Origin: a bacterium
Lineage (GTDB): Bacteria > SAR324 > XYD2-FULL-50-16
Direction: 5' to 3'
NCBI GenBank assembly: GCA_032250835.1
Contig: JAVVEA010000008.1
Span: 1 to 64,000 of the forward strand
DNA: 64,000 nucleotides
The notes beneath the pieces are model-generated. The model ran no database searches, was not told where the DNA came from, and saw nothing but the letters and a program-made list of their open reading frames with translations. A program made the translations under genes and the position numbers. Shown here one piece after another: positions 1-64,000 of the stretch; the stretch's first letter is position 1; the number at the start of each line of letters is the position of its first letter.

Positions 1-3
1 ATC

Positions 4-1512
4 ATGAGCTTGAAAATCAACCATAACGTAGCGGCGCTGAACTCATGGCGCAACTTACAGAAGACGGACTCTGAGATGAACAAAACCTTAGAGCGTTTGT
101 CTTCGGGCAACAAGTTGAACCGGGCGGCCGATGGACCGGCGTCTTTGGTGATTGCCGAGCAGATGAAAGCCCAGGTGGCTTCGATGGAACAGGCCACCCA
201 GAACAGCGAGATGGCCGTTTCTTTGGTGCAAACCGCCGAAGCGAGCTTGGCTGAAGTCAACAACATCTTGATCAGCATGCGCCAGTTAGCGCTGCACGCA
301 GCCAACGAAGGCGGCAACGACGACAAGATGTTAGCCGCCGACCAAGCCGAAATGGACAACGCCTTAAAAACCATCGACGGGATCAGCCAGCAGGCCCAAT
401 TCGGAACCCGGATGTTGCTCGACGGGAGCAACGGGATCGGCGGGGTCGCCGTAGGCGAAGGGATGCGCTTTGTAAAAGCCGAGGTGGACACCGCCTCAAG
501 CCCGGCCGACGGATATAAGATCGACATCTCCGAAGTGGCCACTAAGGCCCGCTTGGAAGGCGAACGCAGCCTAACCCAAGAAGAGATGGACCAGGGCAAT
601 ATCCAGCTGACGCTGCACGAAGGCGGGCGGAGCCTGACCTACTACACCAAGGTCGGCGAAACCATGGACGCCATGTTGCGCAACCTTCAGCTCTTAATCG
701 ACCAGAACGGGTTGAAGCTGGATGTGGGCTTGACCGATGACCAGCGGCTCTTTGTGGAGCACCAAGAATTTGGCTCCGAGCCGAGCTTCGGGGCCATGAC
801 CTCGGTAGAGGGATTATTGACCGAAAATGCCAACGAGCTCGAAGAGGCAGTCCAGGGCAGCGATGTCCAGGGAACCATCGGGGGCGAACTGGCCTACGGC
901 GAAGGTCAATATTTGACCGGTGCCAAAGGCACGGCGGCAGAAGGCCTGACCATCCAATATTCGGGCGGCGTAAAAACCAAGCCCCAGACCGACGATCAGG
1001 GCAACCCGATCTTAGACGACCAAGGGCAACCGGTAGCGCCTGCGGAGATGGCCGAAGGTGCGGCTTATGTGACCAACAACAGCCTGAACTTCCAGGTTGG
1101 ACCCGGTCAGGACATGAACACGCGCATCGACCTGCCGAACTTGAATACCCACACCATGAGCCGTGGGGTGGAGAACGATTCAGGCTACACCTCCTTAGGT
1201 GAAATCGACCTGACCACCTTCCAAGGGGCCCAAGACGCCCTGAAGATGATCGACCAGTCGATTTACGAGGTGACCAGTATGCGGGGTAAATTAGGTGCCT
1301 TCCAGAAGAACACGCTGGAAACGAACCTGAACAACCTGCGCTACAGCCAGGAAAACCTGATCGCCGCTGAGTCGAGCTTGCGGGATGTGGACATGGCCAA
1401 AGAGATGAGCCAGTTCACCAAGCAGCAGATTCTGCTCTCTTCGGGTGTGGCCATGTTGGGCCAAGCGAACCAGACGCCCAAGTCGGTGCTCTCGCTGCTT
1501 AACGGCAACTAA
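4..1512 (+). CDS. fliC: Flagellin (paralog 1)
   Basis: N-terminal MSLKINHNVAAL...LERLSSG.KLNRAADGPA and C-terminal ESSLRDVDMAKEMSQFTKQQIL...QANQTPKSVLSLL are the conserved D0/D1 flagellin termini. Confidence 0.95.
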   Translation: MSLKINHNVAALNSWRNLQKTDSEMNKTLERLSSGNKLNRAADGPASLVIAEQMKAQVASMEQATQNSEMAVSLVQTAEASLAEVNNILISMRQLALHAANEGGNDDKMLAADQAEMDNALKTIDGISQQAQFGTRMLLDGSNGIGGVAVGEGMRFVKAEVDTASSPADGYKIDISEVATKARLEGERSLTQEEMDQGNIQLTLHEGGRSLTYYTKVGETMDAMLRNLQLLIDQNGLKLDVGLTDDQRLFVEHQEFGSEPSFGAMTSVEGLLTENANELEEAVQGSDVQGTIGGELAYGEGQYLTGAKGTAAEGLTIQYSGGVKTKPQTDDQGNPILDDQGQPVAPAEMAEGAAYVTNNSLNFQVGPGQDMNTRIDLPNLNTHTMSRGVENDSGYTSLGEIDLTTFQGAQDALKMIDQSIYEVTSMRGKLGAFQKNTLETNLNNLRYSQENLIAAESSLRDVDMAKEMSQFTKQQILLSSGVAMLGQANQTPKSVLSLLNGN

Positions 1513-1604
1513 TGACCTAAGGGCCGCCTGAGCGGCCCTAAGACCTAACTTATAGGCCGCCCAGTAGGGCCCAAGGCCCTCTAAAAAAATCATCGGAGTA
1601 GAAG

Positions 1605-2030
1605 ATGTCTTACGGCAAACCATACCAAGCATACCAACAGACGAGCGTGCAAACCAGCAGCCAGAAGCAGCTGATCGTGATGCTCTACGACGGGATGCAC
1701 CGGTTCATGAGCCAAGCGATCAAGGCCATTGAGGCCGGTGAGATCGAATCGGCCCACGAGAACCTCCACAAGACCGGCAAGATTTTGTTGGAACTGATGG
1801 CGACGCTGCGCGAAGACAAAGGCGGCGAAGTGGCCCAGAACCTCAAGAAACTTTACCTCTACTGCTACGAGCAGATTGTGATCGCGAACCTGAAGAAAGA
1901 CGCCCAGATGGTCTTAGACGTCCAAGGGGTGATCGGTAACCTGCGCGAAGGTTGGAAAGAGCTTTACGCCGCCAGCCAAAACAAAGGCAACCCCGGCGAA
2001 GTGGCGACCAACGTCCGCATCACCGGCTAA
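1605..2030 (+). CDS. fliS: Flagellin export chaperone FliS
   Basis: YQQTSVQTSSQKQLIVMLYDG and GGEVAQNLKKLYLY FliS motifs; adjacent to flagellin. Confidence 0.95.
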   Translation: MSYGKPYQAYQQTSVQTSSQKQLIVMLYDGMHRFMSQAIKAIEAGEIESAHENLHKTGKILLELMATLREDKGGEVAQNLKKLYLYCYEQIVIANLKKDAQMVLDVQGVIGNLREGWKELYAASQNKGNPGEVATNVRITG

Positions 2031-2904
2031 GGACCGGGGGGAATCCCCCAGTCCAGCCCAACTAAAGCCGCCCGGCAGGTGATCTTAAGGGCGCAAACCC
2101 ATGCTGGGGCCGCCAAGCCGCCCCGCTCCTAGGGGGGAAATCCCCTTTCCAGGCCGCCAACGCGCCGGAGTGCTAGGAGTCAACTAGGTGCAAAGGGTCC
2201 TTAAACCGAAGGACCGGGGCGGCCCAGGCCGACCCCAAAAGCGGGGGGTTCGCCCCCCTAAAAGATGCGCGGAGCCAGAGGCCTAAAGCCCGCCCGCAAA
2301 CCAAAGCCCGGCGCAGCCGGAGCGGCCCAAGTCAGCTTGGGTGGAGGGAAACCTCCGGTCCTTAAAAGAAAAGGATCTAGTTCTTGAAAAATTTGGTGAG
2401 AGATGGGGAGCGGTAAAAGCCCAACCCCCATCGACAGAGGCAAAGGGGTCCATCAGGACCGCCCCAGCGCTTGGAAGTCCCGGTGATCCGAAGCCCCCAT
2501 AAAAGGGTTTGAGCCGCCGAAGACCCCAGGAATCTGTCCCTCCGGAAGCTCCGAAGAGCCCATTAAAAGGGGTTTGGAGAGGCCGAGGTGCCTGGAAATC
2601 CCTTACCGGGAAATCCAAAGGCCCCAGGGGACCGATAAAGCCGCCTCTGAACAAGAATCCTGCGCCGATGTGCGTCTGCGCAGGGGTCCCTAAAGCTCCG
2701 GTAGATCCGAAGAGCCCCAAGGACCAATCCCCGGCAAAAACCGGGAAGGCTCTGGGAAACCAGAGTGGACGGTCAAGCCGTCAAACAAACGGGCTGGCGG
2801 GCCTGAGAACCCCGACAGTCCAGGGATAACCCCAAAAAGAAAGCAACTCTAGGCAAAAGCCACCAAACCGCCGCTGCCCAGAGACCCTAACGAGGAGAAA
2901 GAAC
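2031..2904 (+). other. Long hairpin-dense non-coding spacer or leader upstream of flagellin 2
   Basis: 874 nt with no credible ORF; short GC stems such as gggggg-TTCG-cccccc, ggagg-GAAA-cctcc, ctctgg-GAAA-ccagag, cccgg-caaaaa-ccggg, gacgg-tcaag-ccgtc. Confidence 0.55.
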
Positions 2905-4338
2905 ATGACTTTGCGAATCAACCATAACGTAGCTGCCATCAACGCCCACCGGAACTTGGTGAACAACGATGCGAAGCTTTCGAAAACCCTGGAGCACCTC
3001 TCCAGCGGGACTAAAATCAACCGGGCAGCCGATGGACCGGCGGCCCTAGTGATCTCTGAACAGATGCGGGCCCAGGTGGCCGGTTTGAGTCAGGCAGTGA
3101 TGAACAGCGAAAGCGCGGTCGCCATGGTGCAGACCGCCGAAGCCAACTTAAACGAGGTCAACCGCCTCTTGGTCAGTATGCGCCAGCTATCGATCCACGC
3201 AGCCAACGAAGGCGGCAACGACGAAGCAATGCTCGAAGCCGACCAGGCCGAATTGGCCAACGCCTTGGACTCCATCGACCGGATCAGCAAAGCCGCTCAG
3301 TACGGCAAGAAACAGCTGCTCGACGGGAGCCATGGGGTCAACGGCATCGCCTCGGGCCCGGACTTGGAGTTCATCAGCGCGAACACCAAAACCAATGCCT
3401 CGCCCCAAAGCGGGTACTCGGTTCAGATCAGCCAAGAAGCGACCCAAGCGAGAGCTTTGGGTAGCCAGGTGCTGACCCAGGACATGATCAACGCCGGTGA
3501 GAAACTGACCATCCAAGAGAATGGCCGCACCGTGCAGGTCATCACCCAGTTGGGTGAAACCCATGAAGAGATCCAGAACCGCTTGAACAACGAGTTCCGC
3601 GAGTCGGAACTGAACCTGGATGCTTACTTTGACCAAGGCCGCTTGACGCTGATCCACCGAGACTATGGTTCGGAAGCAGGCTTCACCGTTTCCAGCTCGA
3701 CGGCAGGCGTCTTAAGCTCTAGGGCCGACACCCCGATGTGGGTGCAGAACGGACATGACGTCCAAGGCACCATCGGGGGCGAGATCGCCAACGGTAAAGG
3801 CCAGATGTTAAGCGGCGGCAAAGGCACCAACGTCGAAGGCTTAGAAGTACGCTTCACCGGCGTGGCGGACCCCTTAAAGCCCGAGGTGGGCCGGGTCTCG
3901 GTTGAGAGTAACGCCTTCACCTTCCAGGTGGGCGGTAACCGCAACCAGATTGTGAAAATCCAGATCCCGAACATGAAGGCCGCCCAGATGGCCAAAAACG
4001 TCTCTAACGAGTCGGGCTACCAGAGCTTGCGGGACTTGGACCTGCGCACGGTGCAGGGCTCCCAGGACGCGCTGCTGCTGATCGACGAAGCGATCGACCA
4101 AGTCTCGAGCACAAGGGCTAACTTGGGTGCGGTGCAGAAAAACACGCTGGAAAGTAACTTGACCAGCTTGAGTGTGGCCCGTGAGAACTTGATCAACGCT
4201 GAATCGGTGATCCGCGATACCGATATGGCCAGTGAGATGAGTGACTTCACCAAGTACCAGATCATGAGCCAAAGCGCGACGGCCATGTTGGCCCAAGCGA
4301 ACCAAACGCCCAACAACGTCTTGAGCTTGTTGAAGTAA
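2905..4338 (+). CDS. fliC: Flagellin (paralog 2)
   Basis: MTLRINHNVAAINAHRNL and DTDMASEMSDFTKYQIMSQSATAMLAQANQTPNNVLSLLK; GAGGAG Shine-Dalgarno upstream. Confidence 0.95.
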   Translation: MTLRINHNVAAINAHRNLVNNDAKLSKTLEHLSSGTKINRAADGPAALVISEQMRAQVAGLSQAVMNSESAVAMVQTAEANLNEVNRLLVSMRQLSIHAANEGGNDEAMLEADQAELANALDSIDRISKAAQYGKKQLLDGSHGVNGIASGPDLEFISANTKTNASPQSGYSVQISQEATQARALGSQVLTQDMINAGEKLTIQENGRTVQVITQLGETHEEIQNRLNNEFRESELNLDAYFDQGRLTLIHRDYGSEAGFTVSSSTAGVLSSRADTPMWVQNGHDVQGTIGGEIANGKGQMLSGGKGTNVEGLEVRFTGVADPLKPEVGRVSVESNAFTFQVGGNRNQIVKIQIPNMKAAQMAKNVSNESGYQSLRDLDLRTVQGSQDALLLIDEAIDQVSSTRANLGAVQKNTLESNLTSLSVARENLINAESVIRDTDMASEMSDFTKYQIMSQSATAMLAQANQTPNNVLSLLK

Positions 4339-4433
4339 CGCCTTAGGGGCATAAAGCCGGGCCTTCGGGCCCGAGGCTTAAGGGGGAAGAGGAATTGAAT
4401 TGAGGAATTGAGATCAAGCCAAGGGAGGCTTGC

Positions 4434-5741
4434 ATGAAACTAGGACCAGAGCTTTATTCCTCTCAGGCACTGAGAGAGATGAACCAACGGCTGGGTCCCC
4501 AAATGGACCCACCAACCAACCTTAAGCCCGGCGGACGACCGACCGGGAGGGTGGCGGTGATCGCCGGATTAGAAGGCAAGGTTTCGTTGCTACAGGTAGC
4601 CCAGAAGAGTCTGGGCCACATCAAAAAATGGCTCGGCGAGATGCAGGGCTTTTTGGAGAATGCACCGGACCAAGAGGGCCAACTGGCCCCCAGCGTCGCC
4701 AACCGCTTTGTAGAAGACCGCTTGCAACAGATCGGCGGGATCACCGAAGCCACCAGCTTCGGGGCCAAGGCACTGCTCAACGGAAAGAGCGGGGTCTTAG
4801 GCGAAGCCGACGGACCGGGCCTGCAATTTGTGCGGGGCTCGGCGCGGGTGATCAGCAGCATAGGCCGGGGATACCCGGTGGCCATCGACGAATCGGCCCG
4901 ACCGGCCAGCCTGATGGGCGCGGCTTCGGTCAGTCCTTCGGTGATCGCTCAAGAGAGCTGGATTTCGCTTAAAGAAGGCGGGCTGGAGGCTCGCTACCAA
5001 GTGCGGGGTGATGAAGACCCCAGCCAATTGGCCCAGAATCTCCAGCGTTGCATCCAGGCCGCGGGCCTGGACCTGAGTGTTTATTTAACCCGCGACCAGC
5101 GGCTGCTGTTCCTGCACAACCAATTGGGCGGGGAGCCGCGCTTTGAAGGGCTCAGCCAGAAGACCCGGCTGATTTCGGCTAGACCGGGCGATCCGGTCTG
5201 GGCCACGCCTGGCAGGGACGTGTTGGGAAGCATCGGAACCGAACCGGCCCAAGGGCAAGGAGGTTTCTTGATCGGTGCCAAGGGGAATCCCCGCACCGAA
5301 GGGTTGATCATCTACTACGACGGCCAGGTGGACTATCCGGGCCAAGTGGTGGGTTATGTGCGGGTGAGCCAGTCGGGCTTGCTGGTGCCGCTGGATGTAG
5401 CGGGCCAGGAGGTGGAGATCTTAAGCCTGCCGGACCTGCGGCCCAAACAACAGGCCGTGGGCGTGCGTAACGCCAGCGGGTTTAAAAGCCTCGCCCAGAT
5501 CCGTGCGGGAAGCCCGACGGAACGCCGCGATGCGGACCTACTGGTGCAGAAGGCCTTGGGTGAGTTGGGTCAGTTGAGTGAGGAACTGCGCTGGAAAGAG
5601 CAGGTCTACATCAACAAAGCCATCGACCTTTTAAAGGCGGGCAACGAGTTTGAACCGAAGGGTACCGAACTGCTGGGGCTCTCCTCAGACAAGGCCCAGG
5701 CCATGGCCCAGCAGCTAAGGGGCATGATGAAGTCCGCTTAA
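4434..5741 (+). CDS. Divergent flagellin-like protein lacking the canonical D0 termini
   Basis: Central region aligns by eye with the neighbouring flagellins (FGAKALLNG, GRDVLGSIG, GQGGFLIGAKG, NASGFKSLAQI), but RINHN and LAQAN..VL.LL termini are absent. Confidence 0.75.
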   Translation: MKLGPELYSSQALREMNQRLGPQMDPPTNLKPGGRPTGRVAVIAGLEGKVSLLQVAQKSLGHIKKWLGEMQGFLENAPDQEGQLAPSVANRFVEDRLQQIGGITEATSFGAKALLNGKSGVLGEADGPGLQFVRGSARVISSIGRGYPVAIDESARPASLMGAASVSPSVIAQESWISLKEGGLEARYQVRGDEDPSQLAQNLQRCIQAAGLDLSVYLTRDQRLLFLHNQLGGEPRFEGLSQKTRLISARPGDPVWATPGRDVLGSIGTEPAQGQGGFLIGAKGNPRTEGLIIYYDGQVDYPGQVVGYVRVSQSGLLVPLDVAGQEVEILSLPDLRPKQQAVGVRNASGFKSLAQIRAGSPTERRDADLLVQKALGELGQLSEELRWKEQVYINKAIDLLKAGNEFEPKGTELLGLSSDKAQAMAQQLRGMMKSA

Positions 5742-5990
5742 AAAAGCGGCCCAACTTCCGGGCCACCGGAAGCGACGGGAAACCGTCACCCTGCAACACC
5801 CAGGTCTGTTTTACGGCGGGCCTGGGAACCGCAGACCGCCTGAGCGGGAATCCGCTGGGGCTAAGGTTACAGAACCCTTCTGGGTTCAACGCTTTCTTTC
5901 TCCTCTAGAGCTGGGCCGGTCCCCAAAGGACCGGCCTTGTCTCTAACGCAACAGAAGGAACAGGGCGTTGAGCCCATAAGGCTCGACCTG

Positions 5991-6404
5991 GGTCCAAGGA
6001 TGGATCTGATCTCGTAAGAGACGCCCCAAGGATGGGGCCCTCCAAACTAGGTTGAGTTCGTGGACTTGCGGTTCCAGGAAGGAACCCAACTCAGGCAAAG
6101 CAGGATGCTTTGACCAAATCCGGGCAGGATGCCCAAAGGTAAAGCTGCTTCGGCAGCAAACCAAGCGATCGGGCCCATTTATGGGTTCGCTAGTGGCAAC
6201 GGATACGTTCCGAGGGCTCATGGATTGAAGCCCAAGACTACCCACTGGTGGTTAAAAGACGGCGCATGGATGTGTCGTTCTTCAAATCGATCAAAGCATA
6301 AACCGTTGGTCCCGTTGGATGAGGGGGCTGCGGAAGTTGAAAACCCAACGAAGTTTAACAATTTCCAGCCAAGGTAGGCTGGAATCGGAGTCAAGGAGGA
6401 CACC
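5991..6404 (+). promoter_or_regulatory. Array of ~8 GGA-loop stem-loops (putative CsrA/RsmA sites) upstream of flagellin 3
   Basis: ggtcc-AAGGAT-ggatc 5991, gcccc-AAGGAT-ggggc 6023, ggttcc-AGGAA-ggaacc 6070, caaagc-AGGAT-gctttg 6096, gggc-AGGAT-gccc 6122, gggctc-ATGGAT-tgaagccc 6214, gacggcgc-ATGGAT-gtgtcgtt 6258, SD hairpin ggagtc-AAGGAG-gacacc 6387. Confidence 0.75.
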
Positions 6405-7862
6405 ATGTCTCTACGTATCAACCACAACACTGCTGCGATCAATGCACACCGCAATTTGCAGGCAAATGATGCCCAGATGGGCAAGACGCTGGAAAAACTC
6501 TCTAGTGGTTTAAAAATCAACCGGGCCGCCGATGGCCCCGCCGCTTTGGTCATCTCTGAACAGATGCGCGGCCAGATCGTGGGCTTGCAACAGGCCATCG
6601 ACAACTCGGAAACGGCGGTTTCTTTGGTGCAGACCACTGAAGCCAACTTAAACGAAGTCAGCCGGATGCTGGTTAGTGTTCGCCAGCTCGCCGTACATGC
6701 CGCGAACGAAGGCGTAAACGACGAGACTATGCTTGAGGCGGACCAACAGGAAATCAACAACGCCCTGGCCACCATCGACCGGATCGCCAACCAAGCACAG
6801 TTTGGCAACAAACGCCTGCTTGACGGTAGCCAAGGGGCCAGCGGCTCCACCACCGGCGTCGGCTTGGAATTTGCCGGCTCTGGTTTGAAGACCAAGGACA
6901 GCCGCGAATCTGGTTATGAGGTCAAGATCACCCAGAACGCCTCGAAGGCTTCGGTCCAAGGCACGGTGGCTCTGACCGACGAATTGGTTCAAGGCGGGGA
7001 AACCTTCACCTTGATCGAAAACGGCAAGATGGCCAGCTACACCACCCGTATGGACGACAACGTCCAGACGGCCTTGAAGAACTTAGAGTCCGAAGTGAAC
7101 CGCAACGGGTTGAACATCGACCTGGCGCTGTCCGACAACGGTACCTTGGAAGTGAAGCATAAAGAATATGGCTCAGCCTATGGCTTCCAGTTCTCTTCTT
7201 CGACCGCCGGGGTTCTTTCGAAAGAAGCCGGTCAGATCGAAGTCAGTAATGCGGGCATGGACATCAAGGGTACCATCAACGGCGAGTCGGCCATTGGTGA
7301 AGGCCAAGTCCTGACCGGTATGGAAGGCACGGCCAACGTGGATGGTTTACAGGTTCGCTACACTGGCCAAGCTGGCGAGAACGGCGAAATCCCTGAAGGC
7401 GGTGTCGAAGTGGGTCGGGCTTATGTAAGCCAGAACTCCATGAACTTCCAGGTGGGGGGCAACTATGGCCAAACCGTTGGGATCAGCGTGGAGAGCGTGA
7501 ACACTCGGACCATGGCCAACAACATCGAAAACGAGTCGGGTTTCCGCTCGCTGGCTGATGTGGATGTGCGCACCTTCCAAGGGGCACAGGACGCCTTGCG
7601 CTTAGTGGACGACGCCATCACTAGGCTCTCGTCTCGTCGGGGCGACTTGGGTGCCTTCCAGAAAAACACGCTGGAAAGCAACCTGAATAACCTGAAGGTT
7701 GCCCACGAGAACTTGGTTTCTTCGGAGTCGATCTTACGCGACGTGGACATGGCCAAAGAAATGGCTACCTTCACCCGCAACCAGATCATGAGTCAGTCGG
7801 CTACGGCGATGTTGGCCCAGGCCAACCAGACCCCGAGCAACGTACTGCAACTATTGAAGTAA
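6405..7862 (+). CDS. fliC: Flagellin (paralog 3)
   Basis: Conserved flagellin termini; AAGGAGG SD immediately upstream. Confidence 0.95.
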   Translation: MSLRINHNTAAINAHRNLQANDAQMGKTLEKLSSGLKINRAADGPAALVISEQMRGQIVGLQQAIDNSETAVSLVQTTEANLNEVSRMLVSVRQLAVHAANEGVNDETMLEADQQEINNALATIDRIANQAQFGNKRLLDGSQGASGSTTGVGLEFAGSGLKTKDSRESGYEVKITQNASKASVQGTVALTDELVQGGETFTLIENGKMASYTTRMDDNVQTALKNLESEVNRNGLNIDLALSDNGTLEVKHKEYGSAYGFQFSSSTAGVLSKEAGQIEVSNAGMDIKGTINGESAIGEGQVLTGMEGTANVDGLQVRYTGQAGENGEIPEGGVEVGRAYVSQNSMNFQVGGNYGQTVGISVESVNTRTMANNIENESGFRSLADVDVRTFQGAQDALRLVDDAITRLSSRRGDLGAFQKNTLESNLNNLKVAHENLVSSESILRDVDMAKEMATFTRNQIMSQSATAMLAQANQTPSNVLQLLK

Positions 7863-7868
7863 CCTTAA

Positions 7869-7892
7869 AGGTCCCGGCGCAAGTCGGGACCT
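7869..7892 (+). terminator. Strong 3' stem-loop after flagellin 3 (no U-tract; terminator or mRNA-stabilising hairpin)
   Basis: aggtcccggc-GCAA-gtcgggacct. Confidence 0.45.
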
Positions 7893-8357
7893 GAACCTAA
7901 GCGGCAGGGTAATTCCAGCCGCCTTCTTTGAGGGGCCTCACAGCCCTGCAAAGCCGAGGATTCGTCCTCGGAGATCTACCCAGCGCTTGTCGGGGTCGCA
8001 TTGCGGCCCCAACAGGGCAACCTATCGTCGGGGAGACGGTCTTTGGCCGTGACGATAGGTTGCCACCTGCGCTGGCTGGTTCTCTGAGTATGAGTGCCTG
8101 GGGGAAGCCCCAGAGAACTTCTCTGCTGCACCAAAAGGGTGCGGTGCCAAGCATTGCTTGGGAATTGAAAACTAAATCAGAAAGCAGTCCAATAAGTTTG
8201 ACGGACCCTCTGACTTAAGGCTTAACGGCCTGTTAGAGACCCATAGACTCCCTTTTGGGGAGGAGGCCGGTAGACTCGATTTATGCCCAAGAGAGCATTC
8301 TTCTGGGGAAAATGAGGCGACCGGATCGGGGGATAAAAATAAATTGGGGTCGAAAGA

Positions 8358-8968
8358 CTCAGGGGGGACTCCCCTTGGGGCCAAAGGGACTCAGGGGGGA
8401 ATCCGCCTGAATCCCGAACACTCCAAAACCCATCGCCCCGCTTTAAAGGGGCTGAAAAAATTGGGGTCTAAAGGTTCAGGGATTTCTCAATAAGGCAAAT
8501 TAGATGCCAGGGAGGAGTCCAGGCCTTTGAGGCCAACGGAGCGGAGTCGTTTATTTTGGGGCCAAAGGGTCCAGGGGGTAGTCCCCCAGGAGCCGGGAAG
8601 TTTCAGGGATCGGTCCTTGGAACCAGCTAGGGCCCAAAAAGCCGCTCAACCCTTCGGGATTTGTCCCCCAAGGACCTGTGAGGTCCAGGGGGTAGTCCGC
8701 AACTAGAGCATCGGTCCTCAGGGGGAATCCCCACAGGGGACCCGGCAGCAGTCCCAGAGGGGCCCAAAGGGCCCAGGGAGTAGTCCCCAAAGAGCCGCGA
8801 GGGCCCAGGGGAAAGTCCGTCAGAAGCCAACCGGCCCCAGGGGGGAATCCCCAAGGGCCCAGGACAGGGGAGTTAAAAGAATCCAGGGAGCAGTCCCCCA
8901 AGAGCCGGTAGGGCCCAGGGGGTAGTCCCCCACAAGCCAACCGGCCCCAGGGGGAATCCCGAAGGGCC
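8358..8968. repeat. Degenerate tandem repeat tract with ~32-bp period, core CCAGGGGG(T/A)A(G/A)TCCCC
   Basis: Core copies at 8358, 8390, 8571, 8685, ~8718, 8773, 8805, 8837, 8883, 8915, 8947; block 8773-8860 recurs at 8883-8968 (110-bp offset). Confidence 0.8.
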
Positions 8969-9245
8969 AAGGAATCGTTCCAAGGGAAGCCAAAATAACC
9001 GGGCGCAAGCCCCCTGATGGAGCCATGGAGGGGAGTAAACCCTTTGGGTCCCGGTGCTTCTGAAGGTAGGCCCTGGCTGGATTTGGGCGAAAGAGACCGT
9101 TTAAGGGCGGGTTGCAATGAACTGAGTGACTTGGCCGAGTCTTTAGGACTCAGGCCCCTTTGACGCCTGGGGTCTAAAAAAAATCGAGGCACGCCTCGTA
9201 AACCTATCTGGAGCAACGCTCCAAGGTCCCAAGGGACTTAAAAGC

Positions 9246-9994
9246 TTGGGCAAGGACGCCCAAAGTGTGGGTAATCCGCACAAAGTTTACCGGAATGGAT
9301 TCCGGCTGGACCATAGGTCCCCCAATAGCGGGCAGGGTTGCTCGGTATGGGACGCTGACAAAGAAACCGGAATGGATTCCCGGACCCTTATAACAGGGGT
9401 CCAATCGAAATTTGGGCACGGAAGCCCAAAGACCGCCTAGCGGTCATAGAACTTTCAGCGGCATGGACGCCGTTTTTAGCGGAGCCATCCGCAGGCTTTT
9501 ATCGGTGCGCATGGAAGCACGCTGATTTCGGCGACCCTTCGGGGAAGCCAACTATCGGGTACGACCCGAGATCACCTACTATGGGCTTGGAAGCCCAGAG
9601 CCTTTTATTAGTCGGCATGGAAGCCGATAGATTGTGTGGCGGACATGGATGCCCGCAAGACGATCTCCCCGCCAGGAGGCAGGGAAGCCCCAGTCCGAGG
9701 CAAGGAAGCCTCGGTCAGGCATTCGAAGGACCCAGGGAGCACGGATGCGCCCTCCTTCTCCTTCCGGCATGACCGGAAACAACATGGCCCAACGGAATTA
9801 ATTCCGGTGGGTTTGAAGAACCCTAGGCCGATTAACGGGGGCCTAGAGGGCCGGACGCCAAGGCGTCCAAACCATTGGGGCCCCGCTCGATACGAGCGGC
9901 CTCTGGGGCCGAAGGGTTTTAAAAACCCATAAAGGGCCATATTTTAAATCAATCCGTACCAAGGATGGGCGGAGGTAACAACAAGGAGGTTACC
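9246..9994 (+). ncRNA. CsrB/RsmZ-like array of ~14 ANGGAN-loop hairpins contiguous with the flagellin 4 RBS (5' leader or sRNA)
   Basis: GGA-loop hairpins at 9246, 9290, 9367, 9411, 9458, 9501, 9582, 9611, 9639, 9675, 9695, 9735, 9954 and SD hairpin ggtaac-aacAAGGAg-gttacc 9974-9994; all on the flagellin sense strand. Confidence 0.75.
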
Positions 9995-11449
9995 ATGTCT
10001 CTTCGAATCAACCACAACACTGCTGCGATCAATGCACACCGCAATTTGCAGATCAACGACTCCCAAATGGGCAAAACGCTGGAAAAACTTTCTAGTGGTT
10101 TGAAAATCAACCGGGCCGCTGACGGACCGGCTGCTTTGGTCATCAGTGAGCAGATGCGCGGTCAGATCGCCGGTTTGACTCAGGCTATCGACAACTCGGA
10201 AAACGCCGTCAGCATGATCCAAACGACGGAATCTAACTTGAGCGAAGTTAGTAACATGCTGGTTTCGATCCGCCAGTTGGCAATCCACGCCTCCAACGAA
10301 GGCGTCAACAACGAAGAGATGCTTCAGGCCGACCAGCTGGAGATCGAGAACGCCGTCGAGACCATCAACCGGATCTCTAAGCAAGCCCAGTTCGGCAAGC
10401 GCAAGTTGCTGGACGGCACCAACGGTGCCTTGGGTAGCGTAACCGGCGAGAACCTTGAATTTGTCGGTGCCGGTCTGAAAACTTTGGATTCTTCAAAGAG
10501 CGGCTTTGAGGTTAAAATCAACCAAAACGCTTCGAAGGCCAATGCCCAAGGCACGGTTGCCTTAAGTGAAGAAGTGATCCAAGGCGGTGAGACCTTGATG
10601 GTCATCGAAAACGGCAAGACCGCAAAGTACACCACTCAAGCGGACGATACCGCCGACATCGCCATCAAGAACTTGGCCAGCGAGATCGAGCGCAACGGCT
10701 TGGACGTTAAGGTAACCCTAGAAAATGGGGCCGTTAAGGTAACCCACGACAAGTTTGGCTCGGACCATAGCTTCCAGGTTTCTTCGACTACCGCCGGGGT
10801 CCTTTCTAAGGAAGCCGGTCAGATCGAAGTGGCCAACAAAGGCTTGGATATCAAGGGTACCATCAACGGCGAATCGGCCATTGGTAAGGGCCAGGTGTTG
10901 ACGGGCATCGAAGGTGCCCAGAGCGTGGACGGTTTGTCGGTTCGCTTCACCGGTATGGCCGGGACCGATGGGGAAATCCCCGAAGGTGGCGCAGCCGTTG
11001 GTCGGGCTTATATCAGCCAGAACAGCCTGAACTTCCAGGTGGGCGGCAACTATGGCCAGACCGCCGGGATCAGCATCGGCAGCACCCACTCGCGCCAATT
11101 GGCTAACAACGTAGTCAACGAGTCGGGCTTTAAGAGCATTGAAGACTTGGACGTGACTAGTTTCCAAGGGGCTCAGGACACCCTGCGCTTGGTGGACGAA
11201 GCGATCACTCAGATTGCTCGGACCCGTGGCGACATCGGTGCCTTCCAGAAAAATACCCTGGAAAGCAACCTGAACAACTTGCGGGTGGCGAACGAAAACT
11301 TGATCAGTAGTGAGTCGGTGATCCGCGACACGGACATGGCTGCCGAAATGGCCAGCTTCACCCGTAACCAGATCATGTCTCAGTCCGCTACGGCCATGTT
11401 GGCTCAGGCGAACCAAACCCCGAACCAAGTGCTTCGTTTGCTTCAGTAA
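9995..11449 (+). CDS. fliC: Flagellin (paralog 4)
   Basis: Start reassigned to the ATG at 9995 (MSLRINHN) after AAGGAGGT; conserved termini. Confidence 0.95.
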   Translation: MSLRINHNTAAINAHRNLQINDSQMGKTLEKLSSGLKINRAADGPAALVISEQMRGQIAGLTQAIDNSENAVSMIQTTESNLSEVSNMLVSIRQLAIHASNEGVNNEEMLQADQLEIENAVETINRISKQAQFGKRKLLDGTNGALGSVTGENLEFVGAGLKTLDSSKSGFEVKINQNASKANAQGTVALSEEVIQGGETLMVIENGKTAKYTTQADDTADIAIKNLASEIERNGLDVKVTLENGAVKVTHDKFGSDHSFQVSSTTAGVLSKEAGQIEVANKGLDIKGTINGESAIGKGQVLTGIEGAQSVDGLSVRFTGMAGTDGEIPEGGAAVGRAYISQNSLNFQVGGNYGQTAGISIGSTHSRQLANNVVNESGFKSIEDLDVTSFQGAQDTLRLVDEAITQIARTRGDIGAFQKNTLESNLNNLRVANENLISSESVIRDTDMAAEMASFTRNQIMSQSATAMLAQANQTPNQVLRLLQ

Positions 11450-11467
11450 GCCTTAGCTTAGAAACAC

Positions 11468-11536
11468 GGAGGCGGGCGAGGCCCGCCTCCTAGACGACTC
11501 AAGGACGAGCCGTCGAACTTGACCAAGGAGGTTGAG
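11468..11536 (+). promoter_or_regulatory. Intergenic hairpin followed by two GGA-loop hairpins, the second enclosing the flagellin 5 SD
   Basis: ggaggcgggc-gag-gcccgcctcc 11468-11490; gacgactc-AAGGAC-gagccgtc 11493-11514; cttgacc-AAGGA-ggttgag 11518-11536. Confidence 0.65.
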
Positions 11537-12988
11537 ATGTCTTTACGAATCAATCATAACGTAGCGGCGCTCAACTCACACAGAAACCTACTCAACAACG
11601 ATCGGTCCCTTAACCGGACCTTAGAACGTCTCTCGAGTGGGTTGAAGGTGAATCGAGGTGCCGATGGACCGGCGACTTTAGTGATCAGCGAGCAAATGCG
11701 CGCCCAGATTGCCGGCCTAACCCAAGCGATCGATAACTCGGAAAGCGCCATCTCGATGGCGCAGACCAGCGAAGCGAACCTAGGCGAAATCAACCGCCTG
11801 CTGACTTCCATGAGGCAACTTGCCGTGCACGCCGCCAACGAAGGCGTTAACGACACGGGCATGTTGCAGGCAGACCAGCGGGAATTAGAAAACGCCCTGG
11901 CGAGCATCGACCGCATCACTGCCCAGGCCCAGTTTGGTGAGCGCAAGCTGCTAGACGGGAGCAATGGGATTCAAGGGTACACTACCGGAGATAAACTGCA
12001 ATTCATTGAGTCGGGACTAAACTCCAAGGACTCTAGCGAAGCAGGTTACTCCGTGGTGGTGACCCAATCAGCTGAGCGCGCGAGCCGCACCGGTAGCCAA
12101 GCGCTAAGCGCCGACTTGATCGCCCAGGGCGAAGAGTTGATGCTGATCCAAGGCGGCCAATCGGCTCGGTACGTGACCCAATCAGACGACAGCCTAGATC
12201 AGGTGGTCGCCAAACTGCAATCCGAGGTGGACCGCAACGGAATGCAACTGGAAATAAGGGTCAGCGAAGCGGGTATGTTGAGCGTTACTCATAAGGAATA
12301 TGGCTCTGCGCCGGACTTCCAGGTCTTCTCTAAAACGGCGGGAGTGCTTTCGGCCGAAGCCGGAGCGATTGAAACGGTCCAAAATGGTCGGGACGTAAAA
12401 GGTACCCTCAACGGCCAGTCTGCCGTTGGCGAAGGCCTTTACTTGACCGGTATGGAGGGAGCTAAAGAGGTTGATGGCCTGAAGGTGAAAATCCAAGGCC
12501 AACTCGACCAAGAAATCCCTGATGGAGGAGTCGAAGTGGGACGGGTGTTCCTGTCCCAAAATGCCTTAAAGTTTCAGGTTGGTGGTAACTACGGTCAGAC
12601 CGTAAGCATGAACCTGAAAGACGTGTCCACCCGCCAATTAGGGAAGGGCATTCAGAACGAGAGTGGATTTAGGTCTTTGGCCGACTTAGATGTGCAATCG
12701 TTTCAAGGAGCGCAAGACGCCATGCAGTTGATTGATCAAGCGATCACCGAGGTGAGTAGCGTCCGCGGCGAGTTGGGGGCTTTCCAGAAGAATACCCTGG
12801 AATCCAACCTAAACAACCTGCGGGTAGCCAACGAAAACTTGGTGGCCTCTGAATCGGTCTTGCGTGATACGGACATGGCCAGTGAAATGGCCCAGTTCAC
12901 GAGAGGGCAAATCATGAGCGAATCCGCCATGGCCATGTTGGCGCAAGCCAACCAGGTGCCCGAAAACGTCTTGACGCTGCTCAGTTAA
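11537..12988 (+). CDS. fliC: Flagellin (paralog 5)
   Basis: Start reassigned to the ATG at 11537 (MSLRINHN) after AAGGAGGT; conserved termini. Confidence 0.95.
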   Translation: MSLRINHNVAALNSHRNLLNNDRSLNRTLERLSSGLKVNRGADGPATLVISEQMRAQIAGLTQAIDNSESAISMAQTSEANLGEINRLLTSMRQLAVHAANEGVNDTGMLQADQRELENALASIDRITAQAQFGERKLLDGSNGIQGYTTGDKLQFIESGLNSKDSSEAGYSVVVTQSAERASRTGSQALSADLIAQGEELMLIQGGQSARYVTQSDDSLDQVVAKLQSEVDRNGMQLEIRVSEAGMLSVTHKEYGSAPDFQVFSKTAGVLSAEAGAIETVQNGRDVKGTLNGQSAVGEGLYLTGMEGAKEVDGLKVKIQGQLDQEIPDGGVEVGRVFLSQNALKFQVGGNYGQTVSMNLKDVSTRQLGKGIQNESGFRSLADLDVQSFQGAQDAMQLIDQAITEVSSVRGELGAFQKNTLESNLNNLRVANENLVASESVLRDTDMASEMAQFTRGQIMSESAMAMLAQANQVPENVLTLLS

Positions 12989-13128
12989 CCTACTCGGTTA
13001 ACCCAAGCCGCTCCTCGCTGGTGAGGTCCTTCGGGACCTTGCCAGCGAGGTCCTTGGCGTTCTCTTAAGGGAGTCCATTCTGCTCCAAAGGCTCGCGCGC
13101 GCCCCCCCCTTTAAAAAAATAAGAGCCA

Positions 13129-13506
13129 ACCTAGCCTTTTCAAGGCCCATCCCCCGCCCGCTCAACTTGAGACCCTTAGACCGCCTGGGCTTGTTTGGCT
13201 TGGCCTGCCCTTGGGCGAACGCCCGCACCGGCCCCACTCACCCTAAGCCTTTGCTAGCACCGGACTCAGCGCACCGAAAGGGCTAGAACTGAGGAGCTGT
13301 TTGGAGCTTTCAACTTCGTGGTTTTAGGCGCTCTCGGCTGGTTTAGATTCCACTTTAAACCGCTCGCTCGCAAAGCGCTGACCTAGCCTTTTCAAGGCCC
13401 ATCCCCCACCCGCTCAACTTGAGATCCTTAGACCGCCTGGGCTTGTTTGGCTTGGCCTGCCCTTGGGCGAACGCCCGCACCGGCCCCACTCACCCTAAGC
13501 CTTTGC
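13129..13506. repeat. 126-bp direct repeat (13129-13254 and 13381-13506)
   Basis: acctagccttttcaagg...ccctaagcctttgc occurs twice with 2 mismatches, separated by 126 unrelated bp. Confidence 0.9.
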
Positions 13507-13587
13507 CGTTGGTGCGGGTATGGCGGAGTTCCGCTCTTTAGGACTTTGGGAGCAAAATCAGGAGGGCTTAGATCCTGCGGGGGCGGC

Positions 13588-14472
13588 TTAGGGGGATTGG
13601 TTTTCGAGGTCCTGGGCATAGTCATGGTGGGACAAAAATTCTGCTTTAAAAAGCTCGCCTAAAAAGAGCCGATCTACTGATTCAAAGGCCGCGTCCCGGA
13701 GGGCGGCTTCAGGGTAGATACCAAACACACAAGAGCCGGACCCACTGAGCAAGACCGCCGGGGCCCCGGTTTTCTGTAAAACCAGCTCAATCTGTTTTAA
13801 GGCCGGATACTTGGCTTTTAGGGGCTCAAAAAAATCATTGCCCTGGGGCTGAAGCTGTTTGATCAAGGAAGGTGGGTAAGGCCCAGGCGGGAGCTTGCGG
13901 GCCGAGTGCTGGGCCAACTGATAGGCCTCTTTGGTGGAGATGCTTAAGTCCGGCTTGACCAGCAACAAAGACCAATCCCCTTGGATTTCCAAAGCGCAAA
14001 ATTGTTCGCCAATACCGCGCGCCTGTTGGGGCCTGGGGTCTAAGAAAAAGGGGACATCTGCGCCCAAGCTACGGGCAATCTCAAAGAGCCTTTGGGGCGG
14101 GATCTTGAGGTTTAAAAGTTGGTTGAGGGCTACCAGAGCCCCGGCGGCGTTGCCGCTACCTCCGCCTAGGCCCGCTCCGTGCGGGATCTGTTTGGTCAGC
14201 TTGACGGCCATCTGGAATCGGGCCGATACCTCGTCCTCCAGGGCCTTGATGGCGCGGACCACCAGGTTGTGCTGGGGTTCGCAAAGCTCGGGCTCGCTTA
14301 AGAACCAAAGCCCCTCTTGCTCAAAGGGCAGGAATTCGAGGGTATCATAGAGGGAAATGGGGATCAGGTCCAGTTCCAGCTCATGGTACCCGTCGGGTCG
14401 CCGGTGTTGGACGTAGAGGTGTAGATTGACCTTCGCCGGGGTGCGGATAACCCCGGCGCGTTCCAACTTCAT
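13588..14472 (-). CDS. ispE: 4-diphosphocytidyl-2-C-methyl-D-erythritol kinase
   Basis: PAKVNL, KQIPHGAGLGGGSGNAA, LGADVPFF and LSGSGSCVF GHMP-kinase motifs. Confidence 0.95.
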   Translation of the reverse strand: MKLERAGVIRTPAKVNLHLYVQHRRPDGYHELELDLIPISLYDTLEFLPFEQEGLWFLSEPELCEPQHNLVVRAIKALEDEVSARFQMAVKLTKQIPHGAGLGGGSGNAAGALVALNQLLNLKIPPQRLFEIARSLGADVPFFLDPRPQQARGIGEQFCALEIQGDWSLLLVKPDLSISTKEAYQLAQHSARKLPPGPYPPSLIKQLQPQGNDFFEPLKAKYPALKQIELVLQKTGAPAVLLSGSGSCVFGIYPEAALRDAAFESVDRLFLGELFKAEFLSHHDYAQDLENQSP

Positions 14473-15468
14473 CTATTTTTCCTTCAAATACTTTTCGATC
14501 ACCGCCACGATTTGCTCTTTCGGTAAAGCGCCCGAAAAGACTTCCCCTTGGATGCTCTTGCTCTGGGCGTCGTATCGCCCGACTAAAAAGCTGGGGGTGC
14601 CGCGGATGCCGATGCTGGCAGCTTGTTGCAGGTCGTGGTTGACTCGCTCACGGTAGGTTTCCTTTTCAAGGCACTGGCCGAACTTAGCCTTGTCGGCCAC
14701 GCCCACCATAGCGGCGAAGCGTATTAGGTCGTCAGGTTTTTGGTTTTGTTGGTTTTCGAAAAGCGTAGCATGGTAGGCTTCAAACTTACCTTGGTCTCTG
14801 GCGCATTCAACGGCAATGGCCGCTTCGTCCGCTTCGTTGTGGAACTGCAAGGGGAAGTGGCGGTAGCCAAACAATACCTTTTTGCTGAATTGCTTGCGTA
14901 AATCGGACATGGTCCCTTGGACGCGACTACAGAAGGGGCACTGGTAGTCTGAAAATTCCAACAGCATCACCTTGGCTTGCTCGTTGCCCCACAGATAGGC
15001 AGTTTCCACCGGGAGTTTGACCTGGATCACCTCGGGCTGATGGGGGAAAAACTGAAGCTTTTTTAGCTTGAGGGCGCGGGCATAAAGCGCTTCGTAGTGT
15101 TCGGCAGCGGCGCGGCCCATTAGGTATTGAGTGATCTGGCCTTTGAGCTCTTCAAAGCTACCTCGGCTAGAGAGTCCGTTTTTATCGTAAAAGGCCTTCA
15201 CCTCCTTTTCGGAGATCTTTAAGGCCGGGCGGGCCTGGAAATCTTTGTCGCTTTTAGAAAGCTCCTGCAAGGCCTTTTGTTTGAACTTTTGCTCAATCGC
15301 TTCATACAACTGTACCCGCAGCTCATTGAGTTCCTTGTCTTCAATCTCGCTCAAGCGGACCACAGAACCATTGATTTTACCGACAATCGGGTCCTTTTGG
15401 TCCAGTAAGGGATCGGCCCAAAGCGTAAAGGGCAAAAGAAGGGCCAGGGTCAGCGCAAAAAATTTCAT
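14473..15468 (-). CDS. Exported DsbA-family thioredoxin-fold protein
   Basis: Signal peptide; EFSDYQCPFC, RHFPL and GIRGTPSF motifs. Confidence 0.85.
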   Translation of the reverse strand: MKFFALTLALLLPFTLWADPLLDQKDPIVGKINGSVVRLSEIEDKELNELRVQLYEAIEQKFKQKALQELSKSDKDFQARPALKISEKEVKAFYDKNGLSSRGSFEELKGQITQYLMGRAAAEHYEALYARALKLKKLQFFPHQPEVIQVKLPVETAYLWGNEQAKVMLLEFSDYQCPFCSRVQGTMSDLRKQFSKKVLFGYRHFPLQFHNEADEAAIAVECARDQGKFEAYHATLFENQQNQKPDDLIRFAAMVGVADKAKFGQCLEKETYRERVNHDLQQAASIGIRGTPSFLVGRYDAQSKSIQGEVFSGALPKEQIVAVIEKYLKEK

Positions 15469-16865
15469 TAAGTGTCCTCTTGGTGGTCATCAATTCGCTC
15501 TACTGCGCCGTCGAAAAAGGCATCGACACAGATCGGGCAGAGTTGCGTTCCGCGCACTTCGCGGATGATCTCATAGGCCTTTTCTTGCTGAAAACCCTTG
15601 CGGTAGGGGCGGTCAGAGGTGAGGGCGTCAAAACAATCGGCGACGCCGCAGATACGGGCCAACAAGGGGATTTCGTCGCCCTTGAGCCCATTAGGGTAGC
15701 CGAGGCCATCGGGTCGTTCGTGGTGGTATAACACCACGTCGATCATCGGGCCTAAGCTGGCAATGGGTTTTAAGATGTCGGCTCCAATCGAGGGGTGCCA
15801 GCGGAATTGGGAAATTTCCTCGTCCGTTAGCTTTCCGGGCTTGAGCAATAGTGAGTCGGGGACGCCGATCTTACCCACGTCGTGCAGTTTTCCGCCGATG
15901 CGTAGCGTATCGATCTCTTCTTCGCTTAAGCCCATATGCTCGGCAATGGAAACCGAATAGGCGGCGACTCGCTTGGAGTGCCCGCTGGTGTATTTGTCGC
16001 GGGCTTCTAAGGCTTGGATCAGGCTGGTGATGGTCGAGAGCATGCTGGTGCGCTCTAATTCCAGCCGCTCGCGTTCTTTAAGCAGCAAACGGAATTGCTC
16101 CGAGAGCAACCGTTCGACGGTCATGATGAATTGGTCGATGTTAAAGGGCTTGACCATATATGAGGCCGCGCCTTTGTGGACCAACTCGCGCATGATGCTC
16201 TTTTCGGAGTTGGCGCTCATGATCATGAAGGGGATCTGAGACCAAGTCGGTGAGCGCAGGACCTGGGTCAAAAATTCCTGCCCATTCATGACCGGCATGT
16301 CCAGGTCGCTGACGATGATGTCCGGTTGGTGCTGCGCTAAAAGGTCTAAGGCTTCCGCGCCGTTTTTAGCGGTCAAGACGTTAAATCCCGCCTTGGCCAG
16401 ACCGGTTTCGACTAGTTTGAGCATCGTCAAGGAGTCATCAACCACCAAGACCAAGCTTTCGCGCTGGCGCTGGACCCTAGCGAAGACCTCTTCGATGTTC
16501 TTGAGTAGCTCCTCGTCGTCAACACTTTTGGAGAGGTAGGTAGTGGCTCCGGCCTGATAGCCCCGTTCCAAGTCGGCGGTGCTGTCTAACATGGAAAGCA
16601 GAATGATCGGCAGTTGCCGGGTGGCCGGGTCGTTTTTTAGCCGTTGGGCTAAGGCCAACCCGTCCATTTCGGGCATGTCTACATCAGAGATGATCAAATC
16701 CACCGGGTTCGCTTGCAGCTTGCTGATGGCCTCTTGCCCATCTGCGGCCTCAAAGACCTCGGCACCGAATTTACGCAGCCGCAAGACCAAAATCTTGCGT
16801 AGCGCCGCGCTGTCATCGACCAGCAGGACCCGCTTATTGTGCAATACCGAAAGGTGGTTGTTCAT
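15468..16865 (-). CDS. REC-REC-HD-GYP response regulator (c-di-GMP phosphodiesterase)
   Basis: Two receiver domains (ISDVDMP, VSDLDMP); HDVGK and HHERPDGLGYP. Confidence 0.9.
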   Translation of the reverse strand: MNNHLSVLHNKRVLLVDDSAALRKILVLRLRKFGAEVFEAADGQEAISKLQANPVDLIISDVDMPEMDGLALAQRLKNDPATRQLPIILLSMLDSTADLERGYQAGATTYLSKSVDDEELLKNIEEVFARVQRQRESLVLVVDDSLTMLKLVETGLAKAGFNVLTAKNGAEALDLLAQHQPDIIVSDLDMPVMNGQEFLTQVLRSPTWSQIPFMIMSANSEKSIMRELVHKGAASYMVKPFNIDQFIMTVERLLSEQFRLLLKERERLELERTSMLSTITSLIQALEARDKYTSGHSKRVAAYSVSIAEHMGLSEEEIDTLRIGGKLHDVGKIGVPDSLLLKPGKLTDEEISQFRWHPSIGADILKPIASLGPMIDVVLYHHERPDGLGYPNGLKGDEIPLLARICGVADCFDALTSDRPYRKGFQQEKAYEIIREVRGTQLCPICVDAFFDGAVERIDDHQEDT

Positions 16866-16876
16866 TTCTGGTTTTT

Positions 16877-17878
16877 TTATGCGCTCGCCAATTGCTTCGT
16901 CACGCCGGTACAGACTTCGGTACCAAAGCGTTCCTTGGCTAAGTCACTACCGAAGAAGCGCGATAAGGACTGACCCAAAAGGGTCATGTCTTCTTCGGTC
17001 GGGTTCATGTTGCGTTGGAACCATCCCTGGAAGTTGTTCACCTTCGAGGCGCTCACTTCGTCTAGCTCCTGCCAGCCTTTCTCGCTTGCATAGTCTTCGA
17101 ATAGAGCGGTCAGGTCGTCGACCAAGCGCTCCTGCTGGTCTGATTCTAAACCGGTCGTTTCGGACCAGCTTTCGATCTCGTCTAGCAGCGAAGCGAAGGC
17201 CTCGGCACCCAACTGGATCTCCATGCCGTCGTCGTCTTCTTCGCCTGCTTCGGCAGCCATGGCGGCCAGTGCGCCGGGCGGCAAGTCCATCTGGGGGCCC
17301 TGAGTTTGGGCTTGGCTGATGGTTCCTTGGGCCTCTTCTTGTTCTTTCGCCTTGGCCTCGAGGTATTCTTCGTGCTCGTCGTCGTAGGCGCGCAGTTGGA
17401 GCTGTAATTGGGTAAAGTCTAGCTCGGCCCCAGCGGCAAGGGCCTTGGAGTTCATGAAGACCGAAACAATCAATTGGTTCATGCAAGAAGGGCTAGCCTC
17501 TTGGGACATGAAGTAGATCATCGCCTGGGTCATCATGTTTTTGTCGGCTTTGCCTTCTTTAGCGAAGCGGACGTCCATCTTGGCCAGGGCGGCATTGAAC
17601 TGTTCTAACCAAGCGGCATCGGCCAGGGCGTCGATCTTTTCGGGCTCGATTCCTGGGGCCGCTTCGAGGGCCGCCGGGGGGAAGGCCAATTGGGCTAATT
17701 CAGGCTCAAAAGCAAGGCTGGGCAGGAGCTTGAGGTTTTTCTTTACCTTGCTCATGGACATTTGCTTTTGCGGGGCCTTTTGGGCGGCGACCTTTTTTTT
17801 GATCAGTTTGCGCTTGTTCGCCTTGTTCTGTTGGCGTTTGGCGATGTTCTGTTTTGGTTGTTTCTTTTTCTTGGCCAT
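16877..17878 (-). CDS. Hypothetical protein with a Lys-rich N-terminus and acidic linker
   Basis: Long ORF in operon-like spacing; probable start MAKKKKQ at 17878. Confidence 0.75.
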   Translation of the reverse strand: MAKKKKQPKQNIAKRQQNKANKRKLIKKKVAAQKAPQKQMSMSKVKKNLKLLPSLAFEPELAQLAFPPAALEAAPGIEPEKIDALADAAWLEQFNAALAKMDVRFAKEGKADKNMMTQAMIYFMSQEASPSCMNQLIVSVFMNSKALAAGAELDFTQLQLQLRAYDDEHEEYLEAKAKEQEEAQGTISQAQTQGPQMDLPPGALAAMAAEAGEEDDDGMEIQLGAEAFASLLDEIESWSETTGLESDQQERLVDDLTALFEDYASEKGWQELDEVSASKVNNFQGWFQRNMNPTEEDMTLLGQSLSRFFGSDLAKERFGTEVCTGVTKQLASA

Positions 17879-18002
17879 GGTCGTTCGGTTGCGGTGGGTT
17901 GGGGGTTTATGGAGGAATGAGGGTGGGGGGCTGGGCAAGGCTCCCCTAAAAGGTTAATCTACCATTCAAACCCCGTCTGCTCAGTCTAGCGAAAGGACGG
18001 GC

Positions 18003-19394
18003 GTGAATCAACCAAAAAGCAGAGACCCCTTGGCTAAGAACAAAACCGCCTATGTCTGCCAGAGTTGTGGCGCTAAACAATTGCAGTGGAGTGGGCGCTG
18101 TGCCGGATGCGGCGAGTGGAACACTTTAGTCGAAGAGGGGCAAAGCCCCGTTGGACTGAAAGCCAGCGGATGGGTGCCCCAACGCACCGAGGTCCGAAAA
18201 TTAGGTGAGGTGGAGCAAGTTAACGAAGGCAAACGTTGGGTGACCGGCGTGGGGGAGTTTGACCGGGTCGTGGGGGGAGGCGTCTTGCCGGGAAGTTTTG
18301 GCTTGCTCGGCGGAAATCCCGGCGTCGGCAAGTCTACCCTGATCCTGCAACTGATGGCGCGGATTGCCAAATTAGGCAAAAAGACGTTGTATATTTCCGG
18401 CGAAGAATCCTTGGGCCAGATCAAGGAGCGGGCGGACCGCCTGGTGGTCGATCAGGGCCGGATCATGGTGCTGATCGAAAGCAGTTTAGAGGCGATCATC
18501 GACCACCTAGAGGCCCAAAACCCGGATTTTGTGGTGCTCGACTCGATCCAAACCCTCTATTCGGGCCAGTTCCAGGCGAGTCCTGGTTCGATCACCCAGG
18601 TCCGCGAAGGTGCAGCCATGCTGATGCGCTACGCCAAGGCCAAAAACGCCGCCTTGATGTTGATTGGCCACGTCACCAAAGAAGGAAGCATTGCCGGGCC
18701 GCGTACCTTGGAGCATATGGTGGATTATGTGCTCTACCTAGAGGGCGAAAAAAATGAACCCACAAGGATTCTGCGGCCCGTAAAAAACCGGTTCGGCAAC
18801 ATCTCCGAACTGGGGCTTTTTAAGATGACGCCTAAGGGATTAGCTGAATTGAGCAACCCTAACCAGCTCTTCTTGGAGCATTTTAACTGGACCCATCCGG
18901 GCATGGGCGTCTTCGCCATGAGCGAAGGGAGCCGCTGCCTGTTCTTAGAGGTACAGGTATTAGTGGGCGATACGGAACAACGCCAACCGGCCCGCATGGC
19001 GGTTGGGGCGGACCGGACCCGGTTGCAGGTTTTGGTGGCGGTGTTGGAAAAAAGCCTGGGTATGGATTTTTCCCGCAACGACATTTACCTGAACTTGGCC
19101 GGTGGCTTCAAGGCCAGCGAAACGGCGGTGGATTTGGCGGTCTTGGCTGCGTTGATCAGCTCACACCTGAGGATTCCTCTGCCCGAGCGTTCGGTCTTCG
19201 CTGGTGAGGTGGCCCTGACCGGTGAGTTCCGCCCCGTGCCGGGCCTAGAAGAACGGGTCCAAGAGGCGGCCCGGGCGGGCTTTAAGCAATTTTATCTGCC
19301 CCAAAGGGCGCTAGCGAGGATCGGGGAGGTGAAAGGGATTGAGTTGGTGGGGCTGAAAGACGTAGCTCATTTGATGGAGAAGGTCCGTGAGTGA
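18003..19394 (+). CDS. radA: DNA repair protein RadA/Sms
   Basis: C4 zinc finger, GGNPGVGKST, KNRFG and Lon-like C-terminus. Confidence 0.95.
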   Translation: MNQPKSRDPLAKNKTAYVCQSCGAKQLQWSGRCAGCGEWNTLVEEGQSPVGLKASGWVPQRTEVRKLGEVEQVNEGKRWVTGVGEFDRVVGGGVLPGSFGLLGGNPGVGKSTLILQLMARIAKLGKKTLYISGEESLGQIKERADRLVVDQGRIMVLIESSLEAIIDHLEAQNPDFVVLDSIQTLYSGQFQASPGSITQVREGAAMLMRYAKAKNAALMLIGHVTKEGSIAGPRTLEHMVDYVLYLEGEKNEPTRILRPVKNRFGNISELGLFKMTPKGLAELSNPNQLFLEHFNWTHPGMGVFAMSEGSRCLFLEVQVLVGDTEQRQPARMAVGADRTRLQVLVAVLEKSLGMDFSRNDIYLNLAGGFKASETAVDLAVLAALISSHLRIPLPERSVFAGEVALTGEFRPVPGLEERVQEAARAGFKQFYLPQRALARIGEVKGIELVGLKDVAHLMEKVRE

Positions 19395-19683
19395 GCCCTT
19401 TAAAGTGGACGAAGCGGGGCTTTGGGTGGCGCTGCGGCTCCAACCCCGCGCCTCGAGGCCCGGATTCGGCGGATTGCAGGGCGACCGGGTCCAGCTTAAG
19501 GTGTCCAGCCCGCCGGTGGACGGCGCGGCCAATCAAGCAGCGCGCGAGTTTTTGTCCAAGGCCTTCAAGTGCCCTAAAAGCCAGGTGCATCTTAAGCAGG
19601 GCGAAAAGAGCCGGGAGAAGACCTTTTTGTTGGAGCGATGGGATCAGGACGCGCTAGAGAAGTTTCAAGCGGAGTTGGGATGA
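19387..19683 (+). CDS. DUF167/UPF0235 (YggU-like) protein
   Basis: LQPRASR, PPVDGAAN and GEKSREK motifs. Confidence 0.9.
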   Translation: MSEPFKVDEAGLWVALRLQPRASRPGFGGLQGDRVQLKVSSPPVDGAANQAAREFLSKAFKCPKSQVHLKQGEKSREKTFLLERWDQDALEKFQAELG

Positions 19684-21767
19684 AGATCATTGGGTATTTC
19701 TTATTGGCCTGCCTTTGGCCGCTGTTGGTCCTGGGGGCGGTGCGCGAGGCGAGTCCCGCCGAATCGGCGGATCGGGGTTTTGTGCTCAACCTGATCAAAG
19801 ACGGTGAATCGGACTTTGCTTTAAAAGAAATCGCCGCCTACCGAGTGCGCTACCCCCAAGGGGTGTTCCGCGACGAGATGTGGTACCTAGAGGCCGAGGT
19901 TTTGCGTCGGGCGGGCCGTTTGGATGAGGCGGCCAGAGCTTACGCGGAGATGAACCGCCGCTTCCCTGCAAGCCCCTACCGCGAGGATGCGCTGTTCCAA
20001 AATGCGCGCATCCAACTAGAAAGCCAAAATTTTTCTCAAGCCGAAGCCCTGCTGGTTCTGTTTGAACGCGAGTTTTCGGGCAGTGATAAGCCGGTAATGC
20101 GGCTGTTGGGGCAAGCTCGGCTGGGGGCTAAAGACTTCACCGGGGCGGCGCAGGCGCTACAAAAGGCCTTTGAACAAGAGCCCAAAGACTGGAAACTGCG
20201 CTTGGACCTAGCCTGGGCCCTGGCTTGGTCAGGCCAACAAGAGGCGGCCCACCAGCATTTTGAGGCCCTCTTAAAATCGGCCATCACCAAACTAGAAAAG
20301 GCCAAGATTGTCCACCAATTGGGTGCCGATGCCTACGCCCGCAAGGATTACGCCGCTGCCTATCGGCTTTGGCGCAAGCAGTTAGAGGGCTATCCCGACG
20401 CGGCTTTAGACGCCCAAAGCCGTTTCTGGGCCGCCGAAGCGGTCTTGCTTTGGCCCAAAGCCCCCCAAAAGACGAAATTATGGGCCTTGGCGGCTTATGG
20501 CGAAAATCTTGCCCAGCAAAAGCCGGTGGAGAAAAATCGCAGCCTACGCCACCGGGGCCTGCTGAACGAACGTTTGGGCCGCATTGGAGCCGCCGAAGAT
20601 GACTATGCCCGCCTGCAAAACAGCGACGTCCAGGCTGGCTTAGACAACCAACTGACCCTGCACCGGGCGGCTCTGGCCCAAGAGCGGGGCGACCTAGAGC
20701 TAGCCCGCCGGATTCTGGTCGCCGCACTGGGGCGCGAGCCCGCCGAACCGGGGCCCTTGGAGGCACGGCTGCGGGGGTTGTTGTTTGCCCAAGAGCGCTG
20801 CGAAGAGGCCATTCTACGCAGCGCCGAACGTCCCTTGGTGGGCGAGGGGGCCGAAGAAAGCGCCTTCTGGCTGGGCCGCTGTTACTTACAAGGGCAACGA
20901 TACCGCAACGCTTCGGGCATGTTTGCCTCCTTAGAGCCCCAGGGTGACTGGGCTTTTGCCGCCATCCCCTACTATATAAGCGCTCTGGTGGCCCAAAAGC
21001 GCTGGCATGAAGCTTTACAGTGGGTCGAGCGGGCCTTGGAAGACCGCCGGACCCAAGACCTTTGGACCTACCGCGAAGAAAAACTGTCGTTGCTCTTGGA
21101 GTTGAAACAAAGCGCCCAGGCAGTGGCCTTTGGGGAGCCCTTGGCCACCGAGCCCAACGCGACCGGGCGCTTTTTGTTCCTCTTGGCTCAGGTCTTTGAG
21201 TCGCGCGACGGAGCGCCCACTCGCCAGCGGGCCTTGGAACTCTACAAGCGCGCCCAAAAAAGCTTTACCTCAACAGAAGATCGCCGGGCGAGCCTAGAGC
21301 GCCGTCGGCGCATTTTAAGCCAAGGCCCAGACGCCGCCGCGCTGTTGGCGCTCTACCAAGAAGCCCTACCCCTGGAATCAGACCCAGCCGCGAAGCGGGC
21401 CCTACGCCTCGAGATTGCCCGGTTGCAAAGCTCCTTGGGCCAGTCGGTTAGCGCAGAACTATCGAACCTAGCCCAGGGGCAGGATGACCCAGCCGCTGAG
21501 GCCTGGGCCCTGCTGGCCGAGGAAGAGATTGCGAAAAAGGCTTGGGCCCAAGCGCTTAAGGCCTTGGGCGAAGGGTTGAGCCGAGCCCAAGATCAAGATC
21601 TACGCTGGCGCTTGCTCTACCGTCGGGCCCAAGTGGCCCAAGCTGCCGAGGATTGGCCAGCGGCCTTAGCGGACTACCAGAGCCTTACCAAACAAGCCAA
21701 CCCCTTTAAACGGCAAGCGACCAAGCAGGTCCAGGCGATCACTGCCTACCTCAAAGGAACACCTTGA
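19680..21767 (+). CDS. Exported tetratricopeptide-repeat protein
   Basis: Signal peptide MKIIGYFLLACLW; repeated TPR-like helices (YP.G..., FPASPY...ALF). Confidence 0.8.
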   Translation: MKIIGYFLLACLWPLLVLGAVREASPAESADRGFVLNLIKDGESDFALKEIAAYRVRYPQGVFRDEMWYLEAEVLRRAGRLDEAARAYAEMNRRFPASPYREDALFQNARIQLESQNFSQAEALLVLFEREFSGSDKPVMRLLGQARLGAKDFTGAAQALQKAFEQEPKDWKLRLDLAWALAWSGQQEAAHQHFEALLKSAITKLEKAKIVHQLGADAYARKDYAAAYRLWRKQLEGYPDAALDAQSRFWAAEAVLLWPKAPQKTKLWALAAYGENLAQQKPVEKNRSLRHRGLLNERLGRIGAAEDDYARLQNSDVQAGLDNQLTLHRAALAQERGDLELARRILVAALGREPAEPGPLEARLRGLLFAQERCEEAILRSAERPLVGEGAEESAFWLGRCYLQGQRYRNASGMFASLEPQGDWAFAAIPYYISALVAQKRWHEALQWVERALEDRRTQDLWTYREEKLSLLLELKQSAQAVAFGEPLATEPNATGRFLFLLAQVFESRDGAPTRQRALELYKRAQKSFTSTEDRRASLERRRRILSQGPDAAALLALYQEALPLESDPAAKRALRLEIARLQSSLGQSVSAELSNLAQGQDDPAAEAWALLAEEEIAKKAWAQALKALGEGLSRAQDQDLRWRLLYRRAQVAQAAEDWPAALADYQSLTKQANPFKRQATKQVQAITAYLKGTP

Positions 21768-22315
21768 AAACATTAGACCAACAATTAGAGGACTTGCGCG
21801 AAGCAGTGCTGGCTAGGCACCAAGAATTGATGGCCCGCTCAGAGGCCCAGAGCGACCTGAAAGCCAGCATCGATGCGTTAGAAGAGGTCACCCAAGTGCC
21901 CCGAACAGAGATTGAGGCCCTGGCGGCCCGCATTTTTGGGCGCTGCAATCTGCCGGAGCACAACTCTCCTTTGGAGCAGATGTTGGGCGGTGAGGCCTTT
22001 TTTCCGCCTGAGGTACGCGAAGCGCTACGCCAGTTACCGGCAGCGGATCAAGAAGAATTTTTGGTTTTGTACCGGCTGAACGCCAAAGGCCGGGGTTTGG
22101 CCTTCTTTTTTGCCCTGCTGCCGCCGCCTTTAAGTGCCCACTACCTCTACCTAGGCCGCTGGTGGCTGCAAATCCCCTATAGCCTTACTTTGGGCGGATG
22201 TTTTTTGTGGTGGTTGGTAGACCTCTTTCGGGTCTCTTCGATGACCTATCAAGCGAACCGGCAATTAGCCCGACGCCTGTGGCGGCAACTAGACCGCAAA
22301 GCTCACTCTAAATAG
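21764..22315 (+). CDS. TM2-domain membrane protein
   Basis: AHYLYLGRW...TLGGCFLWWLVDLF TM2 pattern. Confidence 0.75.
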   Translation: MKTLDQQLEDLREAVLARHQELMARSEAQSDLKASIDALEEVTQVPRTEIEALAARIFGRCNLPEHNSPLEQMLGGEAFFPPEVREALRQLPAADQEEFLVLYRLNAKGRGLAFFFALLPPPLSAHYLYLGRWWLQIPYSLTLGGCFLWWLVDLFRVSSMTYQANRQLARRLWRQLDRKAHSK

Positions 22316-23727
22316 CTCAAAAAATCACAGGCTGGCGGTAGGGGGCGGCGGGCGTCGAGGTAGGCAAAGACCGATTCGCGCAGCGGTGCACCGGAGGGCC
22401 CGGCTACTTGATCGTTAAACAGGCGGGGGAAGATACCGCCAGCGCCGCGCAGGTGGTAACCGCTCATGGCGATCAGGTATTTAGGCTCGGTTTGCCCGCT
22501 ATCGGGCCAGAGCCAGTCTAAAGTTAGCTCTAGGGGTTCGGAAAGGTCCAGGTGCACCTGGTGTGAATAGGGCGCTTGCCTGCGCCCCGCAGGCGCTTCG
22601 GGACTTGCTAACAGGGCCAAGTCCCGCTGGCTGAGTAGGACATCTTGGGGGCGGTCGTCGTGCCGGAAGATTTGGTAGAGATCGGCGCGGCTTAAGGGGC
22701 CCGGCTTTAGGGCTTGGCGGAGATAGACTAACGGTAAAGCGGAGCCAAAGCGTCCGGGGCTACGCAACCCAGCGGCGGCGAGGGCTTCAAAACAGCGGGA
22801 CTGTCGGTCCTTACCGCTATATTTTAAATGCACCGGGAGTCTTTGTTGGACCCAGTCTTTAAAGCCTTCGGGTAACTTGGGATCTTTTGTCTCGCGGGCC
22901 CGGAGCCAGCGGGGTTGCCAGCTTCCCGCCTGAAAATCCAGTAACAAGAGCTTTCGTCCCCGGCTGCCTGGCCCCGCCAGGGCGGTTTCCCTTACCTTGC
23001 GCAGTGGTCCGCTGCGCGGGTATTGCCAATGGTCATGACCCGTCAAAATTAAGTCGATCCCCGGCACCGCTGCGGCCAGCGTTTCGGCCCCTACCGCAGG
23101 CTGCTGATCAGCCCAAATTGCTGCTTCGCGGTCTTTTTCATTGCGGGCCCCTTGGTGGTATAACAGGATCAACAGGTCGGGTTTTTCCTGAGCGCGGATG
23201 CGCGGCACCCAAACCTTGGCGGTTTCAAGCGGCGCTTGGAGGGTCATCCCTGTTGGCAGGTCTACCCAAATCCCGCTAGCCGGGTGGACCAACCCCAGCA
23301 CCGCGATCTTCAGCCCCGCTCGTTCAAAGACCCTAAAAGGGGGAACTTGAGGCGCGCCTTCTAAGTTGGCGGCCACCCAGGGCAAAGGGGAAGCGAGGGC
23401 AAGGAGGTCTTCTTCTCCGGGCACGATGGCGTCGAGGCCCAGGCCGCTTAAGCGGGCGGCAAAGGAGCGGTTTTGGCGGCCTAAATATTGGCTGGAAGGA
23501 GAACCATATTGGGCGTCGCCGGTGTCCAGGTAAAGGCTGGGTCCTTGTTGGCGGGCTTCGGTCAGGGCCGATTCGAGGTAGGCGAGGCCGTAAGCGCTCT
23601 GCCTGGGGAAACTGGCCTTTGAGGCGATCCAACCATGTAGGTCGCCGCTAACCAAGAGGCGCAGTTGAGCCTTGGCGGGCGAACTGGCACAAATCAACAA
23701 CCAGAGCAGCAAGGCCGCTCTAGCCAT
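22303..23727 (-). CDS. Exported 5'-nucleotidase/calcineurin-like metallophosphoesterase (divergent)
   Basis: GDLHG, DTGD, IDLILTGHDH; probable start MARAALLLW at 23727. Confidence 0.7.
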   Translation of the reverse strand: MARAALLLWLLICASSPAKAQLRLLVSGDLHGWIASKASFPRQSAYGLAYLESALTEARQQGPSLYLDTGDAQYGSPSSQYLGRQNRSFAARLSGLGLDAIVPGEEDLLALASPLPWVAANLEGAPQVPPFRVFERAGLKIAVLGLVHPASGIWVDLPTGMTLQAPLETAKVWVPRIRAQEKPDLLILLYHQGARNEKDREAAIWADQQPAVGAETLAAAVPGIDLILTGHDHWQYPRSGPLRKVRETALAGPGSRGRKLLLLDFQAGSWQPRWLRARETKDPKLPEGFKDWVQQRLPVHLKYSGKDRQSRCFEALAAAGLRSPGRFGSALPLVYLRQALKPGPLSRADLYQIFRHDDRPQDVLLSQRDLALLASPEAPAGRRQAPYSHQVHLDLSEPLELTLDWLWPDSGQTEPKYLIAMSGYHLRGAGGIFPRLFNDQVAGPSGAPLRESVFAYLDARRPLPPACDFLSYLE

Positions 23728-24943
23728 GGCGGCGCATCCGGCAAAAGTACATCCCATTGCCGCCCGAGTCTTGGGGCAGCACCATATGCTGGCCCGGTTG
23801 CTCGAGCCCACTGATCGGGTCCTTATAAGGCTCGAGCGCGAAGTTTCGGTGCCGGGCCAAGAAGTTGGCCGTGATCGCTTGGTTCTCTTCGGTCAGAATC
23901 GAGCAGGTGCTGTAGACCAACAACCCGCCGGGTTTGGTTTTATGGGCTGCTTGGTTGAGGATATGTTCTTGCTGGTTGTTGAGTTCGCCTAATTTGGCTT
24001 CCTTTAGCTGCCACCGCAACCAGGGGGCCCGGTGCCAAGTGCCTGAGCCGCTACAGGGCACATCGGCCAAGACGCCATCATAGGCTTCGTTGGGCAGGGG
24101 GTCTTGGTCATCACCGATCCAGCAGAATTCAACGGGCCCGTATTGGGCCGCTTCAAAGCGCCGTTGGGCTTCGTCTAACGCCTCTTGGCGCGGATCAGCC
24201 AGGGTCAGGCGACCTTGGCCTTTCATCAGGGAAAAGAGGTGCAGCGACTTGCCGCCCGCGCCGGCACAAAGATCCAGCCAAGACTGGCCCGGTTGGGGCG
24301 CACAGAGGTGTCCCACGGCTTGACTGGAGAGGTCTTGGATCTCAACTTCGCCCCGGTAGGGCTTTAGGTCCATAGGCTTATCTAAGAGGACTGCATCGGG
24401 CAAAAGCGGGTGCCGTTGGTGCTCCAATTGGCCCTTAGCCAGTAGCTCCGTAAAAGGTCCGGCCTTTTGGATCCGCACCCAAAGCCGGGGGCGGGCTTGC
24501 AGGGCTTCTAAGGTGGCCCGGTCGGGGCTAGGCATTAAAGACGGAACCAAGCCATTTAACTTGGCCTTAGCGTTAAAGGGGAGCACCAAAGCCAGCTTTG
24601 CGTCCAGCCCTAAAGGCGCAGCGGTAGCAACGGGCTGGCCCAAACGTTTGGACCAAATCTCCGAGGGGATTTCGCCTTCGAGCTGGTAGGCTAAATATAA
24701 GGCCAGCATAGGGTCTTGGCGGTTGACCGGCAGGAGCCAGCCCCAATACCGATAGAGCCCAAAGAGTGCGGTCGAATAAAACCGGCGGTCCTTTGAGCCC
24801 ATTTGTTTGGCCTTGCGGAAGGCGGCAGACAAGGCTTGATCCACCGGCTTGCCGTCGAGAAAGGCTTGGTGGCAGTCGATATAAAGCCGTAAAAGCCAGT
24901 CGAGCTGCCCAGGGAAAATCGGGTAAGTGCGCATAGGGTCCAA
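23720..24943 (-). CDS. RsmB/NOL1/NOP2/Sun family RNA m5C methyltransferase
   Basis: IQDLSSQ, DLCAGAGGKS, DVPCSGSG and YSTCS motifs. Confidence 0.9.
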   Translation of the reverse strand: MDPMRTYPIFPGQLDWLLRLYIDCHQAFLDGKPVDQALSAAFRKAKQMGSKDRRFYSTALFGLYRYWGWLLPVNRQDPMLALYLAYQLEGEIPSEIWSKRLGQPVATAAPLGLDAKLALVLPFNAKAKLNGLVPSLMPSPDRATLEALQARPRLWVRIQKAGPFTELLAKGQLEHQRHPLLPDAVLLDKPMDLKPYRGEVEIQDLSSQAVGHLCAPQPGQSWLDLCAGAGGKSLHLFSLMKGQGRLTLADPRQEALDEAQRRFEAAQYGPVEFCWIGDDQDPLPNEAYDGVLADVPCSGSGTWHRAPWLRWQLKEAKLGELNNQQEHILNQAAHKTKPGGLLVYSTCSILTEENQAITANFLARHRNFALEPYKDPISGLEQPGQHMVLPQDSGGNGMYFCRMRRHG

Positions 24944-24945
24944 AT

Positions 24946-24982
24946 AAAAAAGGCCACTTCCTTTTGGAAGCGGCCTTTTTTT
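24946..24982. terminator. Intrinsic terminator downstream of hpf
   Basis: aaaaaaggccacttcc-tttt-ggaagcggcctttttt; A- and T-tracts on both sides. Confidence 0.75.
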
Positions 24983-25001
24983 ATTAAATCTTCAGTTCGG
25001 C

Positions 25002-25325
25002 TTATTCTTCTATGATGCCGTCTTCTTTGATTGAATCGCCATCTTTATAGTTTTTCTTCGCCCGGCGTAGTTGTTTTTCTAGCTTGTCTACACAGGCGTC
25101 GATGGCTTTGTACATATTCGCGGGGTCTTCTGCCTCGGAGTTGTACACTGCGCCGTTACCTTTGATGGTGGCGTGGATCTGCTTGCGGTGTTTTTCTACA
25201 CCCAAGTGGACGTCAGCCGACATGCGCTGGTCCGAATATTTTTTGACACGCATGATCCGTTCTTCCACGTGGGCTTTGAGGGCGTCCGTGAGCTCCATGT
25301 GTTTGGCAGAGATCGTAATTTCCAT
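25002..25325 (-). CDS. hpf: Ribosome hibernation factor (HPF/RaiA, short form)
   Basis: MEITISAKHMELTDALKAHV and MYKAIDACVDKLEKQLRR. Confidence 0.9.
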   Translation of the reverse strand: MEITISAKHMELTDALKAHVEERIMRVKKYSDQRMSADVHLGVEKHRKQIHATIKGNGAVYNSEAEDPANMYKAIDACVDKLEKQLRRAKKNYKDGDSIKEDGIIEE

Positions 25326-25452
25326 ACTCCTTCCTCCAATGGGAATGGTTGGGCATGAAAGCCTAAGTTATAAGAGCCCCGGCATTCGAGGCTCGGCTAT
25401 ATTATGACTAAATCAAGCGAATTGTTCCAGCAAAAAGAGGTACTGGCTACCC

Positions 25453-26214
25453 TTAGAAATGATCTTTCTTGCGCCGCAGCGCCATCAGGCGCTCGGTTGG
25501 ACTCAAACGGCCCGAAGGATCAAGCATTTGGATCAACTGGGCTTGATCGGTACGCAAGAAGGGATTGATCTTTAATTCTTGGGCGAGGTTGCCGGGGACG
25601 GTATGCTCGCCACGATTCAACTTGGCTTCTACCGCTTCTTTGGCCAGGGCAACGTCCCGGTTGCCGGGGTCTACATATTCGGCGAAGCGTAGGTTGGCTA
25701 GGCTGTATTCATGCCCAAAGTAGAGCTGAGTGTCTGGGTCGAGCCCGGCGAAAAGGTCCATGGCCTTCTTGAGGTCTTCGGCCTGACCCTCGAAGAGCCG
25801 ACCGCAACCGGCCATAAACAACGCATCACCGGTAAAGCAATGGCGCTCATCAAAGATATAGGCCGCATGGGTGCGGGTGTGCGCGCTGGTGATTAGTACC
25901 TCCACCTCGGTAAAGCCAAAGCGGTAGCGCTCTAGATGCGCCAGACCCACGGCCGGTTGGGTGATGCGGTCTTCACTGAGCGGCTTGACCACCGTGACGC
26001 CTTCAAAGGCTTCGCAAAATTCCTCTAGTCCCGCTACATGGTCAAAGTGGAAGTGGGTCAAAAAGACATGGGTCGGTTTGGCACCGCGAACCAACAGTTC
26101 TTTGATCAAGAGCTGCCCATTGGCTAGGTCGACCACCGCCAAATCCCCGCTTTTGGGCTCACGGACCAAATAGTTGTAGTTGTCTCCGATCAATAGGCTT
26201 TCGACTTCTACCAT
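25453..26214 (-). CDS. gloB: Hydroxyacylglutathione hydrolase (glyoxalase II)
   Basis: DNYNY, THFHFDH, FTGDALFMAGCGR, GHEY, NPFLR and LRRKKDHF; probable start 26214. Confidence 0.9.
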   Translation of the reverse strand: MVEVESLLIGDNYNYLVREPKSGDLAVVDLANGQLLIKELLVRGAKPTHVFLTHFHFDHVAGLEEFCEAFEGVTVVKPLSEDRITQPAVGLAHLERYRFGFTEVEVLITSAHTRTHAAYIFDERHCFTGDALFMAGCGRLFEGQAEDLKKAMDLFAGLDPDTQLYFGHEYSLANLRFAEYVDPGNRDVALAKEAVEAKLNRGEHTVPGNLAQELKINPFLRTDQAQLIQMLDPSGRLSPTERLMALRRKKDHF

Positions 26215-26218
26215 GGGC

Positions 26219-26710
26219 TCATTCCAGTTTGGCCAGTTGGGTTTTTTTGCTCTCATCCAACTCCGCCAGGGCTTGAGCCAAGCTCAGCCCACTGCGCGGG
26301 TCTTGGAGTTTAGGGTCTAATTCCAAAAGAGGCACCAAGAAAAAATCTCGGTTGGTTAGGTCGTAGTGGGGTAAGGTCAACCGGTCTGTTTGCATGACTA
26401 GGTCGCCGTATAAGGCGATGTCTAGGTCTAGGGTCCTTTCGTCCCAGCGCATGGCAGTGCGTACGCGACCTAAGCGAGACTCTAAGTCTAAGAGGTATTC
26501 AAGCAGGTCGAAGGCCGCCAGGTCCGTAAAGAACCCACAGGCGGCGTTGAGGTAGCTGGCCTGTTCAAGCCCGCCGAAGGGGGCGGATTGGTAGAAGTGC
26601 GACGCCGAAAAACCCTGGGGGAACCGCTGGGCTAGGGCCTTCAGGGCCCGCTCTAGGTATTGTTGTTTGGGTTCGATGTTGCTGCCCAGGGCAAGGAAGA
26701 CCTGGGGCAT
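26219..26710 (-). CDS. folK: 2-amino-4-hydroxy-6-hydroxymethyldihydropteridine diphosphokinase
   Basis: LALGSNI, RTLDLDI, LPH and RDFFLVPL. Confidence 0.95.
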   Translation of the reverse strand: MPQVFLALGSNIEPKQQYLERALKALAQRFPQGFSASHFYQSAPFGGLEQASYLNAACGFFTDLAAFDLLEYLLDLESRLGRVRTAMRWDERTLDLDIALYGDLVMQTDRLTLPHYDLTNRDFFLVPLLELDPKLQDPRSGLSLAQALAELDESKKTQLAKLE

Positions 26711-27172
26711 TTAGAACTTAAATTGGTAGTTCGCCAGCAAGACTTCATCTCCGTGCAGCGGACGCGCTAAAACTGGCGCTTGGCCGATGCGCGAACGACC
26801 GGGGTCAAAACTGATGCCTGCCAAAGAGATGTAGACGCCGGTAACCAGACCGGCGAAGGCACCGTAGGTGGCTCCGGTAATGAATTGGGTGGTCATGCGC
26901 GAGAAGGAATAGCGTTCGCCCTTAGAGCGGGAGTCGTCTAATACGTTGAGGGCCGAATAGAGCATGCCACCGGTCATCGAACCCCACAGCACGTTAAAAA
27001 AAACGTTTTGCATTTGAGGTTGACCGTTGGCACCCATCACCATACCCCCGCCAGCAGGTGCCGCCGCGGCTGGCGGAGCTGCCGCCGGGGCCGCTTGTTG
27101 GGCCCAGGCCAGACTGGGGACGATGAGGCTCAAACATAGGGCCAAGGCCAGCAGGCGCTTGATCAAGGACAT
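26711..27172 (-). CDS. Exported hypothetical protein (Ala/Pro linker, Gly-rich helices, C-terminal Phe)
   Basis: Signal peptide MSLIKRLLALALCLSL..AWA; ends YQFKF. Confidence 0.7.
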   Translation of the reverse strand: MSLIKRLLALALCLSLIVPSLAWAQQAAPAAAPPAAAAPAGGGMVMGANGQPQMQNVFFNVLWGSMTGGMLYSALNVLDDSRSKGERYSFSRMTTQFITGATYGAFAGLVTGVYISLAGISFDPGRSRIGQAPVLARPLHGDEVLLANYQFKF

Positions 27173-27228
27173 AGGTTCCTTTTCAAACAGGTAAGGTTGC
27201 CAAGCGGGCCGGGGCTCCAAAAAAGGTC

Positions 27229-27510
27229 TTAGGAGTTTAACTCCTTACGGAAGACCTTTGAGGGGTAAAAAGTTACCACCACGCGCTCGGAAATTTCGTA
27301 GGCGACCTTAGTCTTAGGGTTCCTACCCATCCGGGGGCGTTTGTGGCGGACTTTAAAGTGCCCAAACCCAGAGATCATCACTTCTTCGCCGTTATTCAGC
27401 GAGTTTTTGATGATCCGCAAAATTGATTCTACCAAGGCCTTGGCGTATTTCCGGTCCAAGGTGATCTTGGTCATCACGTCCCGGATGATGTCTTCTTTGA
27501 TCCTCGTCAT
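27229..27510 (-). CDS. Integration host factor / HU family DNA-binding protein (IHF-alpha-like)
   Basis: ISGFGHF and RMGRNPKT motifs. Confidence 0.9.
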   Translation of the reverse strand: MTRIKEDIIRDVMTKITLDRKYAKALVESILRIIKNSLNNGEEVMISGFGHFKVRHKRPRMGRNPKTKVAYEISERVVVTFYPSKVFRKELNS

Positions 27511-27717
27511 GGTGACCTCTAGATGTTTCTGGTTGATTTCCTGTGCCGCACCCGAAAGTCTGAAATCCTTTCACTTTGGATACATCGGCGAGTATAGATA
27601 CATGACCGATGATAGGCAACTGTAAATTTCCCCAACATCTTGACGAAACCATCGAGGTTGCTCAAGGCTTGGCTACCTTTTAAAGGAATGCTAATTTAGT
27701 TCCCAAATGGGAGGGAT

Positions 27718-28200
27718 ATGCGGATTTTTTTTCTAGCGCTTTGTTTTCTTTTGACCCCTTTGGTCCTCCTAGCGCAAGGGATGGACTTCGGCAGGGGCCC
27801 TGTGGGTTTGTTGCCAGAGCCAAAAATCGAGTTATTGGCTACTTTGAGCCAGACTAATGGCCAATGGTTATTGCACCTGGACGGCCGGATTCCGCCGGGG
27901 TTTCATCTGTATTCTATCAAAGCCCAGGGGGATTTAGGCCCCAAACCCACGCAATTGATCTTAGTTGAGCCCAAACTCACGCCCATAGGCCCTTTGGTTG
28001 AGTCTGAGCCTCAGTTGATTGAGGATCTCGCTTTAGATGAACGACTATGGGTGCATCAGGGCGACTTTTTTATTGAGCAGCGTTACCAGAAACCGGTCAA
28101 TGGGGCTTTGCCGGTGAGGGGCTTTCTTTTGTTTCAGGTCTGCGATAATCTGATTTGCTTAAACCCCATCAAACAACCTTTTTCGGCTAGGCTCCCTTAA
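27718..28200 (+). CDS. Exported DsbD N-terminal-domain protein
   Basis: Signal peptide; IPPGFHLYS and QVCDNLIC. Confidence 0.75.
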   Translation: MRIFFLALCFLLTPLVLLAQGMDFGRGPVGLLPEPKIELLATLSQTNGQWLLHLDGRIPPGFHLYSIKAQGDLGPKPTQLILVEPKLTPIGPLVESEPQLIEDLALDERLWVHQGDFFIEQRYQKPVNGALPVRGFLLFQVCDNLICLNPIKQPFSARLP

Positions 28201-28203
28201 ACC

Positions 28204-28974
28204 ATGTCGCTGCTGATCAACTTGCTTAACTTTTGGACCACCCTACGGGTGTCCTTGGTCACCGTGCTCGAAGCGCCCTTCCGCCGTATCAGCCGCGAGG
28301 CGATGGACCGCCGGGTCTGTGGCTGGGGGCATGAGGTCTGCCGTCACGCGAAGCTTGATTTAAAGATCGAAGGGCTGGATCAACTCCAGTTGGAACCCGG
28401 CGGGCGGTACATTATTATGTGCAACCACAGTAGTTTTTATGACATCCCGGTTTCGTTGGAGGTCTTTAAAGGCGTGGCCAGCGTCCGTATGGTCGCCAAG
28501 GCCGAATTGTTTAAAATCCCCCTCTGGGGCGCGGCGATGCGCGGAGCCGAGATGATCTCCATCGACCGCCACGACCGACGACAGGCGGCCTTAGATATCG
28601 CCCGCGCAAAAGAAAAATTGGAAGAGGGATTGGTGCTTTGGATGGCACCTGAAGGTACGCGCAGCCGAGATGGGCGCTTGGGCGAGTTTAAGACTGGCGG
28701 GATCAAATTGGCGATGGATATGTCGGCGACTATCATCCCCCTGGGGCTTGAAGGGGTGGCTCAGGTGATGCCGCCTGAAGGAATCGCGGTCTATCGGGGC
28801 CATCAAGTGACCGCTAGGATTGGGACCCCGATCCCCACCGAAGGTTTACCTAAGAGCCAACGCCGTGCCATAACGGCCCAGCTAAGAGAAGAGATCCGCC
28901 AACTGGCCCACTTACCGCCCGATGAGCCCCAACTGGAATCTTCCGATAGCCCAGCGGTAGCCGAAGATGCCTGA
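28204..28974 (+). CDS. plsC: 1-acyl-sn-glycerol-3-phosphate acyltransferase family
   Basis: NHSSFYD and PEGTRS motifs. Confidence 0.85.
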   Translation: MSLLINLLNFWTTLRVSLVTVLEAPFRRISREAMDRRVCGWGHEVCRHAKLDLKIEGLDQLQLEPGGRYIIMCNHSSFYDIPVSLEVFKGVASVRMVAKAELFKIPLWGAAMRGAEMISIDRHDRRQAALDIARAKEKLEEGLVLWMAPEGTRSRDGRLGEFKTGGIKLAMDMSATIIPLGLEGVAQVMPPEGIAVYRGHQVTARIGTPIPTEGLPKSQRRAITAQLREEIRQLAHLPPDEPQLESSDSPAVAEDA

Positions 28975-29785
28975 GCTGCCCGAGGTCGAAACGATCCGGC
29001 GCGAGCTAAACGCCGAACTTCCGGGGCGGCGGATTGAGGAACTTCAGGTCCACCGCACCTCGGTGGTCCACGGCAAGCCGCAAGCTCTAGTGCAGGGGCT
29101 GACCGGGCGCCGTTTCGGTCCCGTCGAACGGTTGGGCAAGTACCTGCTGTTTAGCTTTGATCAGGGCCCCGAACTGATGGCCCATTTGGGTATGAGCGGG
29201 AAGTTTGTTTTGGCCCCCACAGACGCCGAACGCAGAGTCCACGACCGGGTCCGGTTTTTATTGGATCAGGGGCGGCAACTGATTTTTTCAGAACTGCGCT
29301 GCTTTGGGTTTTTAGAATTGCTGGCTGAGGGGCGCAACCACCCCCGGCTCAATAAGCTGGGTCAAGACGCCTACAGCGGGAGCTACGACGTTAAGTCGCT
29401 TAAAGAGGCCTGGGCCGAAAGCACACGGCCCATCAAAACGCTGCTGTTAGAGCAAAGCCCCTTAGCCGGGATCGGCAACATTTACGCCGCCGAAATTCTT
29501 TTTGCCGCCCAAATCCACCCCGAGACGCCCGGACGGCGCTTGGGGCCCAAACGATTGGCCCGACTGATCACCGAAACGAAGGCCATCCTGGAGTTGGCCT
29601 TAAGCCACAACGGCACGAGCATATCCGACTTCCGCCGGGTGGACGACAAAACCGGCGGGTTCCAAAACTTTTTGAAGGTCTACGGAAAAGAAAATCAGCC
29701 TTGCCCAACCTGCGGGGGGGCGGTAAAACGAATCGTAACAGCCCAACGTAGCAGCTTCTTCTGTCCTCGATGCCAACGCAAATGA
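28967..29785 (+). CDS. mutM: Formamidopyrimidine-DNA glycosylase
   Basis: MPELPEVET, HLGMSG, GIGNIYA and C-terminal zinc finger. Confidence 0.95.
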   Translation: MPELPEVETIRRELNAELPGRRIEELQVHRTSVVHGKPQALVQGLTGRRFGPVERLGKYLLFSFDQGPELMAHLGMSGKFVLAPTDAERRVHDRVRFLLDQGRQLIFSELRCFGFLELLAEGRNHPRLNKLGQDAYSGSYDVKSLKEAWAESTRPIKTLLLEQSPLAGIGNIYAAEILFAAQIHPETPGRRLGPKRLARLITETKAILELALSHNGTSISDFRRVDDKTGGFQNFLKVYGKENQPCPTCGGAVKRIVTAQRSSFFCPRCQRK

Positions 29786-30618
29786 CCCGTTTCCTGACCC
29801 TTTTGATTTTTATGAGCTTCAGTCCTGGCCTGTTGTGGGCCTGGAACGGCTTGACGGTAGGCACCGGGCCGGACCCTTCGGCGAGCTATCAGTTCATCCA
29901 GGAATTGGACCGGTTCTATAAACGGCGGGCTCCTGAATTAGACACCGCTTTGGTCCCTACGCCGGTCGGTGATTTTGCCCGTACTTTAAGCGAGTTGCAG
30001 GCCGGTCGGCTGGACCTAGCCGTGCTTCCCTTAGGGATGGCGGCGACCAACGGGAAGACCCGCGTTTTGGCCTACCTTTGGGAGGTGGTTCTGGTTCCCT
30101 TCGCGCCTGAGGCGGGGAGCGACGAGGTCCGGCCCGACGACCCCCTTTGGGGCCTGAGCAATGGGGCGATTCTGCCCAGTTTGCAGTGGCCGAATGTCCA
30201 TCTGGCCGGAACCGGCGAGTTTGAAGAACGGTTTACGGGCGGAGAGCCCGGTATCTTTCTGGCCGAAATCGTGGGGCACCCGCGCATCTTGCGGGACCTT
30301 TTAAAGCAAGAAATATTTCCGCGTGACCTCAGCCCCGCGTTGATGCAGCAGTTAAAAAACAAAAAACCTTGGCTCAGTCTGGTAGACCTGACCTATAAAT
30401 CCCGGCACAAGACCCTGGGCTATCCTATGGTGCTGGTTGCGCGCACAGATTTGGGTTTAGAGCCCTTAGGCAAGTTGTACCGGATTTTGATTGATCTGCC
30501 TTCGGACATCTGGCCGGACCCCTATATCTTAGGGCAGCTGAAGATTTCTAAGACCACCAGTCTGCCGCCTTCGATTTTACACCCCGCCATCCAGTGGCAA
30601 CCGAACGAAACTCCATGA
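29782..30618 (+). CDS. Exported hypothetical protein, possibly a divergent TAXI-like solute-binding protein
   Basis: Signal peptide; VGTG...[16 protein letters not shown] and LHP resemble TAXI solute-binding proteins weakly. Confidence 0.5.
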
Positions 30619-32441
30619 TCACCCAAACCCCGAGACCTGAGGAAATCTTAGCCAAGGTCTTCGGTTTTGAATCCTTCCGGGGGTTACAAGGTGAAGTCTG
30701 CCACCATTTGATCGGCGGCGGCGAAGCGCTCGTCTTGATGCCTACCGGCGGCGGTAAGTCCCTTTGTTATCAGTTGCCCGCCTTGGCGCTAGAAGGGGTG
30801 GCTCTGGTGGTTTCTCCGTTGATCGCTTTGATGCGCGATCAAGTTGAAGCGCTCAAAGAGCTGGGCGTTGCTGCCGGTTACCTTAACTCCAGCTTGGAGC
30901 CTAGCGAAGCCCGGCAGGTGGAAGAGGATTTCTTGGCCGGTCGGCTAAAGCTGTTGTATATCGCTCCCGAGCGCCTCTTTACGGACCGATTTTTCCCCTT
31001 GCTGCGTCAGGTACGTCTGAGCCTCTTCGCCATCGATGAGGCCCACTGCGTCTCGAAGTGGGGCCATGACTTTAGGCCCGAATACCTCAAGCTCGAACGC
31101 TTGATGGCCCAGTTCCCCGATGTGCCCAAAATCGCCCTAACCGCCACCGCCGACCCGGCGACCCAGGCGGAAATTCAGGCGCGCTTGGGCTTAGGGGGAG
31201 CCCAGGTTTTTATTTCCAGCTTTGACCGGCCCAATCTCTTTTACCGTATCGAACTCAAACAAAATCCTAAGCGGCGTTTGCTGGACTTTATCCAAGGCGA
31301 ACATGCCGGGCAGTCGGGGATTGTTTACTGCTTAAGCCGCAAAAAGACCGAAGAAACTGCCGAATGGCTGGAGCGCGAGGGCGTCAAAGCGGTGCCTTAC
31401 CACGCCGGGCTGGATCAGAGGGTGCGCAACCACCACCAAGACCGCTTTGGTAAGGAAGAAGGCTTGGTGGTCTGTGCCACGGTGGCTTTCGGGATGGGGA
31501 TCGACAAGCCAGACATCCGGTTTGTGGCCCACTTGGACCTACCGAAAAACCTTGAGGCCTTTTATCAGGAAACGGGCCGGGCCGGGCGTGACGGTTTGCC
31601 GGCGGATTGTTTGCTGCTCTACGGAGTCAATGACTTTGTCACCCAAGAACGATTCTTTGACAACCCCGACGCCGCGCCGGAATTCCGCGCCGCCGAGTTG
31701 AGCCGACGGCAAGCCTTTTGGGGCTTTTTGGAAAGCTCCGCCTGCCGCCGCGAAGGGCTGTTAGGGTATTTTGGAGAAAGCTACCAAGGCCCCTGTGGCC
31801 GCTGTGACCGCTGTTTAGAACCCATCGCCTCCTTGCCCGAGTCCCAGACCTTAGCCCAAAAGGCCCTCTCCAACGTTTTTAGGACCGGCCAGCGTTATGG
31901 CTTGGGTCATTTGAGTCAGGTCCTGGTAGGGGTGCAGAACCCCAAACTGCGCCAAGCAGGGCATGAGCGGATCAGCACTTTCGGGATCGGTAAGGAGCTG
32001 AACGCAGATGGCTGGAAGGCCGTTTACCGGCAGCTACTGGCCCAGGGCTTGGTGGGCGTGGACCCAGAAAAGGGCGGGTTGTTTTTAAAAGGACCGGCCA
32101 AAGAGGTACTCAAAGGCGAACGCCCCGTGTCTTTAAATGCCGCCCGAGAACGCAGCAAAGACCGCCCGGACCGCCCTGAGCGAGCCCCACGCAAAGGCCC
32201 TGCTCCCTTCACTCGAGACGATTCGGGCGAATTGTTTGAGCAGTTGCGCCAGTTACGCGCCGAGATCGCTGGGCAGAAGGATCTACCCCATTACATCATC
32301 TTCAACGACAAAAGCCTTTGGGAAATGGCCGAATACCGACCCCAAAGCCTAGTTGAGTTGGGGCGAATTTATGGAGTCGGCGAGGTGAAATTAGAACATT
32401 ATGGCGACGATTTCTTGGGCGTGATCCGCGCTTTTGCCTAA
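30615..32441 (+). CDS. recQ: ATP-dependent DNA helicase RecQ
   Basis: [37 protein letters not shown] and HRDC domain. Confidence 0.97.
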
Positions 32442-32468
32442 GCCCGCAAGGAGCTCAAGTTCGCCGTC

Positions 32469-33215
32469 CTAGGCCCGCAGCGCTAAGTTGAATTCGCGCA
32501 AAAAGCGCCGTTTAGCCCATCCAAGGGCGGGCAGCAAAAAGGCCATACCCACCGCCAAATGCTCCCAGTAATTGACCGCTCCGGCCTGGACCAGCCAGTA
32601 AGCCTTAAATATCCAATAGGGCGCAAAAACCAACCCCACCAGATTCTGAAAACTAAAGGGCAGCATAAAAGCCAACGCAAAGAACAGGCCCGAGGCCTTG
32701 ATCAGGCGAGCCAAAGCCGCCGCTTGGCCCCGTTGCCCCGAAAAGGTCGAGAGCAAGAGCGCCATCAAAGGCGTTAACACCGCCGCCCCCAGGGAGATCA
32801 GGGCCAAGGGCCCCATCGGCAAAGGCACCGGAGAAGCCAACATCAAGGTGCCTAGGACCGTAAAATAGGTCCACAATCCCGGCAGCCAGAGCCGGTAGGC
32901 AAAAAAGCCGGTGCGGCTGATCGGTAAGACTGCCAGCGCCCTAAAGCCGCCTTCTCGCTCTTCTAACAACAACCGCGCCGACCACTGACCGATCCCCAGC
33001 GGGGCGAACCACAAAAATAAATAACCCAAGACCAGCGGCTCAAAGCGCAATAAGTTGAGGTCGTCTTTCAGCAGCAAGACCAAGCGCGGGAGTAGGTACA
33101 AGAAGAGGGCCGCATTGACCCAAGGACCGACCAATAACCAGCCCAGGGTCCAATCCCGTCGGCTGCGTAGTAGATCGCCTTTGATTAGGTGGCCGATTAC
33201 TTTGAAGGGGCTCAC
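32469..33215 (-). CDS. ABC exporter permease
   Basis: Multi-pass hydrophobic protein with LLEEREG motif; probable GTG start at 33215 overlapping the upstream stop. Confidence 0.7.
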   Translation of the reverse strand: MSPFKVIGHLIKGDLLRSRRDWTLGWLLVGPWVNAALFLYLLPRLVLLLKDDLNLLRFEPLVLGYLFLWFAPLGIGQWSARLLLEEREGGFRALAVLPISRTGFFAYRLWLPGLWTYFTVLGTLMLASPVPLPMGPLALISLGAAVLTPLMALLLSTFSGQRGQAAALARLIKASGLFFALAFMLPFSFQNLVGLVFAPYWIFKAYWLVQAGAVNYWEHLAVGMAFLLPALGWAKRRFLREFNLALRA

Positions 33216-33895
33216 AACCGCCCCCAGCAGTTTTGCCGCAGCAGCGCCCGCCGCGCCGCCCAGAAGGCCAAAACCACCCAGGCCAGCGCGCCGCCGATGG
33301 TGACCGGTTGCCAAAGCCCCAACATCCAGCCCAGGGGGCCAAAGCCGGGCAACCAAAGCCAAGGCCCCTCGCCCCAACGCCCCAATAAACCCAGCAGGGG
33401 AAGCTGCAACAGCGCCAAGGTAAAGAGGGCGGGCCCAAAAAATTGGGCCAGTTGGGGGCGGCTGAGCGCTAGGTATTGCCCCAGAAAGGTCAAGAAGGCG
33501 GTGTAGGCCAACAGGCCCGGCAGCAATGCCAACACCCCAGAGCGCGGACCTAAAGAAAGCAAGGCCGCCGGGAGCACAAAGGCTAAATATAGCGCCCCTT
33601 GGCTCAGTCCCTTGGACAGAAGGTATTCGCTAGGCCGCAGGGGCGTTAAACGCAAACTTGCCAGCGCGCCGTCGGCTTGTTCTAACCAAACCAATCCGGC
33701 GGAAATAAAGAAACCCAAGGCACCCAAGATAGAGGCCAACCCGAGCGGCAGAGCTAATGCCCGCTGTTCGAGGGGCAAAAATCCGCGCAGCAGCAAGGCC
33801 ACCAAGACCCCCAATAGGGGAGCCAAGACCAGCAACCGTAACCGCAGCAACAGGCGCAAATCGAGCCGCAGTTGGGTCTTCAGTCGCCGGATCAT
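33212..33895 (-). CDS. ABC exporter permease (Rv2686c/Rv2687c-like)
   Basis: EQADGALASLRLTPLRPSEYLLSK motif; hydrophobic. Confidence 0.75.
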   Translation of the reverse strand: MIRRLKTQLRLDLRLLLRLRLLVLAPLLGVLVALLLRGFLPLEQRALALPLGLASILGALGFFISAGLVWLEQADGALASLRLTPLRPSEYLLSKGLSQGALYLAFVLPAALLSLGPRSGVLALLPGLLAYTAFLTFLGQYLALSRPQLAQFFGPALFTLALLQLPLLGLLGRWGEGPWLWLPGFGPLGWMLGLWQPVTIGGALAWVVLAFWAARRALLRQNCWGRL

Positions 33896-34743
33896 GTCAG
33901 GTCCCTACCGGTTCGTTCTTTAAAGAGTCGCTTTAAATCCCGCTCGTCGCTGTGGATCGATTGGAGGCCGGGATGGGCGAGTAGGTCTAAAAACTGGAGG
34001 TTTTGGTGGAGCCCTTCGAAAGCGAAGCGGGCCTGAAGGCGTTGGCCCGCTTCTAGATAGGTTAGGGTCACTTCGTCTCGATTGGGTCCCAACAGTTCGC
34101 CGAGCGGGCCTAGCGCCTTGAGCTGTCCGGCGCAGATAAAGCCGACGTGGCTGCAAAGCCCTTGGGCCCAATGGGTTTGGTGGGTGGTCATCAACACCGC
34201 CCCGCCGCGCCCTGTGTGTTCGCGTAGCAAGCGGCCCAATAAATCCAACCGGTCGGGGTCTAGGCCAGCGCCGGGCTCGTCGAGCAATAAGAGATCCGGT
34301 TGGTGGACCAAACAGCGGGCCAGGGCCAATTGCTGCGAAAGCCCCCGGGAGAGCTGCCCCGCCGGGCGGTGCCGTTGATCGCTAAGCCCGCACCGGTCCA
34401 GTAATTCCTCAGGGTCCCAGCCGGGTCGGTCGTAAAACCCTTTAAAGTAGGTAAGGTTTTCTAAAACGCTTAAGCGCCCCAGATGGCCGGGCTCCTCGAA
34501 TAAAACCCCCAACCGCTCGAAACGGCTTTGATCGGTATGTTCTAAGGGTTCTCCAAAAAGCCGAACCTCCCCTTCGAAGTGGGGCAGTAGACCCAAGGCC
34601 GTCTTGAGCAGAGTGGATTTGCCTGACCCGCTGGGCCCCAGGAGCCCCAAAATCTCGCCAGGGTGCACCTCAAGCGTCACCCCCGATAGGGCTGCTTCGG
34701 CGTGGCCTGGGTAGCGATAGGTCAGATGGCTCAACGAGATCAT
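33892..34743 (-). CDS. ABC exporter ATP-binding protein
   Basis: GPSGSGKST, LLLLDEP and H-loop TTH. Confidence 0.9.
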   Translation of the reverse strand: MISLSHLTYRYPGHAEAALSGVTLEVHPGEILGLLGPSGSGKSTLLKTALGLLPHFEGEVRLFGEPLEHTDQSRFERLGVLFEEPGHLGRLSVLENLTYFKGFYDRPGWDPEELLDRCGLSDQRHRPAGQLSRGLSQQLALARCLVHQPDLLLLDEPGAGLDPDRLDLLGRLLREHTGRGGAVLMTTHQTHWAQGLCSHVGFICAGQLKALGPLGELLGPNRDEVTLTYLEAGQRLQARFAFEGLHQNLQFLDLLAHPGLQSIHSDERDLKRLFKERTGRDLT

Positions 34744-34804
34744 GGCGACAACTCCAAAAGATTGGGGTCATCTTCGCTGGCCAGGGACGCTTTGACAAGC
34801 TTTG

Positions 34805-35752
34805 CTAATCGTCGTCGTGCTCTCGGCGGTCTTTACGTTTATGTTCCTCTTCATGATCTTTATATTCCCTCGAACCGCCCTTTTGGGGCGCGACTGCTTC
34901 GGGGGTGTAGTTTTGGGTTTTTAAGGCGGCTCCTAGGGCCGAACTGCGCCTGCGGCGGGCGTCATGTTCGTCGCCGGTGCGGTGGCATTCGGCGCAGTTG
35001 CTGAGGTCGCGGATGCCTTCTTCGGCATGTTCGCCCCTCAAGCCCGACAAGCTGTGCTCGTGGCATTCGGTACAGCTGTAGGTCTTATAATCTTCGCCCA
35101 GGTGGCAGGTCTTGCAGTCCGCCGGATGGTGCCGATCAAAACGGAACCATTTGCTGTGCTCAAAGTTAGCGGGCTTGAAGGCCTTGGTGCCGTGGCAGTC
35201 GCCGCAGCTAGACGCACTCTGTTGGTGAAGGCGGTCTTTGGGGGGCTGGTGGCAACTAGCACAAGCTACCTGGTTGGCGATGGCTTCATGGTCCATTCGG
35301 GCCGGTTTGAAGGCCTGGGTGTTGTGGCAGGTGGCACAACTGGTTTTGAGGGGCTCATGCAGCCGGTCTTTGGGCGTGGCGTGGCAGGCCTGACAATCGG
35401 CCAACAAAGGCTTGGGGAGGGCCTTATGACCGAATTTGCTTTTGGTTATTGGGCCATGTTCGCCGTGGCAGGCGAGGCAGTCGCTGGCTTTCATCTGCTG
35501 GTGGAATTTAACCTCTAGCCCTTTGCCGATGCTGACCGCTTGATCTTCTTTAGCGGCAAAATCCTGGGGGCGGTGGCAGCTGACGCAGGCTTCACCCATT
35601 GCGCCCGGCTGGTGACAGTCCAGGCATCCTTGGGTCTTTTCGGCGTGGGCCGGGATCAGGGGGCCCGGCGATAAGAGCACCTCGGGCCAGATCCAAGCCG
35701 CCATGAGAAAAAGAGACAGCAACCAGAAAGACAGCATCAAGGCGCGCTTCAT
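34805..35752 (-). CDS. Membrane-anchored decaheme cytochrome c
   Basis: 10 CxxCH motifs (CLDCH, CVSCH, CLACH, CQACH, CATCH, CASCH, CGDCH, CKTCH, CTECH, CAECH); N-terminal hydrophobic segment; start 35752. Confidence 0.9.
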   Translation of the reverse strand: MKRALMLSFWLLSLFLMAAWIWPEVLLSPGPLIPAHAEKTQGCLDCHQPGAMGEACVSCHRPQDFAAKEDQAVSIGKGLEVKFHQQMKASDCLACHGEHGPITKSKFGHKALPKPLLADCQACHATPKDRLHEPLKTSCATCHNTQAFKPARMDHEAIANQVACASCHQPPKDRLHQQSASSCGDCHGTKAFKPANFEHSKWFRFDRHHPADCKTCHLGEDYKTYSCTECHEHSLSGLRGEHAEEGIRDLSNCAECHRTGDEHDARRRRSSALGAALKTQNYTPEAVAPQKGGSREYKDHEEEHKRKDRREHDDD

Positions 35753-35754
35753 GA

Positions 35755-36321
35755 CTAACTCCAAAACCAAAGGATGCTGATGATATGAACGAGGGACAAC
35801 AGCAAGAAGGTGGCCGTAATGGGCAGGTGGGCCCGCTTCCATTGGCCCAGCGCTTTGAGGGTCAAGGAATCAATGATGAGGGCCTCTTCTTGTTCTTGCT
35901 CCGCCAATCCCCGGGCGGCCAATTCAGCGCGGCGGGCTTTTAGTTGTTCTCTGGAACTTTTGAGCAGATACTTACCGACCAGTCCGCTGCCGGTGGCCAC
36001 CAGCAAGGCCAAAGTCGCCGCCCAAGGGAGCACCGCATTGAAGTGAACCCCCGAATGCACCAAGATCAACAAGGCACCGAGCCAAGCCAGGAATTCGTGG
36101 GAACGCAGCCAAAGAGGCAGAGGGCCCGCTTTAAATAGCTTTCGTTTGCGTAAGGAGTAGGCGAAACTAGAAGCTAAGATCAAGACCCCCAATAGCCCGG
36201 CCCAGCGGCCCAAGTAGAGTAGGCCCAGGCTGTGCAATATGCCGTCGATGGCCAGAGTGGCAAGGACCAACAGGGCGAAATTCAGCACAAAGGGTGTGAC
36301 CTTTTGGGTCAAGATCGTCAT
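35755..36321 (-). CDS. Integral membrane protein with paired transmembrane His (putative cytochrome b-like partner)
   Basis: RSHEF...LVHSG and RAHLP...LVHI His pairs 13 residues apart; GGAGG SD before the ATG at 36321. Confidence 0.7.
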   Translation of the reverse strand: MTILTQKVTPFVLNFALLVLATLAIDGILHSLGLLYLGRWAGLLGVLILASSFAYSLRKRKLFKAGPLPLWLRSHEFLAWLGALLILVHSGVHFNAVLPWAATLALLVATGSGLVGKYLLKSSREQLKARRAELAARGLAEQEQEEALIIDSLTLKALGQWKRAHLPITATFLLLSLVHIISILWFWS

Positions 36322-36344
36322 AAAACCTCCTGGGTGATGCAACC

Positions 36345-36388
36345 AGTCTAGGCCCTTAAGATGAACGCGCCATGAACTCCAGATGAAG
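36345..36388 (-). promoter_or_regulatory. OmpR/PhoB-type activator site (three 11-bp-phased repeats) plus -10 element
   Basis: Minus strand reads CTTCAT-ctgga-GTTCAT-ggcgc-GTTCAT-(10 nt)-TAGACT upstream of the 36321 gene. Confidence 0.65.
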
Positions 36389-36403
36389 GTGCGGTGAGAT
36401 ATA

Positions 36404-39400
36404 TTACAGGCTATCGATTACCGTTTCTAGGTTCTCGGCGGCTTTATCTAAGTCGAAGTTGTCGATATGTTCGATCATTTCCATCACAATATAGGCCGCC
36501 GGATGGTCGCCCAACAACGACAGTGCCTCGTGAGCTACCCGGTCGGCGCTGATCGCCTCCCCACGCTCGATAATCGAACCCAACTGTTTGAGCTTGCGCC
36601 GCGCCGCTTCGACGTCCGCCGGCCCGTAAGATTCGTTGGCCTTACTGGTTCCGTGCTCGGCCAGAAGGCCCTGGATGGAGGTTATTACCTCACCCAGGCG
36701 GGTGGCAACTGCTTCGGCGTAAGCTGGTAGGCGATTGGGGTCTAAACTGGCCGCCCCTTCTTCAAGTTCTTTGGCCGCCTGGGCCAAGGCGTTGGCCGAG
36801 ATGTTTCCCGCCGTTCCCTTGAGCCGGTGGCCTAACTTGGATAATTCGGCAAACTCCCTATTCTCGGCTAGGCTGCGCAGTTGGAGGGCCGTTCCTTGGT
36901 GGTTACGTAGGAAGTTGCTTAAGGCATCCAGGTAAGCCTTTTGGGAATCGCCCCATCGGCTTAAGCCTTGAGCTAAATCTAAACCGATCAAATGTTTGCC
37001 TGCGAGCCCCGCGTTCGCTTCGGTAGCTTCGATTTCGTCCTGGCCCATCTGGGGGTGTCCCAAAAGCCGGTCGATCTCGCGGTAGAGCCGGTCAAAATCC
37101 AGCGGTTTGGGGCATTGGCCGTCCATGCCTGCGTCTCTCACGGCTTGGGCCACTTCCCCTTCGTCTGAAGCGCTGAGCGCTAGAATCGGCACCCGCCCCT
37201 CGGGCCGGATGCCCTCTAATTCGCGAATTTTTAGGGAGGCCTCATAACCGTTGAGCTCGGGCATTTGAAGGTCCATTAAGATCAAGTCGAAGTCTTTAGA
37301 CTTAAAAAGTTCGACTGCCTCAAGCCCGTTTTTGGCTATGGTGATCATCATCTTCTTGGATTTTAGCCGGGTCTGGACTAATAGGCGGTTGGTTGGGTCA
37401 TCTTCGACCACCAATACTTTAGGGGCGCTGGTAAAGTTGCGGCTGCGGACCTTGGTCGCCTCGGGCCTGGAAGCCGCTTGGGTAAGGGGGTGGCGTCGCT
37501 GGTCGGCCTCTAAGAGCCGCTCTTTAAGCTCCTCACGCTTGACGGGTTTAAACAAGAATAAGGGTTCCCCAAGGTCGGCTAAGGCCTTTTGGTGTTGGGG
37601 GGTGATGAAACTGAACAAGAAAATTACTGGGCAATCGCTGTAGCCCGGGATTTGTTTGATTTGATTCGCCAGAGTGATGCCGTCGGTTTCGGGCATTTGC
37701 ACGTCGATCATCAAGAGGTCAAAGGGCTTGTCGCGCCGCGATAAGATCTTACGGGCCGACTCGGCGGAGTCGGCTAAACTAGGAGCCAAGTCCCAGCTAG
37801 ACAGCATGTCTTTAAAGGCCGTTAGGTTGGCCGCATTGTCGTCGATCACCAGCACTTGGCGTAGGTGCAGGTCTTGGATGTGATTACCCCGTTCCTCATG
37901 TTCGCTTTGAGGTAAGTTGAGGGTGATGTTGAAGAAAAAGGTGGTCCCCTCGGTTTCAACGCTTTCCACCCACAACTTTCCACCCATCAACTCCACCAAT
38001 TGCTTGGCGATGGTGGTGCCCAGGCCTGTGCCGCCGTATTTTCGGGTGGTGCTGCCGTCGGTTTGGGTAAAGGAGTCAAAGACGCGGGCCAAGCGGTCTT
38101 TGGGGATGCCAATCCCGGTGTCCTTGACGGCAAAGGCCAAGGTTAGGTTTTTTTCGCTGCGTTCCTTTTCGGTTACGCTGATGATCACTTCCCCTTCGTG
38201 GGTGAATTTGATGGCGTTGCCGATTAGGTTGACTAGGATTTGGCGGATTCGGGTCGGGTCGCCGTTAACGAACGCGGGGACCTGCGGGGCGATGTGTAAG
38301 ATGAAATCAAGACCCTTCTTCTGCGCATCCAAAGATAGGGTCTCCATGGTGTCTTCCATCAACTGCTCGATATTAAAATCGATCTGCTCTAGGTCCATAT
38401 GCGCCCCTTCCATCTTCGAAAGGTCCAGAATGTCGTTGAGCAGCTTCAACAAGGCTTTGGCCCCGCCGTTGGCCGCTTGGATATAGCGGCGCTGGTTGGG
38501 GGTTAGGTCGGTTTCTAAGGCCAACTCGGTCATGCCCAAAATACCGTTCATGGGGGTGCGGATTTCGTGGCTGATGTTGGCTAAGAAAGCGGATTTTAGT
38601 TTGTTGGCTACCTGCGCTTCTTCTTTGGCGCTGATCAAGTTGGTCTCTAAAGCCTTTTGGTCACGGATGTCGCGTAGCAGTCCGGTAAAGATCATTTCCC
38701 CGGCGAAGCGGGTTTCACTGACCGAGAGGAACACGGGCCGCAGGCTGCCATCTTTGTGTTTCATGTTTAATTCGCGTCCCTTGCCGATCACCTTCTGCTT
38801 GCCGGTGCGCAAGTAGGCTTCAAGGTAGTCATCATGAAACTTCGCATCAGGCATAGGCATTAAGATCGATACATTGCGGCCCAGAGCTTCTGATTCTCTA
38901 TAGCCCGTCAGGTTCTCGGCGGCTTTGTTGAAGGATTCGATGATGCCCTTCTGGTCGATGGTGATGATCCCGTCTACGGCGGTATCCACAATGGCGCGGA
39001 ACCTTCCGTAAGACTCCACTAGGCTGTTTTTCATCTGGTTAAAGGTTTGGGTCAGGTCGCCCAATTCGTCATTGCTTTCAACGGGGATGTCATCACCTAG
39101 GTTACCCGCTGCAAAGGCTTCGGAGGCACGGGCCAATTTGCGCACCGGGCGAGTGATCGCCGCTGATTTTCGCATCGAAAAGACCACCGCACTGACCAAC
39201 ATCACCACAATCAAAACCAGCGTCAACACCATCGAAAGGTTTGAAACCCAGGTGGCGTTGGCCGCGTCGGCCTCGATTTCGGCCCCCAAAAGGCCGTCTA
39301 AAATGCGGATCTGAGCGGTCAGCTGGGCTTCTAAGGGGCGCAACTGTTCGGTTTGCAGATGCATGGTCTGGTTCCAAGTGGGCTGGCCCCGCTCGTCCAT

Positions 39401-40162
39401 GACCGAAACGCAGACCTCCTTAAATTCCCTTAACCAATCTAAGGTCGGCCTCAGGCGTTGCCGGGCGGCACCGGTTGTCTGGCGGTGCAGCGCTTGGAGT
39501 TGAACGCTGGCTAGGTCGAGGCTTTTTTCTAAGAGGGCCAATTGTTCAGACTGCCCGGTGGTGAGGAACAACTCCATGCGCAGGTCGATGGAATCAAAGT
39601 TCCGCGCGAATTGGTCCAACTCGTTGGCCAAGGCCGCTTGGCCTTGTTTGCGCGTCAAGGCCGAGGCCGCTTCAGTTGATTCTAGTAACTTCTGGTGTAA
39701 GTCATGCCCGTTGGCTTGGTACGCCATTTGGGCCGGGAGGTTTTCCGGTTGGTGGGCTAGCTCCTCGGCCTGGGCTTGTAAGGTATGGAGTTGAGCCAGT
39801 AACCCAATCAGAAGGTCTAGGTTGTGGCTGATCTCGACCTCATCGGCTTGGGTCAGCTCCCGTAACCGACGAAAGGACGGGAAAATCCCTTCGCGCCAGA
39901 TGCTGTTGCGTTCTACCCGGAATTCATGGTTTTGCTCAGAGATGTAGTGTTGTAGAATCACCGCACTCTGGTAGACGCCCCGGTCGATGTGGTCTAAGGA
40001 CTCCATCCGGGGCTGGCTGATCAAAGCCAACTTGTGGGTCGACGAGCGCAGCGCATAGCTGGTAGCCAAGGTGATCAGCAGCAACACCACGCCCAGCAAG
40101 GCAATGCTCAAGTGGCTGGTGAGGAGTTGCTTTTTGAGACTGGTACGTTTTTTAGGGGGCAT
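36404..40162 (-). CDS. Hybrid sensor histidine kinase (TM-HAMP-PAS-HisKA-HATPase-REC-REC-HPt)
   Basis: FLANISHEIRTPMNG, NLIGNAIKFT, GTGLG, two receivers and HPt HRLKG; FixL-like PAS; probable start 40162. Confidence 0.92.
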   Translation of the reverse strand: MPPKKRTSLKKQLLTSHLSIALLGVVLLLITLATSYALRSSTHKLALISQPRMESLDHIDRGVYQSAVILQHYISEQNHEFRVERNSIWREGIFPSFRRLRELTQADEVEISHNLDLLIGLLAQLHTLQAQAEELAHQPENLPAQMAYQANGHDLHQKLLESTEAASALTRKQGQAALANELDQFARNFDSIDLRMELFLTTGQSEQLALLEKSLDLASVQLQALHRQTTGAARQRLRPTLDWLREFKEVCVSVMDERGQPTWNQTMHLQTEQLRPLEAQLTAQIRILDGLLGAEIEADAANATWVSNLSMVLTLVLIVVMLVSAVVFSMRKSAAITRPVRKLARASEAFAAGNLGDDIPVESNDELGDLTQTFNQMKNSLVESYGRFRAIVDTAVDGIITIDQKGIIESFNKAAENLTGYRESEALGRNVSILMPMPDAKFHDDYLEAYLRTGKQKVIGKGRELNMKHKDGSLRPVFLSVSETRFAGEMIFTGLLRDIRDQKALETNLISAKEEAQVANKLKSAFLANISHEIRTPMNGILGMTELALETDLTPNQRRYIQAANGGAKALLKLLNDILDLSKMEGAHMDLEQIDFNIEQLMEDTMETLSLDAQKKGLDFILHIAPQVPAFVNGDPTRIRQILVNLIGNAIKFTHEGEVIISVTEKERSEKNLTLAFAVKDTGIGIPKDRLARVFDSFTQTDGSTTRKYGGTGLGTTIAKQLVELMGGKLWVESVETEGTTFFFNITLNLPQSEHEERGNHIQDLHLRQVLVIDDNAANLTAFKDMLSSWDLAPSLADSAESARKILSRRDKPFDLLMIDVQMPETDGITLANQIKQIPGYSDCPVIFLFSFITPQHQKALADLGEPLFLFKPVKREELKERLLEADQRRHPLTQAASRPEATKVRSRNFTSAPKVLVVEDDPTNRLLVQTRLKSKKMMITIAKNGLEAVELFKSKDFDLILMDLQMPELNGYEASLKIRELEGIRPEGRVPILALSASDEGEVAQAVRDAGMDGQCPKPLDFDRLYREIDRLLGHPQMGQDEIEATEANAGLAGKHLIGLDLAQGLSRWGDSQKAYLDALSNFLRNHQGTALQLRSLAENREFAELSKLGHRLKGTAGNISANALAQAAKELEEGAASLDPNRLPAYAEAVATRLGEVITSIQGLLAEHGTSKANESYGPADVEAARRKLKQLGSIIERGEAISADRVAHEALSLLGDHPAAYIVMEMIEHIDNFDLDKAAENLETVIDSL

Positions 40163-40242
40163 CAACGGGCCTAGAAGGGTTGGATTTGACTGAGCATAAC
40201 CTGTTGGTCCATCCTTGAAAAGTATAACCAAACTATTGAGGT

Positions 40243-40953
40243 GTGAACTTGTCAGAAGGATTGGAGTTTTTGGCCAAACGTGGCCTGATGCGGGTTGCTA
40301 GCTTTAATAGGGACCACCTACCGCCCGAGGTGGCGGGCTATTTTACCGATCTCCCAGCTGGCGGGACCTTGATCCTGATCGGCCACGGCGGGCAACTGTT
40401 TTGGCAGATGGCGCGGGCCCATTGGCCTGAGGGTAAGGACCCAATCGACCGGCTTTCAAAGCGCTGGGGCGAGCGTTTTGCCGCCTTAGAAGGCTTGAGC
40501 GAGCCGCGTATTCTCTTTCCCTTCGGCGAGACCCGCCGTCCCCTGTTGTCCCTCGCCCGGCTGATGGGCATGGGTTTTACCTCGCCTTTGGGGATGACCA
40601 TTGACCCAGAATTTGGGCTTTGGACGGCGCTGCGTTGTCTGATCTGGACCCCCGATTCCTTTGAGGCCCCGACCCAGCCGCAGCAAGCGCACCCCTGCGA
40701 AGACTGTGGCCCAAAGCCCTGCTTGGCGGCTTGTCCGGTGCAAGCGCCCCAGTGGCCCGGTGAGATGTTGCGGGATGTTTGTGTAGATGAGCGGACCCGA
40801 GAGGGGTCCGATTGCGCGCGGGCCTGCCTCTCAAGGCTGGCTTGCCCGCTCGCCGAAGAGCACCGTTATCTTCAAGAACAGCGCGACTATCACGGCGGCA
40901 TTTCCTTGGCGACCATCTCGGCCTGGAAACAGGCCAGCCAAGGCAAAGCCTAA
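40243..40953 (+). CDS. Fe-S protein of the QueG/CblC-like superfamily (function uncertain)
   Basis: IDPEFGLWTALR followed by CEDC..KPCLAACP and C...C..RLACP. Confidence 0.6.
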   Translation: MNLSEGLEFLAKRGLMRVASFNRDHLPPEVAGYFTDLPAGGTLILIGHGGQLFWQMARAHWPEGKDPIDRLSKRWGERFAALEGLSEPRILFPFGETRRPLLSLARLMGMGFTSPLGMTIDPEFGLWTALRCLIWTPDSFEAPTQPQQAHPCEDCGPKPCLAACPVQAPQWPGEMLRDVCVDERTREGSDCARACLSRLACPLAEEHRYLQEQRDYHGGISLATISAWKQASQGKA

Positions 40954-40990
40954 GCGCACTCTGGGCTAGTGACCCCTTGGACGGATTGGT

Positions 40991-41830
40991 TTATGTACCT
41001 TCCGTCTCTCGCGGGGGATGCAGGGCCCTCAGTTCATCCTCCCCTTCCCCACTCAGCAGCAAGACCACCCACCCGATCATCGGTCCTTTGTCTTTCGGGC
41101 CGCTTTTGGCGATCAGCCGGGGGAGGGCGGTTGGGGCTTCAGGGCTGATTTTGTTTTTTAAGGCCCCCATCCGCCTTTTGCAGGAACCAGATGCACGCAA
41201 AGGCCCCCGATCCGCTTGTTGTAGCCGTTGAAGGGGTGGTTTTTGACGACGAAATAAAGCCGGTTCGCCGCCTTTTCTTCAACCCTAGGGTAGGCATCTT
41301 ACCCGAAGGCCGACTGGAAGACGCTCCCCAAAATCCCGCTTAAAGCCCCCTGGGTTTTTTCTTGAGCAAACAGAGCGGTGGCGTGGTTTTTCTGGACCAG
41401 TTCGGCCTCAAACACCTCCACCGCCCGGTAGAGTTCCTCTGCCTCTAGGGGGATGGTCGTTAGGCACTTACCTTGGCAGGGTAGTTGCTCTTCATCGTAG
41501 GCTTTTAAAGAAAACCAAGTCTGGGCAAAGGCCGCCACTAGGGAAAACAGGTCGCCCGGCCCCATCGCTTGGCTGCCCGCGCTCCGCCGCCTTAAGTCCT
41601 CCACCGCCGCCAGAAAGGCCCGTTGGTTTTGCTCGATCCGTGCCGGGTTGATCCTGTACTCTGCGGTGATGTGTTGCTTTAGGGTCTGGGTGGCCCATTG
41701 CCGGAACTTGGTGGCCCTTTTTGAGTTGACTCGATAACCCACCGAGAGGATCGCATCTAAGTTGTAGTGGTTCGTTAAATAGCTCTTGCCATCGGAGGCG
41801 GTTATCCGGAATTTCCGGACAGAGGTTTCC
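40991..41830 (-). pseudogene. RhuM-Fic/Doc fusion pseudogene
   Basis: RhuM motif YNLDAILSVGYRVNSKRATKFRQWA; in-frame TAA at 41299-41301, read-through gives EEKAANRLYFVVKNHPFNGYNKR (decayed HPFxDGNKR), then frameshifts; 5' part missing. Confidence 0.8.
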
Positions 41831-41928
41831 GGCCCAGGAGAGGTCTGGGGTGGTCGCGGCTTTATGGGTGCGGTTTGCTTGGCGGCCAAGCTGCTTGACA
41901 AAAGGGGGCAGATATTTCATCCTGCTTT

Positions 41929-41952
41929 TATAGGGTAGGGGGCTACCCTATA
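41929..41952. promoter_or_regulatory. CsoR/RcnR-type operator
   Basis: Perfect inverted repeat TATAGGGTAG-GGGG-CTACCCTATA just upstream of the repressor gene; TTGACA at 41895 and TATAAT at 41951. Confidence 0.75.
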
Positions 41953-41967
41953 TAATAGGAGTCCAGC

Positions 41968-42261
41968 ATGCCCGCACCGACCAAAACACACCATCACGCC
42001 AACCCAGAGACCAAAGCCAAGGTCATCAGTCGGTTAAAGAAGATTGAGGGGCAGGTGCGCGCCCTGTCCAAGATGGTCGAAGAGGATGTTTATTGTGATG
42101 AAGTGCTCAATCTATTCGCTTCGGTTAAGGCGGCACTAAACGGGGCTAGGGATGTGGTGCTCGAAGACCACGTTGGGCATTGCCTAGCCGAACAAATGCA
42201 AACCGACCCGAATAAAGCCACGGCGGAGCTGATGCACCTCATCAAGAAGGTTTCGACTTGA
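41968..42261 (+). CDS. CsoR/RcnR family metal-sensing repressor
   Basis: RLKKIEGQV, YCDEVL and HVGHC; N-terminal His cluster. Confidence 0.9.
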   Translation: MPAPTKTHHHANPETKAKVISRLKKIEGQVRALSKMVEEDVYCDEVLNLFASVKAALNGARDVVLEDHVGHCLAEQMQTDPNKATAELMHLIKKVST

Positions 42262-42302
42262 GGGCTTTAGCCCCCAAAGGAACTCCAAAACAAAGGACCG
42301 CG

Positions 42303-43250
42303 ATGGATTCTTACGATCCCGAGCTTTGGGAACACGACCACGGCTACCGCATTGACGATGGCAGCAACGAGCGGCGGACATCATTAGTGGTGGTCTTGAC
42401 GGTAGTGACCATGGCCGCCGAAATCGCGGCAGGTTACCTCTTTGGTTCCATGGCGTTACTGGCCGACGGCTGGCACATGGGTACCCACGCGACGGCCCTA
42501 GGCATAGCTGTTTTTGCCTATAGGTATGCCCGCAACCACAAGGACGACCGGCGCTTCAGCTTCGGTACCGGCAAGGTGGGCTCCCTGGGCGGTTTTGGTA
42601 GTTCCATTCTTTTAGGCGTGGTGGCCTTGTCGGTGGTCTACGAGTCGGTCGAGCGGCTGATCACTCCCCGGCCCATCCATTATACGGAATCCATTCTGGT
42701 GGCCCTGTTGGGATTGCTGGTCAACTTGGTCAGTGCCTTCATCTTGCGCGACCATCATGACCACCACGACCACCACCCTGGGCAGGAACAGGACCACGGA
42801 CCGGCCCACAGCCACCAGCACGACCACAACATGCGGGCCGCCTATCTTCATGTGGTAGCCGATGCTTTGACCTCGGTCTTGGCCATTGTGGCGCTCCTGG
42901 CTGGGAAATATTTTGGCTGGGCCTTTATGGACCCAGTCATGGGATTGGTTGGTTCGGTGCTGATTGCGCGGTGGGCGGTGATCTTGGCCCGCGAGTCGGG
43001 TGCCGTGCTGCTCGACAGCAGCGTAGACCTGGACTTGATCCAAGAAATCAAAGAAGAGATCGAGCGGTTTGACGACCACCGCGTTTCGGACTTACATGTC
43101 TGGAAAATCGGTACAAAACAATTGGCCGCCATTGTGTCGGTGGTCACGCAACATCCCAAACCACCGGAATATTTTAAGGGCATCCTCGCCAAATACCCAC
43201 GCATCGTGCATCTGGCGGTGGAAGTCAATTCGGGCGAGCGGCTCTTATGA
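42303..43250 (+). CDS. dmeF: CDF family Co/Ni efflux transporter (DmeF-like)
   Basis: GSMALLADGWHMGTH, His-rich loop and AAYLHVVADALTS. Confidence 0.85.
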   Translation: MDSYDPELWEHDHGYRIDDGSNERRTSLVVVLTVVTMAAEIAAGYLFGSMALLADGWHMGTHATALGIAVFAYRYARNHKDDRRFSFGTGKVGSLGGFGSSILLGVVALSVVYESVERLITPRPIHYTESILVALLGLLVNLVSAFILRDHHDHHDHHPGQEQDHGPAHSHQHDHNMRAAYLHVVADALTSVLAIVALLAGKYFGWAFMDPVMGLVGSVLIARWAVILARESGAVLLDSSVDLDLIQEIKEEIERFDDHRVSDLHVWKIGTKQLAAIVSVVTQHPKPPEYFKGILAKYPRIVHLAVEVNSGERLL

Positions 43251-43704
43251 GAAACCCCTTCGAAAGCGTCTGCCGCCGCTTCCTGCAAAGTTGGCCAGCT
43301 GGCCAAGGAGCTTCGCATCAAACAAACCCAACCCTTTGCCTTGAGATTGCTTTGACCGCCAAAGACCCCCAATTGATTTGGGGGCTCTATTTCAGCCTGC
43401 TCTGTGCGGCAGGTTGGCTTTTTTGTCCGCCGGTTTCCAACCATTTGGTGGACCGGCCCCAGGGCACCCCTATTGCTTTCGAAGACGACCACCAACATGA
43501 ATCCCCGCAAGAGCACAACGACCGCTCGAAGCGAAAGCGGCTTTCCTTCCTGTGGCCTCCACTTGCGGCCCCCAAAGCCGATTGGGCTGGATAAGAAGGC
43601 GTGCGTACCAACTCCTTCCAGCTGGGTTACCGATCGTCCTGCTTCATTAGCCTCGTTTTCCGGTACCCCACACAAATTCACGATACCTTAGTTTAGGAGA
43701 CTCC

Positions 43705-44502
43705 ATGCTTGGATGGTTTGTTGGTGATGCCCAGGCGCATGGCATTTCGCCCGAAGCGATCAAAAACATGATCGACGGCGGTTATGCCGCCTACATTGGC
43801 CTGGGTGCCGAACACATGCTGACGGGATACGATCACTTACTCTTTTTGTTCGGGGTGATCTTTTTCCTTTACCGCTTCAAGGATGTCTTGAAGTTTATTT
43901 CGGCCTTCACGCTAGGCCACAGCGTCACCTTGATTCTCGCTACCTTCTTAGGGATCAAGGCCAACGCTTATCTGATCGATGCGGTGATTGCCCTGACGGT
44001 GATCTACAAAGGATTCGAGAACCTTGACGGGTTTAAACGGTATCTCGACCTCAAAGTGCCCAATTTGCTAAGCATGGTGTTTCTTTTTGGTCTGATCCAC
44101 GGCTTCGGCCTTTCGACGCGCCTACAGCAATTGCCGCTGGATTTCGAGCCCTTGGAGTTGCTGGGGCGTATCGTCGCCTTCAACGTCGGGGTCGAACTGG
44201 GCCAGATCACGGCTTTGGCGGTGATGATCGTCTTGATCAGCATGTGGCGGCATTCGTCCAGCTTTAGGAAATTCAGCCGATTATCGAACCTGGCGTTGGT
44301 TTTTGTCGGTTTCTTGCTGTTCATGATGCAGGTCCATGGCTACCAACACACAGCCCAGCCGGACGATTTCGGTTTTTCTGAAGACAACCACTACCACGCC
44401 CATGAGAAGATAGATCAACAGGAGTCCAGGGATAAAGGAATCCCGGAGCCATACCGCAAGTCCTTCTTCGAACGGAAAGTCCAACAACCCATAATGGAAT
44501 AG
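43705..44502 (+). CDS. HupE/UreJ family membrane protein
   Basis: HMLTGYDHLLFL, AFTLGHSVTL, GLIHGFG and FNVGVELGQ. Confidence 0.88.
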   Translation: MLGWFVGDAQAHGISPEAIKNMIDGGYAAYIGLGAEHMLTGYDHLLFLFGVIFFLYRFKDVLKFISAFTLGHSVTLILATFLGIKANAYLIDAVIALTVIYKGFENLDGFKRYLDLKVPNLLSMVFLFGLIHGFGLSTRLQQLPLDFEPLELLGRIVAFNVGVELGQITALAVMIVLISMWRHSSSFRKFSRLSNLALVFVGFLLFMMQVHGYQHTAQPDDFGFSEDNHYHAHEKIDQQESRDKGIPEPYRKSFFERKVQQPIME

Positions 44503-44506
44503 CGCG

Positions 44507-44875
44507 ATGCAAACCAGAAGAAACTTAGTTCAGTTATTGATGATAGGGCTTTTTGCCTTCCTCTTGATCCCGGCGGCCTTTGCCCACGGCGGCCACGGAC
44601 AGCCCGATCCGCTCTCGAAAGCCGAGTTGGGGGAGCTGGCAAAGGAATACCTGAATCGATTGGTGGACGAAGGTTACCCTGTGGTTGGAAAAGCCCTGGG
44701 TGCCGAATGGAAGAACGTCGACTCTTCGAAGGTGGAGGTCCAGGTGCTGAAGTTCGGCTTTTATCAAGTTCAGGCCCAGCACCCCAAAGGGGGCGAAAAA
44801 ATTTACCTACTGATCAACCCGAACGGTCAGTTGAGTGACATCAATTTTAAAGGGGATTTCGGCGCTCTGAAATGA
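44507..44875 (+). CDS. Small exported protein with an N-terminal His motif (putative metal-binding)
   Basis: Signal peptide cleaved before HGGHG; directly after the hupE-like gene. Confidence 0.7.
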   Translation: MQTRRNLVQLLMIGLFAFLLIPAAFAHGGHGQPDPLSKAELGELAKEYLNRLVDEGYPVVGKALGAEWKNVDSSKVEVQVLKFGFYQVQAQHPKGGEKIYLLINPNGQLSDINFKGDFGALK

Positions 44876-44877
44876 AG

Positions 44878-44904
44878 CCGCCTTCCCCGTACGGGGAAGG
44901 TGGT
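44878..44904 (+). terminator. Stem-loop ending the metal islet
   Basis: ccgccttcccc-gtac-ggggaaggtgg. Confidence 0.5.
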
Positions 44905-45158
44905 GAATCCCTTAAGCTTTTGTTTTGTTGTTTCGTTCGGTGGAATTGTTGGCACCGCCTCGATCTCCTCTTGGGGGATGCGGGGGCCTCAGGTAATTTG
45001 AAGGGATGGGACAGCTTTTGTGCGCCTCAATTGGCTCGGGGCTTAAGCCGCTCGCGATAGGGGGAGCCCTTATCCAGTCAAGCTTTGGGTAGCGTCAGAG
45101 CCTTTGACTCAATCCAAGGCGGCAATTGAGGGCCGGTCTAACCGCCGAACCCAAGCCG

Positions 45159-45899
45159 CTAGTAGTTGATCACCCCAACTTTGAGCTCAAAGAGCCAGTC
45201 GATGAAGCGGCCCACTTGGTCGCCTTGGTAGATCAGTCCATGCTGCGGGCAGAGCATATCGGGCTCTAATTCGGCCACCCGCTCGCACCATTGGTTTTTA
45301 TGTTCGTTAGAGCCAAACCAGCGCTTGTGGAAGCCTTCAATCAAGGGGATGTGTTTGTCAAAATCCGTCACAAAAGGGCTGTCGGCGTCATCGGTAATCA
45401 AGGCCGCGCCGGTATCCCCGGTGAAGAGGATCTTGGCTTCAGCGTCCCAGAGGTGGAAGTTGCCAGAGCTGTGCATAAAATGAGCAGGGATCGCCTGAAG
45501 GTTGAGGCCGTTCAGGTTGATCAACGTGCCTTCGTCGGGGATCAGTTCAAAGTTTTCCCGCTCCCCGCCAAAGTGCAGCATAAAGCCGATCCAAATCTTG
45601 GGCAGAAAGATTTTTAAGTCCGGGCGCATCTGAAGCCAAAGGGCCAGAGAGCTGAAAATATCGGGGTCCTGGTGGGTGCAGAAAACTCGGTCAATTTCGG
45701 CTAGGTTGGTGATCTCGGCCATAGCCGAGATGATCTCAGGGAAGACCTCGGTGCCGCCGGGGTCGGTCAACATTACCTTGGTCCCATGTTGGATTAAATA
45801 TTCTTTGGTGCCGATCAGGTGCTTAGGCCGGTGTTTGTCTTGGAAGAGACAATACCATTTGTGTTCGCCCTTCTCGTAAAAAGCCTCAAATCGCTTCAT
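45159..45899 (-). CDS. ODP-like di-iron metallo-beta-lactamase-fold protein (paralog B)
   Basis: DPGG, THQDPDI, AHFMHSSGN, FTGD and PQHG; no flavodoxin domain; start 45899. Confidence 0.8.
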   Translation of the reverse strand: MKRFEAFYEKGEHKWYCLFQDKHRPKHLIGTKEYLIQHGTKVMLTDPGGTEVFPEIISAMAEITNLAEIDRVFCTHQDPDIFSSLALWLQMRPDLKIFLPKIWIGFMLHFGGERENFELIPDEGTLINLNGLNLQAIPAHFMHSSGNFHLWDAEAKILFTGDTGAALITDDADSPFVTDFDKHIPLIEGFHKRWFGSNEHKNQWCERVAELEPDMLCPQHGLIYQGDQVGRFIDWLFELKVGVINY

Positions 45900-46654
45900 A
45901 CCGTTAGTCCCTTGTTGCTGGTGGTGCCCACGTTTAGGGCGCGGAACCATTGCAAAAATTGTTTGACCTGAGGGCCTACATAGATGGCTCCGTGCTGCGG
46001 GCAGAGCAATTCGATGTCCATGGCCAAGGCGCGGTCGCACCACTCGTTTTTGTGGGCATTAGAGCCGAACCAGCGCCGGTGGAAGTATTCAATGTTAGGC
46101 ACATGGGCTTCAAAGTCTTCGACAAACAGCCTGCGCTGGTTGTCGGGCACTAGGGCCGCACCTACGTCGCCAGAGAAGTAGATTTTAGACGCCGGGTCAT
46201 AGAGGTGGAAGTTGCCAGCTGAGTGGCAATGGTGCGCCGGGACGACCTGTAATTTGTAGCCGTTAAATTCTAGAATCTGCCCCTTGTCTTCAATGGCAAT
46301 GTAGGTCTCGTCGGTGCCGCCAAAATGGGGCACAAAGCTCTTCCAAAGCCAGGAAATGTAACATTTGATTTCCGGGTTGATCTTCTGCCAGAGCGAAAGC
46401 GAACTGGCAATGTCCGGGTCCTGGTGGCTGGCGAAGACAAACTTGAGGTCCTTGGAGGGATCAATCAATTGCACTAGCGTGCTAAACACCGCCGGGAAGA
46501 TCGCGAAGCCCCCCGGGTCCAGCAGCATATGCTGGTCACCAACGCTGATCAGGTATTCGTTGGAGTCTAAGACATGTTCGTTTTTGTCGGGGTCTTGGTA
46601 GATAACGGTCCAGCGACGGTCGCCGCGCTCATAGAGAACATGGTGTTTCTTCAT
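45896..46654 (-). CDS. ODP-like di-iron metallo-beta-lactamase-fold protein (paralog A)
   Basis: DPGG, SHQDPDI, AHHCHSAGN, FSGD and PQHG. Confidence 0.8.
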   Translation of the reverse strand: MKKHHVLYERGDRRWTVIYQDPDKNEHVLDSNEYLISVGDQHMLLDPGGFAIFPAVFSTLVQLIDPSKDLKFVFASHQDPDIASSLSLWQKINPEIKCYISWLWKSFVPHFGGTDETYIAIEDKGQILEFNGYKLQVVPAHHCHSAGNFHLYDPASKIYFSGDVGAALVPDNQRRLFVEDFEAHVPNIEYFHRRWFGSNAHKNEWCDRALAMDIELLCPQHGAIYVGPQVKQFLQWFRALNVGTTSNKGLTV

Positions 46655-46657
46655 CGA

Positions 46658-47284
46658 CTAGACCCTTTCGGCGCTCATGTTGGCAAAGAGGCTTTGGATC
46701 ATATCGAACTCCGAACTGATCTGGTCGAGCAGTTCGAAGAGACGATCGATCGACTCTTGCATAGTTTCGGTGATGATACGGAATTTTTCTTCTGATCCGG
46801 CGATGTAGACCGCCTTGATTTTACCGCCGATAGCCATGGTTTTGCCGATGTTGACCAGCGCAATCAGGTTGTCTAAGGAGCGCGACATTTGGGAGGTGTT
46901 GCGCTTGAGTTCTAAAATGCTGTATTCGGTGATCGCATTCTTGACCTTAGATAAATAGGGGGCCAGACGTTTTTGCTGGCTGCTGGCGCGGTCGTAGAGG
47001 CCGTAAAAACGGGTCATGGTCAGGAGCTGGCCAAAGCTCTGGGCCGTATCGTCGAGGCATTTGAAGGCGGTGGCCCGGCCTAAGTGGGCCGCTTCGGTGA
47101 CGTTGGCCGACATGATCTGGATCTCCGAACTGAGCTTCATGAAAGAGTCGTTGTTCGCCTGTTTCGAGGCGATGCCTGCGTTGATGGCGATGAACTCTAA
47201 TGAAGCGCATTCCTCTACCAACTCATCATAGTGGTTGGCGATGGAGACGTAGTTGTTTGAGGCCTGGCGCAATTCCTGAAGCAT
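46658..47284 (-). CDS. Small soluble MCP-signalling-like helical protein
   Basis: LEFIAINAGIASKQA...FMKLSSEI resembles the MCP tip LALNAAIEAARAG..F.VVA.EV; no transmembrane segment. Confidence 0.6.
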   Translation of the reverse strand: MLQELRQASNNYVSIANHYDELVEECASLEFIAINAGIASKQANNDSFMKLSSEIQIMSANVTEAAHLGRATAFKCLDDTAQSFGQLLTMTRFYGLYDRASSQQKRLAPYLSKVKNAITEYSILELKRNTSQMSRSLDNLIALVNIGKTMAIGGKIKAVYIAGSEEKFRIITETMQESIDRLFELLDQISSEFDMIQSLFANMSAERV

Positions 47285-47376
47285 CGGGCGGTATTGTGTG
47301 GGTTACGGTTCGCTGCTGACAAGCTACCAACTGCGCTTCAAAACCGCAAGAATGAAAGGACTAGGCAAAATAGGAG

Positions 47377-48567
47377 TCAAGGGTTCTGGCTCAGTAATTG
47401 GCGCAACTGATCTGGCTGGTTGTGCTCTGGTGCTTCGAAAAGCGCTTCTAATAAGCGCCGCTGGGCGGCTCCCAGCGCTTTTCCTTGCAGGCCCATTTCC
47501 ATCAACGCCGCAGCGTCGAGCGCCAAATCTTTGATTTCCAGCGGGTCGCCAGCGGCCAAAATGGCTTGGATGGGGGCTAGTAGCGGTTGCTCAAATAATA
47601 CCTGGGCCGCCTGGGCCAAATCAGGGCGATCTTCTGCGGGAACTTGGGAAATGAAGGCGCGGAGCTTCGGGGTTTGCTCGGGAAGGAGCTCAGGAAAGCT
47701 GAGCAGCGCCTTGACCCGACGTTTTTCTTTTTTAGAAAGCCGCAAGTCTTCGGGCGCTTTGCTTTCGCCGCGCTCAAATGCCACCGCCCAGCCCAAGGCG
47801 GTTTGGTCCGGTAACACCAACAGCTTGGGGATTAAGTCTTGGTGCCCCTGGGGACTCAGGTGGGCTTTAAAGGGCTGCAGCGCCGTCAATTGTTCGGCCA
47901 AAAAATGGTTTGCTTTGCTGGCGTAGCGCCGCATCTTGCCTAATTCTTCATAGACCCGCTCTAAGGAAAGCACTTCGGGCAGAAAGGTCGCCTGGACTTC
48001 GGCCAACTCGGCGGGGTCGTAGCTAAAGCCTTGGGGCATCAGTCGCGCCAGCATCCGCAGATAGCGTAAAGCCCGCAAGTGGTCTTCGCGTACCCGCTGG
48101 CCCGCAGGACCCACGAAGCGGATGATTTTCTCTTGGAGGTCCACCAAGCCGCCTTCGGGGTCGCGGAATTCTCCGGTTAGGGGGTCAAAGGCAATGGCGT
48201 TGATCCGCAAGTCCCGGCGGCTTAAGTCTTCTTCGATGGTTTCGGCAAAGGAAATTTGGGCGTGCCGCCCGTCGGTGGCTACGTCGCGCCGGAAGCGGGT
48301 GACCTCAAAGGTTTGTTCCAATAAGCGGATCGTCAGGGTGCCGTGGTCCGGGCCGGTTTCAAAGACCTTGTGGAAGATGCGGCGGGTCGCCTCTAAGGGT
48401 GCATTGGTGGCCAAGTCAAAATCACCGGGGATTTCGCCGATCAAAAGGTCCCGCAGTGAGCCTCCGACTAACCAACATTGAAATCCAGCCTGGGCGTAGA
48501 GCTGGCAGACCTTTTCTAGGGGTCTTCGGCTGGGCTCGCTGAGCTGTTGGTAAAGAGACTTGATCAT
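47377..48567 (-). CDS. tRNA nucleotidyltransferase (CCA-adding / poly(A) polymerase family)
   Basis: VGGSLRD, DFDLAT, DLSRRDLRINAIA and EDHLRALR. Confidence 0.88.
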   Translation of the reverse strand: MIKSLYQQLSEPSRRPLEKVCQLYAQAGFQCWLVGGSLRDLLIGEIPGDFDLATNAPLEATRRIFHKVFETGPDHGTLTIRLLEQTFEVTRFRRDVATDGRHAQISFAETIEEDLSRRDLRINAIAFDPLTGEFRDPEGGLVDLQEKIIRFVGPAGQRVREDHLRALRYLRMLARLMPQGFSYDPAELAEVQATFLPEVLSLERVYEELGKMRRYASKANHFLAEQLTALQPFKAHLSPQGHQDLIPKLLVLPDQTALGWAVAFERGESKAPEDLRLSKKEKRRVKALLSFPELLPEQTPKLRAFISQVPAEDRPDLAQAAQVLFEQPLLAPIQAILAAGDPLEIKDLALDAAALMEMGLQGKALGAAQRRLLEALFEAPEHNQPDQLRQLLSQNP

Positions 48568-48645
48568 GGGGCTTGTCGGGCGCGGTGGTAACCTTTAGGG
48601 TTGCTGGACCAGCTTACCTATAGCGCCCTCTGAAGGAAAGCCCTT

Positions 48646-49383
48646 ATGGCCAAGGAACGGATCGATAAATTGATGGTTGCCCGCGGGCTGGCCCCTAGCC
48701 GCGAGCGAGCCCAGGCCTATTTGATGGCCGGGCGCGTTTTGGTGGACGACCAACCTATTGCCAAGCCGGGCACCCAGGTGGACTTGGAGGCCGAAATCCG
48801 CCTTAAAGGCGAAGACCCTCCCTTTGTGGGCCGAGGCGGCCTTAAGCTTGCCGGAGCCCTAAAAGACTTTGGGATCAATCCCCAGGGCTGGCTATGCTTA
48901 GACGTCGGGGCCAGCACCGGCGGCTTCACCGACTGTTTATTGCAGGCCGGTGCCGCCTTTGTTTACGCCGTGGACGCCGGCACCAACCAGCTAGACCACC
49001 GGTTGCGCCAAGACCGCCGGGTCTTGAGCCTAGAAAAAACCAACTTCCGCCACGCGGACCTGAATTTGACCGGGAGCTTTGTGGATTTTGCGGTGGTGGA
49101 CGTTAGTTTCATCAGCCTGACCTTGATCTTAGCGCCGCTCAAAGCCCTGTTGGTCAAAGGGGGACAGGTGGTGGCCCTGGTCAAACCGCAGTTTGAGGTC
49201 GGCAAAGGGGGGATCGAGAAGGGCGGCGTGGTGCGCGACCCGAAGCTGCGCGAAGCGGCCATTGTGGGGGTGATTGAGGCGGCTCAAAGCTTAGGGCTGG
49301 TCTTTAAGGGCCGCATCGACAGCCCCATTGAAGGAAAGAAATCAGGCAACCTAGAGGCCTTGATCTGGCTAGAAAAGCCCTAG
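48646..49383 (+). CDS. tlyA: TlyA family rRNA methyltransferase
   Basis: S4 domain, DVGASTGGFTD, DVSFISL and KPQFE. Confidence 0.93.
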   Translation: MAKERIDKLMVARGLAPSRERAQAYLMAGRVLVDDQPIAKPGTQVDLEAEIRLKGEDPPFVGRGGLKLAGALKDFGINPQGWLCLDVGASTGGFTDCLLQAGAAFVYAVDAGTNQLDHRLRQDRRVLSLEKTNFRHADLNLTGSFVDFAVVDVSFISLTLILAPLKALLVKGGQVVALVKPQFEVGKGGIEKGGVVRDPKLREAAIVGVIEAAQSLGLVFKGRIDSPIEGKKSGNLEALIWLEKP

Positions 49384-49386
49384 CCT

Positions 49387-50106
49387 TTACTTTTGGCAGA
49401 AGCCGATGGAGCCTTTTTTACAGAGTTGTCCGTCCGTCCAGGTAGCGCCTAAAAATTGGGCGGCATGGATGCTGGTAGCGACTAGCTGGGCTCCGTTGAA
49501 CCTGGTCTCCTTTAAGTTGGCTCCGTTGAAGCTGGCTTCTTCTAAGACCGCCGACTCGAAGTTGCTGCCCGCTAAATTACTCAGGTCAAACTTAGTCCAA
49601 AAGAGCCGGGCTTTGCGGAAGTCGGCTTTTTGCAGATGGGCCCGTTCGGCCCTAGCTAAGGTCAGATCCGCGCCGTTGAAGCTGGCCCCCTCTCCCTTAA
49701 GGGAGATCAAGTTGGCTAGCTTGAGGTGGGCTTTGGCGAAACTAGCCCCCGAAACTTCGGCCCCTTCCAGGTCCGCTTCCTCGAGCTGGGCCCCTTCCAG
49801 TTTGGCTCCTTGTAGCAACGCCCCGCGCAGGTTGGCGTTGGCTAAATTAGCTCCGCGTAAGTCGGCGCCGCGCAAGTCAGCGCCTTCTAGGTTCGCACTT
49901 TCTAGGTTGGCTGCTTGGATGTTCGAGCCACCTAAGACCGCACCGGCTAGGTTTTCAAACTGCAAAGGCGCATTGCTTAAGTCACACTTTTGGCAAGACT
50001 TTTGGAATTTGGCGTCGCTGTAATGGTCGTTGTCAAAGGCCCAAAGCGGCGCATAAACCGCCCAACAGACCCCCAGCAGTAAAACAACCCCCTTAAATCC
50101 CCTCAT
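49387..50106 (-). CDS. Exported pentapeptide-repeat protein
   Basis: Signal peptide; A(N/D)L.. repeats; CxxC N-cap and W.DG..C...S.G.C C-cap. Confidence 0.9.
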   Translation of the reverse strand: MRGFKGVVLLLGVCWAVYAPLWAFDNDHYSDAKFQKSCQKCDLSNAPLQFENLAGAVLGGSNIQAANLESANLEGADLRGADLRGANLANANLRGALLQGAKLEGAQLEEADLEGAEVSGASFAKAHLKLANLISLKGEGASFNGADLTLARAERAHLQKADFRKARLFWTKFDLSNLAGSNFESAVLEEASFNGANLKETRFNGAQLVATSIHAAQFLGATWTDGQLCKKGSIGFCQK

Positions 50107-50573
50107 AGGTCACAAACTCCCACCGATTTTTTCAGGCACCGCCGCCCGTCGATCCAATAGGCGTCGGAAAGGTCCGCCAGATTGAAGCCCGTGTGGTATA
50201 CCGACGCCCCGGTTAGGTTGGCTTCTTGTAATTGGGCCCGGTAAAATTCGGTTTTGGCAAGGTCGGCATGGCGTAGGTCCGCTTGGCGCAGGTCCGCTCC
50301 GCCCAAAAAGGTTTCCTTGAGGTTCGCTCCTTTGAGGCTCGCACCGGCCAACTTGGCTTTGCTCAGCTTGGCTCGGCTTAAGTCGGTATCGGAAAGATTG
50401 GCCCCGGTAAGATCTGCTTGGTTCAGGTAAAGCCCTGCTAGATTGGCCCCCGAAAGATCACAACGCGGGCATTTCCCGGTCGCGATCAGACGATCTACTT
50501 GGGCGCGTTCAAAGGCCCAGAGGGGTGTTGCGGCCAAGCAGGTCAGAATGAAAAGTGCCAGCAGACGAAACAT
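50103..50573 (-). CDS. Exported pentapeptide-repeat protein
   Basis: Same architecture as the neighbour, shorter. Confidence 0.9.
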   Translation of the reverse strand: MFRLLALFILTCLAATPLWAFERAQVDRLIATGKCPRCDLSGANLAGLYLNQADLTGANLSDTDLSRAKLSKAKLAGASLKGANLKETFLGGADLRQADLRHADLAKTEFYRAQLQEANLTGASVYHTGFNLADLSDAYWIDGRRCLKKSVGVCDL

Positions 50574-50688
50574 TTTTTTAAGCTCCCAAGTAAAGGGCGG
50601 ATAACTACGGAATCAGCCATAACACAAAGACCCTTTTGGTTCAACAGGAACCGCTTCCGCTCCCCTGCCAGACAAGTTCCCAAGCGGG

Positions 50689-51264
50689 TTAAGAGAGCAA
50701 GAAGTTTTTTGCCCAGGTGATCCGGTCAAAGGCCTCCACCGGCCCCCCTTTGTCGGGGTGCAGCTTTTGGGCCAGTTCTCGGTATTTGCTTTTTACTTGG
50801 TCGCTGCTGGCACCCACCTCCAACCCCAGCGCGCCATAGGCCTCCGCACCGTTGCTATGGACACGGAAGGCCTTCCAGAAGGAATCCAGCATCTCTTCGA
50901 CCGCATCTCGGTCGGTGTTTAAGTGGCTCAGGTCCAGGTAGTATTCGCGGAGGCCGTCGTATTCGCTTAACTCTGCTCCGCCCGTGCGTAGCGGGATTAG
51001 GCGGATATTTAGACAATGGATATCCAGCGTGGCCACGCCTTCTTGGACCAATTGGTCTTTAAGCCGGTACAATAGGTGGAAAAGCAAAAAATGGATTTTA
51101 AATAAAAAGAGCGAATCCCCTAAATCCCCTTCGGCAAAGGGGGCTAGCCGCCGTTCGCGCAGCAGGCGGACCAAATCAAATTCCTTAAGCCCCAAAGGAT
51201 ACTCTTCTAACAGGTTGCGGAGCAATTCGATCAGGCCCTGTTGTTGGTCGGCATTGGGGGACAT
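50689..51264 (-). CDS. DnaJ-related protein with a C-terminal J domain
   Basis: HFLLFHLLY.L, LREYYLD and HPDKGG. Confidence 0.85.
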   Translation of the reverse strand: MSPNADQQQGLIELLRNLLEEYPLGLKEFDLVRLLRERRLAPFAEGDLGDSLFLFKIHFLLFHLLYRLKDQLVQEGVATLDIHCLNIRLIPLRTGGAELSEYDGLREYYLDLSHLNTDRDAVEEMLDSFWKAFRVHSNGAEAYGALGLEVGASSDQVKSKYRELAQKLHPDKGGPVEAFDRITWAKNFLLS

Positions 51265-51353
51265 GTTCCTGGGGGGAGTAGGTTGGCGGTATATCTGAAT
51301 GAACTGCGCCTGGTTTGAGTTTAGCCTAAAAATGGGGCCCCTTCAAGGACGAG

Positions 51354-52499
51354 GTGACAAGGCCCGCTCAAGAGGCTAGTCTGGGGCTTCGCCCGCAAAG
51401 GCCGGGCTACCCCGTTCAAGACCCCCAAAAGGATGAGGACTCTTTGTTGATTGGATTGGAAGTCAGCTCCGTCGCTACCCCCAAACCGACCGGAGTGGCC
51501 CGCTACGCCAACCGCTTGATTCAGGCCTTGGGCCGGTTGCCGGGCAGCCCTCGGTTGGAATATTATATCAGGCCCCAAAACCGCAAGCACCGCCAATCCT
51601 TTGTTTTTGGGGATAAGGCCCGGGTTTATCTGGACCCGGTTTGGCCGCTGTTCGGCGGGCCAGAGCTTTTCCATGGTTTAGACTGCCGTCTGCCGCGCTG
51701 GCCCAAATGCCGCCAACTGGTCACCTTCCATGACTTGGCCATCATCCGGCTGCGTGATCAGGGCATTTGCTCGGATCGTTTTTTTGAAAAAAAGATGCTG
51801 CAATATAAAGAGGCGCTGGACCGGGCCGATTGGGTCCTTACGGTCAGTTCGCAGACCCGCCTGGATTTGGTCGAATTACTGGGCGCGGACCCGGAGCGGA
51901 TCACCGCTACCCCTTTGGCGGCGGACCGGCGGTTTTTTGAACCCGCCGGGCCTCTGCCCGAAGCTTGGGGACTAGACCAGCCCTATTTGTTGTTTGTGGG
52001 TAGCCTCTCGACCCGCAAAAATTTAACGCGGTTGATCCAAGCTTACGGCCAGAGTGGAGCCAGACAAACCCATATACTGGTTTTGGCCGGAGAAATGGGC
52101 TATGGACACCAAGAAATTTTGGCCGAAGTGGAGCGGTTGGGGTTAAAAGAACAAGTGCGCTTGCTGGATTTTGTGTCCGACGCCCAGCTACCTAGCCTTT
52201 ACCAACAGGCGGCGGCCTTTGTCTTCGCGACCCTCTACGAGGGCTTTGGGATTCCGCTTTTAGAAGCCATGGCCAGCCGGACTCCGGTGGTGGCGGGCAA
52301 CCAAGGCTCGGCCCCCGAGGTGGTCGGGTCTGAGGGGGTTTTGGTGGACCCTTATCAGGTGGAATCGATTGCCGAAGGAATCGACCGGGCACTGCAACGT
52401 TCGCCAGAGCAGATGGAAGCGGCCTACCGGGCGGCCCAGCAATATAGCTGGGAAGCCACCGCCGCAAAGACCTTTGAATGTTACCAACGGCTCCTTTAA
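51354..52499 (+). CDS. Glycosyltransferase family 4 (GT-B)
   Basis: TFHDL, FVGSLSTRKN and YEGFGIPLLEAMA; true start probably ~90 nt downstream. Confidence 0.9.
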   Translation: MTRPAQEASLGLRPQRPGYPVQDPQKDEDSLLIGLEVSSVATPKPTGVARYANRLIQALGRLPGSPRLEYYIRPQNRKHRQSFVFGDKARVYLDPVWPLFGGPELFHGLDCRLPRWPKCRQLVTFHDLAIIRLRDQGICSDRFFEKKMLQYKEALDRADWVLTVSSQTRLDLVELLGADPERITATPLAADRRFFEPAGPLPEAWGLDQPYLLFVGSLSTRKNLTRLIQAYGQSGARQTHILVLAGEMGYGHQEILAEVERLGLKEQVRLLDFVSDAQLPSLYQQAAAFVFATLYEGFGIPLLEAMASRTPVVAGNQGSAPEVVGSEGVLVDPYQVESIAEGIDRALQRSPEQMEAAYRAAQQYSWEATAAKTFECYQRLL

Positions 52500-52526
52500 A
52501 GCAGCCTTTTTCTAAAGAGACGGAAG

Positions 52527-53411
52527 ATGACAGACGAGACAAACGCCGAACTGGGCCATTCCCAACGGATCAACTGGTTCCCAGGCCACATGAAAAAGGC
52601 CATGGACGAGGTCTTTGAAAAGCTCAAGTTGGTGGACTTGGTCTTGGAAGTGCGTGATGCCCGGATGCCTTTGGGCTGTAGTAACCCAGAGATGGAACGC
52701 CGCCTGGGCGATAAGCGCCGGTTGGTGATCTTTAACAAGGAGCGTTATGCCGATCCGGCCAATTTTAGGGCTTGGCAGCAGCACCTCAAAGAAGCGGGTC
52801 TGCCTTTTTTGGTGATTGACGCGCTGGACCGGCTTTCGACCAAGAAGATTTTGTCCACTTGCCGCGAGCTGCTAAAAACCAAGCGGGCCTCTTTCGAGCG
52901 GCGCGGCATCCGGCCCCCGCCGATGCGCTTGATGGTGATCGGCCTACCCAACACCGGCAAATCAACGCTGATCAACAGCCTCAAGGGCAAGCGCACGGCC
53001 AATGTGGGTGACCGTCCGGGCATCACTAAGGGCCAAGCTTGGATCATCGTCGACAGCGGCATGGAGCTATTGGACACGCCGGGCATCATGCCGCCCCGGA
53101 TTGACTCAGACCAGCGGGGGCTTTCGCTTTGCGCCATTTACGCCATCCGTGACGAGATCCCCGGTGTGTTTCGGGTCGCTCAGTTTATCGCTCAGTTGAT
53201 CGCCCGCCAGTTGCCTGCTGAGGCGATGGAGCGTTACCGCTTTGAGGAAATCCCCGAGCATGGTGAGGACGTCCTGAACGCTGCGGCGGTCCGATACGGC
53301 GCGCTAAAGAAAGGCGCAGAAGTCGATTGGAACAAGGTTTATGCGGGTCTGGTCAATGACTACCGCAAGGGAGCCTTGGGCCGTTTGATTTTCGAAGAGC
53401 CTGCACCTTAA
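52527..53411 (+). CDS. rbgA: Ribosome biogenesis GTPase RbgA/YlqF
   Basis: INWFPGHM, GLPNTGKSTLIN and LLDTPG. Confidence 0.92.
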   Translation: MTDETNAELGHSQRINWFPGHMKKAMDEVFEKLKLVDLVLEVRDARMPLGCSNPEMERRLGDKRRLVIFNKERYADPANFRAWQQHLKEAGLPFLVIDALDRLSTKKILSTCRELLKTKRASFERRGIRPPPMRLMVIGLPNTGKSTLINSLKGKRTANVGDRPGITKGQAWIIVDSGMELLDTPGIMPPRIDSDQRGLSLCAIYAIRDEIPGVFRVAQFIAQLIARQLPAEAMERYRFEEIPEHGEDVLNAAAVRYGALKKGAEVDWNKVYAGLVNDYRKGALGRLIFEEPAP

Positions 53412-53506
53412 GTTCCTGCGGATTCCACTCGCCGAAATATTAAGAATCTGTAACAATAAAAGCTTGGATGAACCTGAATTTGGACCTCCTTCCCTTGATA
53501 AGAAAT

Positions 53507-54196
53507 ATGATGTTCCGCAAGCTCTTTCCCTTTTTGTTCGCGGTTCTGTTCCTGGCCGGTTGCGACTCGGACCTTAAGGACCAGATCAAGCAACGTGACA
53601 ATAAGATCACCGCACTGACCAGCGAACGCAATAGCCTCAAGGCCGACTTAGAAAAGTCTCAAGCCCAGATGCTTCAGCTGCAGGCCCAATTAGACGAGAT
53701 CAACCAAGCCGGACAACCCACCGAAGCCGATAAAGCGTTACAGGCGGGCTTGAAGAAAAGCTTCGCTAAAGAAATGCAAGACGGCCAGATGGAGATCGGC
53801 TCTGAGCGCCGCCGCACCTACCTGCAACTGGACGAAGCGGTCTTCTTTGGCAGTGGCTCGGCCGCTCCGCGTCCCGGTGGCATCCGTATCTTAGAAAAGC
53901 TGGCTAAGGAATTGAAGAAACACCAGGGTTATTATGTGGTGGTCGAAGGCCATACCGACAAAATGCCCATCAGCCAGCGGTTGCGGCTTAAGTTTGCTTC
54001 GAACCTGGAACTCTCGGCGACCCGCGCTACCTCGGTTTCTTATTACCTGCAAAACGAATTGAAGGTACGCATGCCGATGATTGCAGTGGCTTACGGCCCG
54101 CTCTTTGAGGCCGCCACCAACAAAACCTCCAAAGGCCGCGCGAAAAACCGCCGCGTCCGGGTGACCTTGGTTCCCGTTGGCGAAAAACCCATTTAA
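53507..54196 (+). CDS. OmpA/MotB-domain lipoprotein
   Basis: LAGC lipobox, coiled coil, EGHTD, NLELSATRA and KNRRV. Confidence 0.85.
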   Translation: MMFRKLFPFLFAVLFLAGCDSDLKDQIKQRDNKITALTSERNSLKADLEKSQAQMLQLQAQLDEINQAGQPTEADKALQAGLKKSFAKEMQDGQMEIGSERRRTYLQLDEAVFFGSGSAAPRPGGIRILEKLAKELKKHQGYYVVVEGHTDKMPISQRLRLKFASNLELSATRATSVSYYLQNELKVRMPMIAVAYGPLFEAATNKTSKGRAKNRRVRVTLVPVGEKPI

Positions 54197-54214
54197 TTTT
54201 TTTGGGGTCTGGTT

Positions 54215-54808
54215 TTGAAGAATAAAATCCGGTGGGGCCGCTGGGCTCTGGTTGTTTTGTTGTTGCTCAGTGCCGCCACCTGGGGTGGATACGCCTATCT
54301 GGGCGGGTACGCACCGGTGACGGTGACCGAAGAAGAAATGGGTCCCTTAGAACTGGTCTTTGAGGTCCACCGTGGCGAGTATGGGACCATCTATCCTCAG
54401 GTCCAACGGGTGCAAACCCGCCTGGAGGGTTTGGGACTCAATGGCCCCCGGACCTTTGGACTCTATTATGACAACCCCGAGTTGGTCGCTGAGCCCGACT
54501 TACGCAGCCTAGGCGGGGGGATTTTGCCTTGGGGGCGGACCTTGCCGATGGACCAGCAAAACCGTTTCCGTCATGGCCTACTTAAGCGGCAGTCTTTTTT
54601 GGTCGCCCGCCACCCCATGCGCCACCCTTTGTCTATCCTGATTGGGTTGCGTAGAGTTTACCCGGTCTTAGAAAAGGCCCGTCAGCCCATAGACTTGGCC
54701 CCGGCCGGGGTGATGGAAATCTACGATCATGCCCAAGAAGAAATCCTCTACCTCCTGCCTTTAGACCCTCAAGGCTTCTCCAATATAGCCCCCGAACTAG
54801 AACGCTAA
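54215..54808 (+). CDS. Membrane-anchored GyrI-like domain protein
   Basis: N-terminal TM; HRGEY, FGLYYDNP and MEIY. Confidence 0.65.
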   Translation: MKNKIRWGRWALVVLLLLSAATWGGYAYLGGYAPVTVTEEEMGPLELVFEVHRGEYGTIYPQVQRVQTRLEGLGLNGPRTFGLYYDNPELVAEPDLRSLGGGILPWGRTLPMDQQNRFRHGLLKRQSFLVARHPMRHPLSILIGLRRVYPVLEKARQPIDLAPAGVMEIYDHAQEEILYLLPLDPQGFSNIAPELER

Positions 54809-54934
54809 AGCCATTTCGCTTAGGCCCCCAAAAAAAATTTACTTTTGGGGGTACAGTCGCTAGGCTTTGGGTAAGGTTTCACCTAGGAATTTCGACCTGG
54901 GTTGGTGATCCGTTCATTCCATATAAGGGGACTT

Positions 54935-57082
54935 ATGGAGGCCATTGGCATTATCCTGTTTTTTGCGGCCCTTTCGGGCATTGTGGCTGTCGTTAAAGCC
55001 AAACAAATCACGGCCATTCCCATCGATGCGGCGGCTGACAGCGCCGAAGAGGGAGCCAAGCTCAAGAAAATCCACAAGGCCATTGCCGACGGGGCCATTG
55101 CCTTCTTATGGCAATCTTACAAGGCCATGGGCATCTTTATCGTGGTCTTCGCGGTATTGATCTTTTTAGTGATCGACGACCCCCACACCGGCGAAGTGGC
55201 CGAGGGTGTGCCTACGGCCATTGCCTTTATTCTCGGCTGTTTGACTTCTATCTTAGCCGGTTACATCGGCATGAGCATCGCCACGGCCGGTAACGTCCGC
55301 ACCGCCGGTGCGGCCAAAACCAGCATCGCCGATGCCTTCAAGATCGCCTTAAACAGCGGCGCGGTGATGGGTTTTGCCCTCGTTTCCTTGGCACTCTTTG
55401 GTTTGGTGGCGGTCTATTATCTGCTCAAAACCATGTTCCCCAGCTTGGATACGGCAGGAAACGAACATATCTTGATGGAAGTGATCGCCGGATTTGGCTT
55501 AGGGGGCAGCTCGATCGCCCTCTTCGGACGGGTCGGCGGCGGGATTTTTACCAAAGCGGCCGACGTGGGTGCCGACTTGGTGGGTAAGGTTGAGGCCGGT
55601 ATCCCCGAAGACGACCCGCGCAACCCGGCGGTAATCGCCGACAACGTGGGCGACAATGTGGGCGACGTGGCCGGTATGGGGGCGGACCTGTTTGGCTCCT
55701 GCGCTGAATCGACCTGCGCGGCTTTGGTGATCGGCGCGGTGGCCTTTGCGGGCAACATTGGGGCCATGTTATTCCCCATTGTGATTTCGGCGGTAGGCGT
55801 GCCGGTGGCGCTGTTGACCTTCTTGTTTGTGCGGGTCAAAAGCGAAGAAGACGTAGCCCCGACGCTCAAGCGGATGTTGGTGATTTCTACGGTCTTGATG
55901 GCCGTTATGATGTACGCCACCACCGTTTGGTTCCTGCCCGAAACCTTCCTGATGAACGGCAAAGAGTCTACGGCTATCGGGGTTTTCTGGTGTTTCCTCT
56001 CGGGTCTATTGGCCGGTTTGGGCATCGGCTTGGCGACTGAATACTTTACCAGCCACGACTTCAAGCCAACCCAGGACTTGGCTCAGGCCTGCGAGACTGG
56101 TGCCGCGACCAACATCATTGCCGGTATCGCCTTAGGCTACTACAGCACCGGCGTCCCCATCATCTTGGTGGTCGGCTCCATTGGGGTTTCTTATTATTTT
56201 GCGGGTATGTACGGCGTGGCGGTGGCCGCCTTAGGTATGCTCGGTACCTTGATCATCGGCCTGACCATCGATGGCTACGGCCCGGTGAGTGACAACGCCG
56301 GGGGCATCGCCGAGATGACCGGCTTGGGCAAAGAAATCCGCGACCGTACCGACGTCTTGGACGCTGCGGGCAACACCACCGCCGCTATCGGCAAGGGCTT
56401 TGCCATCGGTTCGGCGATTTTGACCAGCCTGGCGCTCTTCGCCGCGTTCTTGACCAGGGCTGATGGTTTGTTCCGCGAAAAGGGACAGGCTGGGGTGCTG
56501 GATAACATCAACCTGCTGGACCCCTTGGTCCTCTCGGGTCTGTTCATCGGGGCGCTGCTGCCCTTTATCTTCAGTGCTATGACTATGGAGGCGGTGGGTA
56601 CTGCCGCCATGGAGATGATCAACGAAGTACGCCGCCAGTTCCGCACCATCCCCGGCATCTTGGAAGGCACCGCCGACCCGGACTATAAGACCTGCGTGGC
56701 GATCAGCACCAAGGCGGCTTTAAAGAAGACCATCGCCCCGGCGGCGTTGATCATCCTGACCCCCTTAGGTTGCGGCTTCCTCTTTGGGGTGCAGGCTTTG
56801 GCCGGCGTCTTGGCCGGTTCTTTGGTCTGCGGGGGCGTCTTGGCCATTGCTTCGTCGAACTCCGGCGGCGCTTGGGACAACGCTAAGAAGTATATCGAGA
56901 AGGGTGCCCACGGGGGCAAGGGCTCTGAGGCCCACAAAGCCGCGGTGATCGGTGACACCGTCGGTGATCCCTTCAAGGACACCAGCGGCCCGAGCTTAAA
57001 CATCTTGCTTAAGCTGCAAGCGATCCTCTCGTTGGTTTTTGTGCCCTTCTTCGTGAACTACGGCGGGTTGCTGGTCGGCTGA
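54935..57082 (+). CDS. hppA: Membrane-bound ion-translocating pyrophosphatase (K+-dependent)
   Basis: [26 protein letters not shown] and [14 protein letters not shown]. Confidence 0.95.
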
Positions 57083-57097
57083 CCGGCAAACTGAAGG

Positions 57098-57143
57098 CAA
57101 AAAAAGCCCCCATCGGTCACCTGGACCGGCGGGGGCTTTTTTG
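57098..57143. terminator. Bidirectional intrinsic terminator
   Basis: caaaaaaagccccc...gggggctttttt between convergent genes. Confidence 0.85.
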
Positions 57144-57160
57144 TTTGGACTAGGGTCGGC

Positions 57161-57718
57161 CTATTCGACCTGGAGGCTAAGGGTCCCGGTGGCCAAGGTG
57201 CTGGGGAATCCGGTAACGGAGCTGTCGTGCGCGGTCAGGGGATATCCCACTGAGACGGGAGAGGGCGTAAAACAGCCGCCACTGCCATAGGCCGAGGCGG
57301 CGGAGGTCGCTTCATAGGTGGCAGAACGATTCACATGATATAGGTTGCCGTTAAATCCATAGAGCACCGTACCCTCTGTGCCCGCCATTCCGGCATAGGC
57401 GGTTCCGGTGCAACCAGCTGCGGTATAAAACGTTTCTTGTTGTACCAGCGACGGGGAACTGGACAGCGGTTTGCCGATGGTGGCCGCATAGAGATTGTCC
57501 GACAAAAAGACGACTGCACCAGTGCCCGTGATCCCCAATAAGGTGCCAATCACGGCGCCATCTAGCTTGGCGACGATCTTTTTGCTCGCCTGGGCAAAGT
57601 TTGCGTTGACCTTCGCTGCCGAAACGACCTCGCCATCGGTAAAGCTGTTGGGCACGGCGGCCATCAGGGGAGCGCTCAGACTCAAGGCCAGTAGGCTGGT
57701 TATAAAGATTTTAAACAT
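57161..57718 (-). CDS. Exported protein with an N-terminal F..G....A..VN.NF motif
   Basis: Signal peptide then AVPNSFTDGEVVSAAKVNANF; AGGAG SD. Confidence 0.75.
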   Translation of the reverse strand: MFKIFITSLLALSLSAPLMAAVPNSFTDGEVVSAAKVNANFAQASKKIVAKLDGAVIGTLLGITGTGAVVFLSDNLYAATIGKPLSSSPSLVQQETFYTAAGCTGTAYAGMAGTEGTVLYGFNGNLYHVNRSATYEATSAASAYGSGGCFTPSPVSVGYPLTAHDSSVTGFPSTLATGTLSLQVE

Positions 57719-57743
57719 TAGGTTCTCCTGTATATGGGTTCGG

Positions 57744-58238
57744 TTAGGGGCCAAAGACACCCGTGCCGAACAGGGCGGTGCCAAAGAGATTGTTGGGGGT
57801 GGTGTTGTCGGCAATGGCTAGGGCTTTGGGGGTCGTGGCCTCGCCTACCTGATTGGCCGTAAAGACCAAGAAATAGTTGGCTCCGCTGGGGAGCAAGGTG
57901 TTGGCGGCAAAATCGTAGGTCAGGTTTGCGTTCACCTTATCTTTACTGGCGATTACCGACTCTCCCGAAAGTTTGGTGGCGGCGTCGCTGCCCCAGTAAA
58001 TTTTATAAGAATCCACCTTCGATTCGTCGGTTGCCTTGGTGATGTTCAAGGTGCCCTGAATGTATGCGACCCGGTTGTCGGTGTCGCTAAAGGAGAGCGC
58101 ATCGGCCGAAACATCAGGGGTGGAGTCAGTAGTTGAGTCCCCGGTGCTTATGGTGACCGGGTCACTCTCCTTCTTGCAGGAAGCCGCCAGGCTAACTAGC
58201 AGGAGAACGGCGAAAAAGCTGATGAAGAGGTGTCTCAT
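57744..58238 (-). CDS. Lipoprotein with a C-terminal aromatic-Gly repeat
   Basis: LAASC lipobox; ends NLFGTALFGTGVFGP. Confidence 0.75.
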   Translation of the reverse strand: MRHLFISFFAVLLLVSLAASCKKESDPVTISTGDSTTDSTPDVSADALSFSDTDNRVAYIQGTLNITKATDESKVDSYKIYWGSDAATKLSGESVIASKDKVNANLTYDFAANTLLPSGANYFLVFTANQVGEATTPKALAIADNTTPNNLFGTALFGTGVFGP

Positions 58239-59004
58239 TACTAGTTCCTTCAATTGAGTTTCGAGTAAATTATGCACTCAAATTGAAGAAAAAGGCCAAG
58301 GCAAAATTGTGAAAAATGGGTGAAAGTCCCTAGATGAAGTCCTGTGGCACTCATTGGGCTTAGGTGACCAGGGGTGCGGGGGTTAGGCGCAAAACTCAAG
58401 AGCCTGAACCTCGAAAGTAGACCTTTGTTTTAGATTCTTTGAATATGCTTGCAGAGGTTAGGTTTTTCAGTTTGCTTAACTGAGGTCGGAGCCCTGTCAA
58501 GTGACTTGGGTAAGTGAGGAATCTTTGGGCGAAGCCAAAAGGATTGGCTTGCAAAGCTCTTAAAGCGGCCTAGCTAAATCCTGGCTTTTGGGTTAATATA
58601 ATTACCGTTATTTTGGGTTTGCAGCCGATGCCCTCGGGCTTGACCTCTCTTTTGAGACGCCCTTTTCGCCCTGAGTCTTTGGCTTCGAGCCCCGAAAAGG
58701 AGGCCCTTTCTATCCGATTTATGGTTGGTAACCCCGTCCTGCGCACCTTCAACCTCAACTGCCGGTTGCCAAAGATAGAACGGTATTCTATTGTATCGGA
58801 CATTTGCGCCGGGAAGTTTTTGACCCGGAGCTAAAGCGAGACCCGAAGCTTTTTGAGTTGGCCCTCTAGGCCGCTTAGCCGGCTGCGGGACGGGCAAAAG
58901 AAAAAACCCAGTGAACCGGCGGTCGAGCTCATGCGCCAAAGCAGCGGGACCGCTGTCTTGGGCCATGTTAACGCTGCAATCGAACAACCCAGATAAGAGG
59001 GATT

Positions 59005-60321
59005 ATGCAACTTACCGGTATGAGATGGGGCAGGAAGCTGCTGGAAACGGTGGACTTCCCTTCCGCCGATGTGCTGACCGAAGACGCCTCTCATGAGGAA
59101 ATCGCTGCGCTAATCAAGAAGTCCCCGGCCAAAAAGGTCGTTGTTAAGCCCGTCTTTTTGGGCGGTGTGGGCAAAAAAGGCAAAGCCGGTTTGGTGCGCA
59201 TCAGCAGTAACGTCTACGAGGCCCAACAGGCCAAGCGAGACCTCTTCTTTGCCCGTCATACCTTTGGCAACCACACGGTACAAGCCAACGGCGTCACCTT
59301 CGAAGAGTTCATCCCCTCGGAATTTGAGATTTACGTCTCCATCGCCATGTCCACCGAGCACCGCGCTCCGGTGATGATCTTAACCCACGAAGGCGGTATC
59401 GACATCGAGGAATTGCCTCTGTCGCGCAAGAAGATCATCAGCTTCAACCCGGCCACGGGCATCAAGGCGTTCCATATCAACGACGCCTTGATCGAATTGG
59501 GTGCCCCTCAGGAGATCATCAGCCCGCTGGTTCAGCACCTGCCTAAGTTGTGGGAACTGTACAACAACTACGGCCTGACCATGTTAGAGATCAACCCGAT
59601 CCGCATGGGCAGCGTCAAAGGCCGCTTGGTTCCCTTCGCCTGCGACATTAAGGCTCAGTTCGACCAGGACGACCCGGCCCATAGCCGCATCAACTTCCCC
59701 GAAGAGATCTTCAGCACCGAATTCACCGAATTCGAAGCCGAAATCAACATGCTGCGCACCTATCAGGGTCAGTCCGATGTGGTGGAATTAAACCCCAACG
59801 GAACGATCCTTCCCTTTATGTTCGGTGGCGGTGCCAACTCGGCGGCTACTGAAATTTTGGGCGAGAAGGCGATTGTGTCTTCTGACTTCGGCGGCAACCC
59901 GCCCTATGCTAAGATGCGCGACATCGCCGACATCAGCTTCAAACACTGGTTACACCAAGCCCGCGTAGTCTTGGTGATCGGTGGTAAAGCCAACAACACC
60001 GACATCTTTGTGACCCTCAAGGCCATCTTCGACGGCCTCAAGGACCATATCGATAAAAACCCGAACATCCACGTGGTTGTGGGTCGCGGCGGTCCGAATG
60101 TGATCCAGGGCATGGCTTATGGCCGTGACGTCTTGGATAATCTGGGCGTGCCCTACCGCTTCTTTGGCCACGACTCGAGTATGATCCGGGTGCTCAACTA
60201 CGCATTGGAATTGGACGATTGGCTCGCTACGGGCGGCAAAAAGGGCGCGGCACCGGCTGCCCCCAAGAAGGCCGCTGCTAAGCCCGCGGCTAAGAAGCCC
60301 GCTAAGAAAGCCAAGAAATAA
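59005..60321 (+). CDS. aclB: ATP citrate lyase, ATP-grasp/citrate-binding subunit
   Basis: ATP-grasp KPVF..GVGKKGKAG, EGGIDIE, EINP; FGGGANS, DFGGNP and IGGKANNTDI. Confidence 0.85.
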   Translation: MQLTGMRWGRKLLETVDFPSADVLTEDASHEEIAALIKKSPAKKVVVKPVFLGGVGKKGKAGLVRISSNVYEAQQAKRDLFFARHTFGNHTVQANGVTFEEFIPSEFEIYVSIAMSTEHRAPVMILTHEGGIDIEELPLSRKKIISFNPATGIKAFHINDALIELGAPQEIISPLVQHLPKLWELYNNYGLTMLEINPIRMGSVKGRLVPFACDIKAQFDQDDPAHSRINFPEEIFSTEFTEFEAEINMLRTYQGQSDVVELNPNGTILPFMFGGGANSAATEILGEKAIVSSDFGGNPPYAKMRDIADISFKHWLHQARVVLVIGGKANNTDIFVTLKAIFDGLKDHIDKNPNIHVVVGRGGPNVIQGMAYGRDVLDNLGVPYRFFGHDSSMIRVLNYALELDDWLATGGKKGAAPAAPKKAAAKPAAKKPAKKAKK

Positions 60322-60351
60322 TCACCCAACCCGATACGCTAGGAGCAATCA

Positions 60352-63078
60352 ATGGCTAAGAAGAACCAAAATCCCTTTCCTTATTATGTAGGCGTTCATT
60401 CGCTCAAGGAATTGGCTAATAAGGACACCCGGGTTTGTGTGATGAACATCCTGGGCAATGAGTCGCGCACCGTCACCCCGACGAGCCACGAATATTCCGG
60501 CGGCAACATTGTTGCCGGGGTTCAGTTTGGCCGCAGTGGCCAGTCGCTGGAAACCGCCAAGGGCGACATTCCGGTTTTTGGCTCCGTCAAGGAAGTGGTG
60601 GATTCAGGCAATCATTTCGACACCGGCGTGATCTACCTGCCCCCTTCGGCGGTAAACTACGCGGTTAGTGAGATGTGCAAGCACAACCACGACCTAAAGA
60701 AACTCATCATCTTAACCGAAAAGATCGGCGTGCGTGATGCCCGTATGATCCGTTGGGGCTGCCAGCAGCGCGGCATCGACGTCTTTGGTGGTAACTGTTT
60801 GGGTATCGCCAACGCTTGGGACAAAGTCCGCGTTGGGGGTGCCTTGGGCGGCGACAAGCCCGCTGAATCCCTCAAGAAGGGTTCGGTGGCGATCTATTCA
60901 AACTCCGGTAACTTCTCGACCACCATCAGCGAGTACCTTAAGACCGCCGGTTACGGAACCAGCACCATCTTAAGTTCCGGTAAGGACGTGATCATCCACT
61001 TCGCCTTGGCCGAATTCCTCTACTGCGCCGAGAACGACCCCCGCACCGAAGCGGTAGTGGTCTACATCGAGCCCGGTGGATATTATGAGAAGCAGGCTAT
61101 CGACTGGATTGCCGAGAACAAGTTTAAGTTCACCAAGCCGATTATCGCTTGTGTGACCGGACGCTGGAAAGCCAACATCACCCGTGCTTGCGGCCACGCA
61201 GGGGCGTTGGCCGGTTCGGGCGACGATGCCCTGGCTAAAGAGAAGTGGTTTGATGACTACTTCGGTGTGGGTCTCTTCAACCCCGAAAAGCCTAAGGTTA
61301 GCCCCAAGGGCGTGCGTATCGCCTCGATTCAGGATGTGCCTTTGGCCATGACTGCGGTGATGAAGAAGCTGGGCGGTAAGCCCGACTTCCCGCCGGTCGG
61401 CGACTTGAGCCTTAAGCCTTGGTTTGTTAACGACCAAAAGGTTGATTACCCCAAGAACCTTAAGCTGCCTTTGGTTAAGGCCATTGAGCCCTACGGCGAG
61501 CAGATCGAATCGGTCAGTAAGCAGGTCGGCGCGCAACTGCCCCGCGAAGGCATGCGCAATCGCTCGGGCGCGACCCGCATGGACCCCAAGACCCAGGTCA
61601 CCCAGGTTCACGGCGTCCCCTTGTTGGACTTGGTCCAGCATCCCTTTGGTGACACCAACTTCTTTGCCTTGACCAAAGAAATGCCCGCCAAGGGCTTCGG
61701 CAAGCTCGGCAACTTGGTGCTCAACTATTACATCTGCGAGGCTGCCCAGTCGGTCGGCGCTTCCATGGTCGGCCGTGCCAACGGCGCGACCCCCAACGCC
61801 TATATCGCCGCTGAAGTTTTGCTGCAGGGCGACAAAAGCCTCTTTAAAGGGGTCCGCGCAGATATGAACGTGCTGATCGACGCCTTCTATCCTTTGATCG
61901 GTAAGGAGCAAGCTTCCAATAAGTCGGCGGTGGATAAGGTCCTCAAAAGCAAGCTGGACATTGCCGAAGGCAAGAACAGCAAGATGCAAGCGACCGCTGC
62001 TGAATTTATTTTAAGCCAAGCCAAGAAGTACAAGGCCAACACGGTCTTTACCGACTTTGCCGAGGCTTACTTGGCAAAAAACAAAAAGGCCTGCGGCATC
62101 AGCTTGGCTTTGGCTTCGGCCATGCTCAGCATCAGCTGGCCTTCCTTAACCAACCGCCGCATCACCCGTGACGCAGCCGTTGAGATGGGCACCTATTTGG
62201 GTGTGCATGGGGTGATTGTGGCTTCGGCTCCTTCGAATGGCGAAACCAACAAGCACTTCAACGCGCTCAAGACCCTCAAGGACCCCAAAGTCTTAGAGAC
62301 GGACTTTACCGAGACCTGTTTCCAAATCCTCTTCGACCGCAAGCCCGTCGGTGACAACGAGTTGTTCGCGCTCAACGCTATGTTGAACCTGACCATCTCT
62401 AACGGACCCGGCACCATCAGCGGCAAGGGCGCTAAAGAGAGTGTATCGGCTAAAAACCAAATCCCCGTAACCTACGCTGGCTTTATGGCCAACACAGGTC
62501 TGGCCCACGGTGGCAACGGTTTTGAGGCCGTCAAGTTCTTGATCGAGCAGTTCGCCAAACTGGATCCCTACAAGGCCCAAAAAGGCTTGGATAAGAAGTT
62601 GGCCGATTTGGCCGCCGGGACCGCCGCGACCTACTTGGAATACAAGAAAAAGGCTAAGGCCACCGGCGACATGCAGTACATGAAAATCCCCTGCATCAAC
62701 CACCCGGTCTTTAAGGGCAAGTCCGTCAACATCGACCCCCGCGAAGAGTTTATTTATAACCTCTTTGCAGGCCGGAAGATGAGCAATCCCTTCCAAGAGT
62801 ATTACCACGTGTTGGTGAAGAAATTGGCAGAGATCGGCGCGACCAAGAACCAATTCTGCGTCAACATCGACGCGGTGATCGCCACCATCAGCTTGGAGTT
62901 GTTCTGGGATCAGTTCAAGTCCGGCAAGGTGACCGAGGCCCAGATGCAGGATTTGGTCTTCATCATGTTCCTCTTCTCGCGCATGGTGGGTACCGCGGCC
63001 GAGGTAGCCGACCACCGCTCGAGGGGCACCGATATGGACTGCCGCACCCCGGCCTCACAGTGTGAGTACGTGGTTTAA
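60352..63078 (+). CDS. aclA: ATP citrate lyase, large subunit (SucD-like plus citryl-CoA lyase domains)
   Basis: GGNCLG, SNSGN, phospho-His CGHAGA; C-terminal citrate-synthase-like AHGGN, NHPVFK, DPRE and NIDAVI. Confidence 0.87.
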   Translation: MAKKNQNPFPYYVGVHSLKELANKDTRVCVMNILGNESRTVTPTSHEYSGGNIVAGVQFGRSGQSLETAKGDIPVFGSVKEVVDSGNHFDTGVIYLPPSAVNYAVSEMCKHNHDLKKLIILTEKIGVRDARMIRWGCQQRGIDVFGGNCLGIANAWDKVRVGGALGGDKPAESLKKGSVAIYSNSGNFSTTISEYLKTAGYGTSTILSSGKDVIIHFALAEFLYCAENDPRTEAVVVYIEPGGYYEKQAIDWIAENKFKFTKPIIACVTGRWKANITRACGHAGALAGSGDDALAKEKWFDDYFGVGLFNPEKPKVSPKGVRIASIQDVPLAMTAVMKKLGGKPDFPPVGDLSLKPWFVNDQKVDYPKNLKLPLVKAIEPYGEQIESVSKQVGAQLPREGMRNRSGATRMDPKTQVTQVHGVPLLDLVQHPFGDTNFFALTKEMPAKGFGKLGNLVLNYYICEAAQSVGASMVGRANGATPNAYIAAEVLLQGDKSLFKGVRADMNVLIDAFYPLIGKEQASNKSAVDKVLKSKLDIAEGKNSKMQATAAEFILSQAKKYKANTVFTDFAEAYLAKNKKACGISLALASAMLSISWPSLTNRRITRDAAVEMGTYLGVHGVIVASAPSNGETNKHFNALKTLKDPKVLETDFTETCFQILFDRKPVGDNELFALNAMLNLTISNGPGTISGKGAKESVSAKNQIPVTYAGFMANTGLAHGGNGFEAVKFLIEQFAKLDPYKAQKGLDKKLADLAAGTAATYLEYKKKAKATGDMQYMKIPCINHPVFKGKSVNIDPREEFIYNLFAGRKMSNPFQEYYHVLVKKLAEIGATKNQFCVNIDAVIATISLELFWDQFKSGKVTEAQMQDLVFIMFLFSRMVGTAAEVADHRSRGTDMDCRTPASQCEYVV

Positions 63079-63117
63079 GTCCCTTGATTTGGGCCGCTTG
63101 AGGGCGGCCTGATGATT

Positions 63118-63163
63118 AAAAAAAAAGGCCCCTCTTACCTTTGCGCGGTAAGAGGGGCCTTTT
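63118..63163 (+). terminator. Intrinsic terminator after the acl operon
   Basis: aaaaggcccctcttacc...ggtaagaggggcctttt. Confidence 0.85.
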
Positions 63164-63240
63164 TGGTTGGTCGGCACTTCTCTTGTCGCGCCCTGTCCTT
63201 TCTGGTAGGATAAAAAGAAAACCCCTGTACAGGAGGCAGC

Positions 63241-63546
63241 ATGAACGACGAAACTTTAGAGGTGGTCAGTACTGAAGAAGCGCGGCTGGAATTAGAAAAG
63301 TTGGGCCCCGGCTGGACGGTGACCGTAGAAGGGCACTTGAGCCGCTTGCAGGGTATGCCCAACTTTTCAGCCGGGCTCAAGTGGGTCAACCAGATCGGTG
63401 AGGTGGCCGAGGAATTAAACCACCACCCGGACATCTACTTGAGTTTTAAGCAGGTCCGGTTGGATTTATATAGCCACAAGCTAGAAGGACTCTGTCAGGC
63501 CGACTTCACCTTGGCCCACAAGATCGACCAACTGGACCCCCATTAA
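63241..63546 (+). CDS. Pterin-4-alpha-carbinolamine dehydratase
   Basis: AEELNHHPDI, SH...GL...DF.LA.KID. Confidence 0.9.
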   Translation: MNDETLEVVSTEEARLELEKLGPGWTVTVEGHLSRLQGMPNFSAGLKWVNQIGEVAEELNHHPDIYLSFKQVRLDLYSHKLEGLCQADFTLAHKIDQLDPH

Positions 63547-64000
63547 CCCTGCGGGGCTATCAGGTAAGGCTCGACTAGGGTGCGGACCATGACCATCGAC
63601 TGCGCCATGCGTTCCTTGGTGCTCTCTTGTCCGCTCAGGACTAAGTAAGGATTCCAGAAGATCGAAACGAGCCAGATGATTTGCACTAGTTGGTCCACCC
63701 TTTCCTCAGGTATCGGGCGGACCAGTCGGTTTTCGATCATCCCTAAGATGGTCCCTTTGATTTGGGCCTGACGTATCGCTTGCCTTTCCAGAAAGGCTTG
63801 GCGGAGCGCTTCGGATTGGAGCAGGTTGGCGGTCTCTCGACTGAAGAAGCGGTACTTCCACTCGGATTCGCTGATCTGGTTGAAATAAAGCTCCATATCT
63901 TCGAAGCTGCTGGGCACAAAGGTTGTTGAAGCCCCTTCCATAACCTCATCAAAACAGCATTCCATTTCTTCGAACAAGGTCAGGATAATCGCTTCTTTGT
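63543..64000 (-). CDS. TetR-family regulator, C-terminal part (5' end outside the window)
   Basis: Frame continues to the window edge (KEAIILTLF, as at the end of a TetR HTH); WKYRFFSRE. Confidence 0.6.
   Translation of the reverse strand, partial: KEAIILTLFEEMECCFDEVMEGASTTFVPSSFEDMELYFNQISESEWKYRFFSRETANLLQSEALRQAFLERQAIRQAQIKGTILGMIENRLVRPIPEERVDQLVQIIWLVSIFWNPYLVLSGQESTKERMAQSMVMVRTLVEPYLIAPQG

Follow-up and report, generated by a model that had tools for sequence, protein, structure and literature searches.

The flagellin cluster

The window analysed here is the whole stretch of 64,000 nt, and the features of interest lie in a flagellin cluster with at least five paralogues, all genes of which are on one strand. 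The neighbours fla1 and fla2 encode flagellins that are 73% identical (tblastn) and are separated by a 2.1-kb spacer. This spacer can be divided into an upstream part, a distal array of hairpins, a gap and a proximal operator (Table 1). It has 40 stop-to-stop frames with 40 codons or more, none of which has a tblastn match in the loci of relatives, and four spacer ORFs have no match in Pfam. In the minimum free energy (MFE) fold of the upstream part, no hairpin loop contains GGA. The leader of fla1 carries an array of its own, with GGA in 8 of the 22 hairpin loops of its MFE fold and with four copies of CANGGANG on the + strand and none on the - strand.

The hairpin that follows fla2 (11468-11490, -22.9 kcal/mol) has the same design as that after fla1. 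These strong hairpins, which end flagellin genes with -20 to -23 kcal/mol, could terminate or process transcripts. The spacer before fla3 leaves no room for a promoter.

Table 1. Features of the fla1 to fla3 region, in their order along the window
Feature	Position	Strand	Remarks
fla1 leader	5992..6404	+	smaller GGA-loop array, then proximal hairpin (loop AAGGTA, 6363) and SD
fla1, flagellin gene, 485 aa	6405..7862	+	upstream neighbour; ORF
strong GC hairpin after the fla1 stop	7869..7892	+	without U-tract; -20.3 kcal/mol, 0/200 shuffles as good
upstream part of the fla1-fla2 spacer	7893..9245	+	non-coding, no GGA-loop array
distal array, 12 GGA-loop hairpins	9246..9752	+	fold, shuffle and consensus counts
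perfect stems	9246-9263, 9290-9305, 9411-9430, 9457-9474, 9582-9597, 9611-9628, 9695-9714	+
imperfect stems	9367-9383, 9501-9526, 9639-9656, 9676-9691, 9735-9752, 9953-9973	+
structured spacer without GGA hairpins, 200 nt	9753..9952	+	between array and operator
proximal hairpin, BS1-like site	9953..9973	+	loop AAGGAU
SD hairpin, BS2-like site	9974..9994	+	ggtaac-AACAAGGAG-gttacc; ends at start codon
fla2, flagellin gene, 484 aa	9995..11449	+	Pfam Flagellin_N 9.8e-34, Flagellin_C 2.8e-21
pre-fla3 spacer, 87 nt	11450..11536	+	3' hairpin, BS1-like hairpin (AAGGAC), SD

A GGA-hairpin array upstream of fla2

Between 9246 and 9994, the flagellin-sense strand contains eight perfect and about six imperfect GGA-hexaloop hairpins. 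Here, a perfect or strict hairpin has at least four contiguous pairs and an NNGGAN hexaloop, and an imperfect stem has one mismatch, a bulge or three pairs. All 14 hairpins that the first-pass annotation had listed were found in the sequence. The count on the two strands that it had called for is one-sided, as the interval 9246-9995 holds eight strict hairpins on the + strand and none on the - strand. Dinucleotide shuffles of this interval have a mean of 0.42 strict hairpins and a maximum of 4, with 8 being reached in 0 of 1000, so the GGA-loop frequency is well above that of shuffled sequence. Folding gives the same picture: the MFE fold of 9200-10010 has GGA in 11 of 26 hairpin loops on the + strand and in 0 of 25 on the - strand, and 60 shuffles averaged 1.37 such loops and never had more than 4.

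The published consensus for CsrA/RsmE is (A/U)CANGGANG(U/A) (PMC6849547), and the array loops, which had been proposed as CsrA targets, fit its core, CANGGANG. This core occurs 11 times on the + strand within 9251-9989 and is absent from the - strand. The distal array, at about -740 to -250 relative to fla2, has its GGA motifs at 9254, 9297, 9374, 9420, 9465, 9513, 9589, 9619, 9647, 9683, 9704 and 9743. Its 12 hairpins are spaced by 21-77 nt and nine of them match the core exactly. With the 12 distal and two proximal hairpins, many GGA motifs would be exposed in loops of a non-coding RNA, as in sponge RNAs. Counts of G.U and A.C pairs, used as a test of the transcribed strand, are nearly equal (7 vs 6). 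Because these counts are uninformative, the strand was assigned from the identity of the motif and from its shared orientation with the SD.

Within the 3.66-Mb genome, which has 2551 strict hairpins, 9246-9994 is the densest cluster of them, and the fliE-fliF spacer is the second best. It is also the top cluster of CANGGANG, with 11 copies against 4 in the next best 750-nt window; the genome has 1371 such sites, or a mean of 0.187 per kb per strand. No array hairpins occur in the 1.4-kb spacer before the flagellin at 2905, which is without a CsrA-type leader. A CANGGANG cluster at C42:100145-100277 was ruled out as a further array, being a coding peptide repeat, and the clusters of three hairpins in the genome were set aside as mostly within ORFs and weak in their stems.

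The proximal operator

The final hairpin, which had been described as holding the SD in its loop, is indeed found at 9974-9994, directly before the ATG at 9995. Folded together, this hairpin and the one at 9953-9973 reach -15.1 kcal/mol, which is matched by 1 of 200 shuffles. Hairpins of the 9953-9973 type precede many flagellin genes of relatives, and the GGA of the SD lies in a strict hexaloop at 22 of 59 flagellin starts of the clade, with 12 different inner stems. The segment 9953-9994 is thus a predicted two-site flagellin operator of the classical hag/flaA type, with one GGA site in an upstream hairpin and a second that overlaps the SD.

Recurrence in related lineages

At least five related lineages have equivalent arrays in front of flagellin genes, where the stems are unrelated and the loops read c-A(U/A)GGAN-g. 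The loci used for these arrays, for the loop motif and for the test of eight regions described below are the closest flagellin relatives, and two of them, L053 and L131, joined the comparison after their hairpin counts had been seen. From 11 flagellin spacers of the clade, 70 sense-strand hairpins were compared: 53 begin their loop with A and 48 close it with a C-G pair, against a genome background of 20% and 16%, respectively. The variation of stems around conserved loops that had been noticed in the array holds inside it and across related genera. Since unrelated stems carry the same loops in at least five lineages, this recurrence argues for selection on the RNA motif.

A BLASTN search with the leader gave 0 matches in 40 relatives. 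When the closest orthologous spacer was searched with sensitive BLASTN settings, only the last 60 nt and a weak piece of 142 nt could be aligned. Among the genome and metagenome contigs scanned, no flagellin closer than 84% identity was found. Eight further upstream regions (that of fla1 and seven from relatives) contain CANGGANG 3-9 times on the sense strand and 0-1 times on the antisense strand. Their strict hairpin count is reached in 0 of 500 shuffles for five of the eight, and by 2-3 of 500 for fla1, G010 10778 and L053. In an unselected table of 54 flagellin spacers from 16 loci, there are 87 hairpins in sense and 17 in antisense. The unselected table of upstream regions has just four regions with at least four strict hairpins, and the marine SAR324 loci have 0-1. 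Array size varies freely among paralogues and lineages, and near-identical relatives (L128 vs L050 and L129 vs L130) differ by the insertion or loss of units.

CsrA, FliW and FliA in the host

The genome has a single csrA gene (C11:278838-279071, 77 aa, PF02599, 95.4 bits), which adjoins fliW (PF02623, 129.8 bits) in the order flgL-like, csrA, fliW. Both genes, for which a search had been suggested, are therefore present and are neighbours. Residues 2-72 of CsrA align to chain 5dmb_D, and this includes the C-terminal extension that binds FliW, so that the components of a hag/flaA-type system are in place. FliA is present as well (243 bits).

Extent of the transcript

Scans of the flagellin cluster found no convincing internal promoter or terminator for the array as a unit. 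A sigma70 consensus scan of the + strand from 5600 to 13600 gave no site; its relaxed version gave TTTAAA-16-TATTTT at 9918 and TTAACG-16-TAGACT at 8222 and no others, and no promoter-like site was found 5' of the array. The best sigma28-like site in the spacer, GTGGGTTT-N12-GCCGATTA at 9808-9834, is weak (11/16, at -188). Sigma28 sites elsewhere in the genome score 15-16/16, and neither promoter candidate in 9753-9952 comes near this. Within C42:1-14000, no sigma28 site reaches 13/16 and a sigma54-like site was not found, the best candidate for the latter matching 5 of 12 specified positions. Near the array, no GacA-box-like site was found at up to 3 mismatches to the consensus. A search of sequencing runs for this stretch listed no RNA run and one DNA run, which matched 6% of its words.

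The candidate 3' hairpins of the array have weak stems or short U-runs. One of these, at 9457-9474, is followed by UUUUU (9473-9477), as had been reported; the release of a separate sRNA that was suggested from it would depend on one weak hairpin (-8.4 kcal/mol, equalled by 18 of 200 shuffles). That no internal promoters were found and that the fla3 spacer is promoter-less hint that the array and fla2 may share one RNA. The 200-nt gap at 9753-9952 could nevertheless hide a promoter, which would place the array upstream of the fla2 transcription start.

Proposed function and alternatives

The preferred reading, to which we give a probability of roughly 0.5, is that about twelve CsrA-binding hairpins make up 9246-9752, as a CsrA decoy or reservoir tied to flagellin expression. 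From sequence we infer that the array is transcribed and binds CsrA, and likewise its stoichiometry and its function as a sink. Most likely, the RNA that carries it would be a long flagellin transcript, with the array either in the leader or, if the tandem cluster is transcribed by read-through, between two cistrons. Up to about six CsrA dimers would then be held beside the operator. Acting as a sink or reservoir, it would keep fla2 heavily loaded with repressor while flagellin export is blocked, and it may pull CsrA off the weaker leaders of the fla1, fla3 and fliF mRNAs, alongside the protein antagonist FliW. Hairpin enrichment, strand bias, consensus loops, csrA and fliW, and the operator all agree with the sink envisaged in the first-pass annotation; the sink role itself is retained as a proposal.

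The array could instead be a separate sRNA gene analogous to CsrB/RsmZ, with a promoter near 9200 and an end at 9786-9813 or, for a part of it, at 9457-9477, in which case fla2 would start in the 9810-9950 gap. This fits the arrays of five lineages, which stop 250-350 nt before the ATG and leave a gap that is free of GGA hairpins. It also fits the palindromic hairpin at 9786-9813 (-14 kcal/mol, equalled by 0 of 200 shuffles), which is followed by UUU and abuts the sigma28-like site. However, the promoter scans revealed nothing promoter-like 5' of the array, and the sigma28-like site compares poorly with the real ones of this genome. The candidate terminators are weak in their stems or short in their U-runs, and a GacA-box-like element near the array was not found. 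A separate sRNA is considered rather improbable. Action in cis only is a further possibility, in which many CsrA dimers per leader would make repression switch-like through cooperativity, or would shield or destabilise the fla2 mRNA, with no meaningful titration of the CsrA pool. The array is tied to one gene. CsrA dimers bridge sites that are 10-63 nt apart, and the 21-77 nt spacing suits such bridging. In addition, Hag, FliW and the CsrA dimer are near 1:1:1 in B. subtilis (PMC6529632), which would leave little free CsrA to titrate. Nonetheless, 250-740 nt separate the distal sites from the SD, which is far past any known bridging distance, and an array size that is free to vary across paralogues and lineages is expected of a capacity element; a purely local role is considered improbable.

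A different factor is very unlikely to be the ligand. Here, the hairpins would serve another RNA-binding protein, would be RNase processing sites or would be inverted repeats for a transcription factor, with the likeness to CsrA sites being coincidental. The same spacer does contain an unrelated G-rich hairpin repeat, and the wobble-pair counts left the strand unproven. However, a conserved asymmetric loop on a variable stem is the reverse of what a DNA operator shows, the loop and closing pair equal the CsrA consensus, and the SD hairpin, which is necessarily on the mRNA, is built from the same motif. Also scarcely probable is that the array is a functionless by-product, left by duplicated flagellin leaders or by amplification of the spacer. 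Three putative units of about 167 nt have their first hairpin in common, which suggests an old triplication, and the unit insertions or losses between near-identical relatives point the same way. A young tandem repeat was rejected as the origin, as Tandem Repeats Finder at score 30 reports nothing in 9246-9994 and finds a 32-nt repeat at 8344-8404 alone; the units, with 65% column identity, are not the high-identity, head-to-tail units of a VNTR. Despite this low identity, the 12 hairpins keep their stems and GGA loops, and at least five lineages have arrays whose stems are unrelated, with only 0-1 antisense copies of CANGGANG.

Comparison with known systems

One of the closest likenesses to the preferred reading, a CsrA decoy on a flagellin transcript, is the flaA leader of Campylobacter jejuni. 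In this CsrA-FliW system, the leader is a target of CsrA and also a sponge for it (Dugar et al. 2016, PMC4894983). It too belongs to a flagellin transcript of a FliW-using bacterium without CsrB-type sRNAs and has two ANGGA stem-loops, the second of which covers the ribosome-binding site. The flaA mRNA is proposed to titrate CsrA off other flagellar mRNAs (PMC4894983), and a sink role is likewise proposed here. In contrast, the flaA 5'UTR is 45 nt long with two sites (PMC4894983), whereas about 12 more sites lie 250-740 nt upstream in the present case; titration by flaA was shown experimentally (PMC4894983), whereas the array is known from its sequence and its place on the mRNA is putative.

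The hag leader of B. subtilis and its Hag-FliW-CsrA partner switch (Yakhnin 2007 and Mukherjee 2011, as reviewed in PMC7652899) resemble 9953-9994 in having two sites, one of which covers the SD. The present host likewise has a csrA that adjoins fliW and a flgL-like gene, and its CsrA carries the C-terminal extension that FliW contacts. The hag leader differs in that its sites number just two and a sigma-D promoter is near (PMC7652899), whereas the spacer here has no strong sigma28 promoter, and in the present host the cluster has at least five flagellin paralogues. Leaders of the hag/flaA type are short (45-90 nt) and start from sigma28/sigma-D promoters; here, FliA is present and the best site is the 11/16 match at -188.

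With CsrB/CsrC and RsmX/Y/Z of the Gammaproteobacteria (Rfam clan CL00106), the array shares many GGA hairpin loops on a non-coding sequence. The capacity is similar, with 12-14 motifs in the array and 13-22 in CsrB or CsrC (PMC6546359). At the gathering score, however, Rfam has 0 matches in the whole window, and at E up to 10 nothing is matched in 9246-9994, so the array has no match to any Rfam model, including CsrB, CsrC, RsmX/Y/Z, TwoAYGGAY and the like. The sole relaxed match is a partial one to CsrB at 6072-6157 in the fla1 leader (16.2 bits, where the gathering score is 71). A GacA/UvrY-type upstream box was also not found near the array, and the host has FliW, with the array physically tied to a flagellin gene. 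The presence of FliW is anti-correlated with BarA-UvrY (PMC7652899). The earlier label of "CsrB-like" is therefore apt for the architecture but does not extend to an Rfam match or a GacA box, in a host that uses FliW.

In the cited literature, multi-site CsrA sponge RNAs are known from Gammaproteobacteria. Bacteria that use FliW are held to depend on this protein antagonist, and the one RNA helper described for them is the two-site flaA leader (PMC4894983, PMC7652899). Searches of literature largely outside subscription journals found no published description of such a flagellin-linked array, and none of the papers retrieved combines SAR324 and CsrA. The array would be a new variant of the known CsrA sponges, in a FliW-using lineage.

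Implications

If the decoy reading is true, a 12-site array that is linked to a flagellin gene and recurs with unrelated sequence in several genera would imply that CsrA RNA decoys evolve readily where CsrA guards flagellin synthesis, and decoy arrays would offer a means to rank many flagellin paralogues. More tentatively, and with less chance of being right, a FliW lineage may also have evolved decoys of CsrB scale in tandem flagellin transcripts, in which the number of hairpins per paralogue would set the order and threshold of escape from CsrA for eight or more flagellins. Decoy numbers would then be an RNA-encoded hierarchy for the assembly of a multi-flagellin filament, and multi-site CsrA sponges would have arisen a second time, independently, outside the Gammaproteobacteria.

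The G-rich repeats in the upstream part of the spacer, at about 8340-8960, have a period of about 32 nt and form GGGGG-UAGU/GAAU-CCCCC hairpins that fall into repeat families D1-D4. Within the genome, their motifs are nearly confined to the flagellin cluster.

The flagellin cluster and the region upstream of fla2

The window lies in contig C42 of a 3.66 Mb host genome with 43 contigs, and a same-strand cluster of flagellin genes takes up its first 13 kb. The 4434–5741 ORF lacks a Pfam match at E 0.001 and may encode a diverged flagellin-like protein or a hook-associated one. Nothing in the fla1-fla2 spacer (2.1 kb) resembles coding sequence, and its 3′ third holds an array of GGA-loop hairpins. 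The first-pass annotation had described this array as a CsrB-like sponge of ~14 ANGGAN hairpins, and all 14 were found in the sequence. Nine of the 12 distal hairpins match CANGGANG exactly, which is the CsrA/RsmE core consensus as stated in PMC6849547 (after Schubert 2007). The last two hairpins form the same two-site operator as in C. jejuni flaA and B. subtilis hag, described in PMC4894983 and PMC7652899, respectively.

Features of the flagellin cluster and the fla2 upstream region
Feature	Position	Strand	Remarks
Flagellin gene	4-1500	as cluster	
G-rich repeat family	8340-8960 and 2033-2260	flagellin-sense	period ~32 nt
Flagellin gene	2905-4335	as cluster	
Flagellin-like ORF	4434-5741	as cluster	435 aa; ~25% identity to fla2 by tblastn
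fla1 flagellin	6405-7862	as cluster	
5′ two-thirds of fla1-fla2 spacer	7863-9245		GGA-loop array absent; G-rich repeat present
Distal array, 12 GGA-loop hairpins	9246-9752	+	spacing 21-77 nt
GC-rich hairpins without GGA loops	9753-9952	+	200 nt
Proximal hairpin	9953-9973	+	loop AAGGAU
SD-in-loop hairpin	9974-9994	+	3′ end at ATG
fla2 flagellin	9995-11449	as cluster	
fla3 flagellin	11537-12988	as cluster	

The G-rich repeat consists of units such as CCAGGGGG-UAGU/GAAU-CCCCC hairpins and is nearly restricted to long flagellin spacers in the host genome, with 11 of 15 motif matches in the cluster. A similar hairpin, GGGGGG-UAGU-UUCCCCC, occurs within the repeated GGA units of a relative (G010, locus L037).

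Hairpin statistics

A hairpin counted as strict when 4 or more contiguous pairs, with G.U allowed, closed an NNGGAN hexaloop. Eight such hairpins are present on the + strand of 9246–9995 and none on the − strand; in 1000 dinucleotide shuffles the mean count was 0.42 and the highest 4. The observation of the first-pass annotation is confirmed. Six further GGA hairpins fall short of the strict definition through a single mismatch, a bulge, a stem of 3 pairs or a larger loop. The MFE fold of 9200–10010 has GGA in 11 of 26 hairpin loops on the + strand versus 0 of 25 on the − strand (60 shuffles: mean 1.37, maximum 4). Since both strands fold (z scores of −10.3 for + and −6.0 for −), the stems by themselves do not identify the strand, whereas the loops do. 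A structure-free test agrees with these counts: CANGGANG occurs 11 times on the + strand of 9251–9989 and 0 times on the − strand.

Genome-wide there are 1371 copies of CANGGANG, or 0.187 per kb per strand, and the array is the maximum of all 750-nt windows with 11, the next best holding 4. The array also ranks first among strict-hairpin clusters (8, runner-up 4). One 4-copy window outside the stretch studied, C42:100145-100277, was rejected as an array: coding sequence mimics a CANGGANG cluster here, the peptide MPMDDAHKG being encoded five times over where a 227-codon ORF ends. The encoded repeat looks like a Met/His-rich metal-binding tail.

Other leaders of the same genome

The fla1 leader carries a smaller array, with GGA in 8 of 22 MFE loops and 4 copies of CANGGANG, which places it among the next-best windows of the genome. 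At its BS1 position (6363–6380) the hairpin loop is AAGGUA, with GGU in place of the GGA of fla2, fla3 and the orthologues, and CsrA control of fla1 may thus be weaker. The fla3 leader has the operator alone, and the flagellin at 2905 has neither array nor operator. Long spacers are not GGA-rich by default, because the 1.4-kb spacer upstream of this last gene has 0 sense-strand strict hairpins. The second-densest cluster (4) lies in the flagellar fliE-fliF spacer (G000:C39:127530-127783, − strand; L208 ~2030-2290) and includes cggc-AAGGAA-gccg and gccg-ACGGAU-uggc, so that fliF may also be a CsrA target.

The partner genes are present: one csrA and one fliW, whose presence the first-pass annotation had left to a genome search, lie adjacent to each other downstream of a flgL-like gene. 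Residues 1–56 of the 77-residue CsrA align to E. coli CsrA (1y00) and residues 2–72, C-terminal extension included, to chain 5dmb_D. 5DMB is the CsrA-FliW complex.

Recurrence and origin of the array

BLASTN found 0 matches to the array in 40 relatives, and a comparison with the closest relative, whose flagellin is 84% identical, aligned no more than the last 60 nt of the orthologous spacers. Even so, the design is found again elsewhere. The 54 flagellin spacers taken from 16 loci of the class contain 87 sense versus 17 antisense strict hairpins. Counts of CANGGANG in the 800 nt preceding flagellins of the nearest lineages, whether orthologous or paralogous, are 7 (G003-like), 9 (G007-like), 8 (L131), 7 (G006), 3 and 5 (G010) and 4 (L053) on the sense strand, versus 0–1 antisense. 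For eight regions besides fla2, the observed strict-hairpin count was reached by 0 of 500 shuffles in five and by 2–3 of 500 in fla1, G010 10778 and L053.

Varied stems with conserved loops, as originally noted for fla2, hold across lineages. The stems are unrelated (e.g. gctccct-AUGGAA-ggggagc, gcccggc-AUGGAC-gcugggc, uucggc-AUGGAA-gccgaa and gucauucc-AUGGAA-ggaaugau), while loop position 1 is A in 53 of 70 hairpins (genome background 20%) and the closing pair is C-G in 48 of 70 (background 16%). Selection on an RNA-protein contact predicts just such a pattern, in which the asymmetric loops are conserved and the stems vary; a DNA operator would show the opposite. The two-site operator is common before flagellin genes of the clade: the SD GGA sits in a strict hexaloop at 22 of 59 flagellin starts, on 12 different inner stems (AUAC/GUAU, CUAC/GUAG and CUUC/GAAG among them). 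Larger arrays are limited to the nearest genera. The unselected table lists only 4 upstream regions with at least 4 strict hairpins, and its counts for marine SAR324 loci are 0–1.

Near-identical relatives differ by gained or lost units of ~90–180 nt and the fla2 array keeps traces of three ~167-nt units, which indicates that arrays grow by duplication. As Tandem Repeats Finder found nothing in the fla2 array and its units are 65% identical, this array is old.

The transcription unit

The host encodes FliA and RpoN, and its sigma28 promoters match TAAAGTTT-N11/12-GCCGATAA at 15–16 of 16 positions, with near-perfect sites preceding flgM-like and fliD-like genes. Two contig ends (G000:C7:1-300, − strand; G000:C15:41664-41974, + strand) bear tandem near-perfect sigma28 promoters, and their last 77 nt equal the start of the window contig, a flagellin N-terminus (cf. 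window 1–60). The shared 77 nt indicate that the assembly breaks at identical flagellin 5′ ends, and as these ends run into the window start, the first flagellin is probably sigma28-driven. Its probable leader is short, with neither CANGGANG nor CsrA-type hairpins.

Inside the cluster, no sigma28 site of at least 13/16 and no sigma54-like site were found; the top candidates close to fla2 are an 11/16 sigma28-like site at 9808–9834 and, at 9918, a weak sigma70-like one. A strong hairpin lacking a U-tract stands at the end of each flagellin gene, and before fla3, where the spacer measures 87 nt, no promoter would fit between this hairpin and the operator. This suggests a long transcript with read-through or processing, to which the array would belong. 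Alternatively, the array could be a separate sRNA ending at the 9786–9813 hairpin, with the fla2 transcript starting in the gap; in several lineages a constant distance of 250–350 nt separates array and start codon, which fits this reading. Release of an sRNA had also been proposed at the UUUUU following the 9457–9474 hairpin; the U-run is there, but the hairpin is weak.

Proposed mechanism and known systems

What has been observed are the motifs with their statistics, the partner genes and the conserved design; transcription of the array, CsrA binding, stoichiometry and titration we infer. The first-pass reading of a CsrA sponge in a flagellin mRNA is thus partly supported: the stretch upstream of fla2 is very likely a CsrA-site array, whereas its position on the mRNA is suggested by the read-through argument. 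CsrA dimers would bind the c-ANGGAN-g loops, the proximal hairpin pair would obstruct the ribosome like its counterparts in hag and flaA, and the distal twelve sites could hold about six further dimers. Should the mRNA carry the array, fla2 would be the most heavily loaded target and a CsrA sink at once. Less free CsrA would then be left for fla1, fla3, fliF and the flagellins of contig C3, and the sink would work beside FliW, which is released upon flagellin export.

This proposed working is like that of the dual-function flaA mRNA of C. jejuni, with six to seven times as many sites in the fla2 region, and the array architecture is like that of CsrB/RsmZ. It belongs to no described sponge family: the array has no match in Rfam, CsrB, RsmY and RsmZ included, no GacA-type box was found near it and the host uses FliW; fliW is anti-correlated with BarA-UvrY according to a review (PMC7652899). 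A Bdellovibrio sRNA, APsRNA1, is listed in PMC3627812, the main text of which does not name CsrA. No description of such an array was found in the literature searched, mostly outside subscription journals.

Further observations on the flagellar regulon

Sigma28-like promoters at G000:C3:80414 (− strand) and in the C3:75646 region (L049) lie 572 nt upstream of a fliD-like ORF and ~364 nt upstream of a flagellin. In the host, late flagellar genes may commonly have long 5′ leaders. A perfect sigma28 promoter (16/16) at G000:C39:57916, − strand, has no ORF of at least 80 aa within ~1.1 kb downstream and may drive a flagellar-regulon non-coding RNA or small protein. In the flagellin search, the closest named relative was 'Candidatus Lambdaproteobacteria bacterium', most others being 'SAR324 cluster bacterium', and relatives had many matches per genome, up to 36. 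The sister-family genomes (G024-G040) have 15–36 each, in long tandem runs, and this paralogue family is unusually large.
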